IMG/VR virus record: IMGVR_UViG_3300035042_000066
Source of the DNA: a virus
DNA length: 64,000 bases
Strand: one strand, 5' to 3'
This document shows, piece by piece, positions 1 through 64,000 of the stretch (positions are counted from its first letter, which is position 1; the number at the start of each line of letters is the position of its first letter). Below the pieces are notes generated by a model. The model was not told the origin of the DNA. It did no database searches and worked only from the letters and a program-made list of their open reading frames with translations. The position numbers and the translations under genes were made by a program.

Positions 1-970
1 GTATTGTAGACAACTCAGGTAGAAATACTTTATAACTAATAATATATCCATTTTGTTTAAGTTGATTTACAAATTTCACTCTATCTTTACGAGTAAGATT
101 AGTTCTATCAATCACCATGTTATCTTCATGTTTTAATAGATATTGAAACACTTCTCTAAATTCTTTATCTACTTTTTTCTGGTCTACCTTTTTCCATGCT
201 TCATTATAATTATCAGTACCAGCTAAATCTAACACTAACTGATCCCTAGATAGAATGTTGTTATAACTTTTTTCTATTGCATAAGTACTTTTACCAGAAT
301 TAGGTAATCCAATTAAGAAAATAGCTTCAGCATTAATTTTATTTGAAAATGGTGGACATACCTTTTTGTTGTATTCTGATATATAATCTAACATTTCAAT
401 GATATAATTTTGAGAATTAGAAAATGGGTCTTTCTTTGATATATTACCAAATGAATCGGCTAACCTCAATGAATACAAGTCACGTAGAAAATCTGAATTT
501 TTCTTCCACTTAACCCAATGTTTATTTGGATTTACATCAAATAAATCACCATGATAATTAATCAATTTTAATGTGTATATTATTTGTTCTTTAGTGAAAT
601 TAGGGTCTAACTCTTTAATCACATTAATAGCTTTAAATGTACTAACCCCAGCATGATTTTTGAACATAATGCGTTCTTTATCTTCTACCCATTCTCTACA
701 TTCAGGTTTACCAATATCATGTAGCAATGATGCTAAGATTAGTTCTTTCCATGTCTTAGGGAAAAAATCATTTTCTATAAAGTTACGCATCACATGAGAA
801 TAAACCATCATGGTGTGAGTAAACACATTACCTTCTGCATGATATTGGGATTTGAAGTTTAGTCCAGCTTCATTATGATCTGACTGGTTTAACTCATAAC
901 AAATACCCATGTCATGTAATTTATGAACTAGGTTCCAACCATATTCATGTACATCATTAAAATCAGTCAT
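1..970 (-). CDS. HD-domain phosphohydrolase fused to P-loop (polynucleotide-kinase-like) domain; runs off window edge
   Basis: Manual translation from ATG at 970 (ATGA overlap with upstream stop): YHAEGNVFTHTMMV...LLHDIGKP (HD) and IGLPNSGKST (Walker A). Confidence 0.8.
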   Translation of the reverse strand, partial: MTDFNDVHEYGWNLVHKLHDMGICYELNQSDHNEAGLNFKSQYHAEGNVFTHTMMVYSHVMRNFIENDFFPKTWKELILASLLHDIGKPECREWVEDKERIMFKNHAGVSTFKAINVIKELDPNFTKEQIIYTLKLINYHGDLFDVNPNKHWVKWKKNSDFLRDLYSLRLADSFGNISKKDPFSNSQNYIIEMLDYISEYNKKVCPPFSNKINAEAIFLIGLPNSGKSTYAIEKSYNNILSRDQLVLDLAGTDNYNEAWKKVDQKKVDKEFREVFQYLLKHEDNMVIDRTNLTRKDRVKFVNQLKQNGYIISYKVFLPELSTI

Positions 971-1310
971 CATAAAACTCCTTTGCGGTATTATCAATAC
1001 GTTCACACCAGTCACATTTAGAAACTATGTTTGCTCTAAGTTCTTTCTCATTAGAGTAATATTCAGGCGAAATAATTAGATTATCGTTAACACTAAAAAC
1101 CCAACGATACTTAGTAACTGGCTCTTTGTAAATCTTATAACCACTAGGAGAACTTAATTCGTTTAGGTTATTTAAATCAATAGGTGTTTTATCTTCTTCT
1201 ACAAAGACTCGATAAACAAAATCATACCATACATAAGTGCCTTTATGCCAGTACTCATGTGTAATTTTATGTCCATCCATCATTTTACGAATTGCTTGTG
1301 TTTTAGTCAT
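963..1310 (-). CDS. hypothetical phage protein
   Basis: 115-aa ORF, RBS, operon-packed. Confidence 0.7.
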   Translation of the reverse strand: MTKTQAIRKMMDGHKITHEYWHKGTYVWYDFVYRVFVEEDKTPIDLNNLNELSSPSGYKIYKEPVTKYRWVFSVNDNLIISPEYYSNEKELRANIVSKCDWCERIDNTAKEFYDD

Positions 1311-1322
1311 TTTTAATCTCCT

Positions 1323-1811
1323 TTAAATAAGTTCTTCAATACTAACTGGTCTATAGTTCCAAACATCTACACCTACATTATAACGAGTTCCTTCACAGTT
1401 GTCAATAACATTATCATGTATATGTCCATATAAATGTAAAAACCTATGATGCTTACCATTCCACGATTCAATAGGATAATGAAACAATATAAACTTTAAC
1501 CCATTATACTTTAATTCCTTATAGTAGTCAACACTTTCCCAACCTAGTTTCTTAACTCTATTATCGTCATGATTGCCTAAAATTAAGTGTTTCTTGCCGT
1601 TTAGCCTATTGAATATGTGTTGCATGTATTCTCTACCACAAAAACCAAAATCACCTAAGTGGTAAATGATATCATTTGGTTTAACAACTCCATTCCAATT
1701 AGTGATTAGTTGTTCGTCCATTTCAGGTGTGTCAAAAAACGGCCTATCGCAATACTTGATCACTTTGTCATGTCCAAAGTGAGTATCAGCCGTGAAGTAA
1801 ATCATTCCCAT
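1323..1811 (-). CDS. calcineurin-like metallophosphoesterase
   Basis: DTHFGH, HLGD, GNHD, HYP, GHIH motifs. Confidence 0.9.
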   Translation of the reverse strand: MGMIYFTADTHFGHDKVIKYCDRPFFDTPEMDEQLITNWNGVVKPNDIIYHLGDFGFCGREYMQHIFNRLNGKKHLILGNHDDNRVKKLGWESVDYYKELKYNGLKFILFHYPIESWNGKHHRFLHLYGHIHDNVIDNCEGTRYNVGVDVWNYRPVSIEELI

Positions 1812-2776
1812 TCTCCGTGATAGTTTTCAAGAACATCAATAATAATTAGATTAACAAAATTAGATTTAATATTCTCAGGGTAATTTGATTGTTCAGCTAG
1901 TTTCTCTACTCGTTCAATTCCATCCTCAAGAGTAGGCAACACTGAGCCTTTAAAATCTAGTTGACCTTGTTTCACTAACTTTAGATATTCAGCATCTTTT
2001 AGAGGAAACTTTAAATCACCAGTGGTGTAAATTTCCTCAAGTTGAAGAGTAGCCCTAATTGCATGTGACATCGCTTTCCAATCTACTTCTTCATTGTTTG
2101 CCGCTTTTCTAGCTCTATCACCGTACTTGTCTAAAAATGATTGAACTATATCTTTAGCGTAACTAACTTTAATAGTTTCTTGTAGTTGCTTGCCACAGAA
2201 ATTGAACAGACGGATATCGGGATTATGTGGGCTACAGGTTGAAAATGTTGAATGTTCATCAGTAGGTAGCTGTTCCCAAAATTCAGAAATCCTTTGATTA
2301 TCGTCTTTAGTGTTAAGAAAGTCTAATAGTTTCTTAGCAGAGTTAATACGACTTCCTTTCATTCCATATTTTGCCGCCTGCTTTTTACAGTAACCCATGA
2401 AAGCCTTCATATTTTTAGTATAAAAAAACCTGCGTCTATCATAAATATAATCCCAATGTATAGTTTTATGGATTACTTGTTCAGTAGAGTGAATCATATC
2501 TAATGCTACTGTTTCGGCTTTTCTTAGTAACTCTAAAAAATAGTGTAGCGAATACAACTGACAATCAATATCATCTTTACTGTTTTTCTGATTACTGGTA
2601 TTACTGTCAAACGATACTTGTTTAGGAATGTTACCTAACATGATTTGTTCTTTTGTGGGAATAAACACACCCTTGTAATCAGCATCTGATTCTGGAGTAT
2701 CAGTACCATAAAGGTGTGAACCAAATTTAGTCAGAAAGATCACATTATAATTATCATATATTTCCTTAAAGTCCAT
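1802..2776 (-). CDS. Pol-beta-superfamily nucleotidyltransferase (T4 NrdC.11-like)
   Basis: FGSHLYGTDTPESDADYKG motif (GS...DxD), WKAMSHAIR. Confidence 0.85.
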   Translation of the reverse strand: MDFKEIYDNYNVIFLTKFGSHLYGTDTPESDADYKGVFIPTKEQIMLGNIPKQVSFDSNTSNQKNSKDDIDCQLYSLHYFLELLRKAETVALDMIHSTEQVIHKTIHWDYIYDRRRFFYTKNMKAFMGYCKKQAAKYGMKGSRINSAKKLLDFLNTKDDNQRISEFWEQLPTDEHSTFSTCSPHNPDIRLFNFCGKQLQETIKVSYAKDIVQSFLDKYGDRARKAANNEEVDWKAMSHAIRATLQLEEIYTTGDLKFPLKDAEYLKLVKQGQLDFKGSVLPTLEDGIERVEKLAEQSNYPENIKSNFVNLIIIDVLENYHGEWE

Positions 2777-3150
2777 TATAAATCTTCTCCCATCTCTTCA
2801 GTAATGAATTTGTTTTCTAATACTAGAATTTCGGTAGGTGTAAAAATAGTACACCTGAATTGTTCCATTGCTTGCATGAGGTGTTGTGCAAAATCAAAAG
2901 ACATGTCAAACACCACAAAATCGTAAACAGGAAATCTAGGATAATTGATAAGCCCTACAATATATCCCGGTTCATTACCATTTGGATATACGAAATTAGT
3001 TCTAGTTACAGTGACACCAACACAATTCGTATCACAAAACATTTGACAATATTTGAGGACTTGTTCTTCTGAAATTGTAGTATCAGTATACCCAACCTTT
3101 GCGCCAATATGGATTTGCACATCAAATCTCGGTAGTTTTTCGAAGTCCAT
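2776..3150 (-). CDS. hypothetical protein
   Basis: 124-aa ORF coupled to neighbours. Confidence 0.7.
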   Translation of the reverse strand: MDFEKLPRFDVQIHIGAKVGYTDTTISEEQVLKYCQMFCDTNCVGVTVTRTNFVYPNGNEPGYIVGLINYPRFPVYDFVVFDMSFDFAQHLMQAMEQFRCTIFTPTEILVLENKFITEEMGEDL

Positions 3151-3408
3151 TATCCTACTCCATTATCTCTTAGAAGGGAAACAAAATTCTCAAAGAATAT
3201 AGTACGATACTTCTTATCTCTGAACAACTCACAATACTCAGGTTTATTAGCTAAACAACACATTAATTGATTAGCGGTTTTTATCTTGTTAAAATTTACT
3301 TCATCATCATAAGATAAAACATTTACTGGTAATGCGTCACCAAACCTTTATACTATCATAGTGTTTCTTTGCTTTTGATACATCATCTGCTAATGCCATT
3401 GGAAACAT
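3150..3408 (-). pseudogene. small gene with an apparent +1 frameshift near 3348
   Basis: MFPMALADDVSKAKKHYDSI continues as RFGDALPVNVLSYDDE...LLRDNGVG* in another frame; stop overlaps next ATG. Confidence 0.45.
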
Positions 3409-3445
3409 AATATAAACCTTTCTCAATTGGTAGTTTGTTTCTCTG

Positions 3446-3519
3446 ACTTACAATTACACTATACACTACTTAAAACCATTTGTAAACAAAAAAGCACTAG
3501 AAAATTAATCCTAGTGCTT
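3446..3519 (-). promoter_or_regulatory. terminator hairpin + early promoter cassette, copy 1
   Basis: Minus strand: AAGCACTAG..CTAGTGCTTTTTT, then GTTTACA..TATAGT; about 50 bp nearly identical to 3781-3833. Confidence 0.75.
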
Positions 3520-3573
3520 AGTTGAAATATTGATTTGTTAATTTTAGAGACCAGCTTTTTTCGGATATTAATA

Positions 3574-3747
3574 TTAACGAAAAATGTCTCCAATCATACA
3601 AATAGGAAATCCAGTTTTTCTTGCTAATTCCTTATCTATGGAGTCAAGTAAGCGATTATTTTCTTTACAGTAGATACGATTTCTTAACTTTCTCCTGTCT
3701 TCAACCAGAGAGAAGATTTCTTGATTTGCTTTTTGAATGTCTTTCAT
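3574..3747 (-). CDS. small hypothetical protein (57 aa)
   Basis: AGGAGG RBS, MKDIQKANQEIF...GDIFR*; lies between the two promoter cassettes. Confidence 0.6.
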   Translation of the reverse strand: MKDIQKANQEIFSLVEDRRKLRNRIYCKENNRLLDSIDKELARKTGFPICMIGDIFR

Positions 3748-3780
3748 ATCATCCTCCTATAATGTGGGGTGTTTTTTCTC

Positions 3781-3864
3781 ACTTACAATTACACTATACA
3801 CTACTTAGAACCATTTGTAAACAAAAAAAGCACACTAAGACTAATTTAAATCCTAGTGTGCTTT
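3781..3864 (-). promoter_or_regulatory. terminator hairpin + early promoter cassette, copy 2
   Basis: AAAGCACACTAG..TAGTGTGCTTTTTTT followed by GTTTACA..TATAGT. Confidence 0.75.
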
Positions 3865-3869
3865 GTGAT

Positions 3870-4070
3870 CTACATCAGTGTTACGTATGTTCTATTTCCT
3901 CTAACTGATATAATAGCATCTAACAAATATTGAGCTTCTACGAGTATACAATATTCATTTTCTGAATTTCCTATATAAACATACTTGTCATTTTCTACAG
4001 ATTGGATAAAAATATCATCTCCCTCATAAGCATCATACTTGTTTTAAATTTCTACAGATTCGCTATTTAT
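3870..4070 (-). pseudogene. decayed small gene (start lost, internal TAA at 4044-4046)
   Basis: GGAGGA RBS then SESVEI*NKYDAYEGDDIFIQ...YVTLM*. Confidence 0.35.
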
Positions 4071-4402
4071 TTGTTCCTCCCAAAATTTATCCAGTTTATG
4101 TTCATTACGTCAGGGCATACTTCTAGTAAATGCACTGTATTACCACTATTTTCAACAATATTACTTAATGCTCCCATAGAAAAACTATTTCTAATTCCAT
4201 ACGTTTCTTTATGGCATTTATATATAGACTTAGAATAACCATAAAAGTAATAATATTCATTATCTTCTTCTGCACTGAGGACACCAGAATTTAGTCTCCA
4301 TTTACTTCCCCAGAGATACCCACCACACCATGAAGCAAACACTCTATAATGTGGGTCAGTACCAGTAATTTTCAATAATACCCAATCATGAGGAGTATAC
4401 AT
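4067..4402 (-). CDS. conserved phage hypothetical protein
   Basis: YTPHDWVLLKI...YRVFASWCGGYLWGSKWRLNSG. Confidence 0.75.
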   Translation of the reverse strand: MYTPHDWVLLKITGTDPHYRVFASWCGGYLWGSKWRLNSGVLSAEEDNEYYYFYGYSKSIYKCHKETYGIRNSFSMGALSNIVENSGNTVHLLEVCPDVMNINWINFGRNK

Positions 4403-4485
4403 TATTTTTTCCTTATTTCTAGTGTTAATGTGTTAATGTGTTCATGTATTCTGATATTCACTATATAATATAATATGCTTTATCA

Positions 4486-5160
4486 TTAGACTAATTGTTT
4501 CTTTAATTCTTCGTATAATTTTTCTGATATTTCAATATCTTTACCATCTATAGTAATTATTTTCTTGTTAGATACAACTTCATATCCTGAAATTCTAGAA
4601 TCATTTAACTTTATTACTTGGTGTTCTGGAACAATTATCACTTCAAAAATATCACGTCTAACTACTACACAATTATAACCAGTTTTAAAGGTACAATTAG
4701 AACCTGTATCAAAGGTACAATCAGAACCTGTATCAAAAGTACAACAAGAACCTGTATCAAAAATACAATTAGAACCTGTATCAAAGGTACAATCAGAACC
4801 TGTATCAAAAGTACAACAAGAACCTGTATCAAAAATACAATTAGAACCTGTATCAAAGGTACAATCAGAACTAGTTTTAAAGGTACAATAAGAACCTGTA
4901 TCAAAAGTACAATAAGAACCTGTATCAAAAATACAATTAGAACCAGTTTTAAAAGTACAATTAGAATCTGTATCAAAGGTACAATCAGAACCAGTTTTAA
5001 AGGTACAATCAGAACCAGTTTTAAATGTTACAGTATTACACTCTGAAAAATCTAATACCAAACCTCTTTGTTCAGAACTAAAAGTTAAAGCAACTTCATC
5101 CCAAACATACAAATTAAAATCAATTGGTTTACCATTTTTTGTTACAGTGAAATTTTCCAT
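4486..5160 (-). CDS. octapeptide (FxTGSxCx) repeat protein, 15 repeats
   Basis: 24-nt coding tandem repeat; paralog of 5900..6514. Confidence 0.85.
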   Translation of the reverse strand: MENFTVTKNGKPIDFNLYVWDEVALTFSSEQRGLVLDFSECNTVTFKTGSDCTFKTGSDCTFDTDSNCTFKTGSNCIFDTGSYCTFDTGSYCTFKTSSDCTFDTGSNCIFDTGSCCTFDTGSDCTFDTGSNCIFDTGSCCTFDTGSDCTFDTGSNCTFKTGYNCVVVRRDIFEVIIVPEHQVIKLNDSRISGYEVVSNKKIITIDGKDIEISEKLYEELKKQLV

Positions 5161-5171
5161 CTCAATTCTCC

Positions 5172-5335
5172 TTAATTAATTGGTTTAATATGATCCCAAG
5201 ACAAAATATGAACTGCTTGTTTAGATTTTGAATCATATTCATCATCAAAACAATAATATTTACCTATTATGTTATCATAATGACTATAATGACGACAACA
5301 TCAATCACTACTTTCGTTATGTCTTACTTTTACTT
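5172..5335 (-). pseudogene. decayed ORF downstream of the MITE
   Basis: VKVRHNESSD*CCRHYSHY...SWDHIKPIN* with TGA at 5301-5303; no intact start. Confidence 0.35.
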
Positions 5336-5421
5336 AATATTGAATGTAGCCTGATTTCTATAAGCGATACCGTTTATACATGGTCATAAAATGAGCTTCA
5401 CTACATAGTAGGATAGGCTTG

Positions 5422-5617
5422 GTGAACTACCCACAGGCTTTAGACTGTGGGCTTCTTAGGTAATATTTGCTTTTACTAGCCAAATAAATTTACTAAGCTA
5501 TCCCCGAAGTTCCTTCGGTTAATATTCTAAAACCCTCTTCTTTTATATTTTTACTCTTCCATCCCATATTATACCTTTTCTACCCACAGTCTAAAGCCTG
5601 TGGGATTTCTTTTTTTT
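5422..5617 (-). mobile_element. non-autonomous IS200/IS605 derivative (MITE/PATE) of the element at 47281-48990
   Basis: Reverse complement matches 47281-47352 joined to 48866-48990 via TAAAAATA microhomology; preceded by TTTAA, ends in TCAC. Confidence 0.95.
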
Positions 5618-5625
5618 TTAAATAC

Positions 5626-5654
5626 AATATACACTGTTTAACTTAACTAGTCAA
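5626..5654 (-). promoter_or_regulatory. sigma70-type promoter firing into the MITE
   Basis: TTGACT-N17-TATATT; predicted +1 at about 5619. Confidence 0.7.
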
Positions 5655-5658
5655 CTTT

Positions 5659-5883
5659 TTATTTTACAAAATCACAATTACCATCAGATTGATAATCACT
5701 TAATCCAATAAAATCATTATTGTGGGTATTTTCTATCACTACACTACAATCTCTAGCAAACGAATAAACACATCCACAATTGTTACATTTTATAATTGAT
5801 TCATGGAATGAAATAGTATCTAATTGCGATATTATTTTAGTGTCATTTGTTCCACATTGTGGACACTTATCTTTACTAATCAT
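5659..5883 (-). CDS. small zinc-ribbon protein
   Basis: CPQC...CNNC. Confidence 0.6.
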   Translation of the reverse strand: MISKDKCPQCGTNDTKIISQLDTISFHESIIKCNNCGCVYSFARDCSVVIENTHNNDFIGLSDYQSDGNCDFVK

Positions 5884-5899
5884 GTTCCCTTTAATCCTT

Positions 5900-6514
5900 T
5901 CATAAAGTCAATTGTTTCTTTAGTTGCTCGTATGATTCTTCTGATATTTCGATGTCTTTACCATCTATGGTAATTATTTTGTTATTAGAGATAATTTCAT
6001 ATCCTGATACCCCACAACAATTCAATCGAATTTTCTGATTTTCTGGAACAATTATTACATCAAACACATCACGTCTAATAACTACACAATGAGAACCAGC
6101 ATTAAATGTGCAATCAAAACCAGTATTAAATATGCAATCAGAACCAGTATTAAATGTGCAATCAGAACCAGTATTAAATGCGCAATCAGAACCAGTATTA
6201 AATGTGCAATCAAGACCAGTATTAAATATGCAATCAAAACCAGTATTAAATATGCAATCAGAACCAGTGTTAAATGTGCAACCAAAACCAGTTTTAAATA
6301 TACAACGAGAACCAGTTTTAAATGTGCAATCAGAACCAGTGTTAAATATTACATCATCATAATCTGAAAAATCTAATACTAATCCTCCTTTATAAGAGCT
6401 AAAAGTTAAAGTAGATTCATCCCAATTGTACAGATCATCAGAATTAAGTTCTTTGCCGTTTTTTGTCACACTGAATTTTTTCATTTTAAATCTCCTTTTT
6501 AATTCACTGATCAT
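5900..6514 (-). CDS. octapeptide (FNTGSDCx) repeat protein, 11 repeats (probable start 6484)
   Basis: 24-nt coding repeat; shares N-terminus and KIITIDGKDIEISE C-terminus with 4486..5160. Confidence 0.85.
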   Translation of the reverse strand: MISELKRRFKMKKFSVTKNGKELNSDDLYNWDESTLTFSSYKGGLVLDFSDYDDVIFNTGSDCTFKTGSRCIFKTGFGCTFNTGSDCIFNTGFDCIFNTGLDCTFNTGSDCAFNTGSDCTFNTGSDCIFNTGFDCTFNAGSHCVVIRRDVFDVIIVPENQKIRLNCCGVSGYEIISNNKIITIDGKDIEISEESYEQLKKQLTL

Positions 6515-7031
6515 TTTCTTTTAATCCTTTCATAAAGTCAATTGTTTGTTGTACTTGTTCTTCTGTCAAACTGGTTTGAAATTTTTGTGATTCTGTTTCA
6601 TAGTCTACACATAGAACAACATTATGATGTTTAGGGTATTCTTTAATTTCATCAAAGAAGCAAACATTCATATTATCCTTACAAACATATCTACCATCAT
6701 ACTCAGCAATAAAGACTACTGGTTCCCATTCATGTTTAAATTTAGCTAATACTGTTTCACCTTTCTTAGGAATCCACACGTTAAACATATTTAACGCTTC
6801 TTGGATAGAAATAATATCAAAGCCATTTTTAACATAGAAATCAATACAATCCCAACTCAACGAAGGTATTGATGACAAATTAAAACATATGGGATATTCT
6901 ATAGGGTTAAACCCCCCATATATATACATAAAAGTTGATAGACTAGGCTCCCAACCTTCACTTTCACATATACAGCTAAACTTCTCTAGGTCTTCTTCAT
7001 TATCAATACGTACCGCAATCTTATTGATCAT
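6504..7031 (-). CDS. hypothetical protein
   Basis: 175-aa ORF with RBS. Confidence 0.7.
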   Translation of the reverse strand: MINKIAVRIDNEEDLEKFSCICESEGWEPSLSTFMYIYGGFNPIEYPICFNLSSIPSLSWDCIDFYVKNGFDIISIQEALNMFNVWIPKKGETVLAKFKHEWEPVVFIAEYDGRYVCKDNMNVCFFDEIKEYPKHHNVVLCVDYETESQKFQTSLTEEQVQQTIDFMKGLKENDQ

Positions 7032-7043
7032 ATCTAATCTCCT

Positions 7044-7733
7044 TTAAGTCCAAAGATTTTGATAGTATTTACCAAACAATCTTAGTCCATTATTAATTCT
7101 AGCTTGATGAGCTTGATATCCTTCTACATCAAAATGACTATTATCTTTTTCGGTGCGTTCTACTCTAAATAATTTGGCTTCATCATGTGGCACTTCATTA
7201 CCGTTTTTATCTACAGGCACAAACTTAAAATCGATTTCACCTGTATGATATTGATTTTCCCAATCAATATTGTATTGCTCAAAAGCCCAAATCATTTCAT
7301 CTAACACATAATCAAAACGATCAAACCAATGTTCATCAGTATCCATATAACTATCATCATCTTCATATGGTCTTTCTAGTTCTTTAGGTACATCTTCGTT
7401 ATCGACTGATGGAGCACCTTCTTTGCTTTTCTTAAACTCTTTAAGTAATGGCAGAATAATGTAAGCTAATGTAGCATCAGCAGAAAAAGTATCCCAATAA
7501 TCAATCTTAATCTTTACTTTTTGTGATGGAAGTTTATCATAATACCACTTGTTTATAGTGTTGTTTAGCACAATCTGCCAAGCATCACACACCTTTTCGA
7601 TAAACTTGTCTAATTGTGTATATTCAGATTCTTTAATTTCAAAATGGTATTTGCCATGTAGTTTCTCTAAGCACCAATTTTCGAAGTTATAAGTAACCCA
7701 TCTATAATTAAATTTTCCTATTTTTACTTTCAT
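7044..7733 (-). CDS. conserved phage hypothetical protein
   Basis: KIDYWDTFSADATLAYIILPLLK...WFDRFDYVLDEMIWAF...NGLRLFGKYYQNLW. Confidence 0.8.
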   Translation of the reverse strand: MKVKIGKFNYRWVTYNFENWCLEKLHGKYHFEIKESEYTQLDKFIEKVCDAWQIVLNNTINKWYYDKLPSQKVKIKIDYWDTFSADATLAYIILPLLKEFKKSKEGAPSVDNEDVPKELERPYEDDDSYMDTDEHWFDRFDYVLDEMIWAFEQYNIDWENQYHTGEIDFKFVPVDKNGNEVPHDEAKLFRVERTEKDNSHFDVEGYQAHQARINNGLRLFGKYYQNLWT

Positions 7734-7735
7734 GA

Positions 7736-7948
7736 TTACTTTCCTTTTTGTTTAAAATTAGGACAATTATTATTCCAATTTAATTCTTGGGGTTCATTTA
7801 TGGATTCCTCTCTTGTGCCATACCAATCATAAACAGTTCTCAAATTAATTGGATGTTTGCAAATATAAGTTTTAGATTGATATTCTGAAGTTGGTAATAT
7901 AGATTCATATAGAAATTCACAATCCTTACAGTATACTTTGTTTTTCAT
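7736..7948 (-). CDS. small Cys-rich hypothetical protein
   Basis: CKDC...C...C ORF in operon. Confidence 0.6.
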   Translation of the reverse strand: MKNKVYCKDCEFLYESILPTSEYQSKTYICKHPINLRTVYDWYGTREESINEPQELNWNNNCPNFKQKGK

Positions 7949-7950
7949 TT

Positions 7951-8277
7951 CTAATCTCCACTAGTCAAAAGGTTATACAAATCTTCTATTGTTTCTAATG
8001 GCATTTCTTTTCCATATTCATCTAATAACGTCAATGCTCTATTACCGTACTTTTGTTTATTATTATATTCACCAAAATTTAATTCCCATATCCAATAATC
8101 AATCCATTTGGGTCCTTGATCACCAAATATGATTTCTAGTAGTTCAATATTGTGTTGTAATAATTCACTTCCAAAATCAACAACACCATCACAATGAAGA
8201 ACATTTTTTAAGTTTCTAATATCCTTAATAAACTTTTCAATAGCTTTAATGTTTTTCTCAAATTCAGTGTAATCCAT
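7951..8277 (-). CDS. hypothetical protein
   Basis: 108-aa ORF, RBS GGAG. Confidence 0.7.
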   Translation of the reverse strand: MDYTEFEKNIKAIEKFIKDIRNLKNVLHCDGVVDFGSELLQHNIELLEIIFGDQGPKWIDYWIWELNFGEYNNKQKYGNRALTLLDEYGKEMPLETIEDLYNLLTSGD

Positions 8278-8317
8278 ATTTTAATCTCCTTCAATGCGTT
8301 TATCAATCAAATACAAT

Positions 8318-8360
8318 GTGACGCTCCTCGGGGCAAGCCCACGAGGTTTTCTTGGTAGTT
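8318..8360 (-). mobile_element. IS200/IS605-type right-end scar
   Basis: GAAAACCTCGTGGGCTTGCCCCGAGGAGCGTCAC: GC-rich hairpin ending in TCAC. Confidence 0.55.
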
Positions 8361-8368
8361 CCCTATAA

Positions 8369-9055
8369 CTATTTTCCAATCAATTCATTTATTCCATCTT
8401 CTAACCAATCAAATTCGCCCGTTTTTACCATTTCTTCCCACATCAAACTAGCAATATATCTTATTTCCATGTGTGCATTCTTGTCTAATCGCAATCTGAA
8501 GAAATTCAATAGTGACCTTAAGTTAATAGTCCATACAAAATTAACTCTAAAATTTTCAGGCAGCAAGTACTTTAAAACATCATTATCCTTTTTTTTGTTA
8601 TAACAATAAAGATAATTATAATATAATTGTTCAATTTCTAATTTATTACGTCTAATTAAAGAAAACATAAAATATTCTTTTTTCTTCTCATCCCAGTCAG
8701 TTTCAGATAAATCAGGAACAACTAAGTAGTCACTAGGATTAATGTTATCTAGTCCTACTTTTTGAATTTCCTTAAATAACTTATCTAACACATAGCGAGT
8801 AGATTCTACAGTAGGACTAGCGATTCTATGTCTAGCATGTTCTTGTAATTCCAATCTACTGCTACCACTAATCTCAAAGGTGAGATTGATATGTTCTAGC
8901 ACAGAACCGTGACGTTCATTGAGTTTATCATTTAGACAAACCTTCTTTAGTAATTTAGTATCACCTTTTCCATAATTAGCATATGGTTTTTCTAATGCTT
9001 TTACTGCTATACTAATAGGAGTATGATGTAGTAGTCCAACTTTGATGTTTTTCAT
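8369..9055 (-). CDS. thyX: flavin-dependent thymidylate synthase
   Basis: HGSVLEH, EHARHRIAS..ESTRY, NLRSLLNFFRLR..AHMEIR. Confidence 0.92.
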   Translation of the reverse strand: MKNIKVGLLHHTPISIAVKALEKPYANYGKGDTKLLKKVCLNDKLNERHGSVLEHINLTFEISGSSRLELQEHARHRIASPTVESTRYVLDKLFKEIQKVGLDNINPSDYLVVPDLSETDWDEKKKEYFMFSLIRRNKLEIEQLYYNYLYCYNKKKDNDVLKYLLPENFRVNFVWTINLRSLLNFFRLRLDKNAHMEIRYIASLMWEEMVKTGEFDWLEDGINELIGK

Positions 9056-9072
9056 AACATTTAACCCTCACA

Positions 9073-9381
9073 TTATTTTCCAAATTTATTATTACATAGA
9101 AATATTTTTTTACCTACTTCTCTACCAGCTTCCCAAATACATCTGATCTCATCTGTAGTAAGTCTATCTTTTATGTTCCCCTTAACACCAAACATCAGAA
9201 ATCTATCAAATTCGCAATTAGACCAACTTTCGCAATTTCTACATTGTTGTTTATTAGTTAGTTCTATTACGTTTGGAAACCCTTCATAACAACAAGTTTT
9301 TCCATTTTCTTCGTGTAAATAAACACATATAGGACAATTGTAATATTCGTTTCTTTTACCGTCCATTAATAATCTCCCCAT
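9073..9381 (-). CDS. Cys-rich hypothetical protein
   Basis: CPIC...CC...CRNC ORF. Confidence 0.6.
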   Translation of the reverse strand: MGRLLMDGKRNEYYNCPICVYLHEENGKTCCYEGFPNVIELTNKQQCRNCESWSNCEFDRFLMFGVKGNIKDRLTTDEIRCIWEAGREVGKKIFLCNNKFGK

Positions 9382-9389
9382 AATTTACT

Positions 9390-9681
9390 CTTACATGATT
9401 TTTATACCAGTCTTGTTTTTCGAATCCCGTTTTAAAGTCACTGTAAAATCCATCTATATCAGAAATTTATCGTGGTCGTGTTTTCCAGCGCAATTTCTAA
9501 GGCGCTTTGCAAAATAATTTAGCCCTTGTTGTACATCTGCGATATGACTTTTTGAAGACGAAAGTAATAGATCTTTTGGTACTTTTGTCCAATCAGATGT
9601 CCTTGTGTCTGTTGTTTCGCTTTTGTAAATTTCAATTATATCATTAGAATCTTCTTTTAATAGTTGCTTGAATGTTCCCAT
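9390..9681 (-). pseudogene. HD-like (DUF5662-type) phage gene, frameshifted near 9463 and 3'-truncated
   Basis: KS..TDTRTSDW...SHIADV...HDHDK, continues in another frame SDIDGFYSDFKTGFEKQDWYKNHVR; family assignment from recall. Confidence 0.55.
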
Positions 9682-9725
9682 GTGAACTACACACTACCCT
9701 AAAGGGTTAGTGGTTTTATAGTGAA
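9682..9725 (-). mobile_element. IS200/IS605-type right-end scar
   Basis: AAACCACTAACCCTTTAGGGTAGTGTGTAGTTCAC, ending in the same GTAGTTCAC as the full IS. Confidence 0.6.
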
Positions 9726-9742
9726 GATTTAATAAAATTTCC

Positions 9743-10126
9743 TTATAGTCTTATTTCTCGATAGTAAGGTTCTTTATCTATAGTATAAAATACTTTCTTA
9801 ACGCCCAATTCAGAAAGCATATAAGCACATTGTGAACAAGGTTTTGCTAATGCAGGTTTTCCATTAGCATACTCTCTGTATATATAAACAGAACAACCAG
9901 CAACATCTTCTTTTTTCATTTTACTAAGTGCTGCTCTTTCTGCGTGTAGGGATTCTTTCCATTCAGTAAAATTAGTGCTGCCTACTGAACAAAATCTAAC
10001 TTCATTATATCCTGTTGATTGTATTGATCCGCCCTTTACTACAACACATCCCATTTTATGAACATACGTTGATTTTTCTGATTCAATTTTTGCCATTCTA
10101 AACCATTTAGGCAATCGAACTTTCAT
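9743..10126 (-). CDS. zinc-dependent cytidine/dCMP deaminase-family protein
   Basis: HAE...PCxxC motifs. Confidence 0.85.
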   Translation of the reverse strand: MKVRLPKWFRMAKIESEKSTYVHKMGCVVVKGGSIQSTGYNEVRFCSVGSTNFTEWKESLHAERAALSKMKKEDVAGCSVYIYREYANGKPALAKPCSQCAYMLSELGVKKVFYTIDKEPYYREIRL

Positions 10127-10163
10127 CTTAACCTCTCAAATAAATAATTTAAATATTAAATAT

Positions 10164-10224
10164 AATATACATTATTTAAATTCAATTGTAAATAAAAAAG
10201 GGGATTCTTTTTAGAATCCCCTTT
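10164..10224 (-). promoter_or_regulatory. terminator + early promoter
   Basis: AAAGGGGATTCT/AGAATCCCCTTTTTT hairpin then TTTACA-N17-TATATT. Confidence 0.7.
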
Positions 10225-10231
10225 AAATAAT

Positions 10232-10466
10232 TTATTTCTTTTCAAAATTTGGTTTTACTTCAGTTTCTTTAAAAGAATTAAAAATCCCTAACAACATTAG
10301 AATAGAAGGAATTAGTTCCGCTACCACAATTACTGCACAAAATCCTAAAAATCCCCAAACTAAAATTCCTGAATGATCATCTCTTCCTGCTAATGTGAAT
10401 GCTAAAAACTGGTGTATAAATTAATGTTGTTAGAATTGTTAATAAAATAGTTAATAGACTTTTCAT
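10232..10466 (-). pseudogene. small two-TM membrane protein gene with +1 frameshift in a T run at 10404-10408
   Basis: Corrected read MKSLLTILLTILTTLIYTPVLAFTLAGRDDHSGILVWGFLGFCAVIVVAELIPSILMLLG...; length 235 nt = 78 codons + 1. Confidence 0.65.
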
Positions 10467-10514
10467 AATGCTTCTCCTTTAAATTAAGTTAAATTATTTT
10501 ATACTATTATATAT

Positions 10515-10568
10515 GAAAAATCTATGCCAACTTTTATGAATTTTTACAAGATATATAAGTTATTGAAA
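10515..10568 (-). promoter_or_regulatory. sigma54-like promoter with upstream IHF-like site
   Basis: TTGGCATAGATTTTTCA (one mismatch at the -12 GC) and TTTCAATAACTTA at 10556-10568. Confidence 0.35.
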
Positions 10569-10820
10569 TCATTATATATTTTATAGATATAATTTAGAAT
10601 AATTCAGAATAGTATATTCTTTGTATACTATTGCATATATTTTTATTATTTAAATATACACTTATTACACCTATTTTCGACCTTGTTCTTTCCATTCAGC
10701 TTTATTAGCAAAAATATGAGTTTTTTCGTTAACTTTAGTAATTGCTACGTCATCAGATACACGAGTTACTTTGTCTGTTTTAATGTTTTTAATACACTTC
10801 ATAATTGTTTCTCCATGTGT

Positions 10821-11345
10821 TTAGTTAATTTTTATGAACCTATGTTTATGATTAGATTCACCTTGATATGACCACCCTAAATTATTAAATTTAGAAAGAA
10901 CAATTCTATTCTTAGTCATAGTTTTATAAACTTTTTGTAATTTTTTATTATCGCCTTCAAATATTACTGAATTAATATTTTCATTATTTTTTAAATAATC
11001 AAACAATATATAAATAGCTCTATTAAAAAAAGCTAAAGCATTATTACCATAAATTGGTTCTGATGTAGTATCTAAATCTTCTTTGTTTTTTACTTTATCT
11101 CCAGTAAAAAATTTAAAAATAATCTCATTGGATTTATCTGAACTGGTTATTATTACTTCAATTATTTTAGATGAGTAATTAAAATATGTAGAACCATAAG
11201 CATTAAATCTTTTATTATCAAAATCTGGAAAGTTTGTACCATATTCTGTTTGTTTAATATCAAAACTTTCTGTTAATCTTTTTTTAATTAAAAACTCCTC
11301 GATACTTATTTCTGATTCTTCATAAAACTCTTTAAAAGATTTCAA
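10821..11345 (-). CDS. putative internal head protein; paralog of the IS-split gene at 47114-49360
   Basis: N-terminus MKSFKEFYEE; alignable over its length with the reconstructed gene. Confidence 0.75.
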   Translation of the reverse strand: MKSFKEFYEESEISIEEFLIKKRLTESFDIKQTEYGTNFPDFDNKRFNAYGSTYFNYSSKIIEVIITSSDKSNEIIFKFFTGDKVKNKEDLDTTSEPIYGNNALAFFNRAIYILFDYLKNNENINSVIFEGDNKKLQKVYKTMTKNRIVLSKFNNLGWSYQGESNHKHRFIKIN

Positions 11346-11365
11346 AATTTAAACCTTTAATAAAA

Positions 11366-11441
11366 TGGTGGGCCTCATAGGACTTAAACCTACAACCGAA
11401 CCGTTATGAGCGGTTTGCTCTACCAATTGAGCTAAAGGCCC
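11366..11441 (-). tRNA. tRNA with CAT anticodon (likely Ile2, otherwise Met)
   Basis: Cloverleaf GGGCCTT..AGGCCCA-CCA; T-loop TTTAAGT is non-canonical. Confidence 0.85.
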
Positions 11442-11447
11442 ATATAA

Positions 11448-11529
11448 TGGCTCCTCAGGTTGGACTCGAACCAACATTGCCAAAGGCACTGATTAACAGT
11501 CAGCTGCATTACCAATCTGCCACTGAGGA
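11448..11529 (-). tRNA. tRNA-Asn(GTT) with a long variable arm
   Basis: TCCTCAG/CTGAGGA acceptor, loop CTGTTAA, extra arm GCCTTTGGC, G73-CCA. Confidence 0.85.
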
Positions 11530-11535
11530 ATATTT

Positions 11536-11612
11536 TGGTAGACGTGGTGAGATTCGAACTCACACTTTAAGGATTTTAAGTCCTTTGCCTCTGCCAGTTG
11601 GGCTACACGTCC
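11536..11612 (-). tRNA. tRNA-Leu(TAA) with a short variable loop
   Basis: GGACGTG/CACGTCT acceptor, loop CTTAAAA, TTCGAAT, CCA. Confidence 0.9.
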
Positions 11613-11618
11613 ATTCAC

Positions 11619-12239
11619 TTAATCTATTTCTACTACGTTATATCCTACAACATCCCATACTTTTTTGTCTACAAAATAAAATTCAAAATTATCAAGTCCT
11701 TCTACAATAACTTCATTTTGGCCTTCAGTGATAACTTGTTCTTGTAGATTTGTTTGCCCTATTTCATAGATATAATTGATAAATTCTTGACTAAACATAC
11801 CATTTTTGTACGCTTCTACAACTACCTTTTCTGTTCCTGATTTAGCAGTAGATTTGCCTTGCGGTAGTACTGTAATAATTACAACTTGATTTTCTTCAGA
11901 TTTTGATTTTCCATCCGGCCTATAGTCTATAACAATACCTTGATTTAAACTTTTTGAATAAAACAAATATTCTTTGCTTGAAGAATTATTTTTAGTTAGA
12001 TAGTTAATAACCTTTTGGAAAAGGTATTTAATTTGTTCAACTGATGTATTTGATCTTTCTAAATATCGTTCAGCTGAATGTTTAGTATCAATAATCCATT
12101 TATTTTTGTATTGATATAAATATTCTTCAGACTTTCCTTTTAGTCTTTTGTATAAAGGAATATTTTTTTGTTCTTTCTCAACTCTTTTTAGAATATTTGA
12201 AATATTCTTTTCTTGTAAAATTTCTTTAAAATCTATCAT
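11619..12239 (-). CDS. putative internal head protein inside the tRNA cluster
   Basis: N-terminus MIDFKEILQE. Confidence 0.7.
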   Translation of the reverse strand: MIDFKEILQEKNISNILKRVEKEQKNIPLYKRLKGKSEEYLYQYKNKWIIDTKHSAERYLERSNTSVEQIKYLFQKVINYLTKNNSSSKEYLFYSKSLNQGIVIDYRPDGKSKSEENQVVIITVLPQGKSTAKSGTEKVVVEAYKNGMFSQEFINYIYEIGQTNLQEQVITEGQNEVIVEGLDNFEFYFVDKKVWDVVGYNVVEID

Positions 12240-12258
12240 TATTTTTCCCTTTTATTAA

Positions 12259-12290
12259 TGGTCTCCGTGGTAGGACTCGAACCTACATCA
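12259..12290 (-). pseudogene. 3' fragment of tRNA-Arg(TCT): variable loop, T arm, acceptor, CCA
   Basis: TGAT GTAGG TTCGAGT CCTAC CACGGAG A CCA begins right after the endonuclease stop codon. Confidence 0.8.
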
Positions 12291-13058
12291 TTATGAGGGT
12301 TTTTTTCTTTTAAAACAATTATTTTCATAAAAATTAGGTAAATATCGTTTCATCCACCAATTTACTTTAGACGGTGAAATGCCTAATATTTTTGAAGCTT
12401 CATTTACCCATCCAAATTTAGAAAAATCAATATTAGATGTTAATATTTTTTCTTTATAAGGCTCCCACTTTATATCAGCCTTTTGTCTGGGAGATAATTT
12501 TTTTGATTTATTTTTATTTTTATTTTTTCTGTCAAATTGTTCTTTTAAATAATTTGAATAATCTGGTTGCTCCCTTTTTGAGATTATTTTTTCTAATTTA
12601 TCTAAATTCCAAGAAATAGAATAATGTAGTTCTAAAATATTCCAACCATTTTCTAATAGAAGATTATGTCTTTTTTGATAATATTCTTTTAATGTCCCAT
12701 CTCTATTATAATGTTGATTTCCATTTATTTCAATACCTAGTTTAATATCTGGAAATGCTATATCAATAGAAAAAAATCTATTTTTTAATGGTTGATATTC
12801 TTCAATAAATTTAATATTTCGTTCAGATAAAAATTTTTTTACTTTTTCACAAGGAACAGAAATTTGTTTATTTTTATTTCTCCATGGATGTTTATCTGGG
12901 TTTTCTTTTAAATATTTAATTCTCTTTTTAGATAGTTGTTCTCTGGTTTTTTTAGAGTGTTGATTTGAGCATTTATCACTACAATATTTACGTCTTTTGT
13001 CAAAACCTAATTTAACTGGATCAAAATTTTTATTACATCTAGGGCATATTTTATTCAT
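12291..13058 (-). CDS. free-standing putative homing endonuclease (Vsr/DUF559-like PD-(D/E)xK) with N-terminal Zn finger
   Basis: CPRC..CSDKC; FSIDIAFPDIKLGIEINGNQHY; C-terminal HTH-like segment. Confidence 0.75.
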   Translation of the reverse strand: MNKICPRCNKNFDPVKLGFDKRRKYCSDKCSNQHSKKTREQLSKKRIKYLKENPDKHPWRNKNKQISVPCEKVKKFLSERNIKFIEEYQPLKNRFFSIDIAFPDIKLGIEINGNQHYNRDGTLKEYYQKRHNLLLENGWNILELHYSISWNLDKLEKIISKREQPDYSNYLKEQFDRKNKNKNKSKKLSPRQKADIKWEPYKEKILTSNIDFSKFGWVNEASKILGISPSKVNWWMKRYLPNFYENNCFKRKKPS

Positions 13059-13104
13059 TTAAACCTCCTTATATATTATTTATCTTTTTATAAGGAGGTT
13101 TAAA
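13058..13104 (-). promoter_or_regulatory. RBS-sequestering hairpin with late promoter in the loop
   Basis: Perfect 16-bp IR TTTAAACCTCCTTATA/TATAAGGAGGTTTAAA covering the SD and the A of ATG; AGATAAATA at 13077-13085. Confidence 0.85.
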
Positions 13105-13123
13105 TTAATATCTGATATTAATA

Positions 13124-13159
13124 AGAAATCTATTGCTCATCCAGTTGAGCTACACTGAG
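13124..13159 (-). pseudogene. 5' fragment of tRNA-Arg(TCT), up to the anticodon
   Basis: CTCAGTG TA GCTC AACTGGAT GAGC A ATAGA TT TCT; pairs 6/7 with the 3' fragment acceptor. Confidence 0.8.
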
Positions 13160-13174
13160 ATTTTATTAAATTTA

Positions 13175-13456
13175 TTAAAAACTAAAAGGTTTCAATTTAT
13201 TCGCTACTTCTTTTGCTTCTTCTTGGGTATCAAAGTATCCCACAGTTTCATCAGCATAATCACTACGCTGATCTACATAATCTACTGTAACATGCTGACA
13301 ACTATCACAATAATCCCCAGTTGAAATAAAATCATTTTTTTCAGATTCAGTCAAATCATTTTCATCACAGTTATAACAACCAACAGCGAAATTTGAAATT
13401 GAAACTCTCCAAGCTTTGTTCATCTTAAATCTCCTTTTTAAAATAATTTCGATCAA
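13175..13456 (-). CDS. hypothetical protein
   Basis: ORF with early promoter upstream. Confidence 0.6.
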   Translation of the reverse strand: MIEIILKRRFKMNKAWRVSISNFAVGCYNCDENDLTESEKNDFISTGDYCDSCQHVTVDYVDQRSDYADETVGYFDTQEEAKEVANKLKPFSF

Positions 13457-13465
13457 CTTGAGTAT

Positions 13466-13495
13466 ATAATAACATGTTCAATTTCAGAAGTAAAC
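13466..13495 (-). promoter_or_regulatory. T4-like early promoter
   Basis: GTTTAC..TATTAT; TTTACTTC-type copies also near 35.6, 36.6 and 56.8 kb. Confidence 0.6.
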
Positions 13496-13518
13496 AATAA
13501 AATGAATTATTTTCAGGT

Positions 13519-15546
13519 TTATTGCTCTATTTCTAGTTTACCTTCTTCGATTAATTTAGAAATAATCTCAGAACTTCCTTCAGCAAAGGGATCAGACCAT
13601 TTTGCTTCAGGATCATAATCTAGTTCTTCATCTTCAGAAGGGCTTTTTACGAAAGTATATTTACTATCTGATTCCATATCATTCTCCAGTAGAATTGATC
13701 CATTTTTAGTTTTCTTCTTAAAGGACTTTAAAGCTGAACCTATGTAAATACAAGTATAAAGGTATTTTGTATTACCGTGTTTCTTAACTTCTACAGCTTC
13801 AATAACTTTTAAAATAGAATAAGGTGGTAATGCTATTTCAGCTTCACTTGAATGATGTGAAAAATTATCAAAACAAGGGAAACATTTAGTACCAGCAGGT
13901 AAATAAATTTTAAGTCTCGTGTTACCACCAGAACCTAAACTCATTTTTGAGTCAACAGAAGTAGATAAAACAGCAGCATCAACAATATTTTCACCTATAC
14001 CATAAGGAACATTAGGATCATCAGCATTCCTATAAACCCAAACGCTATCAGATATTCTTGGAGCTTCTTTTTCAAAATAATTTATTAATGTTTTTATCTT
14101 AGGATCTAGTTCATTATAGTTTAATCTTTTTTCTTTGATTTGTTGTCTTAATTCTGGATTGCATTCACAAGCAAAACCATTAGTATAATCTTTAAGAGTT
14201 TTTGAGCCAGCACTTGGAGGATTTTCAGAAACTGAATTCATCCAGTTTGCAACCTCAGGCATTTTTTTAATATAGTTCTGTTTTTCGTATTTGTTTTCAA
14301 TATCCCCTTCTTGAAACCCCATTTCTCCATTATCATATTTTGATTCATTACCACTCAAAAATGGTTCAGCAGTAACAACAGGTTCTTGTTCTAATTCTAA
14401 TTTATCATAAATTACACTATTTGCTGAGCCTGAACTGATATTTTCTTCTTTTTTCTTCTGAGCTAAAAACGAAGTACTATCTGCTAAATTATCTATTTCT
14501 ACTTGTTTAAATGATTTCATAGCATCATAAATATCTTGATTCTGTAGATTTAAACTTTCATCAGAATTCATATAATTATACTTTTTCATTGCTTCAATCA
14601 TATTTTTAGACATAACGGCTTTATTAGTACAAAAAGCGTATTGAAGATTTGACAAATCTAATTTATCTTCATTATAACCCTTTTCTCTAATATTTTTAAA
14701 AGCATTAGGTAAACAATAAGCTAGAACATGTGCTAAAGGAATAGTTACAAAATGATCATTTTCTTTTATTGTTTCACTAAAAGGCGTTATTTTCAATATT
14801 TTACCTTCTGAATCTTTTGCTTTATCTGAATCACCTTTTTTCTCTTTATGTTTTTCTACAGCTTTATTTAAATCACTTATCAATTCTGGAGTTGCTGTTA
14901 ATTCCGTCTCTATTTTACCAAAAGCTAAAACTTCATCAGGTTCTAAAGAAACTTTATTAGGAATATTTTTATAATATTCTGAACCTTGATCTAATACTTC
15001 TGAATCTACTGTACCATCAAAAGAAAAGTGTTTAGTAAAAGTAACAGAAGTAAATAATGACTCAGGATTTACACCTTTCCTAACTAAAAATAAATAGTTT
15101 CTTGCTTTTTCTGAAGTTTTATTTACTGGTATAGTTTCATATTGTTTAATATAAGATTTTTTAATTATTTTTTCAAGAAAATTTACATATTTTTCTGATT
15201 GCTTTTTAGCTGGTAATTGAATGATTACACCATCCATTTTTTGTTTAATAAAAGGATAACAAGATTCGAAAAATTTAATAGCAGTTGATAAACCTTGTCT
15301 AATATCAGCTGAAGATTTAAATTGCCACATTCTTTTCTTTACTTTTACTACTCTATATACGTCTAATAAATATACATTATCCCATTGAGATAAAATTAAC
15401 GAAGCACCATAATCTTCATCATTAATTTTAAATGCAGCATAAATTTCTCTAGGCATTTTTGTATCTTCTGTCATATAGAATTCAATTGGAGAATCAATTG
15501 ATTCCTGTAATTCTTTTGTTATTAAAAAATTTGAAAACGATTCCAT
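13519..15546 (-). CDS. alt: Alt-like NAD-protein ADP-ribosyltransferase
   Basis: C-terminal VYR...STS...EAE (R-S-E) motif; size and N-terminal region resemble T4 Alt. Confidence 0.75.
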   Translation of the reverse strand: MESFSNFLITKELQESIDSPIEFYMTEDTKMPREIYAAFKINDEDYGASLILSQWDNVYLLDVYRVVKVKKRMWQFKSSADIRQGLSTAIKFFESCYPFIKQKMDGVIIQLPAKKQSEKYVNFLEKIIKKSYIKQYETIPVNKTSEKARNYLFLVRKGVNPESLFTSVTFTKHFSFDGTVDSEVLDQGSEYYKNIPNKVSLEPDEVLAFGKIETELTATPELISDLNKAVEKHKEKKGDSDKAKDSEGKILKITPFSETIKENDHFVTIPLAHVLAYCLPNAFKNIREKGYNEDKLDLSNLQYAFCTNKAVMSKNMIEAMKKYNYMNSDESLNLQNQDIYDAMKSFKQVEIDNLADSTSFLAQKKKEENISSGSANSVIYDKLELEQEPVVTAEPFLSGNESKYDNGEMGFQEGDIENKYEKQNYIKKMPEVANWMNSVSENPPSAGSKTLKDYTNGFACECNPELRQQIKEKRLNYNELDPKIKTLINYFEKEAPRISDSVWVYRNADDPNVPYGIGENIVDAAVLSTSVDSKMSLGSGGNTRLKIYLPAGTKCFPCFDNFSHHSSEAEIALPPYSILKVIEAVEVKKHGNTKYLYTCIYIGSALKSFKKKTKNGSILLENDMESDSKYTFVKSPSEDEELDYDPEAKWSDPFAEGSSEIISKLIEEGKLEIEQ

Positions 15547-15556
15547 ATGTTTCCCC

Positions 15557-16033
15557 TTATATCTTTATTAGAATAGCTTTTGGAGTTATACCTAATTGTT
15601 GAGCGATATCAAGTCTAGTGTTACCTGACATTATTCTCATTTTTCCATTAGGCATTTCAATAATAAATGGCATTTTCATTGGTTTATTATCTTTAAATGC
15701 TTCATATATTGCTTCTATAGTTTTTTCATTTCTAAATTCAGGATATGAAGCATAACCTTTTATTAAAGAAATTATTTCTTCTTTAGATTTAGTTCTACTT
15801 CTATACGATATTTTTCTATCAAAAGATTTTGTAACATTTACTACTTCTCCTGATTTAACTGCTTCTTTAAAATCGTTAACAGTAGGAAAAGCATCGTTAG
15901 TTATTCTTTTAAGTGGTTTGATATCGTATTCGATTTTATATTCTAGTTCAATATCTTTATCAGAAGGAATTATCCAATTATTGAACTGAATTTTTTCTTG
16001 TAAAATTTCTTTATATGTTTTCATCGGATTCAA
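15557..16033 (-). CDS. ParB/sulfiredoxin-like domain protein with capsid-targeting-like N-terminus
   Basis: MKTYKEILQE; PFIIE...RIMSGNTRL. Confidence 0.6.
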   Translation of the reverse strand: MNPMKTYKEILQEKIQFNNWIIPSDKDIELEYKIEYDIKPLKRITNDAFPTVNDFKEAVKSGEVVNVTKSFDRKISYRSRTKSKEEIISLIKGYASYPEFRNEKTIEAIYEAFKDNKPMKMPFIIEMPNGKMRIMSGNTRLDIAQQLGITPKAILIKI

Positions 16034-16448
16034 ATACTCCTAGATAATGTTCTTCAAATTCTTCTGTAGTATTATCTTTATCACAAAACATATTCAAATC
16101 AGCCCAATAACCACTGGTATAAAGTTTAAATTGAGTTTCAAACATTACCCGCCAAACTTTAGAGCAAGCACTTTTAAGAGATTCAAGTTTGGGTGAAATA
16201 GAATTTTTAAAGTTAGAATAATCTATATTTTCTATTCTATTAGCAATGATATTAGTAACATATTTCTTATCTAATATCATCCTAAATCTATAATCGTTAT
16301 AAGGAGTTTCTAGAACTTCATGATCTCCGAATACACGTTCTAAATCTCCTTTAATTCTTGCTCTAACTAGAAATTTAGATTTATCTTCGTAACTTTCCAC
16401 TATACTAAAAAATCCATCGTTTAAAAATATCCACATAATTATCTCCAC
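16011..16448 (-). CDS. conserved hypothetical protein
   Basis: MWIFLNDGFFSIV...LVRAR...DYRFR...IDYSNFK. Confidence 0.75.
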   Translation of the reverse strand: MEIIMWIFLNDGFFSIVESYEDKSKFLVRARIKGDLERVFGDHEVLETPYNDYRFRMILDKKYVTNIIANRIENIDYSNFKNSISPKLESLKSACSKVWRVMFETQFKLYTSGYWADLNMFCDKDNTTEEFEEHYLGVFESDENI

Positions 16449-16469
16449 ATTTAAGTTTAAGTTTAATTT

Positions 16470-16590
16470 TAAAATTTAATTCGCTTTTTATTCAAGGGAT
16501 TACCCTAACCATTGACTATATATCGAAAGGAGGCTTTGGACTAAGTAATAGTCAGAAGGAGGTAGCGAATCACCTTTTCACTTCACAAAT
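16470..16590 (-). ncRNA. candidate structured leader or sRNA with two anti-SD motifs
   Basis: GC-richer hairpin-forming tract just downstream of a GTTTAC..TATATT promoter (16593-16622). Confidence 0.4.
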
Positions 16591-16651
16591 ACAATATAAC
16601 ATCATTTATTAGCTTTGTAAACTAAATTTATATATTATTATGATATGAGCA

Positions 16652-17122
16652 TTAATTTGCTTTAATTTTTCTGAACATACCTTTATGACGAAGATAAAAG
16701 TTTTTACCTTTATTCTTTTTAGCCCATTGAGCCATATTAGTATCTTTATAATGTTTTTTCCACCATTGACCAGATTGTCTTGCTTTTCTGTGAAGATTGA
16801 AAAATTGATCCTCATCACAATCAAAGAAGGGTGTACCACAATTCATTTTTCCTGTAGGAGCGCCTAATGGTCCTTGTGGCATTGCTACAGAACTTGTTCC
16901 AGTCATTTCAGCAATTAAATCTAAATAATCTTCTTCTGATAAATCTTCTTTGATACTTAACATTTTCTTTAAAATACCAGTAACATAGGGATAAAAATCT
17001 TCATCACTTTCTTTTCTACCCTCATCTTTAGCAATTGCTTTTGCTTTAATATATAAAAATTCTATTTCAGATTCTGGTTTTCCTGTTTTTTTAGCAAATG
17101 ATTTTACTATATTGCTAGGCAT
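16652..17122 (-). CDS. conserved T4-like phage hypothetical protein
   Basis: MPSNIVKSFAKKTGK...YVTGILKKML. Confidence 0.7.
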   Translation of the reverse strand: MPSNIVKSFAKKTGKPESEIEFLYIKAKAIAKDEGRKESDEDFYPYVTGILKKMLSIKEDLSEEDYLDLIAEMTGTSSVAMPQGPLGAPTGKMNCGTPFFDCDEDQFFNLHRKARQSGQWWKKHYKDTNMAQWAKKNKGKNFYLRHKGMFRKIKAN

Positions 17123-17140
17123 TTTTAATCCCCTTTGTTT

Positions 17141-17557
17141 TTATGCTGTATATTTTAACCAATTCAGAGCTTCTTTTTTGGTTTCAAAGAATGTAATAAC
17201 ACTAGTATTACCTATACTAACCACATAATATTCATTCTTCACAGGTTTTTGAGTCCCGCCCCAAACGTCAAGATCTTTACCACTATCATAAAGCACATTA
17301 CTACTATTATAAATTGGCAGTTCGTATAGATATAAATCATCTTTTGCTTTAATGGGTTTGTTGTTTTTTGCATATTCAACAAATTTTCTTACTAATTGTT
17401 TGTTTTCATTTTCATCCCCAGATTTATCAGTGATATAAGATGATTTCACTTTAAATGTCTGGCCACTTCCTTGTGCATATGCTACCCAAAGTTCATCTTC
17501 AACTTTATAAATTTTATTTTCTGTTCTTTCCTGAAGAATTTCTTTATATGTTTTCAT
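17141..17557 (-). CDS. putative internal head protein
   Basis: N-terminus MKTYKEILQE. Confidence 0.65.
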   Translation of the reverse strand: MKTYKEILQERTENKIYKVEDELWVAYAQGSGQTFKVKSSYITDKSGDENENKQLVRKFVEYAKNNKPIKAKDDLYLYELPIYNSSNVLYDSGKDLDVWGGTQKPVKNEYYVVSIGNTSVITFFETKKEALNWLKYTA

Positions 17558-17628
17558 ATTTCTCCCTTAAATTTTATTTTCTAAACTATATATAATACAA
17601 CAATATTATTTTTGTGAGTCAACATATT

Positions 17629-18252
17629 TTATATTAGATGTACTCTTTTTAACCAACCTCGTATAAATACTTCTTGTGAATCATTATTCTCTACTATATC
17701 TATATAATATTTACCTTTTAATAAACAAACAAGCTTAAATATATAATAATCACTTCTACGCATTTTAGAATAAATATCTAAAACCTTAAATGTCTTTTTA
17801 CCTATGAAACCATCAACTTTTAAATCTTTATAATTTTTCTCATCTCTATTTAAAATATTTAGGGCTCTTTGTAAAAATGTGCTTGCTGTATTAACTCCCA
17901 TATTTACAGCAATATCAAATAATTCTACTGATAATCTAGGAAAATATTCCGAAACTTTATCTAATTGAATTCTTTTATTTAACCAATAATGTTTATAATA
18001 AAACTCTTTTGTTAAATTATTAAGAACAAAGTATTTATCAGGTGGTATATTATTTAATTCATTATTAGTTTTTAAATCGTCTATAATTTCCCATCCTACC
18101 CAATCAGGATGATAATTTCTAGCTATACCATGAAAAGTTTCTCCACCAGAATCTTCCGGATGATTTGAATATTTTCCCTCATATCCTTTTGTTTTTAAAA
18201 ATGCTTCTAAAAATATTTTATCTTTATTATAATCTTTGGATTCTTGTTTCAT
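17629..18252 (-). CDS. glycoside hydrolase family 108 lysozyme with PG-binding domain (candidate endolysin)
   Basis: EGKYSNHPEDSGGETFHGIA; FDIAVNMGV; LKVDGFIGKKT; FIRGWLKR. Confidence 0.88.
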   Translation of the reverse strand: MKQESKDYNKDKIFLEAFLKTKGYEGKYSNHPEDSGGETFHGIARNYHPDWVGWEIIDDLKTNNELNNIPPDKYFVLNNLTKEFYYKHYWLNKRIQLDKVSEYFPRLSVELFDIAVNMGVNTASTFLQRALNILNRDEKNYKDLKVDGFIGKKTFKVLDIYSKMRRSDYYIFKLVCLLKGKYYIDIVENNDSQEVFIRGWLKRVHLI

Positions 18253-18286
18253 TTTTTTTTACTCCTAGATAATTTAACTATATCTT

Positions 18287-18295
18287 TATTTATCT
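18287..18295 (-). promoter_or_regulatory. putative late promoter AGATAAATA (lysin)
   Basis: Motif recurs upstream of late genes. Confidence 0.65.
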
Positions 18296-18314
18296 AAGAT
18301 GTAAACATTAAAAG

Positions 18315-19784
18315 TTAAAACATATCTTCAAGATCAGTCTGTTTTTTAGTGTTAATTTCAATGTTAACCTTTTTTCCAATTTCTTCGATTATAGTTAAAA
18401 ATGATTTCTTGAATTGAGTGTTATAATCCACAAAAGGTATTATTTTATCTCTGTTAGGAATCTTATTAATATATCCAAACACATTTTGATTATAAAAACA
18501 ATTCGGTGTTAACGTATAAAAGAATTTAATTTTTTCTCCATCATATATTTCATTCATATCTATTTCGTTATCGTTAATATATTTGTTATACATTAAACCT
18601 GCTCTAACTCCTATAGGACAACCTTTCTTAGGATTACCGTTTACATCTCTATATTTTTGAACATCAGAAACAGAACGAGGAAAAGCTATTTGTTCTGGCT
18701 CAAGTTCATAATATTTTTCTTTAACGTTATTGATATAATTATCTATATCTTCTGGATGTTTCATTAAAGTAATTAATGATTCTTTGAGAAAGGGTTTAAT
18801 AGCAGAAGGTGTAGAAGATCTTACAATTTCGATACCTGTAACTTTTAATTCAGGTTTATCATATCTAAAACCTTCATCATCCCATACTAAACACGCGTAT
18901 CGTTTTTTCCCAGTTTGAAGATGTTTCTCAGATATCTTCTCCTGTTTCATGATCATCTTTTGCTTATTACAATTTAGATATTCTTTTAATTCTAAATAAT
19001 ATTTGTCGATGGTAGGTTCCATAATTTTTTTAGAAAATTTATCTATTACATCAACCATCTTTTTTGTTGAAATATCTTTCTTCTTCTTTATAGAATCAGA
19101 AACAAAATCTAAACAAAAATACGAGGAATTATGAACCAGAATGTTGTTTGCAAAAAAATTATGACATTCCTCAACTTCTATATCATAAACCCATTCTTCA
19201 ACTTCTCCGAGTTCTTCAATTTCATATTCATCATAGTATTTTAGTTCTGATTTTAGTTCTGTTTCTATTTTTATAATTTTATCGGTTTTTTTATTAATAC
19301 TATTGGGTGTTACTGAAATTATTTCTTCATTTCTTTCAACTATAATAGAATGATCTTCTGTCACAGTAACTTCATTACCATTACATTTTATTTTAAATAG
19401 TTTTTTTCTAACTTTATGTTTCATAATATATTTTATATTATTAAGCTTAATATTTTTATTTTTATCAACCGCATAAGCTTTAATATTATCTACAGTTTTT
19501 ACGTAATCATCTTTTTTATTTTTGATAAGATTATCGTTTGTTATTTGATCATAAAGATCCTTAATGGTAATATCACCTTTATCAGTTTTTATTAAAGAAT
19601 CCCCGACAACCGAATCGGTATCAGAATATACATATATGTCTTTTTTTAACTTATATGTATTTACTATATCATTATTGACTTTTTCTGAAATCCATTTGAT
19701 AGCAAGTTGACCTGAAAGTGTGATAGATTTAGCTAATCTAATATCAAAATATCTGAAATAAGGACTGGCACTGGCTCCGTATGC
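18315..19784 (-). CDS. 43: DNA polymerase B (gp43), exon 2, contains an intein
   Basis: AYGA.., SDTD, KKRYA, LKVTGIEIVRSSTP. Confidence 0.93.
   Translation of the reverse strand, partial: AYGASASPYFRYFDIRLAKSITLSGQLAIKWISEKVNNDIVNTYKLKKDIYVYSDTDSVVGDSLIKTDKGDITIKDLYDQITNDNLIKNKKDDYVKTVDNIKAYAVDKNKNIKLNNIKYIMKHKVRKKLFKIKCNGNEVTVTEDHSIIVERNEEIISVTPNSINKKTDKIIKIETELKSELKYYDEYEIEELGEVEEWVYDIEVEECHNFFANNILVHNSSYFCLDFVSDSIKKKKDISTKKMVDVIDKFSKKIMEPTIDKYYLELKEYLNCNKQKMIMKQEKISEKHLQTGKKRYACLVWDDEGFRYDKPELKVTGIEIVRSSTPSAIKPFLKESLITLMKHPEDIDNYINNVKEKYYELEPEQIAFPRSVSDVQKYRDVNGNPKKGCPIGVRAGLMYNKYINDNEIDMNEIYDGEKIKFFYTLTPNCFYNQNVFGYINKIPNRDKIIPFVDYNTQFKKSFLTIIEEIGKKVNIEINTKKQTDLEDMF
19128..19613 (-). mobile_element. 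mini-intein (162 aa, no endonuclease) in gp43 at the DTD|S site
   Basis: SVVGDSLI...TEDHS...VYDIEVEECHNFFANNILVHN|S. Confidence 0.92.
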
Positions 19785-20025
19785 CTTGATGTTCAAACAA
19801 GTTCGTTAATCTTGTCCCGGAATTTTATCCAGCTGCATGTTTCCATGCAGAACAGACTATATCTTCAACTTTATAAGTTGCTCCCCGTTTCGAACTCACT
19901 TGAGCCCTACGTCTTTCGACTAGTCGTTGCACGTTCCTTTATTAAGGCTTCGCTCAGGATTGTCTTCAGCATTATCTGGTCAGAGTTTCCCTGAATTAGA
20001 GGAGTTTTACAACAGCTACAAATTA
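19785..20025 (-). mobile_element. ORF-less group I intron (241 nt, IA2-like) in gp43
   Basis: P1 CAACAGU/GCUGUUG with U-G pair; AATTCAGGGAAAC, AATCCTGAGCGAAG, GCAACGACTAG, AAGATATAGTCT; terminal G; splicing restores KVLLNS|AYGA. Confidence 0.93.
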
Positions 20026-21549
20026 ACTGTTGAGCAATACTTTTAAAGTTAATTGCTTGTTATTTAATGCTGTTATTTGATCAGATACAGAATCATCTCT
20101 TAATTTTTTTAAATCTTTCATTTCATTTTTTACTTTTACACGAGATTCATACATTTGTTCCATCAAGTAAGGTAAAAATCCATCTTGTGTTTTACTAAAA
20201 TAATAACCAGAACCAGATAAAATATATTTTTCATCAGGGATAATTTCCTGGTTAAGAAATCTTTCATCTATTTCATGTTGATTTACACTTTCAATTTTAT
20301 CTTCTATTAAAGTTTCTGGTGATATATTCCATTGCATAATAATATGAGGATACAATGAATTTAAATCATATGAAACTACCCAATCATATATTCCCGGTTC
20401 TGGATCGTGTACATATGCCCCAGCGTAAGAAACTCTTTCTTCATGTTTATCTGGCGGTATAAATATATTTTTCTCTTTAAGATGTTCATATATGATACTG
20501 TCCCAAGTTCTAATTGGACTCATAACATCTTCATAATTAATCTTTGCCATATAAGCGATAGTAAATACCAAATCTAATAACTTTAATTTATCATCTAATA
20601 ACTCTATTAGTTCAACGTCTCTTATATTATAGAACAAAAATTCAACAGGATCTTCAATATAAAATTCTACAATATTATCATGTTCAGAATAATCTACCTT
20701 ATCATCTCCTAATTCAAATTGAGAAATGAAGCTTAAAGAAAATGATTCTCTTCCTTGAGGAATGAACTTCTTGTACAATTCTAGATAATCTAATATTTGT
20801 AATCCTTTAATATTATAATTACATTTAATTTTACCATATTTGTCTTGATCGAAACTATAATATACTTGCTTAATAGGAGATAATTCTTTTAATTCCTCAA
20901 ATCCACAAATCTTTTCGATTCGATGTAAAATATAAGGATCATCGAATATTCTGTTATTATATCCTACTAATAAATCGGGTTGTAATCTTTTGAAAATATT
21001 TACAAATGTTTTTAACAAATGTCTTTCAGAAACACATTTTTTATGAATTACCTTTTTAGATTTTAATTCATTTAATTTATAATTTGGGTCATAATCTTTT
21101 AAAGATAAAAGAAACATTACGTTAGTTTTGATATCTTTTAAAGCTATACTTACCACAGGAACAGGAGCATTTTCTGGTTTAGGAAACCCTTTATGTTCTT
21201 TTGTTTCATCTATAGTTTCGATATCATATAAAAATACTCTAATATCTTTTGTGCTGAAATTACAGTCACCTTTATATTTTTCAGAAATAAATTGATATAT
21301 AGGTGAAATGTTACCATGTAATTCTATAACATCTTTGTATTCTTTTTTATATTTGTTAAATTCTGCTATGGAATCAAAATTAATAGGTTTTATATTATTA
21401 CCCATTAATGATTTATAACCGGTTTCTTCATTACATTGAATCCCTAATGTTGGTTTAAATCCCTGTTTAGTAATAAACTTTTTACCATTCTCATAACCAC
21501 TATGATATATTTTCCCTTTGTGTAATGTTATATCTGTATAAAATTTCAT
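20026..21549 (-). CDS. 43: DNA polymerase B (gp43), exon 1
   Basis: YDIET exonuclease; YDLNSLYPHII; ends KVLLNS at the intron. Confidence 0.93.
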
Positions 21550-22556
21550 ATTTTCCTCATTTTGAATTTAGAAATTCCCATCAATCCTTCGTGTGTGTTT
21601 TGTTCTATTATACTCTGAATTTGTTCTTTTGAAAATCCTTTTTTAATACCTTCATTTATATCTTTGAATCCTAAATTTTTAGGCCATATTACTACTCTAT
21701 AATTATTATTTAGTGCTTGTTCTATGAAATTACTTGTTTGTTTATTATTAAAATCGTTATCAGGAACTATCACTATATTTTCTTTTAATGTATATTTCTT
21801 GATACTATCTATATCTGATAATGAACCCGCACAAGCTAAAGAATTATCTAAAAATAAAGAATCTATTGGTCCTTCACACACATAAACAGTTTTACTGAAG
21901 TTAACTTTATCTAATCCGTATAGTTTATCTTCAGATTTGTCCATTTTTACAGTGAGATATTTTACTTGATTATTATCTATAGTTCTACCTTGTATAGCAA
22001 ATATCTTTTTGTTTTTATTAAAGAAAGGAATAACTATTCTTCTATCTTGAGAATTTTGATTTTTAAACATACTTGAATCTATATTTTTATTAACGAAAGA
22101 AGTAAAATTATCAGTATAATAAAAATCTTTATACATTTCTTTTGTAATTTTTCTTTCTTTGAGATATTTAATTGCTCGATGTTGTTCAGGTAAATCTATA
22201 ATTTTCTGAAGATTTAATGTTTCGTATTCTTGTGCAAATATATCAATTTTATTTTCTTTAGATTTTGATTTAGGTGAAAAAGAATCATTTTCTAAAAATT
22301 TCTCTTTAATATAATCAGAATAATAATCAGGGAAATATACTTTAAGAAAATTAGAAAAGTTAGAAGAGTAAGAACAATTAAAACATTTTATAAATAATGA
22401 ATTATTATACAGTAAAGCCCAACCTCTTTTTTTATGAGATTGGACTTTACTGTCACCACATACAGGACACTTAAAATTAAATTTACCTTCTCCTTTAGGT
22501 GTAAATTGCTCTAGTGGTAAATATTTCAAATATTTTAAATCAATCCAATATGACAT
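21546..22556 (-). CDS. 61: DNA primase (gp61)
   Basis: CPVCGDS..CFNC; RIVIPF; VCEGPIDSLF. Confidence 0.92.
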   Translation of the reverse strand: MSYWIDLKYLKYLPLEQFTPKGEGKFNFKCPVCGDSKVQSHKKRGWALLYNNSLFIKCFNCSYSSNFSNFLKVYFPDYYSDYIKEKFLENDSFSPKSKSKENKIDIFAQEYETLNLQKIIDLPEQHRAIKYLKERKITKEMYKDFYYTDNFTSFVNKNIDSSMFKNQNSQDRRIVIPFFNKNKKIFAIQGRTIDNNQVKYLTVKMDKSEDKLYGLDKVNFSKTVYVCEGPIDSLFLDNSLACAGSLSDIDSIKKYTLKENIVIVPDNDFNNKQTSNFIEQALNNNYRVVIWPKNLGFKDINEGIKKGFSKEQIQSIIEQNTHEGLMGISKFKMRKI

Positions 22557-22592
22557 AACATATATTATACCTTTTCTTTATTAGATTGTAAA

Positions 22593-22883
22593 TTAAGTCC
22601 AGAGACATCCATAGTTACCCCACAGGTTACATTTAGCACCGTTACCATACACTCCTTCAAACAACCCACCATCATGATAAAAGAACTTGGCTGATTTAAA
22701 GTGGACACAATCATGACCTATACAGTGACGATCTATAATAGGACACCACTTAGACATTATTTCGTTATTACTCTTCTTGATTCGTTCTTTAGCTTCATCC
22801 TCTCTCTTAGCTACATAATCTTTTTGTTTTTCGTATTCTTGTTCCCGTTTCTGTTTGCGTTTGTACATCCATTGTTTAATCAT
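22593..22883 (-). CDS. hypothetical protein
   Basis: ORF track. Confidence 0.5.
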   Translation of the reverse strand: MIKQWMYKRKQKREQEYEKQKDYVAKREDEAKERIKKSNNEIMSKWCPIIDRHCIGHDCVHFKSAKFFYHDGGLFEGVYGNGAKCNLWGNYGCLWT

Positions 22884-22887
22884 AATA

Positions 22888-23109
22888 TTATCCCATTAGA
22901 ATTTCCTTTCCTGGAGTATAAATTTTTAATTTCTCATGATTGTTCATTTGTCCTCTTCCTTCCATTGCGCTAGAAGAAAGATTACTTCTTACATAATCAA
23001 ATTCACAACCACAAATAGTACACTCATGATATGGTTTGTTGTTTTCTTTTGAAAATCCTTTAGGATAAAAAATTGTTTTTTTACTATCACAATTTGGACA
23101 TTTTACCAT
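22888..23109 (-). CDS. small zinc-ribbon protein
   Basis: CPNC...CTIC. Confidence 0.55.
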   Translation of the reverse strand: MVKCPNCDSKKTIFYPKGFSKENNKPYHECTICGCEFDYVRSNLSSSAMEGRGQMNNHEKLKIYTPGKEILMG

Positions 23110-23122
23110 ATTTTTTTTCTCC

Positions 23123-24097
23123 TTAAAATAAAAATGAATTAATTTTGTCGTTTAAACTTTTAATATTATGTCTTTTCATGAAAGCAGCCATTTCCATAAA
23201 ATTAGACTTAGGTTCTTGTGTATTATACTCATATAAAATTTCTTGAGCGATATTATCAGGTGTTTCTGATAAATCAATTAATTTTTTATTTCGTTCATAA
23301 TTATCTATAATACCATGTTTAATACAATATTGTTCAATCCCTAAATCATTTATTTCTTCTTTTACTTTTTTGGTCATTCTTTTTTGTCTTTTGCTGGAAT
23401 CAACAAAGGTATTATCATCAGATAAAATATTAGGAATACCATCTGAACTATCACCAATAGCAATATGCTCTAGTAAAAAACCAATAGGATCATTTTCTTC
23501 TTTTATTTTTTTGTCAATAGGATCATAAAACTTTACTGAAGAATATTTGAGTAATTGTTTAAAGTCTTTATCTCTGGATACTATAGTACAATTAATATTT
23601 TGTTTACCTAAATGAGAAGCTAAAACGCCAATAACATCATCCCCTTCAGCGCCTTTTACCTTGATTACTTTATAAGGAAATGCTTGAGATAATTCGGATA
23701 TAAATTGATCTGCTACTTGATAAAATTCTTCTGCATCAAAATCAGTTTGTTTTTCTCTTGCTAAAACTCTATTAGCTTTATAATATTTAAATTCTTTTTT
23801 ACGCCAAGAAGAATCATCAATAGCTAATACAATTTCGTCTGGTTTAAACTTCTCTTTCACTGATAAAATTTGTTTAAGGAGAATATATCTCCACATTTGG
23901 TATTTTTGAGAATTGTTTTCTAAGGATTTGTCAAAGCGAACATTTGACGAGTGAAATGAAGAATGTAATAGACCAGAAAAGTCTATTAGCATAATATTGT
24001 TTTTTTGTTTTTTAGATTTTGCCGATTTTGGATTTTTATCTGCAAATAGTTCTTCAACGTTCATGTAAAACCTCCTTTGAATTTGATATAGTTTCAA
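23123..24097 (-). CDS. rnh: T4-type RNase H / 5'-3' exonuclease
   Basis: LIDFS, EGDDVIG, SRDKDFKQL, GDSSDGIPNI. Confidence 0.9.
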   Translation of the reverse strand: MKLYQIQRRFYMNVEELFADKNPKSAKSKKQKNNIMLIDFSGLLHSSFHSSNVRFDKSLENNSQKYQMWRYILLKQILSVKEKFKPDEIVLAIDDSSWRKKEFKYYKANRVLAREKQTDFDAEEFYQVADQFISELSQAFPYKVIKVKGAEGDDVIGVLASHLGKQNINCTIVSRDKDFKQLLKYSSVKFYDPIDKKIKEENDPIGFLLEHIAIGDSSDGIPNILSDDNTFVDSSKRQKRMTKKVKEEINDLGIEQYCIKHGIIDNYERNKKLIDLSETPDNIAQEILYEYNTQEPKSNFMEMAAFMKRHNIKSLNDKINSFLF

Positions 24098-24151
24098 TAT
24101 ATATCAAATAAGGAGATTTGTAAAAAATATTTTGGATAAGTTTATGTTATT

Positions 24152-24553
24152 TTAGATCAATTCTTTTTGGTAATATACTTGAAGTAAATTGTGAAGGTGT
24201 TCTAATTCTTCTTGGGTTAGTTCTTCTCTTAGTTCAACTAAAGCAATATTATTTACACCTTCAGCTTTCATTAAAAACCCATAAACTAAAAGAGACAAGA
24301 TTTTTTCTGATCTAACATACTTTAACATTATTTTTCTAATTTTAAGAACAAATTTATGAAGATAAGATAATGCTTTTTTCTCTTTAGAAGATTCTGGTTT
24401 TTTCAAAATATTTCCATCTGCATCAATAAGATCTAATTCATAAGCATCCCATTTATCAAAAGATTTCTTCAATAAAGTAGCGAACTTATAAATTAGAAAA
24501 GTTGTTGCAGCACTTGTCATTGAAGCTTCATGTAATTCTTTAAAAGATTTCAT
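24152..24553 (-). CDS. conserved T4-like hypothetical protein with capsid-targeting-like start
   Basis: MKSFKELHE; FDKWDAYELDLIDADG. Confidence 0.7.
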   Translation of the reverse strand: MKSFKELHEASMTSAATTFLIYKFATLLKKSFDKWDAYELDLIDADGNILKKPESSKEKKALSYLHKFVLKIRKIMLKYVRSEKILSLLVYGFLMKAEGVNNIALVELREELTQEELEHLHNLLQVYYQKELI

Positions 24554-24575
24554 AAAAACTAGAACCTTTATTAAT

Positions 24576-24821
24576 TTATTTTACTAAGAGATTAACTAAA
24601 ACAGTAGTTACTACAGCAGAAGCACCACCAGATGCAGCACCAATTAATGCTAATTTGGTTTTTACTACTCCCATTTCTATTTGTAATCTGATAACTTCGT
24701 CATGAATATTCTTTAATGTTTTTCCATGATCGTCAAGTTTATCTAGAACTAATTTTTCGTATTGTTCCCAAGTATTTGGTCTATCAGTCATATTTATAAC
24801 TCTTTTTTGTTTAGATCGCAA
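24576..24821 (-). CDS. small coiled-coil protein with C-terminal TM helix (holin/XhlA-like topology)
   Basis: Coiled coil followed by hydrophobic ALIGAASGGASAVVTTVLV. Confidence 0.55.
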   Translation of the reverse strand: MRSKQKRVINMTDRPNTWEQYEKLVLDKLDDHGKTLKNIHDEVIRLQIEMGVVKTKLALIGAASGGASAVVTTVLVNLLVK

Positions 24822-25528
24822 GTTGTAGATATAATTTTATGTAAAGTTCCTATTACATTTCCTAAAGTTTCATTCATTTCATCTGAAAAAACACAAAGTC
24901 TTGGACAGGTTTTAGCTGCTTCTTCTACATTACTTAACACATAAAAAGCATTTTTACATTCTTCAGTAATATCTCTACCAAAGCCTACTGTTCCTATTAG
25001 ATTACCTTCATTATCATATAAAGGACCTTTAGTAGTTTTATAAACACTTTGTTTACCGTTTATTAATCCTCTTTCGATAAAATTACCTGCTTCTAATGTT
25101 GCTAGAACTATTTTATCGGTTCTTTCACAGTCAACGTGTAATGTATCATTATTATTTATCTTAATTGCAAATTCTTCAGCTGTTCTACCTAATGATTCTT
25201 CAACAGAACAATCATTCATCAATATTCTTCTTATTTCTTTATTAGTTAAAATAAATCTTCCATCTAAATCTTTAGCCCAAATAATTCCTGGCATACCATC
25301 AATTATACTTTGAAGCATATTATACATGCTCAAATATTTTTCTTTTTCAGCTATTAGTTCTTCTTCCTTTTTTCTAAGTTCTCTAGTTAACTCAGAAATA
25401 GTACTTGCAGTTTCATCAACAACTTTTAGAGATTCCTCTATTTGTTTATTTTTATGAGATTTTTTAACTCTTTTCTCTACCCAATTTTTTATTAAGCCCA
25501 TAATTTGTCTCTTATAATTATTTATCAA
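24794..25528 (-). CDS. stand-alone coiled-coil + PAS/PAC domain protein (probable start MGLIKNW)
   Basis: IIDGMPGIIWAKDLDGRFILTN...PLYDNEGNLIGTVGFGRDITE; TGATAAATA at 25519-25527. Confidence 0.85.
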   Translation of the reverse strand: MINNYKRQIMGLIKNWVEKRVKKSHKNKQIEESLKVVDETASTISELTRELRKKEEELIAEKEKYLSMYNMLQSIIDGMPGIIWAKDLDGRFILTNKEIRRILMNDCSVEESLGRTAEEFAIKINNNDTLHVDCERTDKIVLATLEAGNFIERGLINGKQSVYKTTKGPLYDNEGNLIGTVGFGRDITEECKNAFYVLSNVEEAAKTCPRLCVFSDEMNETLGNVIGTLHKIISTTCDLNKKEL

Positions 25529-25571
25529 AAAACATATCTTCTATAGATTTCTTTTTTGATATCTTTGAGAT

Positions 25572-25818
25572 TCATAATGCTTTCCAAGTAACCGGATTAA
25601 TTCCAGTTAATATCCAAAAGTTTTCAGTATCTGATTGATACGCTATTTTTGCTATATCTGGTTCTACAAGTCATCATTTTTATTGGCTGAGGTATTAATT
25701 TAGTACAAGCTCTATCACTATATATATTTATCTTAGTGGTACTCCCATGCTCATAAACAAACATAGGAGTACCTAATGGAGCAGGTGCTACTCTTAATAT
25801 ATCTAATTTATTATGCAT
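25572..25818 (-). pseudogene. small gene with an apparent +1 frameshift near 25677
   Basis: ORF-track protein continues in another frame as LVEPDIAKIAYQSDTENFWILTGINPVTWKAL*. Confidence 0.45.
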
Positions 25819-25858
25819 AATAAATTATCCGGATAAATTTCTATTAAATTTTAAATTG

Positions 25859-26083
25859 TTAAACAGTATCAATATATCTATATTCAAAATCAGCTGGACT
25901 ATCTAGTTTATATTTCTTTACCATTTTCTCTACAATTTTTGGAAAATCATCATATGCGTCCATAAAATCTGAATAAACCTTTGATTTCCATTCTTTTTCA
26001 TTAGGAACTTTCATTTTGATAACAAATTTTTCTTCATTTTTATTCATCGTAGCTTCAGCAAAAACGTCTTTAAAGTTTTTCAT
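25859..26083 (-). CDS. putative internal head protein
   Basis: N-terminus MKNFKDVFAE. Confidence 0.65.
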   Translation of the reverse strand: MKNFKDVFAEATMNKNEEKFVIKMKVPNEKEWKSKVYSDFMDAYDDFPKIVEKMVKKYKLDSPADFEYRYIDTV

Positions 26084-26094
26084 TCTAATCTCCT

Positions 26095-26301
26095 TTATAA
26101 TTTCATTAACATTGAGCCTAGTTCATCCCAATCAATTTTATAGTTCTTTACTAATTTTTCTATTTCTTTTTCATTTTCATTATAGAATTTATCTACCCAA
26201 TCTGCTTCAGATTTATCATATTTTTTAGCAAGTTTCTGAAGTTCTTTGAACGCTTGATCTGATTCTAATAATGTTTTTAAAAATTCAATTTTTAGTTCCA
26301 T
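26095..26301 (-). CDS. small hypothetical protein
   Basis: RBS, operon position. Confidence 0.6.
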   Translation of the reverse strand: MELKIEFLKTLLESDQAFKELQKLAKKYDKSEADWVDKFYNENEKEIEKLVKNYKIDWDELGSMLMKL

Positions 26302-26316
26302 TTTATTCTCCGTTTA

Positions 26317-27603
26317 TTATAATATTTCTGTTGCAATTTTTGCTAATTCACTTCTTTCACATTTAGTTAATGTAATATGAGCAGCTATTTTTTGGTCTTT
26401 AAATTTATCAACTACATATGTTAAACCATTAGATTCACTATCTAAATAAGGATTATCAATTTGATCTGGATCACCAGTTAAAACTATTTTGGTATCTTCA
26501 CCAACACGGCTCAAAATAGTCCTCATTTCAAGTGCTGACAAGTTGGCCGCTTCATCTACTAAAATAAATTGTCTAGGGATTGATCTACCTCTAATATATG
26601 TCAATGCATCTATTTGTAAAACGCCTGTTTGTTGGAGTTCTTCAATAGCTGTTATTTTTCCTTGTTTCTTTTCAGATGGTTGTAGACCAAAATTTAACAG
26701 AAAATCTAAATTATCAGCTATTGGCGCCATCCACGGTGAAATTTTTTCTTGTAAATCTCCAGGTAAAAATCCTATATCTTTTTGAAAAGGCATAATAGGC
26801 CTAGTTACCATTATTTTCTCGTAACTACCTTCATCCATTACTTCAGATAATCCAGCAGCTAAAGCCATTAAAGTTTTACCAGTTCCTGCTTTTCCTACTA
26901 AAGTAACTAATTTTATATCATTATTCAATAATAAATTTAAAGCATAAGTTTGTTCAGAATTTTTTGGTTTTAAACCAAATGATTCTATTTTGTTATCTAT
27001 CAAAATTAGCTTATTATCTCTAAATACAGTTAATGCTGTTCCTTTAGGATTAGAAGAATTAACTAAAGTTACACATTGATTTTCATAAAAATCTGAATAT
27101 CCTTCTAAATAACCTTTTTGATATATATTATTTATCTCTTTTTCATCTATGTATAAATTAGTATGTCCAGTGTATTGATTATCTTGTTTAATTTTATCAT
27201 TTCTATAATCTTCAACGTTTACATTAAAAGCTCTACCTTTTATACGTAAAAGAGTATCCTTAGTTACTAATGTAGTTTCTAATTTCATGTCCATAAAATA
27301 TAATGCACATATTAATATTCTATTATCTTGTTTTTCAATATCTATAGAATGTTTATATCTTTCTACAATTTCTGGTTCATTAAACAAAATAGTAATAAAA
27401 GAATCTTCTTTTTGTGTTTCTTTTTCTATATATCTTGCTGCTATTCGGGCATTTCTTCCTTTTTCATCATTTAACTTTTTAAATTTATCTAATTCTTCTA
27501 TAACAGTAACTGGAATTTGAACATAATTATTTTTGAAAGTAGATAAGCTGTTAGGATCATGAATTAGAACGTTAGTATCTAGGATGAAATTCTTTTTTGG
27601 CAT
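26317..27603 (-). CDS. phoH: PIN-domain + PhoH ATPase
   Basis: LDTNVLIHDP...EELD...DNRIL; GKAGTGKT; RGRS; DEAAN; GDPDQID. Confidence 0.92.
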   Translation of the reverse strand: MPKKNFILDTNVLIHDPNSLSTFKNNYVQIPVTVIEELDKFKKLNDEKGRNARIAARYIEKETQKEDSFITILFNEPEIVERYKHSIDIEKQDNRILICALYFMDMKLETTLVTKDTLLRIKGRAFNVNVEDYRNDKIKQDNQYTGHTNLYIDEKEINNIYQKGYLEGYSDFYENQCVTLVNSSNPKGTALTVFRDNKLILIDNKIESFGLKPKNSEQTYALNLLLNNDIKLVTLVGKAGTGKTLMALAAGLSEVMDEGSYEKIMVTRPIMPFQKDIGFLPGDLQEKISPWMAPIADNLDFLLNFGLQPSEKKQGKITAIEELQQTGVLQIDALTYIRGRSIPRQFILVDEAANLSALEMRTILSRVGEDTKIVLTGDPDQIDNPYLDSESNGLTYVVDKFKDQKIAAHITLTKCERSELAKIATEIL

Positions 27604-27626
27604 TTAAATATCCTTTTGTTAGATGA

Positions 27627-27735
27627 AAAAATAAAGGCATATAATAACTCCTTATAGAATTACTATATGCCTTTGTCTAGATTAACTTTTTGTAATTACA
27701 AACATATTTGCTCCTTAATTTACAAATATTTATCT
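27627..27735 (-). promoter_or_regulatory. late promoter, 7-codon uORF and terminator-like hairpin upstream of phoH
   Basis: AGATAAATA; AAGGAG-N5-ATG TTT GTA ATT ACA AAA AGT TAA (27682-27705); 15-bp stem followed by ATTTTTT. Confidence 0.55.
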
Positions 27736-27743
27736 ATTTTAAG

Positions 27744-28307
27744 TTATTCATCTAACAAGGAATCTAATTCATTTTCTACCTCTGAATCTTCTACATCTAC
27801 TTTGATTTTATTTCTTTTTTTAGCTCTAGCCTTTTCTGCATTAATATTAGAAGTATTAAAGTTATTACCTTGAAGTTCCATTTCTTGATCCATTTCATAA
27901 ATCATAGCTCTAGCGAAATTGACTTTTAAAGGAACTTTCTGATCTACAATACCGCCATATCTATTTTTAAGAATTTTCCAAATCTGAATATTTTGTTTAC
28001 GTAATTCTGAAGGCATCAATATACCAACAACAGTATCAGCACAATCAGCTACCGATTTAGAATTTTTTGTAAGAATATTATTTGCATAAAATAAATGATC
28101 ATCGCTAACTTCAATATCTAAACATTCACCTTTACCAATATACTCTATAGATTCTATTTCATCATTAAAATCTATATCATTTGGCATTTCTTCTCTAATA
28201 ATATTGAAATTTTTTGTTGTTACAAAAGTCGTTTTAGTTGTTTCATCATAATCATAAGTTTCTTCAATTATATTATTATCAGTTTCTTTTATTTTCTTAA
28301 TTATCAT
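27744..28307 (-). CDS. 41: split-intein C-fragment (82 aa, 28062-28307) fused to the gp41 helicase C-extein
   Basis: DIEVSDDHLFYANNILTKN|SKSVADCAD...KNRYGG. Confidence 0.9.
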   Translation of the reverse strand: MIIKKIKETDNNIIEETYDYDETTKTTFVTTKNFNIIREEMPNDIDFNDEIESIEYIGKGECLDIEVSDDHLFYANNILTKNSKSVADCADTVVGILMPSELRKQNIQIWKILKNRYGGIVDQKVPLKVNFARAMIYEMDQEMELQGNNFNTSNINAEKARAKKRNKIKVDVEDSEVENELDSLLDE

Positions 28308-28308
28308 A

Positions 28309-29700
28309 TTATTTAATATTCTCCATTATAAAAGTGTAGCACATTTCTATATTTTCATCTATTGTATTATAATCCCAAATTTCCAATACATTAAATCCCA
28401 TTTCTTTAGCTTTATTAATCTTTTTAATGTCTTGTTTCTCCTTTTCTTTTGGATCAATACCAAAACTACATAAAGGTTTATAATTCTCATCTTCATAAAA
28501 ACGTTCTCTATGATGCCATATTTTACCATTGAATTCAATTATAACTTTATATCTTGGTATTGTAAAATCAAATGAATAGAAAAATTTATTTGAGTCTGCT
28601 ATAAAATATTCTTTTTTATCTTTGTAACCTATATAATAATCACTGTATTTAATTATATTATTATGTAATAATTTATCTATTAAAGGAATAAACACTTCTA
28701 AAGATGCTTTTGAGGCTTTAATTGATTTGTCACCATATTTTAATATATTTTTCTTTTTTGTTTTTAATCTTTGTTCTTCTATTTCTTCGGCATCAATACG
28801 TGTATTTCTCCAATTATGATTGTTATTCCAGTAATTTTTTGCTGCCCATATTGCTTCTTGTTCTGAATAATTATAAACTAACATCCAATATTCTTTATTA
28901 CTAGGATTTTGTGTTTTTAGTTTAAGACCATCATCTGTTATAAAATTTCTTTTATATTTAATAAATCTTTTATGATCATTATATTTTAAATATAATATTG
29001 ATTGTATTTCAGCACTTTGCTTAGAAAAACCTAAATTTATCCAATATTCTTTATTACTAGGATTTTTTGATAATATTGAATATTTCATTTTTTCTATTGA
29101 TTTTTCATTTACACAAGTTTTTTTATCATAAAATCTTTTTAATCCTTCTTCTTTACCAAATCTTAGAATATAATTTTCTTTAGATGTTATTTTTCTATCG
29201 TCAGCATTTTTTTCTTTATAATATTTAATATAATTTTTTATTATTATATTTTCATCTTGTATATATGGTATTATATTTTTTAAGAATTTTTTAAATTGTT
29301 TAAATTCATTAATTTCAAAATTATCAATAAATAATAAATTTTCTTTAGAAGAAAAATATTTTTTAATATATTTTTCTCTATTATAACGATGCTTATTTTT
29401 TGTATATGTACCTATTTCTTCTTTTCTACATTTTTCACTTAAACATGTTTTTGTAAACTTTTGTCTAGAAACTTTTAATTTTTTATTTTGACAAAAAGGA
29501 CATAACGGAAAATCAAATAAATTATTTTTTATAAGTACTATCTTTTCCGTTATGTCCTCTGTTATGTCATTAGATATATAGTAATTAATATCTTTAACTA
29601 ATTGTATATTACTTTTTCTTTTAGGATAAAATTTCTGAATATCTTTTAATTTTTTAGAAAGTTCTTGAAAGGTAAAATAAGGGATTTCTTCTACTGACAT
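28309..29700 (-). CDS. putative homing endonuclease (Vsr-like/Hef-like) between the gp41 halves
   Basis: Zn finger CPFC..C..C; repeated NPSNKEYW; FDFTIPRYKVIIEFNGKIWH. Confidence 0.75.
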   Translation of the reverse strand: MSVEEIPYFTFQELSKKLKDIQKFYPKRKSNIQLVKDINYYISNDITEDITEKIVLIKNNLFDFPLCPFCQNKKLKVSRQKFTKTCLSEKCRKEEIGTYTKNKHRYNREKYIKKYFSSKENLLFIDNFEINEFKQFKKFLKNIIPYIQDENIIIKNYIKYYKEKNADDRKITSKENYILRFGKEEGLKRFYDKKTCVNEKSIEKMKYSILSKNPSNKEYWINLGFSKQSAEIQSILYLKYNDHKRFIKYKRNFITDDGLKLKTQNPSNKEYWMLVYNYSEQEAIWAAKNYWNNNHNWRNTRIDAEEIEEQRLKTKKKNILKYGDKSIKASKASLEVFIPLIDKLLHNNIIKYSDYYIGYKDKKEYFIADSNKFFYSFDFTIPRYKVIIEFNGKIWHHRERFYEDENYKPLCSFGIDPKEKEKQDIKKINKAKEMGFNVLEIWDYNTIDENIEMCYTFIMENIK

Positions 29701-29713
29701 GATATTTCTCCTG

Positions 29714-29804
29714 TGATAAATATTATTATAAATGATGAGGGGAACTTCCTGTGGTTCCTATGAGGATTGCCGTCCTCTAAACTCATCATTTATATTATTT
29801 ATCT
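29714..29804 (-). promoter_or_regulatory. late promoter + multi-stem structured leader of the endonuclease gene
   Basis: Outer IR ATAAATGATGAG/CTCATCATTTAT; inner hairpins GAGGA-CGGCAA-TCCTC and GGAAC..GTTCC; AGATAAATA at 29796-29804. Confidence 0.65.
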
Positions 29805-29860
29805 CAGAAGTGATCTAAAATATCACTATCCTTATAATATTTTCAAACTTTCTACATTTC

Positions 29861-31222
29861 TTACATTGTTTTTATTTTTGTTCCTTGTCTCAAAGTGCCT
29901 TTTACATTTCTAAACTTATTATCAGTAGGAAATTTATGTTCTGCTGAACAAATAATCTCTTTACCACTTTTTGTTTTTATTCTATACAAATCTTTTGTAT
30001 GAGTGTCAAATACCTTTTTAACAGTTACATCTTTATTATTACCTTTTAATTTATCACCTACCTTGATTTCCTTTAATTTCTTAATAGAACCATCTGCCAT
30101 ATTAATATCTGTTTCTATTGATAGACATTCTGATATATTAGTCATATCGACATCAGAACAATCCGAAGCATTCATTTCTCTATTACCTTGTGTCGCTGTT
30201 AGAACGCAACATTCATAATCTACACCTATACCTCGAATTTCTTCAGCTATTGCTTTACCATTAGAATATAAATTATCCGTTTTAATTCTGTCAGAAACCA
30301 TCAAATTAAGATAATCTATAATAATTATTTTAGGATTAAAATCTTGTTTAATTTTTAAATCCTCAATTAATGCTCTTATTTTATTAGCTCCTATTGTCGC
30401 TGGAGAATATTCTTTAATAATTAGATTGCCTTCAACTTTACTTCTAATTTGCTTTAATCGAGACTTGAATGTTTTCTCTTTCATCAAAGGAACATCGTTT
30501 ATATCTACACCTAAATAATTTGCATCAAATCTTTGTGCAATTTTATCTTCTGACATTTCAAGTGTAATATATAAAACATCTTCTCCATTTTTTAAAAAAT
30601 TAGCCCCTAAAGCAATCATGTTAGATGTTTTACCAGTATGAGTAGCACTCATTAATAAACATAAACTTTTAGGTTCTACTCCACCAGAAAATATTAAATC
30701 AAGTGGTTCTATTCCTGTAGAAAATTTAGAAACAGCTTTTTGATAAGCATCCCATCTTTTATCTACGCCAGTTTGATCTAAAAAGTTTATACCTACAGAA
30801 GAATCAAATTCTACCTGTAAAGCTTTTCTCACTAATTCAGGAATAGATCCAGTTGGTTTCTTTTCTTCAATAATTTGAACAGATTCAAGAATAGCATTAT
30901 GCAATGCTCTATCTTTACACCATTCTTCTGTTTTATCTACAATCCAATCAATATTATTTTTTGATTTGTATTGAGACAATTCATCTATAGTTTCATTAAT
31001 ACTATTAAATAAATCTTCACTTAAAGTTTGATCTTTAGTAATTTCATATTTAAGTGAATCTATTGAAGGTAAATCTTTATAAGTAATGATGTACTTCTTT
31101 ATTTGTGAGAATATTTTCTTTTTCACTAAAGATTCAAAATATTCTTCTTTTATATGAGGTAAAACTTTTTTAGCATAAGATTTATCCTTGAATAAAGAAG
31201 AAAGAATAATTTCCGATATCAT
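29861..31222 (-). CDS. 41: replicative helicase gp41 N-extein + split-intein N-fragment (88 aa, 29864-30127)
   Basis: SATHTGKT, DYLNLM, TATQGNR; ISE|CLSIET...KEIICSAEHKFPT. Confidence 0.92.
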   Translation of the reverse strand: MISEIILSSLFKDKSYAKKVLPHIKEEYFESLVKKKIFSQIKKYIITYKDLPSIDSLKYEITKDQTLSEDLFNSINETIDELSQYKSKNNIDWIVDKTEEWCKDRALHNAILESVQIIEEKKPTGSIPELVRKALQVEFDSSVGINFLDQTGVDKRWDAYQKAVSKFSTGIEPLDLIFSGGVEPKSLCLLMSATHTGKTSNMIALGANFLKNGEDVLYITLEMSEDKIAQRFDANYLGVDINDVPLMKEKTFKSRLKQIRSKVEGNLIIKEYSPATIGANKIRALIEDLKIKQDFNPKIIIIDYLNLMVSDRIKTDNLYSNGKAIAEEIRGIGVDYECCVLTATQGNREMNASDCSDVDMTNISECLSIETDINMADGSIKKLKEIKVGDKLKGNNKDVTVKKVFDTHTKDLYRIKTKSGKEIICSAEHKFPTDNKFRNVKGTLRQGTKIKTM

Positions 31223-31507
31223 TTAATGTACCTTTTTATCTGAGTTAGAATATCCTTCTGTTTGATCGTTTTGTTCTAGTTTATCAACCTCATCTGAAAT
31301 TTCTTGAATTGCATCTTCTACAATTCGTTTTACTTCTTGTTTGATAACTTCTTCAGAGTGTCCTTTGTTATCATCAAAAGTTACTTCATAAGTACCATAT
31401 TCTACAATATTTGTAAAATCAACTACAACTTCGACACCGTTTAAATTATTAAGAACAACAAGAACTTGGTTATTAACTTCATTATTTTCAGTCATATTAA
31501 TCTCCAT
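31223..31507 (-). CDS. acidic protein in the gp40 position
   Basis: Synteny uvsX-40-41 only. Confidence 0.5.
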   Translation of the reverse strand: MEINMTENNEVNNQVLVVLNNLNGVEVVVDFTNIVEYGTYEVTFDDNKGHSEEVIKQEVKRIVEDAIQEISDEVDKLEQNDQTEGYSNSDKKVH

Positions 31508-32636
31508 TAAAAGGTGGGACTAAAGGGCCACTCAAATCACCTGGTTTATCAACATTTGTTAAATTAGATTGGTCAGTTGATTCATTTTCTTCTTGAATTT
31601 CTTCTTCCTCCTCGTCGAAGAAATCCATTTGAATTTGACCTAATTTATATTTTGATATAATAAATTCTTTAAATTTTGAATCGTTTATTAATGCTTTAAA
31701 GAATTTATTAGGAATATTTTTTTGACGAATTTTATTTTCTTGAAGCTCATTAGTTTCAAAATCATAAATTTGATACCAAGCGCCCGATTGTTTAATATAA
31801 CCTGATTCAATAGCTAATTCTAAAAGACTTGACCATTTTGAAATTCCATTTTCATAAGTTACACTAAATGGAAATTTACTTTTTTCTTTAACGAAACGAG
31901 ATTTTTGAATATTAATAGTAAAATTATAACCAACCAAATCTTTACCTTCTTTAATTTGAGATTTTGTTATCACAAATATCTGATTTGCAGAATAAGTTAC
32001 AGCCGTTCCACCGGGAATAACTATTTTCGAAAACATTTCCATGGTCTGATATACATGATTCACAACAATACAAGGTAATTCTTTAGTTGTCAAATGAGGA
32101 GTTATAATTCTAAACAATGATCTAATGGCTTTAGCTCTTGACATATCAGCTACAGATTTTTCATCAATAGCATCTTCTACTTCTTTTTTAGATGCTAAAT
32201 TACCTAAACTATCAACAAGAATTAAAACTTTTTCTCCTCTTTCGATACTTTCTAGTCGTTTTACTATATCAAATTTTAATTGTTCAACATGTTCTACAGG
32301 AATATGAATCATTCTTTCACAATCAATTTTAAATGATTCAAGCATTTTAGGTGTAATACCAAATTCTGAATCATAAAATAAACACACCGCTTCTGAATAT
32401 TTTTCTAAATAAGATTTAATACAATACAATGCAAGCATACTTTTAAATGATTTACTTTCACCAGCAAAAATAGTTAATCCTGGAACAAGACCTCCGTCGA
32501 TATCACCTGAAAATGCCATATTTAAAATTGGTAAATCTGTTTTAATAACTTCATCAGAATTAAAAAATTTCGATTCTGACATTACATTTGAAGTTTTTAT
32601 ACTACCTGTTTTTTTCATCTTTTCAAGAATACTCAA
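31497..32636 (-). CDS. uvsX: RecA-like recombinase
   Basis: AGESKSFKS, YDSEFG, DSLGNLASKKE, VVNHVY. Confidence 0.95.
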   Translation of the reverse strand: MSILEKMKKTGSIKTSNVMSESKFFNSDEVIKTDLPILNMAFSGDIDGGLVPGLTIFAGESKSFKSMLALYCIKSYLEKYSEAVCLFYDSEFGITPKMLESFKIDCERMIHIPVEHVEQLKFDIVKRLESIERGEKVLILVDSLGNLASKKEVEDAIDEKSVADMSRAKAIRSLFRIITPHLTTKELPCIVVNHVYQTMEMFSKIVIPGGTAVTYSANQIFVITKSQIKEGKDLVGYNFTINIQKSRFVKEKSKFPFSVTYENGISKWSSLLELAIESGYIKQSGAWYQIYDFETNELQENKIRQKNIPNKFFKALINDSKFKEFIISKYKLGQIQMDFFDEEEEEIQEENESTDQSNLTNVDKPGDLSGPLVPPFNGD

Positions 32637-32648
32637 TTTAGTTCTCCT

Positions 32649-33098
32649 TTAACGAGTAAATTTATATTTTTTACAAATAATATTATTAGAATTTAATAAT
32701 TCTATTCCACTAACGTCTCGATCATATTCTTCTAAATAATATACCTCTTTAATTCCGGTGGCTAATAATAATTTAGCGCACATACCACAAGGACTTAACG
32801 TTAAATAAACTTTACCTCCTTCAGGATTTATATTATTTTTCAATGCCTCTGCTAATAAATTTTGCTCGGCATGTAATTCATATTTAATAGAAAATTCTCG
32901 GTGTTTTTCATCAGTATATTCATTTTCTTTAAAATAGTCTTCGCAATGTATCATTCCCTTTGGTACGCCATTATAACCAGTAGATACAATTCTATCATTT
33001 TTTACTAAAACTGCTCCTACTTTTATTCTAGTACAAGTTGATCTATTTGCAAAATTAATTGCAGTTTCCATAAATATATCTGATAAACTTTTTCTCAT
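32649..33098 (-). CDS. cd: dCMP deaminase
   Basis: STC..KVGA, GYNG, HAEQN, SPCGMC. Confidence 0.9.
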   Translation of the reverse strand: MRKSLSDIFMETAINFANRSTCTRIKVGAVLVKNDRIVSTGYNGVPKGMIHCEDYFKENEYTDEKHREFSIKYELHAEQNLLAEALKNNINPEGGKVYLTLSPCGMCAKLLLATGIKEVYYLEEYDRDVSGIELLNSNNIICKKYKFTR

Positions 33099-33112
33099 CT
33101 TATAATCTCCAT

Positions 33113-33799
33113 TTAATTTAAATATTTTTGAATATATTTAAAATGATTTTCATAACAATGTAAAGAAGATGCTGTCCAAATCAAATTTCCTAATTCCAAT
33201 TCAGGATAATATTCTTTTAACTTATTTAATACCAAATCATGTACATATTTAGCCCACGCTACATCATTATTATAACCAAATACTACGTCATTACTTCGCA
33301 TCATATAATGAGAAATTAATTTATTATCTCTAATAAAAAATTGATTTGCGTATGTACAAACAAAATCTGACATACCTTCACTATTATATTCATAATGCAT
33401 TGAAGGTCTTTGATATATCATTGTTGCTCTTCTAGAATTTTTATTCTTTAGTAATTCATTTATGGCATTATTGAATTGATTATAATTTTGCTCTGAAAAT
33501 ATTAAATACCCATAATTTGAATTTATTTTACCTTCAGTACTTGATACCTCATTCCATATTTTTGGAGTAACTCCAGGTATATCTTTAACATATAAAGATT
33601 CAGATTTATACCATTCTAACTCTCTTTGAATATAATCATAATTAGGCTTTCTTATAATATAATCCTCAGTTACATTAAATGAATAACCTAGTAACTCAAT
33701 AAGTTTAGAGCCACTTTTATCTTCTATAAATTCTTTATTTTGAAATTTATTAATAAATTTTAATCTTATATCAGATACGTTATACATAATTTTCCCCAA
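33113..33799 (-). CDS. 42: dCMP hydroxymethylase-like enzyme (T4 gp42 family)
   Basis: YIQRELEWYKS, GMSDFVCT, MRSNDVVFGYNND match recalled T4 gp42, including the dCMP-specifying Asp. Confidence 0.85.
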   Translation of the reverse strand: MGKIMYNVSDIRLKFINKFQNKEFIEDKSGSKLIELLGYSFNVTEDYIIRKPNYDYIQRELEWYKSESLYVKDIPGVTPKIWNEVSSTEGKINSNYGYLIFSEQNYNQFNNAINELLKNKNSRRATMIYQRPSMHYEYNSEGMSDFVCTYANQFFIRDNKLISHYMMRSNDVVFGYNNDVAWAKYVHDLVLNKLKEYYPELELGNLIWTASSLHCYENHFKYIQKYLN

Positions 33800-34310
33800 A
33801 TAAAAAAGTATTCACTTCTCTTTGTACTTCGTTAATGCTTTTTCCTGTAATTTTAATTTCTTTTTTATTTTTTATTTGTACTAAGTTTAACATATTCCTA
33901 AAATATTGTAATTCTTTTTCTTTTTTATTTTTATTGATTGAAAAAGAATCTCCGTCATCCCGCTGAATAACATTTTGAATTTCATCAGTAAATAATACTA
34001 ATTTTACATCACTAAAATCAGATAATAGATTTAATACATAATCTCCGCTATAATTTCTATAAAGTGGACCATAAATGGCTTCACCCAAATGTGATCTATC
34101 CATTATAATATCAAAATCTTTATTTAATTCTTTTATTTTTGATATTAATTTAATATAATAATTTTTATTATCAGAAAAAGATAAAGATTTGTCTAAGGAA
34201 GAACAATGGATAATGATCGGATATTTTCCCATTTTTGATAATTCTTTTTGTAATAATTTTACCTGAGTACTTTTACCCGAATTATCTATTCCTTCTATAA
34301 TATAAACCAT
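33780..34310 (-). CDS. thymidylate-kinase-like dNMP kinase
   Basis: IEGIDNSGKST, MDRSHLGEAIYG. Confidence 0.85.
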   Translation of the reverse strand: MVYIIEGIDNSGKSTQVKLLQKELSKMGKYPIIIHCSSLDKSLSFSDNKNYYIKLISKIKELNKDFDIIMDRSHLGEAIYGPLYRNYSGDYVLNLLSDFSDVKLVLFTDEIQNVIQRDDGDSFSINKNKKEKELQYFRNMLNLVQIKNKKEIKITGKSINEVQREVNTFLFGENYV

Positions 34311-34465
34311 TATACTTCCTCTTCGATCATTTGCATAATATCTCGTTTTGATAATTTCCTTTTATGCCGTTTAGCATTATCTTTTACCCGCTGTTTATTC
34401 ATCCATTTCGCCTCATCATGACTATAAAGATTATGTCTGATCTGCTTAGCTGTACTATTCTTCAC
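34310..34465 (-). CDS. small basic protein (51 aa, GTG start)
   Basis: GGAG RBS; stop overlaps next ATG. Confidence 0.4.
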   Translation of the reverse strand: MKNSTAKQIRHNLYSHDEAKWMNKQRVKDNAKRHKRKLSKRDIMQMIEEEV

Positions 34466-34466
34466 T

Positions 34467-35054
34467 TTATTCTCCTTTAATTTTGTTTAAATTAGGTAAA
34501 ATACCTTCTAAACGATTATTCTTCACTTTTACTAAATAATCATTTATATCTATTATACCATTTGGTCCTATATTGTAAGATAAAATTGCATCTGACCAAT
34601 CTTTTTTTAATTCTAACATTTTCTTAAAATATAAAGAACCTATCTCCACATTAAATTCATCATCAGTTAGTAACTTCAGAATTAAAAATTCATCTGTAGG
34701 AAATTTACCATAACAATGTTTATCTTTTATATATGGAAACCATCGTATCACATCTTTTGCTGTTTGTAACTGTACTTGCATTAAACCTAAACTTTTTGGT
34801 TTACCTTTAGAATTAATATCTCCTAATATTACTCCTTTAGTCTGAAATTTAATAGAACCAGCATGAGATTCTTGCCACAAAATAGAAGCTATAGTTTCTC
34901 CATATTTTTCACCTCTCCATTCTACTTCATTGCCTATTTCATAAGCAATCTGTAAATTTTTAAGTTGATTCTCTGTCAATTCTACTCCTAATACATTTAT
35001 TGGTAATATTAGGAGTAGAATTACGAATACTTTAAACTTGTTGAATTTTAGCAT
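34467..35054 (-). CDS. SLT-family lytic transglycosylase with signal peptide
   Basis: WQES, GLMQV, NVEIGSLY, AILSYNIG. Confidence 0.85.
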   Translation of the reverse strand: MLKFNKFKVFVILLLILPINVLGVELTENQLKNLQIAYEIGNEVEWRGEKYGETIASILWQESHAGSIKFQTKGVILGDINSKGKPKSLGLMQVQLQTAKDVIRWFPYIKDKHCYGKFPTDEFLILKLLTDDEFNVEIGSLYFKKMLELKKDWSDAILSYNIGPNGIIDINDYLVKVKNNRLEGILPNLNKIKGE

Positions 35055-35547
35055 TACATTTCCTGCATCTGTATGTTGTTTTTCTAGAAAGAACTCGATT
35101 ATGTCTTATACTTGTAAAATCATAAGTACTACAACTACATTTGTATTTGAAAGTTTTTCTTTTCTTTTTATTTACTATTTCTTTAAGATTAAAATTACAG
35201 CATCTTTCTGGTTCAGCCCCAAATTCTCTCATTAGATTTTTAAATATATTTCCATGCGCTTTGCTATTCTTAAAATTACAGAATTGAATAATATGAACAA
35301 ATTCATGTGTTAATACTTGTTCAATATATTTTTCTTTATAAACCTCAAGGGCTTTGTTATGTATTCTAATTGCCATAGTTTTTTCTTTGGGCTTATATGT
35401 AGCTTGACCAGCAAAAGTAGTTGCATTGATATTAAATAATACTTCAAATTCAAAACCTAAATCTTCAGGAAGTTTATAGCCTTTCTGTTTTGCTTCTTTT
35501 TTAAGAAATTCTACTTTTTCAAATACTTCTTTTTTAAGATCACTCAT
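35032..35547 (-). CDS. SprT-like zinc metalloprotease
   Basis: HEFVH...HGNIFK...YKCSC..YRCRKC. Confidence 0.85.
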   Translation of the reverse strand: MSDLKKEVFEKVEFLKKEAKQKGYKLPEDLGFEFEVLFNINATTFAGQATYKPKEKTMAIRIHNKALEVYKEKYIEQVLTHEFVHIIQFCNFKNSKAHGNIFKNLMREFGAEPERCCNFNLKEIVNKKKRKTFKYKCSCSTYDFTSIRHNRVLSRKTTYRCRKCNAKIQQV

Positions 35548-35810
35548 ATTTTCTCCATCTTTAAAGTTTTTATCTCATGAACTTAATTACAATATATCAT
35601 ACACAAAAAATGAAGTAAATAGAAAAATTTAGTATTTAGTTATATTTAGTTATTTAGTTATATTTTACATATTTCTTTGAAACCCAATTTATAGTACCAT
35701 CATATTCAGAATGAAAAAGAATTTCTTGTTCTACTACATCTAAAATTTTACCTTTTTCTTCAAAATATACTTTACCTTCAGGCCATTTTAGAGTAATTAC
35801 TTCTCCGATT

Positions 35811-36002
35811 TTAATGTTCACCTTTGCCATTGAAGCCCCCTTTATACCAATCTTTTCCTTTTAATTCAAAATTTACATTTGAAACAGACTTTTCTGTGTT
35901 ACCACCGCATTCACATAATGGGTTTGCTCGTGGTTTATTCATACTTTCTAATCTCTCTTGTACTTTACCGCACTTTACACATTTATAATCATATATAGGC
36001 AT
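35811..36002 (-). CDS. FmdB-family zinc-ribbon protein
   Basis: MPIYDYKCVKCG...CECGG...FELKGKDWY. Confidence 0.85.
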   Translation of the reverse strand: MPIYDYKCVKCGKVQERLESMNKPRANPLCECGGNTEKSVSNVNFELKGKDWYKGGFNGKGEH

Positions 36003-36336
36003 TTTTGTTCTCCTTTTCTTTTAGTTGGTGAAGTAATTCTTCTGCGAATAACATTCCCTCTCCTTCAGAGAATTTTCCATTATTTTTCTCGTATAATTTT
36101 CTACATTTCTCTAATACCTTAATAGCTTGATTTCTATTTGTAATTCTACTTATTTCTTTATCATCAATTTTTCCGACTACACCATAAAGATATTTTGATT
36201 CTCCCTGTTTAAGTATTTTTCTTACATTTACTTCTAAAATATTTGAAAATAATTCAATCACATCTTTATATATCACAAATTCTTTATCTTCACAATATTC
36301 TTCGATCATAAATTCAATTTCTTGACAAGTATACAT
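35989..36336 (-). CDS. hypothetical protein
   Basis: ORF track, operon-packed. Confidence 0.6.
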   Translation of the reverse strand: MYTCQEIEFMIEEYCEDKEFVIYKDVIELFSNILEVNVRKILKQGESKYLYGVVGKIDDKEISRITNRNQAIKVLEKCRKLYEKNNGKFSEGEGMLFAEELLHQLKEKENKNAYI

Positions 36337-36582
36337 TTACACTCCTCTCTCATCTATGAATGATTTTATTACATCTAGTTCTGGAATTATATAAGGAGAA
36401 TGTGGAAATGGTATTGATTCTTTAGTTTCAGTATTGTAAATGTCATAAACTATTTTTCGACAATCAAAATCCTCTAGTATTTCTTCGATTAAAACATAAA
36501 CCACATCATTGTGTTCAAACTCTGTATCTACAACATCCATATCGATTCTCCTTTTGAAAATTGTTTCGATCGACTTAAACAT
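36337..36582 (-). CDS. hypothetical protein
   Basis: ORF with early promoter upstream. Confidence 0.55.
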   Translation of the reverse strand: MFKSIETIFKRRIDMDVVDTEFEHNDVVYVLIEEILEDFDCRKIVYDIYNTETKESIPFPHSPYIIPELDVIKSFIDERGV

Positions 36583-36837
36583 ATAATAACATATTTGAAT
36601 TTAGAAGTAAAATAATAAAATAACAAAAGCATTCAATTTACTAATTTTATCGAAATTTTTATTCAAAATAGCCTAAGTTATTGAAATCATTAAACAAAAT
36701 GAAACAATACTATAAATCGATTAAGTTTTATAAGTTATTGATATTATTACACTATTTTAATTTTTAAAATAAAATGCATTTTATTTTAAAAATAATAGTA
36801 ACACACACCTTAAAGAAATAAAACTCAATTTAAAATA

Positions 36838-36870
36838 AAAAGAGGAATCCTTATTGTGGGATTCCTCTTT
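36838..36870. terminator. intrinsic terminator downstream of nrdJ
   Basis: AAAGAGGAATCC/GGATTCCTCTTT. Confidence 0.8.
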
Positions 36871-36912
36871 GATATCAATAACTTAAAGTTATTTTAGATG
36901 TTTTAGTTTAAA

Positions 36913-39900
36913 TTAACCACATTTAGACCAGAAACAAACAGGACAAGTTTTACAACCTTCAATTAACTGTAATTCTGCTTCACATTCTGGACATAATATT
37001 CCAGTATTTTTATCAACAATATAATTAGATAAAAATACCTTTAACCTATAAATTAAAGAATTAATAGGAATATCTAAATCATCTAAAGTGTTAACAATTT
37101 TTTCAATTTTAACATTGTGTCTTAGTAAAAGTCCAATAGCTCTACTGATTTTAACTACATTAGATTGATTATTACTTTTCTTTTTATTATCTTCAATTAA
37201 TGTAGTTTCAATACCTTCTTTAATTGCTAGTTCTTCAAGTGCATTAATAGCGTTATGAGCATCAATTTGTTTTTCAGTATGATTAGTACTTACAAAAATA
37301 GCAAATGGGCGAGTTTTAGCTTTATCCTTAAACGCGACTTGAATATACCATTTTCGTCCTTCAGAAATAATTTTAAATCCTCTCATGGGATATTCAGAAG
37401 GTAATGAAACACTTTCTTTAATTACTTCTCCTTTTTCATGATCTTTCCAAATATCAAAAAATTCTTGTTTTTCTTCTTTAACTTCTGCACTTAGAACTGA
37501 ACCTCTAATTTCGTTTGGTATATATGTTGTAGTTCCTTTTAATCCTTCTTTCCAAGCTCTTTTATAAATATCTTTAAAATCTTCAAATGGATAATCTTCA
37601 GGTAAATTTATAGTTTTACTAATCGAAGAATCAATATATTTTTGAGCAATAATTTGAACATCTAAATGATCTTTATCTTTTAAGTCATTAATAGTTTCAA
37701 AATAATCAGGTAATTCTGCATCTTCACCATATAGATTTTCATATAACCAAACTGCATAATCAGTTACTGGTTCTTGAATTTCTGTTCCATCATCTTGTTT
37801 TACTTTTCTCCAATACTTTAGATTAAAAATTGGTTCAATACCAGAAGAACAATTGTTCATAATGATGCTAGAAGTTCCAGAAGGCGCCGTCGTCAATAAT
37901 CTTGAATTATAAATTCCATGTTTAACAATATCATTTCTTATATCTTCAGGTAATCTCTGACAAAAAGTTGATTCAATAAATTTAGGATCGAATCCAGTAA
38001 ATGTTTTATTTAATCCTTTAGTAATTTCTATAGATGTTTTATATGATACATCTCTTAAAGTTTTTAATAAATTTTCAGTAAATTCTTTACCTTCATTACT
38101 ACTATATTTTATTTTCATCATACATAAAGAATCAGCTAATCCTGTAAAACCTAATCCAACTGGTCTTTTGTTATGAGCAACTTCTTTTTGTTCTTCTAGT
38201 GGATAATAATTAATATCAATAATTTTATTAAGTAAAATTACCATTAGTTTAATACTTTGTTCATATTTTTCTTGTTGAAATTCAGGATTAATAAATGGAT
38301 TTTTTACTAATGTACTATAATTTACAGACCCTAAATTACAACTCGAATACTCAGGCAGAGGTTCCTCACCACAATTATGAACTAAAATACCTGAACAATT
38401 ATTATAGTTATCATCTAAACTTTTAGTAATAATATTAAAATTGTGATTATCTTCTACATTTAAATCATATACATCTTCAAATTCATTGTTATCTATTACA
38501 TCTTCTACAAATATTCTATCATTAAGTATTTGTTCAGATTTTTCTCTTTCTTTAATAATTTCTTGTAACCTTTTTCCTTTAACCGAATTTTCAAATTTTT
38601 CTAACTCATTTTTTAGTCTTTCTTCACTCCAATTATATCTTTGTGCATTTCCTAATATATTTCTTTTAGCATTATATAAACTAAAATATTCTTTATCTAT
38701 TTTAAAAATTGGATTATCTTTACCGTGTCTTTTTGTAATTCTCTTATGCTCTTCTACTGTTAAAAGTTGAAGATTTTTTATATTATCATTTGTACTATTA
38801 TTATCAATATGATCAATATTATATTCTTTACCATTATACTCCCCATTATAATATTCCCATATCATTCTATATTGTCTATCTTTTCCATTACTAATAGTGT
38901 TAATATGTCTATATGATTTATTATTTTTTGTGTTGGAATAAGTATAAAATTTTTCTAGTTCTAATCCTAATGAATCTTTAGCCTCAATATAACTTTTACC
39001 ATCTGTTAATGCTAATAGATGATCTGGGGTACATCTAAATTTTGATCCATCAGATAGAATAATAGTTAATAATTTTTTATAACCTGTTTTAAATGCTGTA
39101 GCCTTTTTAATTTCAGTTTTCCAACTATTACGGGTCTTATTTTTTCTACTAGAATAAACTAAAAATTCCTCTTTTGACTCTGCTAATTCCTTGATTGTAA
39201 CACCATTTCTCCCATCAGCTGTTGCAATAATTGTATCACCAGGAAAACACGGATTTGTTGTAAAAATATATTCATCATACCAAAGATTATTTTCACGATT
39301 AATTGTATCTAAAAATAATACGCCTGGCTCAGCATATTTATATGTTGCTTTCATTATTTTTTCATATAATTCTGCTGCATTTACAGTTTTATATACTTTA
39401 ATTGGATAACCTTTTGATTTCCACTCTTTAATATTTCCGTCCCATTCAGAGTTATATTTTTCAAATGATGTATCTGGAAAAATCAAATCCCATTCTTCAT
39501 CATTTTCTACGGCTTTCATAAATTCATCTGAAATTCCAACAGAAATATTAAAGTTAGTTAAAACTCCTTTTTCTTGTTTAACTTCAATGAATTTTTCGAT
39601 ATCAGGATGCCAAATATCAAGAACACCAATTTGAGCGCCTCTTCTATTATTACCACCTTTAATACTATCACACGTAGAATCAAAGATTTTCATAAACGAT
39701 AGCGGACCAGTAGAAACACCACCACTAGTAGAAATATCTGAATTTTCAGGTCTTAGAATAGAAAAAGAATAACCATTACCACCACCCGATTTCATCGTTA
39801 TTGCTGCTTCAGAAACCGCTTTCATAATACCTTGCATACTATCTTTCTTAATTGGGATTACATAACAATTAGAAAAGGTTTGTTCTTTTCTATCAGTACC

Positions 39901-40140
39901 TAGAGAATACATAGGCCTTCCGGCTAAAGAACAATAATGATTACTCAAATATTCATATGTTAATTCTTTTAATTCTTTAAATCCTTTTAAATTAAGAATA
40001 TTACAAAATACTTTAATTTCTTCAGAATTACATCCATTAAAAATAGCGTTGACAATTCTATTATAAAACTGTTCTGGAGTTTCACCATTCCATTGATATT
40101 TCATTTCCCAAATTTGTTTAGATATTTTTTGACTAATCAT
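36913..40140 (-). CDS. nrdJ: class II (B12-dependent) ribonucleotide reductase with intein
   Basis: SNCY, GGGNG, RRGA, TNPC/GEEPL, CNLGS, TAPSGTSS, SGIEP, C-terminal Zn finger. Confidence 0.9.
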   Translation of the reverse strand: MISQKISKQIWEMKYQWNGETPEQFYNRIVNAIFNGCNSEEIKVFCNILNLKGFKELKELTYEYLSNHYCSLAGRPMYSLGTDRKEQTFSNCYVIPIKKDSMQGIMKAVSEAAITMKSGGGNGYSFSILRPENSDISTSGGVSTGPLSFMKIFDSTCDSIKGGNNRRGAQIGVLDIWHPDIEKFIEVKQEKGVLTNFNISVGISDEFMKAVENDEEWDLIFPDTSFEKYNSEWDGNIKEWKSKGYPIKVYKTVNAAELYEKIMKATYKYAEPGVLFLDTINRENNLWYDEYIFTTNPCFPGDTIIATADGRNGVTIKELAESKEEFLVYSSRKNKTRNSWKTEIKKATAFKTGYKKLLTIILSDGSKFRCTPDHLLALTDGKSYIEAKDSLGLELEKFYTYSNTKNNKSYRHINTISNGKDRQYRMIWEYYNGEYNGKEYNIDHIDNNSTNDNIKNLQLLTVEEHKRITKRHGKDNPIFKIDKEYFSLYNAKRNILGNAQRYNWSEERLKNELEKFENSVKGKRLQEIIKEREKSEQILNDRIFVEDVIDNNEFEDVYDLNVEDNHNFNIITKSLDDNYNNCSGILVHNCGEEPLPEYSSCNLGSVNYSTLVKNPFINPEFQQEKYEQSIKLMVILLNKIIDINYYPLEEQKEVAHNKRPVGLGFTGLADSLCMMKIKYSSNEGKEFTENLLKTLRDVSYKTSIEITKGLNKTFTGFDPKFIESTFCQRLPEDIRNDIVKHGIYNSRLLTTAPSGTSSIIMNNCSSGIEPIFNLKYWRKVKQDDGTEIQEPVTDYAVWLYENLYGEDAELPDYFETINDLKDKDHLDVQIIAQKYIDSSISKTINLPEDYPFEDFKDIYKRAWKEGLKGTTTYIPNEIRGSVLSAEVKEEKQEFFDIWKDHEKGEVIKESVSLPSEYPMRGFKIISEGRKWYIQVAFKDKAKTRPFAIFVSTNHTEKQIDAHNAINALEELAIKEGIETTLIEDNKKKSNNQSNVVKISRAIGLLLRHNVKIEKIVNTLDDLDIPINSLIYRLKVFLSNYIVDKNTGILCPECEAELQLIEGCKTCPVCFWSKCG
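38374..39249 (-). mobile_element. intein (292 aa) with HNH endonuclease in nrdJ
   Basis: NP|CFPGDT...CTPDH...DHIDNNSTNDNIKNLQ...VYDLNVEDNHNF...LVHN|CGE. Confidence 0.92.
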
Positions 40141-40148
40141 ATTTTATC

Positions 40149-40403
40149 CTATTCTTCTATATTAAATTTTCTGTTATCTCTTTGTTTTTTAATATCTTTA
40201 TATGCTTTTTTACTTTCTTCTGATAAATTGCTATCTTGTACTAGCATACCTAAAACTTGAAATATAAATTCTATATCACTTTCATTTTGATGAATATCTG
40301 GATAAAAAGAATTTAAAATTTGTTCAAATGTTAAGTTTACTTTATCCATGTTTTTCTCCTGTACTTCCAAAACCACCTTCTCCGCGATCAGTTTTAGTAT
40401 CAA
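40149..40403 (-). CDS. hypothetical protein
   Basis: ORF track. Confidence 0.5.
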   Translation of the reverse strand: MILKLIAEKVVLEVQEKNMDKVNLTFEQILNSFYPDIHQNESDIEFIFQVLGMLVQDSNLSEESKKAYKDIKKQRDNRKFNIEE

Positions 40404-40788
40404 TAAAATCTACTTGTTCTAAATCTCCTAGCCAAACTTCACGCATAACTAATTGAGAAATTTTATCACCTTTCTGAATTTTAATATCTTCATTTCCTAA
40501 ATTAAATAAATGAATATGACAATTTCCACGATAATCACTATCAATTAATTCAGCGCCTTTAATCATTTTCTTTTTAGTCGCAACACCTGATTTATTATAT
40601 ACAGCTAAATCCCATCCTTCAGGAATATCAAATCTAATATCTAACGGAATTAATTCATCAGATTTAGCTTTTATAATTACATCAATAGGTGAAAATACAT
40701 CCATGCCTGAAGATCTTTTTGTTCCTCTAACTGGAGCATAAGCATTCTCAGATAGTAATTCAAATTTTAATTTTTGATTCTTTTTCAT
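40342..40788 (-). CDS. dut: trimeric dUTPase
   Basis: SGMD, IDSDYRG, ISQLV, RGEGGFGSTG. Confidence 0.93.
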   Translation of the reverse strand: MKKNQKLKFELLSENAYAPVRGTKRSSGMDVFSPIDVIIKAKSDELIPLDIRFDIPEGWDLAVYNKSGVATKKKMIKGAELIDSDYRGNCHIHLFNLGNEDIKIQKGDKISQLVMREVWLGDLEQVDFIDTKTDRGEGGFGSTGEKHG

Positions 40789-40797
40789 AATTTCTCC

Positions 40798-41310
40798 TTA
40801 ATTTAAATCAAATTCAGTTAATATTTTTTCTATCTCTTTTGTTATCTTACCACTCTTTGGATATTCAAGTTCTTTTCTGTTTGGATATTTTTTATTATAC
40901 TCTTTTTTTAATTTATTGAAAATTCTTTTTCCTAATTTTTTTGGCTTTTCAACTTCAGTAGGATGTATATATATCATGTTTTCTTGTTCTAAATAATCAG
41001 CTAAATTTCTTAATAATGTAGCTTGATCTAATTCTTTTTTATGTAAACCCAATCTCCTATATGAATTAAATATCTTACCTTCCCAAGCATTACACCTAAA
41101 ACATATAACACCTCGACACAATCCAGCACCATTGTTTCCTATTTCTTCATCTTTAAATAATTTATGTTGATGATCTAACGTACTTTCTGCTAGTGTAATT
41201 TTTTCTTTACATATAGGACAAATATAATCTTGTTCTTTTAATAATTTTTCCCTTAATAATTTTATATCTTTTTGTTTTAATTGAATATAATCTTCATTTT
41301 TTTTATTCAT
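40798..41310 (-). CDS. 49: recombination endonuclease VII (gp49-like)
   Basis: CPIC..LDHQH..CRGVICFRCNAWEGK. Confidence 0.85.
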   Translation of the reverse strand: MNKKNEDYIQLKQKDIKLLREKLLKEQDYICPICKEKITLAESTLDHQHKLFKDEEIGNNGAGLCRGVICFRCNAWEGKIFNSYRRLGLHKKELDQATLLRNLADYLEQENMIYIHPTEVEKPKKLGKRIFNKLKKEYNKKYPNRKELEYPKSGKITKEIEKILTEFDLN

Positions 41311-43003
41311 AAGTTATTTCCGAAAATCGCTTTTTATTTATATTAATTACTTGATCAAAATTTTCTTGAGCATTTGCTTTATGTGAAACAACAAATATAG
41401 AATATCCTCTCTGTTTCATTGTTTTAAATACACTCATAATACCATCAATTCCGTTTTGATCTAAAGATTGATCTAATACTTCATCCATAAATAATAAATT
41501 TACATTAACAGAATTCTTGTTCTTACATAAATCTAAAAATGAAAATAATAATGCTGAATCCAATCTTTGTTTTTCTCCAGAACTTAAATTTTCATATGTT
41601 AAATCACCACGAGAACCAGCTATAACAGTTTCTTGCATTTCTGAATCAAACATTACAGAAAATGATGCTTCAAAAATTTGTAAATACTCGTTCAAAGATT
41701 GATTTAAAATAGGAATATACTTATCAATGATATATTTCTTGACTCCCTTTTCAGATATTAAAGTTAATGTTTGATTTATATATTTAATCATCTTTTCAGT
41801 ATTAGCTAAATCTTTCTTTGTTTTCTTATGTTCTGCATAATAGGATTCTATATCATTATTCTCTAGATTACTTTCTTGAACTATCTCGTTATATTCAGAT
41901 TTTAATTCTTGAATTTTATTTTTATTATTTTTAATATTATTTTGTAAAGTAATGTTTTCTGAATTTATGGTATTACATTCATTGCTAATCTCTTGAATTT
42001 GTTTTTCTATTTTTTGAATTACTTTAAGAGCCTTTTCTATTTTATTTAATTGTTCTTTCTTTTCTTGAATATAATCCTGTTCTTCTTTAATTTTTTTATT
42101 AGCTAATTCTTTATTAATTTCTTGTTCGCATGTTTGACATATATTTGTATTACTATAAAATCTTATTTTTTCATCATGATTTTGTATTTTATATTCAAGT
42201 AAATCTAATTTCTTGTTTATATCTGATTTTTGTTTTATTTTATTTTGTAATTCCTGTATTTTGGAATTTAAGTCTGATAATTTATTGTTATTTCTCTGAA
42301 TTTGATCTTGAATCTCTAAATTATCTTCTTCTAAAGTAGACATAACTTTTGTTATATCTGCCTTCTTAGTTTCAATTTGTTTAAGTTGTTTTTCATTAAA
42401 TTCTTTTATAATTTCTATATTAGATTCAATATGTCCTAAAGTCATTTCTAATTCTTTTCCTTTTTGCTTTAGGATATTATTTTTTTTCTTTAAATAATCA
42501 TTCATTTCTGAGAACACTTTAATAGAAAATATATTCTCAATAAAATCTCTTTTCTCTGCTTTAGTTAAACTAAGAAAAGGAGTATAAAACCTAGAAGAAA
42601 TCATTATAGTTTGTTTAAAAGTCTTAGAATCAATTCCTATCATTGATTCTAACTGTTTTTGATAATCTTTTATATTTGAATCTTCGTTTACTAACTCATC
42701 ATTTTTATATATTTCAAAAACATTAGGTTTTATACCTCTTTTAATTTTATATTCATTTCCTAAATGTTCAAATTCTAAAATAACTAATAGATTCTTTTTA
42801 TTAATATTGTTTACTAATTTACCTTTAGGAATATTTCTATATGGTTTACCACAAAAAGCAAAATATATAGCCTCCATTACGGAAGATTTTCCATTTCCGT
42901 TTGTACCTTTTATCAATATTACTTTATTTTGATCTAACCTAAATTCGGTTAATGTGTTCCCAAAGGAAAGAAAGTTTTTAAATTGTACACGATGAAATTT
43001 CAT
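41303..43003 (-). CDS. 46: recombination ATPase gp46 (SbcC/Rad50-like)
   Basis: GTNGNGKS, CxxC hook, LSSGEK, MDEVLD. Confidence 0.95.
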   Translation of the reverse strand: MKFHRVQFKNFLSFGNTLTEFRLDQNKVILIKGTNGNGKSSVMEAIYFAFCGKPYRNIPKGKLVNNINKKNLLVILEFEHLGNEYKIKRGIKPNVFEIYKNDELVNEDSNIKDYQKQLESMIGIDSKTFKQTIMISSRFYTPFLSLTKAEKRDFIENIFSIKVFSEMNDYLKKKNNILKQKGKELEMTLGHIESNIEIIKEFNEKQLKQIETKKADITKVMSTLEEDNLEIQDQIQRNNNKLSDLNSKIQELQNKIKQKSDINKKLDLLEYKIQNHDEKIRFYSNTNICQTCEQEINKELANKKIKEEQDYIQEKKEQLNKIEKALKVIQKIEKQIQEISNECNTINSENITLQNNIKNNKNKIQELKSEYNEIVQESNLENNDIESYYAEHKKTKKDLANTEKMIKYINQTLTLISEKGVKKYIIDKYIPILNQSLNEYLQIFEASFSVMFDSEMQETVIAGSRGDLTYENLSSGEKQRLDSALLFSFLDLCKNKNSVNVNLLFMDEVLDQSLDQNGIDGIMSVFKTMKQRGYSIFVVSHKANAQENFDQVININKKRFSEITYE

Positions 43004-44034
43004 TCTATATCTCCAGATATAACTTTTATATATGTTGATTCAAATATTTTATTAATAGCGTTTTTATCAGTATTATTCATTTCTAATTCGTCAATATAGT
43101 TACTCCATAAATTTACAATAGAAATATCTTTTTGTAATTCTATATCTGGAATAGTATTCAGTACTTGTTCATCTATTATATTAACATCATATGCTATTTC
43201 TATAATCTCTGTAATATATTTTTCTATCTTAATATTTCTTTCTGTATATAAATATATTTTAACATTTTTCTCTTTTAAGAAATCAATATCATCTAATATA
43301 TCTTCATCAGATTTTATTTTTAGTTTGTAATATAATTTTGAAGGGTTTTGAATTTTCTCTAAATCATTATTTTCTGTATCAAGAATACCTATAAATTTGT
43401 CAACATTTTCATCATTCCAAGTCATTTCACATAATGAACCTAAATATGTAATATTATTTTTTTCAGAGTAATTATGATAATGTCCAGTAAGAACTCTTTC
43501 GTAATCAATTAAAAGATCAGTTGATAAAGAATTATGAGAACTCTTTATTCCTTTAATCATTTCGAATCCAGCTAAATCTAAATGAGCGAACATATATTTA
43601 GATTTATTTTTAGAAATAATTTCTTCTGATTCTTCTAAATTCGATTTGTTAATCCAAGGAGTAAATAAAAAAGATTCATCTTGAATAATAATTTCTTGTG
43701 GTAATTGAGAAACTACCTTAACATTATCGTAATCATTAAGAAGTAAATCTAAAGAATTTATCTCATTAGTATCTTTATAGTAACAATCATGATTACCTGC
43801 TAACATATAATGAGTAAATGAATCATTTTCAAATATTTCTTGAAAGAATTTAAGAGTTTTAAATGATACTTGTCTACGTTTATCGAATACATCTCCTAAA
43901 TATACAATATGTTCTATATTATTTTCTCGGAATTTATTATAAGCAAATTTAAGAGATTCTTCTTGATATTTTAGAAAATTTTCGTTATTCTCTTGAGCAC
44001 CTATATGGATATCACCAATAATACCTAATTTCAT
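43000..44034 (-). CDS. 47: recombination nuclease gp47 (Mre11-like)
   Basis: GDIHIG, LGDVFD, GNHD, GHYH. Confidence 0.93.
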   Translation of the reverse strand: MKLGIIGDIHIGAQENNENFLKYQEESLKFAYNKFRENNIEHIVYLGDVFDKRRQVSFKTLKFFQEIFENDSFTHYMLAGNHDCYYKDTNEINSLDLLLNDYDNVKVVSQLPQEIIIQDESFLFTPWINKSNLEESEEIISKNKSKYMFAHLDLAGFEMIKGIKSSHNSLSTDLLIDYERVLTGHYHNYSEKNNITYLGSLCEMTWNDENVDKFIGILDTENNDLEKIQNPSKLYYKLKIKSDEDILDDIDFLKEKNVKIYLYTERNIKIEKYITEIIEIAYDVNIIDEQVLNTIPDIELQKDISIVNLWSNYIDELEMNNTDKNAINKIFESTYIKVISGDIE

Positions 44035-44468
44035 TTATCTTCTCCATACATCTTTTTCTTTATATTATCTGGTAAAGTTAATTGAATATTATTTTCTAAT
44101 ATGTATTTCTCATATACTTGTCTCATTTCGAACCATTTTCTATCTTGTTCTTTTTGTTCTCTCTTTATTACTTTAAGGAATTCATTATGAATAACCATAG
44201 TAAAATAAGCAAATGGATTCTTTTTTTCTTTAGTATCAAATTTTTTAGCATATCTTACACATCTTAAATATCCTTCTATTATCATATCTTCTTTAAAAGA
44301 ATATCCTCTAAATGATGATATATTAGAATAATTAGATGCTAATTTATAAAATTTCATATGTAATTCTTCACTAAAATATCCTGTTTCATTATATTCTTGT
44401 AGTAATCTTAGAAATTTCTTGTTATCTATATAATGCTTTTTTTCTTTAGTTTCTGGTTTATTACTCAT
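44031..44468 (-). CDS. 55: late-transcription sigma factor gp55
   Basis: HYIDNKKF..., EDMI, NPFAYFT; synteny 55-47-46. Confidence 0.85.
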   Translation of the reverse strand: MSNKPETKEKKHYIDNKKFLRLLQEYNETGYFSEELHMKFYKLASNYSNISSFRGYSFKEDMIIEGYLRCVRYAKKFDTKEKKNPFAYFTMVIHNEFLKVIKREQKEQDRKWFEMRQVYEKYILENNIQLTLPDNIKKKMYGEDK

Positions 44469-44594
44469 TATTATTATTCTCCTATAAATATCAAAATATT
44501 ATACAGAAATTATAATACATAATTTTTATTTTGTTAATTATTTCTTTTAATTATTTTCTTTTATTTCTTTTTCATTCAAATTAAGTAATATGGA

Positions 44595-45190
44595 ATGACT
44601 TGTGAGTTTACGAGCAAGTCATGTAATCTACAGCTTGCCTGTAGATTCTTTATTTGTTTTATTTTATTATTTAGATGAGATATGAAATTAGATCAGATTT
44701 AATTTAGATATGAATATGAGATTTGATTTTATTTATTGACTTCAGACAAGCTGAAGATTCATATCATGTTCGTAAACTCACATGATATTCATAATATTTT
44801 TTTAGATATTTAAAGAAGAAATTTATTTTTATTTTTAATTTTTAATTAATATAATTTAGACCCAATGATTCCGGACATTTTGTAACTTCTATCTTATACT
44901 AGATTAATATAAGGTCATTGAAATAACAAAATGTCCGGAAAATAGAATTAATGGATACCACGGCCTTGCTTTACTATCCACCAATACTTGTCTACTGAGT
45001 ATTGGAACTTCTATCATCCGTCTAATTCACATTAGAAAGAGCTCCATATATCGTGGAGGGAAATTAAGGGCAAGAAAATTATATTATTCTTCCTCAATCG
45101 TATGCGTATTTTTTGAACCGCCAGCCCCTAAGCGATACTTCATATTTTAAAATAAAATAACCACTGAAGTTTTTTAGTGTGGGTTTTTTA
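44595..45190. repeat. palindrome-rich non-coding region, candidate replication origin
   Basis: Mirrored hairpin pairs at 44595-44647 and 44740-44788; 15-bp IR at 44869/44926; more hairpins to 45190. Confidence 0.5.
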
Positions 45191-45221
45191 TGAATGTAGA
45201 CTATGTAATTTCTTTATTTGT

Positions 45222-45737
45222 TTATGTTTTCTTTTTTCTTATAATAATTTTATCATTTTTTCTACTATCTTCTTTATTTGTAGTATTTGTAGTATTTGTA
45301 GTATTTTTCCTTGATTGTTTTTTATTTCTATTTTTTGCTTTATTTCTTAATTCTCCGGAACATTTATTTCTACTATTTGGATTTTTCTGTTTATTTTTGT
45401 TATTTATTAATTTTTTATTTTTCTTTCTTAATTTTTTAACAAGAAACCATATGCTACTATTTATACCTTGTGATTTCTTTTCTTTATATAGTCTATGTAA
45501 TTCATTATGACAATCTTCACATAAATATACAAGATCCGTTAAATGCTCTTTACCAATTCTTTTGTAAGTTTTATGATGTAGATGTAAAATCTTATTTTTA
45601 TCAAAACAAGTTTCACAACAACCAATATATAATTTGCTTTCCTTATATCTTCTCTTTAATTTAACCCAATGTAATGAACTCAAATACTCTCGATAATTAT
45701 TACAGGTTTCTTTAGTATCTTCACAATAAATTTTCAT
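45222..45737 (-). CDS. HNH endonuclease with Lys/Asn-rich tail
   Basis: CETC..HLHHKTY..LCEDCHNELH. Confidence 0.85.
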   Translation of the reverse strand: MKIYCEDTKETCNNYREYLSSLHWVKLKRRYKESKLYIGCCETCFDKNKILHLHHKTYKRIGKEHLTDLVYLCEDCHNELHRLYKEKKSQGINSSIWFLVKKLRKKNKKLINNKNKQKNPNSRNKCSGELRNKAKNRNKKQSRKNTTNTTNTTNKEDSRKNDKIIIRKKKT

Positions 45738-45838
45738 ATCTAATTCCTTTCATCTTTAAAATTTATTTTATCATACACCATAAATTAATTTTTGTAAAAA
45801 CTTTGTGAACTTTTTTGAAAATATTTTTTAACTAATCT

Positions 45839-45933
45839 TATTTATCTAATACACTATATCATAAATGTAAAACTTTTGTAAAACTTTTGTAAAAGTTTTG
45901 TAAAAGTTTATGAAAATAATTTTGAGATAAATA
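45839..45933. promoter_or_regulatory. divergent late promoters flanking palindromic 11-bp tandem repeats
   Basis: AGATAAATA on minus (45839-45847) and plus (45925-45933); (TTTTGTAAAAC/G)n between them. Confidence 0.6.
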
Positions 45934-45962
45934 ACACATAAGATAAAACAAGGAGATACAAA

Positions 45963-46436
45963 ATGAGAAATATTCTTTCTAGTAACAAATATAAAATGAC
46001 ATTTGATAGTGAAAGATTTAAAGATTCCGATATTAGTGATTATATTTTCAATGTAAATATTCCTTCTTTAGAATTAGGAACTATAGAACAAAGTACAAAT
46101 ATTAGGTCTATCCCTACTCCAGGTGAATCTATTACATTCTCTGATATGTCTATACAACTTGTATTAGATGAAGATATGAATAATTATCTATTATTCTATA
46201 ATTGGTTATATGATCTATCTAATTTTAATTCAGTGAATTTTGATAATACTATTTTATCTGATAGTACTATTGTATTTCTAACTAATAAATCTAATTCTAA
46301 TAAAGGGATAAGTATTAAAAATATGTATCCTTATTCTATATCTGGTTTTCCTATGAATATCAAAAATGAATCAGATGAAGTTACTATAGATGTTTCATTC
46401 AAATTTCAAACTTTAGAATTTTTACAATCAGTATAA
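45963..46436 (+). CDS. 3: tail tube terminator gp3-like
   Basis: VNIPSL...PGESITFSDMSIQLVLDEDMNNYLLFYNW. Confidence 0.75.
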   Translation: MRNILSSNKYKMTFDSERFKDSDISDYIFNVNIPSLELGTIEQSTNIRSIPTPGESITFSDMSIQLVLDEDMNNYLLFYNWLYDLSNFNSVNFDNTILSDSTIVFLTNKSNSNKGISIKNMYPYSISGFPMNIKNESDEVTIDVSFKFQTLEFLQSV

Positions 46437-46700
46437 AAGAGTAAAAAGAGTAAATACATTTACAACGGTTTAGATCAGTTGATATAATTTCTGAAAGAAA
46501 TATTTTTATTTCTTTTTTATAATCATTATTATTTTATTTTTTTGAATTTTTCTTTGAAAAAATTCTTTGAGATAATTAAATAATTTAAAATAAATTATAT
46601 CATATTTTTTGAGTATTGTAAAGTTATTGTAAGAAAAAAGAAATATTTTTATGTTTTAACAAACAAGATTAAAAGATATATAATACCTCTATTACAATAG

Positions 46701-47114
46701 ATGGAGGTTAAAATGGAAATAAAGAAATTTGAAGATTTATTTGAAGAAATTGAAAAAGACCTTGAAATAAATTCTGTTAATTTACAAGAGAAATTATTTA
46801 AAGTACCAAATTTACATACTAAATATTTAAGGATGTTCTATAATTATCAGAAAATATATCTAAAGAAGAAAAAACAACTCAACGAATTATACACTGAGAT
46901 ATATGATAAATATAAGAATGGAGATGAAATATTAGATAAAAAGGAAATACAGTTCTATGTTTTATCTGATAAAGAATATTCTGATTTAAAGTATAAGGTT
47001 AATCAATTAGAAAATATGATAGATATATTAGAGAAAACAGTAAAACGAGTTAATAATCTATCTTTTGACTTGAAGCATATTATAGAGTGGGTTAAATTTC
47101 AAGAAGGTGCGTAA
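46701..47114 (+). CDS. uvsY: recombination mediator UvsY
   Basis: DLEIN..NL..VPNLHTKYL...IIEWVKFQEG; near uvsW. Confidence 0.8.
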   Translation: MEVKMEIKKFEDLFEEIEKDLEINSVNLQEKLFKVPNLHTKYLRMFYNYQKIYLKKKKQLNELYTEIYDKYKNGDEILDKKEIQFYVLSDKEYSDLKYKVNQLENMIDILEKTVKRVNNLSFDLKHIIEWVKFQEGA

Positions 47115-47330
47115 TGTTATCATTTAAAGAATTAACTGAGCTAAATGAAATTAAAGATATAACTAGTAAGAATATTTGGATTAGTCTTCAAGAAGGTTTC
47201 AATATATCTGAAACAAAATTTGGTATTAATTTTCCTAAATTTGATAATTATAGAATCAAAAATGGAAGGACTTATTTTAAAAAAGAAAGAAATCCCACAG
47301 GCTTTAGACTGTGGGTAGAAAAGGTATAAT

Positions 47331-47732
47331 ATGGGATGGAAGAGTAAAAATAGACATAAGTATTTGTTGCAATGTCATTTGATATTTGTGTGTAAATATA
47401 GGAAGAAGTTTTTCTTAAATTCTACAATATTTGAAAAAGTAAAACAATTATCTTTTGAAATATGTAATAAACATAAAGGTAATATTGAAGAAATGGAAAC
47501 TGATAAAGACCATATTCATTATATGATTGAATATGAACCTACAATTTCTATTAGTAAAATTGTAAATCTAATGAAATCATATATAACTTTTCATATTTGG
47601 AATACAGAATCTAATTATTTGAAAAATTATCTATGGAAGGAAAAAACATTTTTTACAGATGGGTATTTTGTGTGTAGTATAGGGAATGTATCAAAAGAAC
47701 AATTACAAAAATATATAGAAAATCAAGGATAA
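47331..47732 (+). CDS. tnpA: HUH Y1 transposase
   Basis: HLIFVCKYRK, DHIH, GYFVCSIG, YIENQ. Confidence 0.95.
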   Translation: MGWKSKNRHKYLLQCHLIFVCKYRKKFFLNSTIFEKVKQLSFEICNKHKGNIEEMETDKDHIHYMIEYEPTISISKIVNLMKSYITFHIWNTESNYLKNYLWKEKTFFTDGYFVCSIGNVSKEQLQKYIENQG

Positions 47733-47754
47733 TTAATTTGACAAAATTAATATT

Positions 47755-48918
47755 ATGTGGTATAATACAATAGAAAGTGAGGTGATAGTAATGAAAATAA
47801 ACAAGGCTTATAAATTTAGACTTTATCCTAATAAAAAGCAGGAAGAGTTAATTAACAAAACTTTTGGAAGTGTTAGATTTATTTATAATAAAATGTTATC
47901 GGATAAGATAGATTATTATAAGTTGCATAAACAAAAATTAAATAACACTCCTGCTCAATATAAGAAAGAGTTTGGATGGTTGAAAGAAGTTGATAGTTTA
48001 GCACTATCAAACGCACAATTAAACTTACAGACTGCTTATAATAATTTTTTCAGAGATAAAAAAGCGGGATTTCCTAAATTCAAAAGTAAGAAAAAAGATA
48101 AAAATAGTTATACAACAAATAATCAAAAAGGAAGCATATCTTTATCTGAAAATAATAAAAAAATAAAACTTCCAAAGTTAGGATTAGTAAAAATTAAATG
48201 TCATAGAACAATTAAAGATAATGAAATTATTAAGTCTTGTACAATTTCACTATCACCTTCTGGAAAGTATTATATAAGTATATTGGTTGAATATGAAAAA
48301 GAAATAATCAAAGTAAAACCTAAAATAGAAAATGCAGTTGGATTAGATTTTTCTATGAAGGATATGTTAGTAGATAATAATGGTACGACAGCCAAATATC
48401 AATATTTCTATTATAAATATCAAGAAAAATTAGTCAAAGAACAAAAGAAATTATCAAGAAAGAAAAAAGGAAGTAAAAATAGAAATAAACAAAGACTGAA
48501 AGTTGCAAAAATTCATGAAAAAATAGTAAATTGCAGAAAAGATTTTCAACATAAATTATCAAGAGAATATGTAAATAATTTTGATGTAGTGTGTGTTGAA
48601 GATATTAATATGAAAAATATGTCAAGAATGTTAAATTTTTCTAAGAAAACTATGGACAATTCTTTTGGTTCATTCAGAGATATGCTCAAATATAAGTTAG
48701 AATTAGAAGGAAAATATTTTATAAAAATAGATAAGTGGTTTCCTAGTTCTAAGACTTGTAATGAGTGTGGGGTTATAAATTCTAAACTAAAATTAGGAGA
48801 ATTTGAGTGGATTTGTGATTCTTGTGGAAGTGTTATAAATAGAGACGTAAACGCAGCTAAAAATATAAAAGAAGAGGGTTTTAGAATATTAACCGAAGGA
48901 ACTTCGGGGATAGCTTAG
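47755..48918 (+). CDS. tnpB: RNA-guided nuclease TnpB
   Basis: KAYKFRLYP; RuvC GLD / VED / RDVNAA; Zn finger CNEC..CDSC. Confidence 0.95.
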   Translation: MWYNTIESEVIVMKINKAYKFRLYPNKKQEELINKTFGSVRFIYNKMLSDKIDYYKLHKQKLNNTPAQYKKEFGWLKEVDSLALSNAQLNLQTAYNNFFRDKKAGFPKFKSKKKDKNSYTTNNQKGSISLSENNKKIKLPKLGLVKIKCHRTIKDNEIIKSCTISLSPSGKYYISILVEYEKEIIKVKPKIENAVGLDFSMKDMLVDNNGTTAKYQYFYYKYQEKLVKEQKKLSRKKKGSKNRNKQRLKVAKIHEKIVNCRKDFQHKLSREYVNNFDVVCVEDINMKNMSRMLNFSKKTMDNSFGSFRDMLKYKLELEGKYFIKIDKWFPSSKTCNECGVINSKLKLGEFEWICDSCGSVINRDVNAAKNIKEEGFRILTEGTSGIA

Positions 48919-49368
48919 TAAATTTATTTGGCTAGTAAAAAGCAAATATTACCTAAGAAGCCCACAGGCTTTAGACTGTGGGTAGTTCACTTATAAATCA
49001 AGAGTAATTGAAGTAAATATAAATAAGATACCAGGTACTAATATAGCTTATTTTAAATTTGCGTCTGGTCCAAAAGTAGATAATAAAAGAGATTTAGATC
49101 CTATTACTGGTAACTTAAAACTACAAGATTCATCTGCTCTTAGTATATATAATAGAGTAATATATGTTTTGTTTGAATATCTTGAAAATAATAAAGAAAT
49201 AAATGAAGTTCAATTTCAAGCAGCTGATAAAGATTTACAAAAGATATATTCAGTAATGGTTAAAAATTCTAAATTTTTGAAAACTTTTGAAAGATATGGA
49301 TGGAAATATATGGGGTTTGAAAACGATAGTTATAAATTCGTATATGATTCAGAGGAATAAATGTTTAT

Positions 49369-50850
49369 ATGATTATTATTAATAAATTAAATGAATCATT
49401 TGTAAATCTACAGGGAGATTATGACGAACTATTAACATTAAAAGAACATTTAACATTTAAGGTTCCTAATGCTAAATTTATGCCCAAAGTAAAGGCGGGA
49501 ATATGGTCAGGAGATATATCATTACTTGAAAGAAATGGTAATTTGCCTATTGGTCTTTATCCAAAAGTAAAAGAACTTTGTAAACAACTAAATATTCCCT
49601 TCGAAAGTAATTTTACTAAAACTAGTATCAATATAACAGAAGATAATATTAATAGTTTTGTAAAAGAGATTAAGTGTAATTTAACTTGTAGAGATTATCA
49701 GATAAAAGCAATTATTGCGTCTTTTAAACAGCAGAAAAATATTGTCATATCTCCTACTGCATCGGGTAAAAGCATGATCCTTTTCCTGATAGCGATGTTA
49801 AATTTAAAGATAAATCCTAGTGCTAAAATATTATTAATAGTACCTTCTATAAATTTAGTAGATCAAATGAAAGGTGATTTTTTAGAGTACGGAGAAAATA
49901 CTAAATTACCTGAAATTCATACAATATATTCTGGACAAGAAAGACATAATGAATATCCCATAACTATTAGTACTTGGCAATCTTTACAAATGATTCAAGA
50001 TAAAGAATTTTTTGAAGATTTCGATGTAGTATTAGTAGATGAGGTTCATGGCGCTTCAAATTCTACTGGCCAAAAATCTATGTCAATGGTAGTTCAAAAA
50101 CTTATTCAAGCTTGTTCTAACGCTAAAATGAAAGTTGGTGTTTCAGGTACTATTCAAGATGAAAAAATAAATAGACTACAACTTGAAGGTTTATTTGGCA
50201 AAATCAATCAATTCACTAATACTAAAGAGTTAATGGATAAAGGCACATTATCTAAATTAGAAATTAATTTTTTAGTTTTAAATTACGAAGATAAGATAAG
50301 AAAGCAATGCTATAATTTACCTTATCCAGATGAAATGAAATTAATCACAGAAATAGAACAAAGAAGAAAATTTATTATTAACTTAGCTAAAAAGATTAAA
50401 GGTAAAAATGTATTAATATTATTCAGAAATATTGAATTTGGAAAGATGATTTATAATGATTTATTAGAACTAGAATTAGATAGAAATATTCATTACGTAT
50501 CAGGTGAAACTAAAGGTAAAGATAGAGAAGAAACTAGACAAACTTCTATAGAAGATACTGATGGAATAATCGTGGCTAGTATTGGTGTTTTTGCGACAGG
50601 TGTGAATATCCCTAATTTAGATTATTTAATATTTGCTCAATCTCAAAAATCTAAAATCAAGGTACTTCAATCTATTGGTCGTGTAATAAGAAAAAGTAAA
50701 TCTAAAAACAAAGCAACTGTTATTGATCTAGTAGATAATTTATCTTGGAAAAGAAAACAAAATTTTTCTTTAAAACATGGTATGGAAAGAATGGAATTAT
50801 ATGACAAAGAACAATTTGAATATGATATTAAAGAGATAAATATAAAGTAA
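49369..50850 (+). CDS. uvsW: SF2 helicase UvsW
   Basis: RDYQ, SPTASGKS, DEVH, QSIGRVIR. Confidence 0.93.
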   Translation: MIIINKLNESFVNLQGDYDELLTLKEHLTFKVPNAKFMPKVKAGIWSGDISLLERNGNLPIGLYPKVKELCKQLNIPFESNFTKTSINITEDNINSFVKEIKCNLTCRDYQIKAIIASFKQQKNIVISPTASGKSMILFLIAMLNLKINPSAKILLIVPSINLVDQMKGDFLEYGENTKLPEIHTIYSGQERHNEYPITISTWQSLQMIQDKEFFEDFDVVLVDEVHGASNSTGQKSMSMVVQKLIQACSNAKMKVGVSGTIQDEKINRLQLEGLFGKINQFTNTKELMDKGTLSKLEINFLVLNYEDKIRKQCYNLPYPDEMKLITEIEQRRKFIINLAKKIKGKNVLILFRNIEFGKMIYNDLLELELDRNIHYVSGETKGKDREETRQTSIEDTDGIIVASIGVFATGVNIPNLDYLIFAQSQKSKIKVLQSIGRVIRKSKSKNKATVIDLVDNLSWKRKQNFSLKHGMERMELYDKEQFEYDIKEINIK

Positions 50851-50868
50851 TATATTTAGGGTTTAATT

Positions 50869-51312
50869 ATGGGAAATAAATATTCTAAGGCAAGAAAGGG
50901 ATTGTATAAACCTAAAAATCCACATAAATGGGTATCACCGAATAATATAATTTTCAGATCGAGCATTGAGCAAAGGTGGTTCAATTATTTTGATCTAAAT
51001 AAAGATGTTATTTCAATCGCCAGTGAGAAGATTATTGTTCCATACTTCAATCCCATAAAAAATAGACCAGCTAGATATTATATTGATTTAATTGTTAAGT
51101 ATAAAGATAAAGAAGGAAATATTCAAGTTAAATTAATAGAAATAAAAAGTTCAGGTGAAACTAGAGCACCAAAGAAACCTCAAAGAATTACTGAAAATTA
51201 TAAAAGCGCATTAGCAACATATTTAGTAAATCAAGCAAAATGGGATGCCGCTATTAAGTACGCCCAGAAAAGAAATTGGGAATTTGTTGTTCTAACAGAG
51301 AGACATTTGTAA
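50869..51312 (+). CDS. 4: head completion nuclease gp4
   Basis: YKPKNPHKW..IFRSSIE..RYYIDL..IEIK..NQAKWDAA. Confidence 0.9.
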   Translation: MGNKYSKARKGLYKPKNPHKWVSPNNIIFRSSIEQRWFNYFDLNKDVISIASEKIIVPYFNPIKNRPARYYIDLIVKYKDKEGNIQVKLIEIKSSGETRAPKKPQRITENYKSALATYLVNQAKWDAAIKYAQKRNWEFVVLTERHL

Positions 51313-51840
51313 ATGGCTAAAAAACTTCCAAAACAGGTACAAACACTGATAGATGAGATTACAAAAGAAGATGCCGAGATTGTTAAACCTGGTAAAAAAT
51401 TAAAATTATCTAATTTATATCTATATTATTATCCTGATCCAAAAACAAAAGCCAAGTTGGACGTATATGATACATTACCTCTAATTGTATTGTTAGATGT
51501 TCCTGATGGCAAATACGTCTTGGGAATTAATTTACATTATATCCCGTACCTAAAAAGATTACAATTCATGAAGGGTTTAATGGGAAAAGGTACTAAAATA
51601 AAATATTCTGATATACAAAAAGCTTGGAAAGATGCGAAAATACCAAATGCTTATGCTAATTTAGCTATTAGAAAATATTTAGTTAATAGGATTGCTAGTA
51701 ATATAAGAGTTTTTGAAGATCCTGAAGATCAATATAGAATAGTTAAAGAAGTTCTTCCAGACTTTAAGAAAAAATCAATGCCTCAAGTTTATCGTGATAT
51801 AGAAAAACAATTAACTAGACAACGAAAAAAGAATAAATAA
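51313..51840 (+). CDS. 2: DNA end protector gp2
   Basis: YPDPKTK..YDTLPL..GINLHY. Confidence 0.85.
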   Translation: MAKKLPKQVQTLIDEITKEDAEIVKPGKKLKLSNLYLYYYPDPKTKAKLDVYDTLPLIVLLDVPDGKYVLGINLHYIPYLKRLQFMKGLMGKGTKIKYSDIQKAWKDAKIPNAYANLAIRKYLVNRIASNIRVFEDPEDQYRIVKEVLPDFKKKSMPQVYRDIEKQLTRQRKKNK

Positions 51841-51847
51841 TTTAAAT

Positions 51848-51856
51848 AGATAAATA
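51848..51856 (+). promoter_or_regulatory. putative late promoter (portal)
   Basis: AGATAAATA. Confidence 0.7.
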
Positions 51857-51915
51857 CTTATAGAAACTAATAGGAACAAACTGAATACTTTTCACATTAT
51901 CACATTGGAATAATT

Positions 51916-53388
51916 ATGGGATTAATTAATAATATAAAATCAGTTTTTGGAAAAAAGGAAGAAGGTGTTGAATATCAAGAAGTGCCTAATTCTTTTGAAA
52001 TTGATAATAAAGAACAAGAACCTGAAGTAGAGATAGTTAACAGCTCTAAGAGTTTCGAAACATATAAATACGATATTAATTTTGATAGTACTGCTAATAA
52101 TGTAGCACAGCAAATTAAAGAATATCGTGAAATAGCTAAATATCCAGAAGTAGATGAAGCTATTCAAGAAATAGTTAATGAAGCTATTGTTATGGATGGT
52201 ACTGATGTTGTTGATTTAATGATCGACAGTGAAGAAGTTAAAGATAATTTAAAAGAAACTATTAGAGAAGAATTTAAAGATATAGTTTCTATGATGAAAT
52301 TAAATCAACAAGGCGATGAATTATTTCGTCAATGGTACGAAGACGGAAGATTATATTTACATGGTAAATTAAATCTAAATAAACCAAAAGATGGTATCCA
52401 AGAAATAAAAAAATTAGCTCCATTTAATTTAAAACAAATTAAAGAAGATGGTAAGTTATATTTCATTTATGATGATGGTAAATCTGCTAAAGCTATGAAA
52501 ATTCCATCTGAGCATATTACTTTTATTCATTCTACTTTAACTGATCCTGATAAGAAATATTATATTAGTCATTTACATAAGGCGATTAAACCTTATAATC
52601 AATTAAAAATGCTTGAGGATGCTGCTGTTATTTATAGAATAACAAGAGCGCCTGAACGAAGAGTATTTTATATTGACGTAGGACAAATGAATAAATCTAA
52701 GGCAGAATCTTATGTTGCTGGATTAGTTAACAAATTTAAAAATAAGATCACTTATGATGCTAATTCAGGAAAAGTAACTCAAAGTAACAATTCAATGTCT
52801 ATGACTGAAGACTTTTGGTTACCATCTTCTGGAGATGGGGGAAAAGGAACTAAAGTAGATGTACTTCCCGCTGGACAAAATTTAAATCAACTTGATGATA
52901 TTCAATATTTCAATAAGAAATTAAAAAAATCACTTAACGTTCCATTTTCTAGATTTTCATCAGACGAAAGATCAGTTCTTGATTTTGGTAGTAGAAGTAC
53001 TGAATTAGAAAGAGATGAAGTACGTTTCGCTAAATTTATTAATAAATTAAGATTTCATTTCGCGGCAGGTTTATTTGATCTTCTAAAGAAACAATTAGTA
53101 TTTAAAGGTATTTTAGATATAGAAGATTGGTATAAATACAAAGATTATTTCAGTTTACAATGGAACAGTGATTCATATTTTTCTGAATTAAAAGAAAATG
53201 AGATATTAAAAGCAAGATTAGAAACTGTAGACTCAATGAGAGATCATATCGGAAAATATTATTCTCATGATTATGTTATGAGAAATATTTTAAAGATGAC
53301 TGAAGAAGAGATAGAAGAAGAAAAGAAGAAAATTAAAGAAGAGAAAAACGATGAAATTTATAAACAAGAAGATGACGGAGGTTGGTAA
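51916..53388 (+). CDS. 20: portal protein gp20
   Basis: FRQWYEDGRL, LKMLEDAAVIYRITRAPERRVFYIDVG. Confidence 0.97.
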   Translation: MGLINNIKSVFGKKEEGVEYQEVPNSFEIDNKEQEPEVEIVNSSKSFETYKYDINFDSTANNVAQQIKEYREIAKYPEVDEAIQEIVNEAIVMDGTDVVDLMIDSEEVKDNLKETIREEFKDIVSMMKLNQQGDELFRQWYEDGRLYLHGKLNLNKPKDGIQEIKKLAPFNLKQIKEDGKLYFIYDDGKSAKAMKIPSEHITFIHSTLTDPDKKYYISHLHKAIKPYNQLKMLEDAAVIYRITRAPERRVFYIDVGQMNKSKAESYVAGLVNKFKNKITYDANSGKVTQSNNSMSMTEDFWLPSSGDGGKGTKVDVLPAGQNLNQLDDIQYFNKKLKKSLNVPFSRFSSDERSVLDFGSRSTELERDEVRFAKFINKLRFHFAAGLFDLLKKQLVFKGILDIEDWYKYKDYFSLQWNSDSYFSELKENEILKARLETVDSMRDHIGKYYSHDYVMRNILKMTEEEIEEEKKKIKEEKNDEIYKQEDDGGW

Positions 53389-53558
53389 TGAGTATTAACG
53401 ATTTATTAAAAAGTGCGTCTGATAAAAAACCATCAGATTTTACAAATACATTCAAAGGTTTAGTAAACGATAGAGTACAACAAAAACTAAGAGATAAATT
53501 AAATTTAGGTGAACCTTCTGATGATGATACTGATGAAGGGGAAAAAGACAATGAATAA
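53388..53558 (+). CDS. 67: prohead core protein (gp67-like)
   Basis: Manual ORF MSINDLL...acidic tail, between genes 20 and 21. Confidence 0.6.
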   Translation: MSINDLLKSASDKKPSDFTNTFKGLVNDRVQQKLRDKLNLGEPSDDDTDEGEKDNE

Positions 53559-54231
53559 TAGTTATAAACTTATTAAAGAGTTTAATACAGAAATTGTTAC
53601 TGAATCTGTATTAGACGAATCGGGTAAACGGAAATGGACTATATCAGGAGTGACTTTACAATCCGACATTAAAAATAAGAATAATAGAATTTATCCAAAG
53701 GCTGTTTTGTCTGAAGCGATAAATAAACATATAAATTCTTATATGAAAACATCTCGTGCATTAGGAGAATTAAATCATCCAGATAGTGGAATGTCATCTA
53801 TTAATCTTGACAGAGTATCGCACAAATTCGTTGAAGTAAAAGAAGATAACAATAATTTTATTACTAAAGCAGAAGTACTAGATACTCCTTGTGGTAAAAT
53901 TGTTCAAAATCTTCTAGAAGGTGGAGTCCAACTGGGAATTTCTTCAAGAGGTTTAGGTAATGTAAAAAATGCTAAAGATCATTCTTTAGTAGAAAGTTTA
54001 TATTTAGTTTCACTCGGCGATATAGTTTCTGATCCATCTGCTCCAAATGCTTTTGTTAACGGAGTTTTAGAATCAGTAGAATTTGAATTAACTGAAAGTG
54101 GTAATTTTATTCAAAAAGAAGTTTTTAATGAAATGGATAAATATAATCAAATCATTAAAAAAGCAAAACCTGAAGAGATAAATAAAGCAGTACAACAAAT
54201 TTTTAATGAATTTTTAACTAAAGTTAAATAA
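53551..54231 (+). CDS. 21: prohead protease gp21
   Basis: KNKNNRIYP, ALGELNHP, GISSRGLG. Confidence 0.95.
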   Translation: MNNSYKLIKEFNTEIVTESVLDESGKRKWTISGVTLQSDIKNKNNRIYPKAVLSEAINKHINSYMKTSRALGELNHPDSGMSSINLDRVSHKFVEVKEDNNNFITKAEVLDTPCGKIVQNLLEGGVQLGISSRGLGNVKNAKDHSLVESLYLVSLGDIVSDPSAPNAFVNGVLESVEFELTESGNFIQKEVFNEMDKYNQIIKKAKPEEINKAVQQIFNEFLTKVK

Positions 54232-54250
54232 GTTTTAGAAAATTCTGAAT

Positions 54251-54259
54251 AGATAAATA
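54251..54259 (+). promoter_or_regulatory. putative late promoter (gp22)
   Basis: AGATAAATA. Confidence 0.7.
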
Positions 54260-54317
54260 TATATAACTATTTGGGAAATATCTAAATAACAACAAAAACT
54301 TAGAAGGAGAAATATTA

Positions 54318-55016
54318 ATGAACGAACTAATCGAGGCGATTAAAGCTAAACTCGGTGAGGATGTAATCACTGAGGAAATGGCTACCGATCTCCAAGCTTC
54401 TATAGATGTTCTAGTAAATGAGCAAGTACAAACTAAACTCACTGAAAAAGAACAAGAGCTTGAAGAATCAACAGCTAAAGAAATGTCAGAATTTAAGGAT
54501 TCACTAATTGAATCAGTAGATAATTATATTGAATATGCTGCTGATGAATACCTTAAAGAAAATGAAATTGCTATTGAAGCAGGTTCTAAAGTACAAGCTG
54601 CTGAAAAAATTATCGAATCTGTAAAGGGAGTATTCAAAGAAGTTGGTATCGAAATTCCAGAAGAAGAGGTTGATCGTTTTAAAGAACTAGAATCTAAACT
54701 TGAAGAAACTGAAGAAAAACTAAACAGTAAACTTGAAGAAGTTATCGAGGCTAAAAAGCAACAGTTTGAATTTGAAAAAGCAATTTCTTTCATGAAGAAA
54801 ACTGAACAACTGTCTGAAGCAAAAGTAGATGAAGTTCATGATCTTATGGAAGGTCTTGAGTACAAAGATATTACAGACTTTGAAAAGAAAGTTGATATCG
54901 TTATCGAAAAGGTAACTAAAGTTTCTAAACAAGAAGATAGCGAGTTTGATGAACTAGAAGAAAGTACTGATCCTGACAAAAAAGTTTCTTCTATTGATAA
55001 ATACCTACAACGTTAA
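54318..55016 (+). CDS. 22: prohead scaffold gp22
   Basis: Acidic coiled coil; VDNYIEYAADEYLKENEIAI. Confidence 0.9.
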   Translation: MNELIEAIKAKLGEDVITEEMATDLQASIDVLVNEQVQTKLTEKEQELEESTAKEMSEFKDSLIESVDNYIEYAADEYLKENEIAIEAGSKVQAAEKIIESVKGVFKEVGIEIPEEEVDRFKELESKLEETEEKLNSKLEEVIEAKKQQFEFEKAISFMKKTEQLSEAKVDEVHDLMEGLEYKDITDFEKKVDIVIEKVTKVSKQEDSEFDELEESTDPDKKVSSIDKYLQR

Positions 55017-55033
55017 ATTAAAATTTATCCAAG

Positions 55034-55042
55034 AGATAAATA
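55034..55042 (+). promoter_or_regulatory. putative late promoter (gp23)
   Basis: AGATAAATA, followed by AAGAACAATT x3. Confidence 0.75.
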
Positions 55043-55122
55043 AGTAAGAACAATTAAGAACAATTAAGAACAAATAAATTACAGTCAAAATAAAGACTAA
55101 CTAATAAAGGAGTTAAAATAAA

Positions 55123-56505
55123 ATGGCTGAAGAAAAAGTAATTCTACAATCAAAAGATGCTCTTATTGAAAAATGGAGCCCAGTAATTGAAGGTACTGGT
55201 AAATGGGAAAGTGTTGTTGAAGGAGCACCTAAAGTAAAAGATGAAGGTCTCATGGCAACACAACTAGAAATTCTAGAGCAAACAGAACTAAAAGAAGCAA
55301 GTACCACTTCTGCTGTTTCTACTTATACACCTGTTCTAATCCCTATGGTTAGACGTGTTATGCCTGCTCTAATTGGTAATGATATTTTTGGTACTCAACC
55401 AATGAGCGGTCCTTCCGGTATGATTTTCGCTCTAAAATCTCTATACACTAACGACAGTGTTAATCCTATTGCACATAATGCTGGTAAGATTCTTGTACTA
55501 GCTGATGCTTCTGGTTTTGTTGTTGGCGATAGTATCGCATCTACTGATGATGATACCGTAGTTGACCCAGTAGAAACAGCAGTAGGTGTTGTTCGCCATA
55601 TTGAAGGAAATACTATTCTAGTTGACACTATTTCTGGTACATGGACTTCTGGTGAAGAAGTTGTTAATGCGGCTACAGTTGCTCAAAATGCTGGTATTAC
55701 TACTATTTCTGCTGTATATGACGCAGAAACTCTACAGAATGTTGTATTCACTAACTATTCTGGAACTTATGCTACATCTGCTGGTGAAGCACTAAGTACA
55801 GATATGAAAGAAACTGGTTTTGAAGTTATCAGTACTACTGTTAATGCTAAAACCCGTAAACTAAAAGCAAAATGGACTCTTGAACTAGAAGATGATCTAA
55901 AAGCTGTTCACGGTATGAATGCTGAACAGCTTCTAACTGGATTCTCTTCTGATGAAATGATCCGTGAAATGAATGGTGAATTCATCAATACTGTTAAAGG
56001 TTATGCCGGTGAAACTAATACCTTTACTTATAGCGGTGCTGTTGATACACAAGGTCGTTACGAGAATGAGAAATATCAAGCACTAGCTAATGAGATTTCT
56101 CGTCAGAAACTTTATGTTTCTCAGACCTCTATGCGTGGTCAAGCAACTTGGATGATCGTTTCTCCTGGAGTTCTAACTGCTCTTGAAGCACTAGGTATGC
56201 AACGTAATACTGACCCATTTGACAATACTTATATGGGTACTTACAAGAACATGAATGTTTATGTTGATCTATTTAATACTGAAGCTCAAGACTTTATCTA
56301 CTTCGGTTATAAAGGTAATTCCGAAATTGACGCTGGTATGTTCTATTGCCCATATGTACCACTAAAGATTAACAAGGGCTACGGAGAAGAGGATAACATT
56401 CCTCGTCTATTCTTCTCAACTCGCTACGGTTTGGTTGAGAATCCTTTCGGAGCCTCTTCATTTTATCGTAAGTTGGTTGTAGCTGACTTACCCAGCGCTA
56501 GCTAA
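55123..56505 (+). CDS. 23: major capsid protein gp23
   Basis: GTQPMSGPSGMIFAL, RKLKAKWTLELEDDL, FYCPYVPL, TRYGLVENPF. Confidence 0.97.
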   Translation: MAEEKVILQSKDALIEKWSPVIEGTGKWESVVEGAPKVKDEGLMATQLEILEQTELKEASTTSAVSTYTPVLIPMVRRVMPALIGNDIFGTQPMSGPSGMIFALKSLYTNDSVNPIAHNAGKILVLADASGFVVGDSIASTDDDTVVDPVETAVGVVRHIEGNTILVDTISGTWTSGEEVVNAATVAQNAGITTISAVYDAETLQNVVFTNYSGTYATSAGEALSTDMKETGFEVISTTVNAKTRKLKAKWTLELEDDLKAVHGMNAEQLLTGFSSDEMIREMNGEFINTVKGYAGETNTFTYSGAVDTQGRYENEKYQALANEISRQKLYVSQTSMRGQATWMIVSPGVLTALEALGMQRNTDPFDNTYMGTYKNMNVYVDLFNTEAQDFIYFGYKGNSEIDAGMFYCPYVPLKINKGYGEEDNIPRLFFSTRYGLVENPFGASSFYRKLVVADLPSAS

Positions 56506-56523
56506 TTTAATTTAGTGTAAAAT

Positions 56524-56561
56524 AAAAAGAGGGTCTACTTAATTGTAGACCCTCTTTTTTT
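56524..56561. terminator. bidirectional terminator after gene 23
   Basis: AAAAAGAGGGTCTAC/GTAGACCCTCTTTTT. Confidence 0.88.
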
Positions 56562-56790
56562 AATGTCCGTTTTTAATCATACAGTCAAAACATTCAAAAC
56601 CGTAAGTAGCTGTAGCATAGCCATCTTTTTGTTTAGTAATTTCTCCACAAGAAGAACAAATAGCTTTATTTTCTGAATTCAATTTATTCTCTTCAATTAT
56701 CTTATCTCTATACATGTCTATAATTTCTTTTACCATAATTCCCTCCATCTCAAAAAGTGTTATCATCAACTTACAAATATAATATATCAT
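56560..56790 (-). CDS. small Zn-finger protein with its own early promoter
   Basis: CSSC..CFDC; GTTTAC..TATGAT upstream. Confidence 0.5.
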   Translation of the reverse strand: MIYYICKLMITLFEMEGIMVKEIIDMYRDKIIEENKLNSENKAICSSCGEITKQKDGYATATYGFECFDCMIKNGH

Positions 56791-56832
56791 ACTAAGAATC
56801 AGAAGTAAACAAAAAAATGCATTTTTTTATAG

Positions 56833-56841
56833 AGATAAATA
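56833..56841 (+). promoter_or_regulatory. putative late promoter (baseplate operon)
   Basis: AGATAAATA. Confidence 0.7.
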
Positions 56842-56865
56842 CAAATATAACAAATAAGTTTATAA

Positions 56866-57537
56866 TTGGAGAATATAATGTTAAAATTTTCAACAGAGAC
56901 AAATGATTCATTTATGATGACTCCATATACATATAATGTACAAAATAATAAAAGTGCAAATAAAAGTCCTAATGTAGTTCGTTCTTCTAAAGCAGATGAA
57001 TCTATAATTTTACCAACACCATCCAGTGGGTTAACATTAACAGAATCTGGACAATGGGAAGATGTAGCAGGTTTAATTGATTTAGGAAAGGGAATATCTC
57101 AAGGAGTTTCTAAAAAAGTATTAGAAATGACTGGTCCAGTTATGGAACATGCTCAAAAAGGTATGTTCTTAAACGATTATTCTTCTTTAGCATATAGGGG
57201 TTCTGATTTTAGACAATATTCCTTTAGTTGGACATTAATACCTAAATCTGAAAAAGAATCAAGAATTATAGCTGATATAATTAGAACTATAAGAAAAAAT
57301 ACATTACCTGATTATTATACATCTAATGGTTTTGTAAAATATCCTAACATGTGGGCAATATTTCCTACATTGAATGATAAATTAGAATTTTATTTACAAG
57401 ATTGTGTTATAACAAATTTTTCAGTTAATTATTCTCCTGAATCTATTTTAAGAACCTATAAATCAGGTTATCCAGTTTCTGTTGAATTTTCTATAGAAGT
57501 TAAAGAACTTTATAGAGCTAACGTTAATGATATATAG
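56866..57537 (+). CDS. 48: baseplate tail-tube cap gp48-like
   Basis: FRQYSFSWTLIPKSEKES..YPN..CVITNFSVNYSP. Confidence 0.8.
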   Translation: MENIMLKFSTETNDSFMMTPYTYNVQNNKSANKSPNVVRSSKADESIILPTPSSGLTLTESGQWEDVAGLIDLGKGISQGVSKKVLEMTGPVMEHAQKGMFLNDYSSLAYRGSDFRQYSFSWTLIPKSEKESRIIADIIRTIRKNTLPDYYTSNGFVKYPNMWAIFPTLNDKLEFYLQDCVITNFSVNYSPESILRTYKSGYPVSVEFSIEVKELYRANVNDI

Positions 57538-57546
57538 GAGAATAAA

Positions 57547-57981
57547 ATGCAATATTTTGAAAATTTAGAAATATTAAATTATTCTATACCAAACTATCCT
57601 GACGCTAAATTAAGAAATATATTTAATACTCTAAAATTAGATATAGATGAAGATTTTATTCAAACTTATAGAATAGATGAAGTAAAACGTTTAGATCAAA
57701 TTTCTTATGAATTATATGAAACAACAAATTATTGGTGGATTATTGCTTTATTAAATGATATTAATGATATTATATTTGATATACCAGTTTCTGATGAAGT
57801 ATTAATGGAAGCTGCTAAGAAAAAAACTTTAGAAGAATATGAAACTATAGAAGCAGGAATGGATTATTATTTAGAATTGTATGAACAATATCAAGAAGTT
57901 AATGAATCTAAAAGAGTAATTAATGTTGTAATTCCATCTTATATCAGTAGAGTTATCACTGAAATAGTTAGATCACTATAA
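57547..57981 (+). CDS. 53: baseplate wedge gp53
   Basis: YFEN..RLDQISYELY..YWWIIALLN. Confidence 0.85.
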   Translation: MQYFENLEILNYSIPNYPDAKLRNIFNTLKLDIDEDFIQTYRIDEVKRLDQISYELYETTNYWWIIALLNDINDIIFDIPVSDEVLMEAAKKKTLEEYETIEAGMDYYLELYEQYQEVNESKRVINVVIPSYISRVITEIVRSL

Positions 57982-57991
57982 AGGTCTTTAT

Positions 57992-59185
57992 ATGTCTAAT
58001 ATTGAACAAAGAGTTAATATAAATAAATTATCTTTAATTTCTGATTCTGGTGAATTAGATATTACTAATATATTTCTATCTTTTAATATTTATGAAGATT
58101 TGTTTTCTTATTTTAAAACAGGTAAAATAGTAATTCAAGATACTAATGATTTAATATCTACTTTACCTATATATGGAAATGAAATAATAGAAATTTATTT
58201 TGAATCTAATAATAATACCGTAGATAGAAAAAAATTAATTCAAAGATTTTCTGTTTATAAACTAGAACAAGATTTGTCTTCTACAGCTAGAGATAGATCA
58301 GCTAAGGTATTTGTATTATATTTAATCTCTGAAGAAGCAATAACTAATGAAAAATGCGCTTTAAGTAAAAGGATGAATAGAGACTCTATCGATGTAATGA
58401 GTTGTATATTAACTGATTGTTTGTTATCCTCTAAAGAATTTATTTATGAAGTGCCAGAAAATAAATTAGATTTCATCTCAAATTTTTGGAAACCTACTAG
58501 AATATTTAAATATTACGAAGATAAATCATATAATAACTTTCACGATTATATCTTTTTTGAAAACAGAGATGGTTTTAATTTCAAATCTATATCCCAAATG
58601 ATGTCTAATAATACAACACATGAAATTACATTTTTAGATGTTCAAGATTCTATGTATAATTATAATATATCTAAAATTTATCAAATGGATAAATATTTCA
58701 ATATTATGGAAATGCTTCAAAATCATTATTTTGGAAATACATTCTATAAATTATCAGATACTAATTATGGTTATAAAAAAGTTATTAATGATTTCATTTC
58801 TGCTTCTGAATATTCAAATATTTTAGGTAAATATCTTAAACATCAACCTGAGTTAGCTAATGATTCTGACATTAATGTAACATATAAAAATGCAGAACAA
58901 TTATCTATTAGAAAAATATTACTTAACGCTTTATCAGAATATTTCATAACATTAAAATTAGTTGGTGATTCTACAAAAACTATCGGTCAAGTTTATGATT
59001 TAAATATGATTTTAGATATTAAACATACACAAGAATCAAATCCAGTTCTAAATGGTAAATGGTTATGTACTAATATAAATCATGAAGTCTTACGAAATGG
59101 TGAATATACTCAAAACGTTAGGTTAGTTAAAAATGGATTTTATAATTATGGTAAACAAAAAGGATTAGGAGGTTTATATCCATGA
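57992..59185 (+). CDS. baseplate hub protein (gp27-like)
   Basis: IYEDLF..., YIFFENRDGFNFKSI, GKWLCTNINH; position before gp5. Confidence 0.7.
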   Translation: MSNIEQRVNINKLSLISDSGELDITNIFLSFNIYEDLFSYFKTGKIVIQDTNDLISTLPIYGNEIIEIYFESNNNTVDRKKLIQRFSVYKLEQDLSSTARDRSAKVFVLYLISEEAITNEKCALSKRMNRDSIDVMSCILTDCLLSSKEFIYEVPENKLDFISNFWKPTRIFKYYEDKSYNNFHDYIFFENRDGFNFKSISQMMSNNTTHEITFLDVQDSMYNYNISKIYQMDKYFNIMEMLQNHYFGNTFYKLSDTNYGYKKVINDFISASEYSNILGKYLKHQPELANDSDINVTYKNAEQLSIRKILLNALSEYFITLKLVGDSTKTIGQVYDLNMILDIKHTQESNPVLNGKWLCTNINHEVLRNGEYTQNVRLVKNGFYNYGKQKGLGGLYP

Positions 59186-60207
59186 TATATACAGGAATTT
59201 GTGAAGATAATCATTCTGATCCTCTGAAGTTAGGTAGAATTAAAGTAAGAGTATTTGGAGTTCATACTGATAATAAATTAAATGAAGAAACCGGTAGATT
59301 AATTAAAACTGAAGATTTACCTTGGGCTTCACCTTGTTATCCTGCTAATACTCAATCTATAGATGGTTTAGGTGATTTTTCAGTTCCTGCACAAGGTTCT
59401 ATTGTGATGATTGTATTTTTAGATCAAGAATTACAATATCCTGTTTATATGGGAACTATCCCTAAAATGATGACAGAATTGCCTGATTTTACTAAAGGTT
59501 TTTCTGATCCAGACAAAGAACATCCTAATGAAGAATATAAAAATGAATCATCTTTATCAAGACTAACAAGAAATGAAAAAATTGATAAAACTATTATTAA
59601 AACTAAAAAGGATGAAGTTCAAACTGGGATTGATTGTAAAGAAACAGCATTCGATCAACCAGAAACAAAATATAATACAGAATATCCCAACAATAGAGTA
59701 ATAGAAACTAAATCTGGTCATTTTATAGAATTAGATGATACAGAAGGTGCAGAAAGAATTCATATATATCATAAATCAGGTACTAATACTGAATATTTTC
59801 CAGATGGAGAACAAGTAGATGTAGTTAAAGCAACAAGAACTACTATTATTGTAGAAGATGATAATATATTAATTCAAGGAAATAAAAATATACATATATC
59901 TGGTTCTAAGAATATACATATAGAAGGTTCAGATAATATATTAATAGATGGTAACAGAGATAAAGATATTAAAGGTGATGAAATAGATGATATACAAGGT
60001 AATATGACAATAACTGTAAATGCTAATTCAACTATTAATACAACTGAAAATACTTCTATTTCTACTGGCGGAAATACTTCTATTTCTACTGGTGGAAATA
60101 CATCTATTCATTCTGATGGCGAAACATCAATTACTGCTGATGGAAATACAACAGTTGATAGTGCAGGAACAATAACAGTAACCGGTTCTAGTATTAATCT
60201 AAATTAA
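59182..60207 (+). CDS. 5: baseplate spike gp5 (OB fold + beta-helix, no lysozyme domain)
   Basis: DPLKLGRIKVR, LPWA, SGHFIELDDT, C-terminal repeats. Confidence 0.9.
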   Translation: MIYTGICEDNHSDPLKLGRIKVRVFGVHTDNKLNEETGRLIKTEDLPWASPCYPANTQSIDGLGDFSVPAQGSIVMIVFLDQELQYPVYMGTIPKMMTELPDFTKGFSDPDKEHPNEEYKNESSLSRLTRNEKIDKTIIKTKKDEVQTGIDCKETAFDQPETKYNTEYPNNRVIETKSGHFIELDDTEGAERIHIYHKSGTNTEYFPDGEQVDVVKATRTTIIVEDDNILIQGNKNIHISGSKNIHIEGSDNILIDGNRDKDIKGDEIDDIQGNMTITVNANSTINTTENTSISTGGNTSISTGGNTSIHSDGETSITADGNTTVDSAGTITVTGSSINLN

Positions 60208-60221
60208 GGCGAAATTTATAT

Positions 60222-60908
60222 ATGAATACTATAGATAAAATAGATAAATTAATTTCAGGTGAAGCAAAGAAGAATCCATTTTCTAGTATTATTTCTAATA
60301 CGAGTGAAATAAAAACAAAAACTCAGGCTATTGAACCAACTATGGATTCTTCTATTACTGAACAAACAGATATAGATACTTGGAATTCATTAAAATCAGA
60401 TATTGATACAGTAAAGGGAAATATAGCAACTGATTCTGACAATGTAATGAATTTAATGAATCAAGAATCTTCAGATAAACATGAATTTATGCAAGGGGGT
60501 TTACAAGTAGCAATATCAGGTGAAGGACTAAGGAATAAAATTTTAGAACAAGATGGATTACCTACTGAAGCGATTGATAGATGTGGAGTTGGAAATTTTG
60601 TTACTGATTGTTTATCCACAATTAATCCAGATAATATTACTGCATGGTTAAATGATTCTACGGGAATTTTAGATGGTTTAGATGATTTATCTGGTTCATA
60701 TACAATTACAGAATTACAAGATTTATATAATTTTTTAAGCGATAAATTAAATTTATTAGTAAACCTAAAAGATAGTTTTATTTCAGCAAAAGACTCAGAT
60801 TTAAGCGCATTTGATTATGTACAAAATTTTATAAAGAATTTTCAAGTATTATCTTCTACGGAAGCAAACGAGTGTTTAACTGGTTTAATGATAGATTTTG
60901 GAGAATAA
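60222..60908 (+). CDS. hypothetical baseplate-region protein
   Basis: ORF between gp5 and PAAR. Confidence 0.7.
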   Translation: MNTIDKIDKLISGEAKKNPFSSIISNTSEIKTKTQAIEPTMDSSITEQTDIDTWNSLKSDIDTVKGNIATDSDNVMNLMNQESSDKHEFMQGGLQVAISGEGLRNKILEQDGLPTEAIDRCGVGNFVTDCLSTINPDNITAWLNDSTGILDGLDDLSGSYTITELQDLYNFLSDKLNLLVNLKDSFISAKDSDLSAFDYVQNFIKNFQVLSSTEANECLTGLMIDFGE

Positions 60909-61209
60909 TATGGGAACTCCTATAGCAAGAATAGGTGATACTGTAAGTTGTGTTTGTAGTTGTCATTCTAGTCCAATTTCTGTTACTGGAACATTAATAA
61001 CAGGTGCTTCAAAAACTTATGCTGAAAATAGTAATATCAGTAGATTAGGAGATATAGCATTATGTACATGTGGTCATATAACTACTGTAGTTACATCTGC
61101 AAGTAAAACTTACGCTGAAAATAAATTGATAGCTAGATTAGGAGATGTTGTTAGTGCTTGTCCAATAGGAACTATAGTAACTGCTGCTTCAAAAACTTAT
61201 GCAGAATAA
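60898..61209 (+). CDS. PAAR-like spike tip protein (gp5.4 equivalent; probable start MGTPIAR)
   Basis: Three ARxGD-type repeats with Cys/His. Confidence 0.85.
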   Translation: MENNMGTPIARIGDTVSCVCSCHSSPISVTGTLITGASKTYAENSNISRLGDIALCTCGHITTVVTSASKTYAENKLIARLGDVVSACPIGTIVTAASKTYAE

Positions 61210-61220
61210 AAGGAAAACTA

Positions 61221-61601
61221 ATGGCTGTATATTCAGATATAGATTTTAAATTTGAAAGAATTCAAAGAAATGATTTAGTAAAGTTAACTGATACTGATGC
61301 TATTAATCAATCTATTAAAAATATTATTTTAACTATTCCTGGTGAAGTTCCATTTGAACCATTATTCGGTAGTAATGTCAAAAGATTATTGTTTGAACAA
61401 ATGACTCCTGCTACTACTTTAATTTTAAAAAATGAAATTAGAATGGCTTTAAAAAACTTCGAACCTAGAATAAAGATAAATACTATAGATATTGATCCAT
61501 TATATGACAATAATCAATATTCTATTAATATATATTATACCGTTTTAAAGTTACAAATTGAGGGTGAAATTGAATTAACCCTAAATCTACAAGGAATCTA
61601 A
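61221..61601 (+). CDS. 25: baseplate wedge gp25
   Basis: YSDIDF..AINQSIKNI..GEVPFEPLFGS..NFEPR. Confidence 0.92.
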   Translation: MAVYSDIDFKFERIQRNDLVKLTDTDAINQSIKNIILTIPGEVPFEPLFGSNVKRLLFEQMTPATTLILKNEIRMALKNFEPRIKINTIDIDPLYDNNQYSINIYYTVLKLQIEGEIELTLNLQGI

Positions 61602-61602
61602 C

Positions 61603-63252
61603 ATGAGTAGTTACGATTTTTCAAATCTAGACTTTGATGAACTTAAACAGCATTTAATTGATTATATAAAAGAATCAGATGAATTTAAAGATTATCCTTT
61701 TGAAGGCTCTGCTTTAAACTCTATTGCTGGTTTATTAGCTTATGTGACTTTACATAATAATTATTATTTAAATATGACTACACAAGAGTTATATTTAAAT
61801 ACTGTTACTTTATATAGAAATGCTGTAGCTTTATCAAAATCTTTAAACTATAATCCACATAGAAGAATTTCAGCTATACACAATGTCGATATTTCTGTTG
61901 ATCCAGAAGTAAGTATTAGTTCATCTTCATTCCCTATTTTGATTCCACAAAATTGTTTATTCGATGTAGAAGGAAGTATTTTTACTGCTGAATCATCTTA
62001 TAATATTACTGATTCTAGTTCTACAGAAAGTATTATTTTAAGACAAAGAGAAATTATTAATGAATCTTTTACATATAACGGAAATCAAATAGTTTTAAGA
62101 CATGGATATGATGTTGATGAGGATTTATTAACTGTTACTGTTGAAGGAACTCCTTGGACTAAATATGAAAATGATATAACAGCTGATAGAAATTCTGAAG
62201 TATTTTTTGTTAGTACTAATCTAGATGAAAAATTAGTAATTACTTTTGGTGATAATACTGTAGGTTTAAAACCTGATATTGGGGCAACAATAGATATCAG
62301 ATATGGTATTACTGAAGGGGCAAATGGAAATAATCTTTCAGAAACAGAATTAAATCAAATTGTAGTAGGTGCTGATAATACAGAATTTGATAATTCATTT
62401 TTTGTAATATCAACAGATAGTTTATCAAGTGGTGGAGTTGATAAAGAAACATTAGATTCTATTAAAATTAATGCTCCTAAATTTTATGAAACTCAAAATA
62501 GAGCTGTTACACCACAAGATTATCAAACTATTTTAGGTGCAGTTCCATTTGTTGATATTTTAAGTGTTTGGGATGGCGCAGATGAAGCTCCACCTACATA
62601 TGGAACAGTATTTGCATCTTTTAAGCCTGTCGCTGGAGATGTTTTATTAACACAAAATGAAAAACAAGAAATTCAAAATTATATTAAAACATATATGCCA
62701 GTTTCCATTACTTTAAGAATAGTTGATCCAGTATACATTTATATCAATCTTGTTTCTAAAATATTTTATTTTGAGAGTTTTAATCAATCTACTTCAGCTA
62801 TCAAAAGTGAAATTCAAGAAAATATAAATAACTTCTTTAGTAATCAAATTTCAGCTTATGATACTAAATTAAAATATTCTAGTTTATTAAGTGCTATAGA
62901 TTCTGTTGATGAAGTTTCTAATAATTTGACTGATATTGTTTTAAATATTAAATTCGATAAAACATTTCTTGATAGTAATGCTTATTCTTTTAGTTTAGGA
63001 AATGAAATTGAGCCTAATAGTATTACTTCAGAATATATTGAAGATGATGGAAATGGGAATATTATTGATAAAGATACTGAAGAATCAATAGGTACTATAG
63101 ATTATTCTACTGGAGAATTGAATTTTATTAGTGATAAAATGGATGAAACTGATAATATATTATATTTTAAAACTGCAATTAGAGATATATATTTTGAGAA
63201 AAACATTATGCCAATTGTAGGAACAACTACCTTCACTTTTGAAGGGGTATAA
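61603..63252 (+). CDS. 6: baseplate wedge gp6
   Basis: LDFDELK..DYPFEGS, QNRAVTPQDY, PPTYGTVF. Confidence 0.92.
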   Translation: MSSYDFSNLDFDELKQHLIDYIKESDEFKDYPFEGSALNSIAGLLAYVTLHNNYYLNMTTQELYLNTVTLYRNAVALSKSLNYNPHRRISAIHNVDISVDPEVSISSSSFPILIPQNCLFDVEGSIFTAESSYNITDSSSTESIILRQREIINESFTYNGNQIVLRHGYDVDEDLLTVTVEGTPWTKYENDITADRNSEVFFVSTNLDEKLVITFGDNTVGLKPDIGATIDIRYGITEGANGNNLSETELNQIVVGADNTEFDNSFFVISTDSLSSGGVDKETLDSIKINAPKFYETQNRAVTPQDYQTILGAVPFVDILSVWDGADEAPPTYGTVFASFKPVAGDVLLTQNEKQEIQNYIKTYMPVSITLRIVDPVYIYINLVSKIFYFESFNQSTSAIKSEIQENINNFFSNQISAYDTKLKYSSLLSAIDSVDEVSNNLTDIVLNIKFDKTFLDSNAYSFSLGNEIEPNSITSEYIEDDGNGNIIDKDTEESIGTIDYSTGELNFISDKMDETDNILYFKTAIRDIYFEKNIMPIVGTTTFTFEGV

Positions 63253-63262
63253 GGTATTTTAA

Positions 63263-64000
63263 ATGGATAAATCATATACATTACTGATAGATAGTTTAAT
63301 ACCAGATAATATTAAAGAAGATTATCCTAAATATGTTGAATTCGTTAAACAATATTTAGGTGCTTTAGAAACTGAAACCGGTCCTTTAACTGTTGTTAAT
63401 AATCTAGCTAAAGTTGTAGATATATATGAAGTTCCTGATGATATAATTGCTAACGCTGTTAATCAATATTTGAATTCTTTTCCTAGTAAATATTTAGAAA
63501 GTTTAAATGTAAGAGAATTCATTACTAATGCTAAAACATTTTATAGCAACAAAGGTAACGAGAATTCATTTAGATTTATTTATAACTTATTAGGTGGAAC
63601 TGTTAACTTCTATTATCCAGCTAATGATATTTTTATTAGTAATATTAGTACTCTAAGTGGACATCATAAAATACACGATAACTTTTATTATGCTTATTAT
63701 GTTTATGAAGTTCAGACTGATGTAGACGTTCAAACATATTATGATTTATTTAAACGAACTGTTCATCCTGCTGGAATGAAGATGTTCGCTCTTAAAATAA
63801 TGATTTTCAATGAAGGGGAAGTGATATTTGTAGGTATTGAGGATTTAAAATATAATTATTCTATAGAATATGAGAAACAGAATTTAGATGTATTTTCTTC
63901 AGGCTCTAATGTTTACTTTGTAGAATCTGATCCAATATTAACTAATTATTTAAGAGATTATAGTTATTATTCTGAAGAAATTCAAGAATTTTATACTTAT
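63263..64000 (+). CDS. baseplate wedge gp7-like, partial
   Basis: Manual ORF: FYSNKGNENSFRFIYNLL...VHPAGMKMF; runs off window. Confidence 0.75.
   Translation, partial: MDKSYTLLIDSLIPDNIKEDYPKYVEFVKQYLGALETETGPLTVVNNLAKVVDIYEVPDDIIANAVNQYLNSFPSKYLESLNVREFITNAKTFYSNKGNENSFRFIYNLLGGTVNFYYPANDIFISNISTLSGHHKIHDNFYYAYYVYEVQTDVDVQTYYDLFKRTVHPAGMKMFALKIMIFNEGEVIFVGIEDLKYNYSIEYEKQNLDVFSSGSNVYFVESDPILTNYLRDYSYYSEEIQEFYTY

Follow-up and report, generated by a model that had tools for sequence, protein, structure and literature searches.

A protein-less IS605-family mini-element in a tailed phage, with a complete omega-RNA scaffold and a plausible role as a guide locus acting in trans

Can an insertion-sequence derivative that has lost its genes still supply a guide to a nuclease encoded elsewhere in the same genome? 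The question is raised by a 196-bp element in a viral contig of 69.3 kb, estimated to be 39% complete and about 27% G+C, whose genes for portal, head scaffold and major head proteins follow a T4-like order. We analyzed a stretch of 64,000 nucleotides of this DNA, which we refer to as the window. A first-pass annotation had described the element as the fused ends of a TnpB-encoding insertion sequence (IS), situated at the transcription start of a promoter, and had suggested that it might be a stand-alone guide-RNA cassette. Judged from its sequence, a trans-acting guide-RNA function is plausible, and we put at roughly 0.6 the probability that the mini-element gives a second omega RNA, which loads the TnpB of the parent IS, 42 kb away, and targets the empty site, i.e. 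the same locus without the insertion.

Origin of the mini-element

Alignment bears out the composition that the annotation had proposed. The element, on the minus strand, consists of parent nucleotides 47281–47352 (72 nt, the left end) followed by 48866–48990 (the last 125 nt of the IS), and the two parts meet at an 8-nt microhomology, TAAAAATA, which can be located in the parent and in the mini-element alike (Table 1). An internal deletion of 1,513 bp, between two 8-nt repeats of this sequence, would have removed tnpA and nearly all of tnpB. Both elements are preceded by TTTAA and both terminate in TCAC, as had been noted; the ends of the mini-element are identical to those of the parent, and it carries both 22-nt subterminal hairpins. 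No ORF of at least 30 aa overlaps 5422–5617 on either strand, the orientation is that of the surrounding genes, and the 69.3-kb record contains one mini-element, one parent IS, and no others. The mini-element derives by deletion from the IS605-family element of this phage; it encodes no protein, is non-autonomous, and is of the PATE/MITE type. Either the Y1 transposase TnpA, acting in trans, would have set it 3' of TTTAA, or a full copy would have landed there and shrunk later. Neither the locus nor the parent IS had a megablast match among 50,697 phage records, and viral contigs scanned for exact patterns from the right flank, from the stem 1 region and across the deletion junction gave no hits. 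Exact-pattern scans also gave no second copy of the mini-element, and the locus elsewhere only in a related phage contig, G001.

Table 1. Features of the mini-element, its flanks and the parent IS (positions in the window)
Feature	Position	Strand	Remarks
Mini-element, protein-less (PATE/MITE type)	5422..5617	-	Derived from IS 47281-48990
Left-end part, 72 nt	5546..5617	-	With TnpA hairpin 5583-5604 and TAAAAATA at 5546-5553
TAAAAATA copies	47345-47352 and 48858-48865; 5546-5553		Parent; mini-element
Omega-RNA scaffold, complete, 99 nt	5422..5520	-	Match to model R1, positions 1-111/111
Stem 1	5504-5518	-	Loop 5509-5512 forms pseudoknot with 5424-5427
Right-end hairpin (stem 4), inverted loop	5430..5451	-	UUUA to UAAA; G.A mismatch to U.C
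Predicted guide, flank directly 3' of right end	5402..5421	-	By position; identical in X4 empty allele
TTTAA target site, presumed TAM	5618..5622	-	Also before parent (47276-47280) and G001 mini-element
Sigma-70-type promoter TTGACT-N17-TATATT	5626..5654	-	Consensus scan 10/12; predicted start a few bases from TTTAA and element start
Second promoter-like site TTTAGA-N16-TATAAT, inside left end	5568..5595	-	10/12; candidate only
Parent IS605-type element	47281..48990	+	Autonomous; scaffold 48891-48990, R1 44.9 bits
tnpA	47331-47732	+	Pfam Y1_Tnp, E 2.5e-32
tnpB promoter TTGACA-N17-TATAAT with upstream TG	47738-47766	+	12/12 consensus
tnpB	47791-48918	+	Pfam OrfB_IS605, HTH_OrfB_IS605, Cas12f1-like_TNB

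Three kinds of change separate the mini-element from its parent: a single G>A in the A-tract of the left end, a run of five A's that is short of one A, and four coordinated changes that, taken together, turn the right-end hairpin of 22 nt into its exact reverse complement. The last of these is the inverted hairpin loop that the annotation had pointed out. The window contains four copies of this 22-mer, where chance would give zero, and the copy at 5430–5451 reads on the plus strand although the mini-element lies on the minus strand. The stem survives inversion because it is palindromic; only the loop and one mismatch are altered. As with small inversions at hairpins in general, the change would most readily be accounted for by a template switch that flipped the hairpin loop. 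The inversion probably changes the right end as presented to TnpA, and it may impair recognition there and so immobilize the mini-element. As a natural variant, it could help to show whether TnpA reads the hairpin loop, and whether long-range pairing between the ends spoils formation of the guide RNA.

The parent IS carries what the mini-element lacks. Its Y1 transposase gene, tnpA, is present in the same genome and is predicted to be able to act in trans. The natural protein of solved structure closest to its TnpB is that of ISDra2, with which residues 4–364 align (E 1e-68), and the phage TnpB looks active because its RuvC triad is intact, the D, E and D aligning to D191, E278 and D361 of ISDra2. 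The parent IS itself splits an ORF (47114–47329 and 48991 onward) that resumes in frame past 48990, and precise excision would therefore restore that ORF. Elsewhere in the window (32649–34310, minus strand), genes for a dCMP deaminase, a thymidylate-synthase-fold enzyme of 228 aa and a dNMP-kinase-like protein lie side by side, an association from which we conclude that the cytosines of this phage may be modified. If the middle gene encodes a dCMP hydroxymethylase, then the phage DNA would be modified, and this would bear on whether TnpB cuts it.

Scaffold, promoters and predicted folding

Does the retained right end contain a whole scaffold? We aligned 33 right ends from viral contigs and Bacillota genomes, each belonging to a homologue of TnpB; the proteins are ~40–62% identical. 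RNAalifold recovered stem 1, stem 2 and the inner part of stem 3, with many compensatory changes, and no conserved pairing upstream of stem 1. Reading of the alignment disclosed a pseudoknot in addition: right-end nucleotides -6 to -3 change in concert with the stem 1 loop, and this interaction on its own is 93% paired, with two positions that change on both sides. Over stems 1–3 and the pseudoknot, 92.3% of cells are paired, against 32–48% in slid controls, and a compensatory change occurs in 17 of the 20 pairs, the pseudoknot counted in. The order of the scaffold is stem 1, with its pseudoknot, stem 2, stem 3 and stem 4, the last being the right-end hairpin.

A covariance model built on 27 right-end sequences, none of them from the window or from G001, was then compared with the phage. 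This model, R1, matches at full length (positions 1–111 of 111) the mini-element (50 bits, E 9e-11), the right end of the parent (44.9 bits, E 1.8e-9) and a different mini-element in G001 (48.7 bits, E 1.9e-10), and it finds no further scaffold copies in the phage or in G001. The annotation had recommended just such a comparison for the retained 125 nt. Among 88 homologue loci, nearly all R1 matches fall directly after the TnpB match of their own locus; the exceptions are a mini-element in locus L009 and a lower-scoring minus-strand match in locus L045. Rfam, searched at gathering thresholds, yielded only three tRNAs and, at permissive thresholds, only the sub-threshold family Ref70 (RF02841); it has no model for the TnpB clade of the parent IS.

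In the parent, the scaffold begins at 48891, which is position -100, and all stems and the pseudoknot lie within the last 100 nt. Since the mini-element retains 125 nt and the scaffold needs 100, the whole scaffold has been kept, and nothing upstream of 48858 is needed. This is one of the points on which the annotation had staked its proposal, and R1, the covariation and the data for ISDra2 agree on it (PMC10097598). The ISDra2 omega RNA functions with a scaffold of 116 nt, its 5' region from -231 to -117 and its stem 3b both being dispensable; pairing joins its nucleotides -5 to -3 to the region of stem 1, and in its stem 4 the UUUA loop is disordered (PMC10097598). Within the scaffold, the mini-element is identical to its parent apart from one base, missing from the apical loop of stem 3, and the inversion of stem 4, which leaves the 7-bp stem in place. 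By analogy with ISDra2, neither the deletion nor the inverted loop should matter to TnpB.

A scaffold must also be transcribed, and the annotation had placed a TTGACT-N17-TATATT promoter at the start of the element. RNA runs were searched for this stretch, and none contained it. The promoter sequence is there, with 10 of 12 consensus positions, and a zinc-ribbon gene of 74 aa stops immediately ahead of it. The -10 hexamer ends 8 nt ahead of the first base of the mini-element. Matches of this kind are common in a genome of 27% G+C: promoter-like sites of at least 10/12 number 76 in the 64 kb. Even so, no more than 7 of the 781 TTTAA sites in the window have one that ends 3–15 nt upstream. In G001, both hexamers and their spacing are kept after the same gene, and the sequence of the spacer has diverged; on this comparison, the promoter is probably real. 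Because G001 has the same promoter and no mini-element at this site, the promoter is older than the insertion. The second promoter-like site, inside the left end, would start RNA ~45 nt ahead of stem 1, without the left-end hairpin. The parent has the same site at 47303–47330, where it was considered as a promoter for tnpA and ruled out because its -10 abuts the tnpA start codon.

RNA from the internal site is predicted to adopt the native scaffold fold. The inversion, however, has turned the left-end and right-end hairpins into perfect 22-nt complements, an inverted repeat, and for the transcript from the external promoter the predicted minimum is a long duplex between left end and right end (-66.3 kcal/mol) in which stem 4 is destroyed. 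The best fold of this transcript that keeps the local hairpins and the scaffold comes to -51.3 kcal/mol, ~15 kcal/mol worse, whereas with the parental hairpin in the same transcript the native fold is the predicted minimum, at -52.8 kcal/mol. This predicted misfolding of the paired ends is, for us, the main reason to doubt a guide-RNA function.

Might the mini-element, then, be a functionless copy, decaying in a non-coding leader where it is tolerated, with an RNA that, if made from the upstream promoter, is misfolded and of no use as a guide? The ~15 kcal/mol by which the end duplex is predicted to be favored would suit such a remnant, as would the 22-bp RNA duplex itself, a plausible substrate for RNase III, and the inverted loop, which may have disabled the element for TnpA. 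Nearness to a promoter would mark no more than the kind of place in which a dense phage genome tolerates insertions, for intergenic space is scarce and promoter-like sites abound in the early parts of such phage genomes. Against decay stands the scaffold, so nearly the parent's own, with its R1 score above that of the parent and its match full-length. Two other mini-elements of the clade, described below, keep the scaffold behind a promoter as well, and the internal site would yield RNA that folds natively. Local hairpins, moreover, fold first in the course of transcription, and TnpB processes the 5' side of its own RNA (PMC10097598); co-transcriptional folding and 5' processing together may rescue the long transcript. 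On balance, an inert remnant seems to us somewhat unlikely, and we prefer to regard the mini-element as a candidate source of guide RNA.

Empty sites, relatives and possible function

If the mini-element directs TnpB to unoccupied sites, do unoccupied sites exist? Logan assembled contigs from four oil-field metagenome runs, X1–X4, were mapped on 4400–6600. A 187-nt contig from X4 covers 5324–5421 and 5618–5706, with 0 mismatches over 98 and 89 nt, and joins 5421 to 5618. Exactly 196 bases are skipped, and the boundaries of the element are therefore exact and independently fixed. The contig reads TTTAA/CAAGCC, the perfect empty allele that the annotation had proposed looking for, and it has the identical TTGACT-N17-TATATT promoter. 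An allele without the mini-element thus exists in nature; the insertion is scarless, 3' of TTTAA, without target duplication, and the mini-element probably is, or recently was, mobile. Over the 98 nt 3' of TTTAA the empty allele is identical to the phage, so that TAM and guide match perfectly. By its sequence, this allele could equally be the ancestral state or a product of excision.

Contigs from X1 and X3 span the right-flank junction and the inverted loop with zero differences. One from X2 spans the junction with four differences, none of them listed at the junction or the hairpin; these probably lie near the start of the contig, in a repeat-rich gene. An X2 contig with the loop un-inverted was entertained and dropped as unsupported, no difference being listed at 5437–5444. 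The locus is flanked by paralogous genes on the minus strand, 4486–5160 (224 aa) and 5900–6514 (204 aa), each composed of ~15 tandem 8-residue units of the type TGSxCxFx, for which no Pfam or PHROG family scored above threshold. Metagenome contigs break within these repeat genes. G001 is without both paralogues and has a different gene, of 142 aa, in their place.

G001 is a contig of 88.9 kb, and the protein of 175 aa encoded next to the locus is 60% identical between the two phages. At the site itself, G001, the one distant relative found, has no mini-element and CCCAA in place of TTTAA, and it would therefore not be a target. Its leader is the same as that of the window, and 19 of the 20 guide positions are identical. 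The leader (5340–5421, minus strand), predicted guide included, is about as conserved with respect to G001 (L111:4800–4880) as is the neighboring coding sequence, and in G001 it contains a 10-nt insertion that creates a perfect small hairpin. A 25-mer from the conserved leader matched only G001 in the viral and metagenome collections.

Elsewhere, G001 has a mini-element of its own: an internally deleted IS of the same clade, 368 bp long (L114:1339–1706, minus strand), with TTTAA, the left-end hairpin and the full scaffold. It encodes a 72-aa in-frame fusion of N- and C-terminal residues of TnpB, lies 32 nt downstream of a perfect TTGACA-N17-TATAAT, and directly adjoins the start of the next gene, at its ribosome-binding site and ATG; inspected by eye, that gene resembles one for an RNA ligase. 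The 88.9 kb of G001 yielded no full tnpB. Another stand-alone mini-element, L009:2771–2925, occurs in an unrelated viral contig, where its left end provides a 12/12 sigma-70 promoter ~25 nt ahead of stem 1; it lies in tandem with, and just upstream of, a tnpB-only IS that has a similar left end and a different right-end hairpin. From these two cases we conclude that mini-elements combining promoter and scaffold recur in this TnpB clade.

A homing and retention mechanism has already been demonstrated for IS200/IS605 elements, and the one we propose here is the standard one for such elements. The transcript from the conserved sigma-70-type promoter would begin at the insertion site of the mini-element, and the flank 3' of the right end would serve as guide. 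This second omega RNA, once processed, would load TnpB, itself made from its own perfect sigma-70 promoter; the complex would cut genomes with the empty TTTAA/CAAGCC site, and recombination with a filled copy would then restore the mini-element or spread it. Transcription, RNA processing, TnpB loading and cleavage are the steps that we infer. A bolder version has the guide gene, with its early-type promoter, act together with TnpB as an RNA-guided marker-exclusion (homing) drive that converts the empty allele of co-infecting relatives, the inversion having frozen the mini-element against excision by TnpA. We think this unlikely; were it true, we would be looking at a first step from a mobile mini-element to a fixed, domesticated guide-RNA gene.

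The position of the mini-element, between a conserved promoter and a conserved leader, allows for an effect in cis, instead. With the insertion, the 5' leader of the downstream transcript would be longer by 196 structured nucleotides; on the plus strand, the left-end hairpin (5583–5604) followed by its T-run could act as an antisense terminator: 5583–5622 scores as terminator-like, one of 3 such sites against 0.2 expected, and the G>A change lengthens the T-run, which is now uninterrupted. No plus-strand gene needs termination there, however, and the left end of the parent has the same hairpin and T-run in antisense (47294–47315, minus strand), so that the structure is a by-product of left-end sequence; nor is the insertion required, since an allele without it exists. 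We rate a cis-regulatory role as quite improbable, and return to the mini-element as a guide locus.

Comparison with known systems

The novelty implied by the annotation was overstated: going by the summary in PMC10691335, and by PMC10055086, trans-acting stand-alone omega RNAs have already been published, as have PATEs with an encoded omega RNA. As a class, gene-less IS200/IS605 elements with an omega RNA are not new, and the mini-element adds nothing to it. What it offers is a compact natural test case, with one nuclease gene, two guide loci, a presumed TTTAA TAM, a natural empty allele as a perfect target, and a relative whose site lacks the TAM. Tailed phages with a T4-like head module recombine efficiently, and homing might therefore be measurable in crosses.

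With Rfam family RF02841 (Ref70, Enterococcus sRNA 70), the mini-element shares stem 1 and a GAUAGC-type linker at the start of the consensus. RF02841 aligns at full length to the mini-element, to the right end of the parent (48887–48999) and to that of an Enterococcus pallens TnpB element (L057:3638–3764). The scores, 24.6–29.9 bits (24.6 for the mini-element, 26 for the parent), are far below the gathering score of 115, and the mini-element is therefore not a member of Ref70. In Rfam, Ref70 is presented as an sRNA rather than an omega RNA; the alignments suggest that it is probably an unrecognized omega RNA of a related Enterococcus TnpB element.

The likeness to ISDra2 TnpB (PDB 8H1J, 8BF8) extends to protein and RNA. 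The RuvC D-E-D residues are conserved and the proteins align over the residues given above, with moderate similarity, and the RNA has the same pseudoknot between the stem 1 loop and the nucleotides ahead of the guide, the same stems 2 and 3, and a terminal stem with, in the parental form, a UUUA loop. The scaffold of our element is shorter (~100 nt versus 116), its TAM is inferred to be TTTAA rather than TTGAT, and the parent IS also carries tnpA.

A 2021 study, as summarized in PMC10691335, demonstrated that omega RNAs standing alone can act in trans. So far as that summary describes them, they resemble the mini-element in being mobilized guide-RNA loci without an effector gene, in a genome that contains an effector-bearing locus as well; the mini-element differs in that its function is a predicted one and its cognate TnpB lies 42 kb away in the same phage genome.

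PATEs, or palindrome-associated transposable elements, are protein-less IS200/IS605 derivatives of the same type. They often encode omega RNAs, upon which TnpB of other IS elements acts in trans (Meers et al. 2023, PMC10055086), and those of Geobacillus stearothermophilus are said to encode omega RNAs that are used in this way (PMC10055086). Like them, the mini-element has IS200/IS605 left- and right-end hairpins, no gene, and an autonomous partner in the genome, and it keeps the right-end omega-RNA scaffold and a scarless insertion beside the target motif of the family. Unlike them, it resides as a single copy in a tailed phage, whose head genes are in T4-like order, and not in a bacterial chromosome; it sits at the predicted transcript start of a conserved promoter; and its inverted loop has given it perfect 22-nt terminal inverted repeats.

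Follow-up and report, generated by a model that had tools for sequence, protein, structure and literature searches.

A 64,000-nt stretch of phage DNA (the window, meaning here the whole stretch analyzed) contains an intact endonuclease open reading frame (ORF) between the two halves of a tRNA-Arg(TCT) gene. Is this insert an intron that still allows a working tRNA, or a mobile gene that has destroyed the tRNA gene in which it sits? The source contig (69 kb, 27% GC) comes from an uncultured T4-like phage with a bacterial-type lysin, is part of a larger genome, and occurs in oil-field and subsurface metagenomes. AGA accounts for 378 of its 523 Arg codons (72%), in agreement with the initial annotation, which had taken AGA to be the main Arg codon.

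An endonuclease gene replaces two bases of a tRNA-Arg anticodon loop

All parts of the locus lie on the minus strand. Comparison with four sister alleles and with intact control genes placed positions 1–36 of the tRNA, the 5' half, at 13124..13159. This half comprises the acceptor strand with C4 changed to A, the D arm with A21 deleted, the anticodon 5' strand ATAGA, and the loop through TCT; it ends exactly after the anticodon at 13124, as was originally reported. An 827-nt insert (12297..13123), the same in the window and the four sister alleles, stands in place of A37-A38. It carries a perfect 19-bp palindrome (9-bp arms, 1-nt spacer; 13104..13122) directly 3' of the anticodon and holds most of an intact 255-aa endonuclease ORF (12291..13058), identified from its translation, profile matches, and model fold. 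Positions 39–76, the 3' half, occupy 12259..12296, as defined from the sequence, the sister alleles, and an intact phage tRNA-Arg, and contain the anticodon 3' strand TCATA, the variable loop, the T arm, the acceptor strand, the discriminator A, and CCA; the T arm, acceptor 3' strand, and CCA run from 12286 to 12259.

Strict patterns for the two halves matched only the split locus and real tRNA genes in the window, and in 100 simulated sequences they gave 0 and 0.01 matches per 64 kb, so the split tRNA is not a chance resemblance. Because the same insert recurs in contigs from other samples, it is not an assembly error either. Two intact viral tRNA-Arg(TCT) genes (L001 and L002) share the T arm and acceptor of the split gene and identify the parent type, and a search of viral contigs with the exact 5'-half sequence gave no match. 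ARAGORN and Rfam detected just three intact tRNA genes downstream of the split locus, those for Leu, Asn, and Met, and ARAGORN with relaxed settings and introns allowed returned noise only. The tRNA-Asn(GTT) gene (11448-11529, minus strand) shows poor pairing in its D stem, and its variable region is 12 nt long; the tRNA-Met gene (11366-11441, minus strand) has U instead of C at T-loop position 56. A tmRNA was also considered for the split locus and rejected: a full D arm is present and ARAGORN made no tmRNA call.

The initial annotation held that the 3' half resumes right after the ORF stop codon and that the 3' strand of the anticodon stem is missing. Both statements need revision, however. 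The four sister alleles (L200–L203), contigs from other samples retrieved by protein identity, have TATGA as their anticodon 5' strand, compared with ATAGA in the window allele. The pentamer TCATA at 12296-12292, within the last ORF codons and overlapping the stop, pairs at 5/5 positions with the sisters' TATGA; the 3' half therefore begins at position 39, before the stop codon, and just A37-A38 have been lost. An intact phage tRNA-Arg exists with the same TATGA/TCATA stem and the same next three bases. Judged by these sequences, the odd strand is the 5' ATAGA of the window and not the 3' TCATA. ATAGA also occurs as the anticodon strand of seven intact genes, and its origin in the window could lie either in recombination with another natural allele or in local change.

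The tRNA halves are damaged in all five alleles

With the insert removed, ARAGORN called L200 and L201 as tRNA-Arg(TCT) with a full cloverleaf, and the window allele was not called Arg. In the window allele, A4 faces G69, the acceptor mismatch already seen in the first reading; the anticodon stem retains 2/5 pairs; and A21, whose absence had passed unremarked, is missing, although it is present in 71/71 intact controls. Among the sisters, L201 lacks A21, L202 and L203 lack A21 and carry A4, and L200 and L202 have a T-stem mismatch. Intact control tRNA-Arg genes showed 7/7 acceptor pairs and 5/5 T-stem pairs in 72/72 cases. Each of the five alleles is thus defective in ways absent from intact controls, suggesting that the halves are wreckage and not exons. 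They vary among alleles at 18/261 bases, as much as the flanks do, and we read them as unconstrained. The 3' half of the window copy is, at the same time, more complete than those at other family loci.

Rfam searches of the insert region at E values up to 10 yielded no group I or group II intron, and the same search did find group I cores at the homologue loci L049 and L078. The window insert shows no terminal G, no ribozyme core, and no exons that rejoin to a complete loop, and neither its joined ends nor its junction folds form a bulge-helix-bulge (BHB). The absence of group I and BHB structures noted at the outset was thereby upheld. One junction fold, in which the anticodon pairs with the ORF end, was considered as a BHB and rejected; the stretch encodes the conserved FKRK end of the protein family. 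No possible junction gives a purine at position 37 (CC or TA only).

An identical insert lies on divergent flanks

Comparison of the window with its four sisters revealed no differences in the insert (0/3308 compared bases), whereas the flanks of the same alleles differed by about 6% (39/618 bases upstream, 18/267 downstream). As the sisters were retrieved by protein identity, amino-acid identity is built into this comparison, but variation could have appeared at silent sites and in the 65-nt leader. The same uniform-insert pattern was seen in runs selected by DNA words, there only in short contigs. Such uniformity between divergent flanks is what a recent homing sweep would leave, with short and variable co-conversion into the tRNA halves, and the window element still seems to be spreading between phages.

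Comparison with uninterrupted alleles, proposed earlier as a check, yielded close intact tRNA-Arg genes in other contexts (among them L001 and L002). A search via the downstream 206-aa gene found no viral locus and one 40% homologue with no adjoining tRNA, and no joint across the insert was found in the short contigs of four runs; these searches gave no empty allele in the same gene context. A joint from 12287 to 11487 was examined as an empty allele and rejected, as it looks like an unrelated tRNA gene. The flanking genes (13175-13456 and 11619-12239, minus strand) have no family match and diverge by 5–10% among sister contigs, and the downstream one (11619-12239) has a single homologue at 40%.

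The protein resembles the I-Bth0305I homing endonuclease

The protein consists of an N-terminal, four-Cys zinc-finger-like part (C5, C8, C26, and C30), a nuclease domain at about residues 65–165, and a C-terminal helix-turn-helix (HTH). E71, D99, E110, N112, H116, R130, and H131 stand out in the nuclease domain; all are invariant in 45 homologues except E71, which is nearly so. The best PDB match of the AlphaFold model (mean pLDDT 91) was the catalytic domain of I-Bth0305I (Foldseek E 6e-4), with model residues 67-163 superposing on chain residues 167-258 (VIA Z 12.0, rmsd 3.8, 91 residues aligned), followed by RAP-type, NGO0050, and Vsr domains. A sequence profile found no match in the PDB. 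Pfam matches to RAP, DUF559, and HTH were weak and sub-threshold; RAP matched weakly in 35/45 homologues, and DUF559 (PF04480) scored 15.2 bits against a gathering threshold of 20.6 and matched weakly in 8/45. Of the Vsr/DUF559 label first given to the protein, the Vsr part stands, through the fold matches to I-Bth0305I and Vsr, and the DUF559 part falls short of the Pfam threshold.

I-Bth0305I belongs to the EDxHD family (PDB 3r3p), is encoded in an intron of recA, carries N-terminal NUMOD repeats and a C-terminal nuclease, and, as a homodimer, cuts a pseudopalindrome to leave 2-base 5' overhangs (PMC3239194). Its E170, D196, N208, and H213 correspond by spacing to E71, D99, N112, and H116. 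No conserved Asp follows H116; R130-H131 are invariant at that place, and His seems to stand where EDxHD has its final Asp. The two proteins share a Vsr-like catalytic domain, Glu/Asp/Asn/His at matching spacing, and a phage homing context, but the window nuclease is central, between the four-Cys part and the HTH, and has neither NUMOD repeats nor an intron (PMC3239194). Because of this architecture we did not file it as a strict member of the EDxHD family. On the strength of the model, the protein is predicted to act like an EDxHD/Vsr homing enzyme, and 2-base overhangs of the I-Bth0305I type would fit the loss of the two bases A37-A38.

The leader carries a hairpin and a probable late promoter

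A 16-bp hairpin (13058..13104, minus strand; fold −21 kcal/mol) sequesters both the Shine-Dalgarno sequence and the first base, A, of the start codon. Its loop contains the motif AGATAAATA (13077..13085), which occurs 16 times in the window against 5.4 expected, many copies lying just 5' of genes; from this copy number we take it for a probable late promoter. A scan for Sigma-70 promoters and terminators found nothing clearly over the chance level. The hairpin could hide the ribosome-binding site on long early transcripts, and the late promoter in the loop could bypass the hairpin; such an arrangement would cause the gene to be read late in infection. A hairpin masking the ribosome-binding site, combined with a late promoter, is the layout of I-TevI and other T4 endonucleases (PMC2988022), and the regulation suggested by this leader is like theirs in both the hidden ribosome-binding site and the late promoter in the loop (PMC2988022).

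The outer arms of the hairpin form a family-specific inverted repeat, present in 22/108 family clusters versus 0/671 control ORFs. The repeat is similar to the T-loop motif of tRNAs, and it may double as an operator. In two cultured phages, at about 955-970 of L238 (MK373774) and about 875-890 of L239 (PP738764), the homologue's late promoter is directly adjoined by a 13-nt stretch that repeats the canonical tRNA-Arg D-arm motif in inverted orientation; this stretch is possibly an operator that mimics the target.

Family members adjoin tRNA-Arg(TCT) genes with altered D arms

We surveyed about 200 loci of the nuclease family, counting clusters with enough flank. An intact tRNA-Arg(TCT) lay within 150 nt of the ORF in at least 59/96 clusters, versus 1/132 among tRNAs farther off, and most of the remaining clusters had odd tRNA-Arg forms that the first finder missed. 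With a looser finder, an intact tRNA-Arg(TCT), referred to here as the spare, adjoined the ORF in 86/115 homologue clusters. The usual D-arm motif was retained in 2/86 adjoining spares versus 65/101 unselected viral tRNA-Arg(TCT) genes; the homologue loci are related, so these counts are not independent and a p-value overstates the difference.

The anticodon loop is preserved in the spares, roughly half of which possess a long variable region. In 24 distinct cases the spare is rewired, with the D-loop motif placed after the anticodon arm; positions 11-13 then pair with the bases before this motif in 61/72 cells, versus 34 ± 3.6 when shuffled. Rewired tRNA-Arg(TCT) genes, at L003:2345-2423, L051:251-329, L123:2239-2320, and about 25 more loci, have a covarying 3-bp D stem and are mostly missed by ARAGORN. 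A second odd form of the spare, with a longer linker and a long variable region, was seen at L044:2257-2338, L058, L066, L091, L094, L095, L366, and L368; two of these score weakly as tRNA-Sec in Rfam. Flanking tRNAs with a CTA (amber) or CCT anticodon instead of TCT were observed at L040:3261-3334, after the ORF at L072, and at L073, L176, and L177. Two close homologues with a rewired spare have an HNH gene directly upstream (L360:576-1136 and L364:578-1138). A 1-kb contig from a Pacearchaeota bin (L188), which looks like a mis-binned phage fragment, carries the late-promoter motif, a homologue, an overlapping spare, and an orphan 3' half.

Broken tRNA-Arg genes accompany the family. A complete nest, with a broken canonical 5' half, the nuclease and its spare, and a broken 3' half, is present at L047, L090, L106, and L021, and broken 5' halves adjoining homologues end at positions about 30-36. 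Three homologues lie directly downstream of an intron-bearing tRNA-Arg(TCT) (L078:80-350, L024:2043-2330, and L180:920-1190), with group I-type inserts at 34/35 in two cases and at 36/37 in one; the intron was matched at Rfam level in L078 only and judged by eye in L024 and L180. L078 also carries a second 3' half after the ORF. The window copy departs from the usual state of the family, in which the nuclease brings a spare tRNA, a feature that escaped the initial annotation: no spare tRNA-Arg, cloverleaf or rewired, was found in its 69-kb contig. One other spare-less split was found (L370), making this a rare state. At this locus a divergent tRNA-Arg(TCT) is interrupted within its variable loop by homologue P0015 (L370:1080-1130 and 1970-2005); a 4-nt repeat marks the two junctions, and the acceptor stem has 7/7 pairs. 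The protein tree is poorly resolved and is compatible with the window copy having lost a spare or never having had one.

Spare, intron, and split all remove the intact canonical D arm plus anticodon arm, which is as expected if this DNA is the target; the comparison points to canonical tRNA-Arg D-arm/anticodon DNA as what the enzyme recognizes. T4 SegB, a free-standing GIY-YIG enzyme encoded in the tRNA cluster next to tRNA-Arg, cuts the tRNA genes of T2L; it recognizes the T-loop motif in general form, and many tRNA genes are among its substrates (PMC2330249). The window enzyme might likewise home by cutting something else nearby, another tRNA via the T-loop motif or a protein gene, with tRNA-Arg as its landing site only. 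The likeness of the family's upstream inverted repeat to the T-loop motif, and a few distant homologues with no adjoining tRNA-Arg (L240 and L241), lend themselves to this explanation. We nevertheless consider it unlikely: the family is linked to a single isoacceptor, the spares are altered in the D arm and not in the T loop, and the anticodon loop of tRNA-Arg is where the breaks and the protective introns concentrate.

Discussion

The best explanation of the locus, to which we assign a probability of about 0.78, is that the insert represents a free-standing gene for a homing endonuclease with the Vsr/I-Bth0305I fold, and that this enzyme targets the DNA of canonical tRNA-Arg(TCT) genes. The intact nuclease ORF lies outside any intron or intein. 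That such a nuclease destroyed a phage tRNA-Arg(TCT) gene was the central proposal of the initial annotation, and it is supported by the fold match, the invariant catalytic residues, the position in the anticodon loop, the damaged halves, the identical insert between divergent flanks, and the family linkage. Its likely substrates are intact tRNA-Arg genes in other phages. In a mixed infection, recognition would involve the D-loop/D-stem motif as well as the anticodon loop; the enzyme would cleave an intact allele on the rival genome within or close to the anticodon loop, and repair templated by the carrier would copy the insert into it. Carriers would need immunity. Most family members may obtain it from a spare in which the anticodon is retained but the D arm is altered or moved, and others from a group I intron in the tRNA-Arg gene. 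As the insert splits the target site, the carrier of the window copy would itself be immune, with the tRNA gene sacrificed. The phage would then depend on the tRNA-Arg(UCU) of its host, or alternatively on a spare located outside the assembled contig.

Loss of tRNA-Arg(UCU) looks costly to a phage in which 72% of Arg codons are AGA, and this is a counterpoint to the homing reading. A new protein-spliced tRNA intron would need no spare: after pairing of the halves, the insert would be cut out for ligation by a protein, conceivably the nuclease that it encodes. With AGA as the main Arg codon and no spare in 69 kb, such a solution has its appeal, and it would suit the full cloverleaf that ARAGORN recognizes as tRNA-Arg(TCT) in insert-free L200 and L201, the comparatively complete 3' half of the window copy, the weak RAP matches in 35/45 homologues, and a fold common to RNA-binding RAP domains. 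Even so, no junction yields a purine at 37, uncompensated defects occur in 5/5 alleles and in none of the intact controls, the halves diverge as much as the flanks, group I core and BHB are both absent, and the spare-less L370 breaks its tRNA elsewhere, in the variable loop. We therefore regard protein splicing as quite improbable, and give no more credence to its extended version, in which the Vsr/RAP-fold protein combines homing into tRNA-Arg genes with help in removing its own RNA, and alleles that look intact, such as L200 and L201, would go on producing a working tRNA-Arg. That the protein is an RNA toxin cutting canonical tRNA-Arg(UCU) of the host or rival phages, with the spare as antidote, would also account for spares with altered D arms and for a fold common to RNA-binding RAP-domain proteins, but is very improbable, because with no spare in 69 kb and AGA at 72% of Arg codons it would poison its own phage, and its zinc-finger and HTH parts, a DNA homing enzyme as best match, the broken halves, and the sweep pattern all speak against it.

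As a homing endonuclease, the window enzyme has much in common with SegB. Both are encoded by free-standing genes adjoining tRNA-Arg in a T4-like tRNA region, with the ORF end abutting tRNA sequence; both have the ribosome-binding site in a hairpin; and SegB cuts the tRNA genes of related phages, as the window enzyme is predicted to do (PMC2330249). SegB, however, is a GIY-YIG enzyme directed by the T loop to many tRNA genes, whereas the window enzyme is Vsr-like and associated with one isoacceptor, and SegB sits between intact genes and leaves its own genes unharmed, whereas the window gene lies inside its target and destroys it (PMC2330249). F-CphI, encoded beside the psbA intron, exemplifies collaborative homing, in which the carrier is immune because the target is interrupted by the intron (PMC6083498). 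The window nuclease is likewise free-standing with an interrupted target in its carrier, and three homologues follow an intron-bearing tRNA-Arg(TCT); in the window, by contrast, the interruption is the unspliced nuclease gene itself and the function of the target is lost (PMC6083498). The collaborative arrangement of an intron in the target plus a free-standing nuclease is thus found at L078 and probably at L024 and L180, but not in the window.

Like group I introns of tRNA genes and archaeal BHB introns, the window insert lies in the anticodon loop after position 36, between halves that can pair. It differs from them in having no ribozyme core, terminal G, or BHB, and in that two loop bases are lost and the halves are decaying. 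To our knowledge, the free-standing homing endonucleases described so far do not inactivate the gene that they target. In a literature search with most subscription journals outside its reach, we found no paper on tRNA-Arg-splitting nucleases with disguised spare tRNA-Arg cassettes.

Cultured phages of Escherichia, Klebsiella, Acinetobacter, and Providencia carry homologues that are 42–50% identical across the nuclease domain; in the two Escherichia and Klebsiella phages examined, the homologue overlaps a divergent tRNA-Arg. As relatives lie beside tRNA-Arg in cultured E. coli and Klebsiella T4-like phages, the model is testable by ordinary crosses; the E. coli phages MK373774 and MN864145 are cultured carriers. 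The nuclease family appears to be dedicated to one tRNA gene, with three routes to carrier immunity: a disguised spare, an intron, and destruction of the gene. The survey yields a recognition rule, the D-arm motif plus the anticodon loop, and offers a likely reason for the odd look of many phage tRNA-Arg genes, including the rewired fold missed by ARAGORN. The window copy suggests that such an element can spread even though it kills the tRNA for its phage's commonest Arg codon.

Follow-up and report, generated by a model that had tools for sequence, protein, structure and literature searches.

The 64,000-nucleotide stretch of phage DNA analyzed here (the window) carries an intact 1,710-bp insertion sequence of the IS200/IS605 family, with the tandem tnpA-tnpB layout of IS608 and ISDra2. 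It is probably an autonomous element that TnpA inserted recently on the 3' side of a TTTAA motif, thereby knocking out a probably non-essential phage gene (designated gene X), and that persists selfishly through its TnpB. The IMG/VR record that encloses the window is linear, 69.3 kb in length, approximately 39% complete, and 27% G+C. Genes for portal, scaffold, major head, tail tube, and prohead protease proteins were detected together with uvsX, uvsY, and uvsW, and the source is a T4-like phage. The major capsid protein is at most 36% identical to those of isolates, and the phage is thus without a close isolate. The metagenome runs containing DNA of this phage are of oil-field and subsurface origin. 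The features of the region are collected in Table 1.

Table 1. Coordinates in the window of the insertion sequence, its gene-less derivative, and the surrounding phage genes.
Feature	Position	Strand	Remarks
Whole insertion sequence	47281..48990	+	Lacks terminal inverted repeats; target not duplicated
TTTAA motif (target of TnpA; predicted TAM of TnpB)	47276..47280	+	Empty-site joint, 10 left ends
Left end	47281..47315	+	DNA guide AAAT 47290-47293; 22-nt subterminal hairpin 47294-47315; IS608-like layout (PMC3201880)
tnpA, Y1 HUH transposase, 133 aa	47331..47732	+	PF01797, E 2.5e-32; H61, H63, Y128
Sigma70-type consensus promoter for tnpB	47738..47766	+	12/12 match, extended -10; pattern match
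tnpB, RNA-guided RuvC nuclease, 375 aa	47791..48918	+	PF12323, PF01385, PF07282; D186, E270, D352, zinc finger
Predicted omega-RNA scaffold and right end	48860..48990	+	Covariation in 9 related ends; 5' limit approximate
Right-end parts			Hairpin loop GGAAC 48898-48902, paired with GTTC close to the 3' terminus; second stem; DNA guide GAAG 48957-48960; hairpin 48961-48982; terminal TTCAC
Predicted RNA guide, taken from right flank	48991..49006	+	Equals empty allele exactly; length inferred from family
PATE: left end plus omega-RNA/right end, own guide	5422-5617	-	196 bp, preceded by TTTAA, ends TTCAC
uvsY-like recombination mediator	46701..47114	+	Upstream neighbor of gene X
Gene X 5' part, codons 1-55 of 178	47114..47280	+	DUF6934-like, predicted GNAT-like fold
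Gene X 3' part, codons 56-178	48991..49360	+	No stops or frameshifts
uvsW-like helicase	49369..50850	+	Downstream neighbor of gene X
Gene X paralog, intact, 174 aa	10821..11345	-	TTTAA at 11179-11183; guide positions 4-6 mismatched

The ends of the element were determined exactly. Two further studies supplied contigs (runs X4 and X6) in which position 47280 is followed directly by position 48991, with exactly 1,710 bases absent, and no letter at this joint can be assigned to both sides. An earlier note on this DNA had placed the junctions at TTTAA before the left end and at TCAC before the right flank, and this is where they were found: TTTAA occupies 47276-47280, and the terminal TCAC finishes at 48990, and TTATAAATC comes directly after it. 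The same note had claimed that removal of 47281-48990 would restore a frame resembling that of an intact paralog. The deletion does yield one open 178-codon frame containing GRTYFNYKSRVIEV, and the restored product aligns with the paralog at 47% over 154 aa, the paralog reading YFNYS at the junction. Many adjacent cut pairs also preserve the frame, and thus in-frame rescue by itself is weak evidence for the ends. These are fixed by three independent results, namely, the X4 and X6 joints, a 196-bp gene-less derivative (PATE), and the intact ortholog in a more distant phage (L085). The PATE combines the first 72 bases of the element with its last 133, the two pieces meeting at an 8-nt microhomology (joint 47344>48858), and has the same two ends as the full element; it is a second omega-RNA cassette and sits downstream of a promoter. 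In L085 the ortholog (P0195) is 178 aa in length, the gene order is uvsY-X-uvsW, and the identity is 82% in both DNA and protein.

The earlier note had proposed a comparison with relatives lacking the insertion, and empty sites were found in X4, X6, and L085. The empty contig of X4 covers 899 bases and has 21 differences (2.3%) from the window strain, with none within 43 bases to the left or 72 bases to the right of the junction; the TAM and the guide target of X4 are therefore perfect. In L085 the site reads TTCAA in place of TTTAA, a synonymous change, and 19 of the 20 target bases are kept. The TTCAA may reflect escape or chance. Three natural alleles are found at this one site: filled, susceptible empty, and empty with an altered TAM (TTCAA). 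The X4 and X6 alleles look as though they never held the element, rather than having lost it by excision, because they come from a divergent strain with 21 differences in 899 bases.

The evidence from runs X1, X3, X4, and X6 consists of assembled contigs, from which rare variants are dropped. No contig of X1, possibly the source sample, has the empty joint, a result that for this reason does not imply an absence of excision. As to homing, no trace of it was found: none of the contigs has the filled allele on a divergent background. Searches of the IMG/VR and JGI collections, from which the records of the window itself may be missing, for the exact empty-site pattern and for relatives of gene X returned none. 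One X3 contig (record 12), in which the internal junction of the mini-element is joined to the flank of gene X, was not taken to show a mini-element at gene X. At a depth of 2.5x, it more probably arose as a graph chimera over the shared 83-nt repeat, and it was counted for the right junction only.

The catalytic motifs of both proteins are intact, as the earlier note had claimed. TnpA has H61-I-H63 and Y128, and the D186/E270/D352 residues and four zinc cysteines of TnpB are in register with ISDra2 TnpB (8H1J/8BF8, E 1.4e-68). TnpB most likely starts at ATG 47791 rather than at ATG 47755, because the latter falls within the perfect promoter. Two substitutions in TnpA, S34F and V50G, are absent from the aligned relatives and could weaken the transposase; the copy at another site in X6 differs by one base across the stretch that holds them. 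The tnpA gene begins 50 nt inside the left end, and the frame of the interrupted gene X terminates one base ahead of the tnpA start.

The TTTAA motif named in the earlier note is now backed by 10 independent left ends (nine of nine aligned elements plus record 25 of X6), where the boundary of each relative is taken from the motif itself and only that of the present element is backed by empty sites. The spacing from TTTAA to the left hairpin is 11-15 nt at nine of nine aligned sites, for which the chance expectation is ~3% per site; one orphan hairpin (L086) is without TTTAA. The 22-nt imperfect hairpin is identical at 47294 and 48961. We take the tetramers at the feet of the two hairpins, AAAT on the left and GAAG on the right, to pair with TTAA and TCAC in the register of AAAG with TTAC in IS608. 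These tetramers fit TTAA and TCAC, and they occupy the positions of the DNA guides of IS608 (PMC3201880).

In the nine aligned right ends, a hairpin loop with the sequence GGRAY pairs with RTTC close to the 3' end. Two stems carry compensatory changes (A-U to G-C in stem 2), and the 4-bp pseudoknot is retained in eight of the nine through compensatory or wobble changes. The right-end RNA agrees with the pseudoknotted TnpB scaffold and is a predicted omega-RNA. The support for this fold comes from the alignment: folding of the single sequence was not significant (z -0.73), and an Rfam search of the window returned three tRNAs and matched no omega-RNA or group I intron model. The 69 kb record has 812 TTTAA sites, and when other TnpB targets were sought at these sites, the best seed match was 5 nt. 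The paralog of gene X keeps TTTAA and diverges after three guide nucleotides, as had been claimed; positions 1-3 match, positions 4-6 mismatch, and 13 of 20 match overall. The seed of TnpB is reviewed as ~12 bp in length and sensitive to mismatches (PMC13639567), and the paralog should escape cutting because its seed is mismatched at positions 4-6.

On every feature that can be tested in a sequence, the element is a member of the IS608/ISDra2 type of the IS200/IS605 family. TnpA is a Y1 HUH enzyme, and TnpB has the HTH, OrfB_IS605, and zinc-finger domains with the RuvC D/E/D residues. The hairpins are subterminal, terminal inverted repeats and target duplication are lacking, the insertion is 3' of a fixed motif, and the predicted pseudoknotted omega-RNA at the right end, as aligned, overlaps the 3' end of tnpB. 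An IStron was rejected since the left end, with tnpA 50 nt in, lacks room for a group I intron and Rfam returned none. An IS607 element was rejected since TnpA is Y1 and not a serine recombinase, and TldR was rejected since D186, E270, and D352 are intact and both transposon ends are present.

The element shares with ISDra2 and IS608 the gene order and orientation, the Y1 HUH transposase, imperfect subterminal hairpins, 4-nt guides at the hairpin feet, insertion 3' of a short motif with no duplication, and the pseudoknotted right-end RNA, and its TnpB is homologous to that of ISDra2. It differs in the TTTAA target and the TTCAC end, whereas TTGAT or TTAC/TCAA are found in those elements, and also in having a perfect promoter for tnpB alone, located between the two genes, and in its residence in a phage. 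IS605 itself has divergent tnpA and tnpB genes, unlike the element described here. Compared by motif alone, the TTTAA target or TAM is common to IS605, ISAam1, and SisTnpB7 (PMC13565253, PMC13639567).

Elements with TnpA and TnpB in T4-like phages, and PATEs with an omega-RNA, are already known. The part of the report on Campylobacter phages CP220 and CPt10 that is drawn on here (PMC2853527) describes the IS200/IS605 elements ISCaje1-3 and ISCaje4. The last of these has TnpA and TnpB, belongs to the IS608 subgroup, and resides in a T4-like lytic phage, and the insertion site of ISCaje1 is not the same in the two sister phages. The target of ISCaje2/3 is ATTTT rather than TTTAA, and no analysis of empty alleles or of an omega-RNA is described in that part of the account. 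IS200/IS605 elements are also found in Clostridium phage c-st, whose TnpB is 50% identical to the one described here. The Geobacillus ISGst elements and their PATEs (Meers et al. 2023, 10.1101/2023.03.14.532601) have in common with the present system the terminal TTCAC and the pairing of an autonomous element with gene-less omega-RNA derivatives. TnpB of ISGst cuts the donor joint; the TAM of ISGst2 is TTTAT, and those elements were studied on bacterial chromosomes rather than between phages.

Near-identical copies have moved elsewhere. X4 and X6 contain pieces of this insertion sequence with 0-1 base differences and other flanks, and in L087, a phage of an unrelated type, a 97.7% identical copy directly follows a Pol III-alpha gene. 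The flanks of the X4 and X6 copies gave no match to the 69 kb record, which is only 39% complete. Judged from these sequences, the element is young at gene X and moved recently, because the reading frame is still open in each half of gene X and near-identical copies are found at other sites; the claim of a recent insertion is upheld.

The product of gene X may be a packaged protein. No Pfam or PHROG family was found for gene X itself. Its homologs number 65 at E ≤0.001 and have loose ties to DUF6934 and to viral clusters, but DUF6934 matches only five of 58 homologs. Compared with known structures, the model of the paralog (pLDDT 88.8) is moderately similar to GNAT folds (best Z 6.6, rmsd 3.2, 105 aligned), a predicted likeness that gives no function for gene X; the model also resembles uncharacterized proteins of T4-like phages and, weakly, Alt-type ADP-ribosyltransferases (E 7e-4 to 6e-3). 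The N-terminus of gene X, MLSFKELTE, resembles the capsid-targeting sequence of T4 (PMC9958956, PMC9026906). Gene X and its paralog share a start resembling M-x-(S/T)-(F/Y)-K-E with many homologs and with several other ORFs, and the phage encodes a gp21-like protease. Packaging of the product is plausible.

The knockout of gene X was likely tolerated and the gene is probably dispensable, because gene X has a paralog and evolves faster than its neighbors and because most related copies of the element are intergenic. Gene X has 32 nonsynonymous and 42 synonymous codon changes, compared with 54 and 118 in uvsW and 9 and 32 in uvsY. Among the related copies, only that in L093 may also split a frame. 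Alt of T4 is itself non-essential (PMC9026906). The filled copy has the derived changes E35K, E88K, and G133A, and Gly is the residue at position 133 in the paralog, in the consensus of the family, and in the two relatives; these small numbers are a weak hint of drift.

In the proposed mechanism, TnpA would have inserted a single-stranded circle 3' of TTTAA by peel-and-paste, the mechanism of this family, and disrupted gene X. A transcript from the tnpB promoter would run through the right end into the flank and so provide TnpB and an omega-RNA with a guide against the empty site, and the same read-through may keep uvsW expressed. An empty allele, whether it arose through excision or arrived with a relative during co-infection, would be a target of TnpB and, once cut, UvsX/UvsY/UvsW recombination would repair it with the filled copy as template. 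This scheme follows the literature on scarless excision, on the TAM as the TnpA target, and on TnpB-driven retention. Meers et al. (10.1101/2023.03.14.532601) found that excision restored lacZ and that colonies of the restored type were eliminated when an active TnpB targeted them. Expression of tnpB and cleavage by TnpB are presumed here from the sequence, and some intact-looking natural TnpBs, such as HpyTnpB of IS608, are inactive. The phage may modify its cytosines (a thymidylate-synthase-like gene is located at 33113-33799), and this could hinder cutting, although the TTTAA TAM has no C or G. Homing between co-infecting phages is plausible, because the same TnpB chemistry would apply and the phage has uvsX, uvsY, and uvsW. 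The process would be like that of the homing endonucleases of T4, both intron-borne and free-standing (Seg/Mob), if TnpB cuts the co-infecting empty allele and phage recombination copies the element. It would differ in that the element is RNA-guided, its guide is reset at each site, and there is no splicing, so that the host gene is lost.

A broader reading is that the element belongs to a phage-resident IS605 lineage that TnpA transposition carries from one large phage of anaerobic habitats to another, unrelated one, and that then spreads at each new site by TnpB-driven homing between co-infecting relatives, even where a packaged protein is thereby lost. We regard this as possible but doubtful. 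Phage-like DNA surrounds all ten close relatives that have flanking DNA, including the present element, and the phages are often unrelated. Where the context of the nearest TnpBs (71-97% identical) could be used, it was in every case phage-like DNA, with genes for Pol III-alpha, YonV, ERF, dUTPase, CCA-adding enzyme, Dam, YopX, and PcfJ. A tree of 53 sequences has an 18-row TnpB clade (support 100/99) with no GTDB member; context is known for 10 of the 18 rows, and the relatives were picked for long contigs, so that sampling bias is possible. TnpB homologs occur in 415 phage records, and exact look-ups of the TnpA and TnpB sequences of the window returned no contigs. The wider family of ends is found in clostridial genomes and gut phages, with TnpAs 66-72% identical and a different TnpB (~40%). 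It was present in four of 802 clostridial genomes searched and in at least one chromosomal setting, between mnmG and rsmG homologs as read from translations. A strong claim of a phage-only lineage was rejected on this account, and phage specialization is a lead rather than a result.

Those clostridial chromosomes, with their 66-72% identical TnpAs, also bear on the idea that the element is a passenger from a host chromosome, inactive or rarely active in the phage, that neither homes nor excises and drifts in a dispensable gene X. Many of the close TnpB relatives are on context-free contigs of 1.3-2 kb, typical of multicopy host elements, the S34F and V50G substitutions fit a weakened TnpA, and empty alleles persist in samples that hold this insertion sequence elsewhere, though those copies bear other guides. 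We nevertheless consider such a dead end unlikely: the catalytic residues, both ends, the promoter, and the RNA fold are all intact, near-identical copies are found at several sites, a derivative was inserted in the same genome, and in none of the bacterial genomes among the GTDB hits does a TnpB exceed 60% identity when compared over its full length.

The earlier note had further suggested that the insertion may toggle the protein. In such a switch, TnpA would excise at a useful rate and a fraction of the progeny would regain the 178-aa, possibly packaged, protein. Precise excision would give the exact ancestral frame from two intact halves, the truncated frame, which stops one base ahead of tnpA, could link translation of TnpA to that of gene X, and excision by TnpA restored lacZ without TnpB (10.1101/2023.03.14.532601). 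Restorability is shared, however, by any scarless element inside a gene and is not a sign of selection. An active TnpB and a toggle are in conflict, because the targeting nuclease eliminates the restored allele (10.1101/2023.03.14.532601), and TnpA alone is unlikely to re-enter the same TTTAA among the 812 in the record. The empty alleles are on a divergent strain, with 21 differences, and E35K, E88K, and G133A in the filled copy weakly hint at drift. The toggle thus fared poorly, and we consider it very improbable. That the phage retains TnpB and the guides of the element and the PATE as a weapon against rival phages or host DNA is scarcely credible, for although the predicted tnpB promoter is strong, the omega-RNA cassette of the PATE also has a promoter ahead of it, and the guide matches relatives without the element, both guides are simply insertion-site flanks, and tnpA and both ends are kept. 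Strains that differ by 2.3% vary in whether they have the element, the record contains no other target beyond a 5-nt seed match, and homing would by itself kill rivals with an empty site.

The preferred reading is therefore that of a selfish, autonomous element, and as it stands this is an ordinary, well-preserved IS200/IS605 insertion with the typical behavior of a known transposon family. It adds one more natural TnpB, of 375 aa, with a predicted TTTAA TAM. The phage is uncultured, which limits its use as test material. The value of the system lies in its exact ends, a TAM from 10 sites, a covarying omega-RNA, three alleles, and the phage recombination genes alongside. In a limited literature search, TnpB-biased inheritance was found demonstrated for chromosomal donor sites only, and this set of alleles would permit a direct test of such inheritance between co-infecting phages.

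In a set of relatives of the 1,710-bp parent element (L201, L204, L208, L213, L218, L234, L245, L254, L255, and L261), the right end is almost unchanged, TnpA is 66-72% identical, and TnpB is only 40% identical. The comparison indicates that tnpB has been exchanged within one end family. Three to six such right ends were found on each of several gut phage contigs, and many right ends on gut phage contigs were without tnpB within the DNA retrieved. On contig L089 (7114-7230), a different and longer right-end hairpin lies beside a relative of TnpB that is 84% identical; neither a tnpA nor a left end of the parent element's family was recognizable there. These features point to an end swap in the L089 element.

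The spacing between the TTTAA target motif and the left hairpin was found to be 11, 13, 14, or 15 nt among close relatives (left ends of L086, L087, L088, L090, L092, L093, and L198). It is 13 nt in the window copy versus 15 nt in the 97.7% identical copy of L087. Inside the left end of the window copy, the reading frame of the interrupted gene X continues for 16 codons and reaches a stop one base ahead of the tnpA ATG. Translational coupling of the two frames is possible, as is a truncated gene X product of 71 aa that would retain the targeting-like N-terminus.

Further features of the window.
Feature	Window position	Strand	Remarks
Repeat protein	4486-5160	-	tandem 8-residue repeats C-T-F-x-T-G-S-x
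196-bp derivative	5422-5617	-	between the repeat proteins
Repeat protein	5900-6514	-	paralog of 4486-5160, same repeats
Right-end-like remnant	8319-8365	-	G+C-rich hairpin, terminal GAGCGTCAC
Solo right-end-like remnant, another IS200/IS605 element	9682-9715	-	hairpin, then GTAGTTCAC
Thymidylate-synthase-family gene	33113-33799	-	flanked by dNMP kinase and dCMP deaminase
Ribonucleotide reductase large subunit	36913-40140	-	internal HNH-like stretch, about residues 400-490
Gene X frame within left end	47281-47333		

In the gene-less 196-bp derivative, the right-end hairpin has an interior that is reverse-complemented relative to the parent element, so that the two ends of the derivative together form one long inverted repeat without mismatches (z -5.9). 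Because sequencing run X1, which may be the source sample, has four differences within the same stretch, an assembly error is an unlikely cause of the inversion. The inversion may block recognition by TnpA or folding of the omega-RNA. A promoter-like site, TTGACT-17-TATATT, is immediately ahead of the derivative.

The remnant with the G+C-rich hairpin closely follows the stop codon of a thyX-like gene, and the solo remnant is located directly upstream of the start codon (ATG) of an ORF that encodes 75 aa and begins with a capsid-targeting-like sequence. Judged from these sequences, the phage has hosted several IS200/IS605-like elements.

The HNH-like stretch in the ribonucleotide reductase is probably an intein with an endonuclease. 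The thymidylate-synthase-family gene and its neighbors may be a sign of modified bases, which, if present, bear on the ability of TnpB to cut the DNA of this phage.
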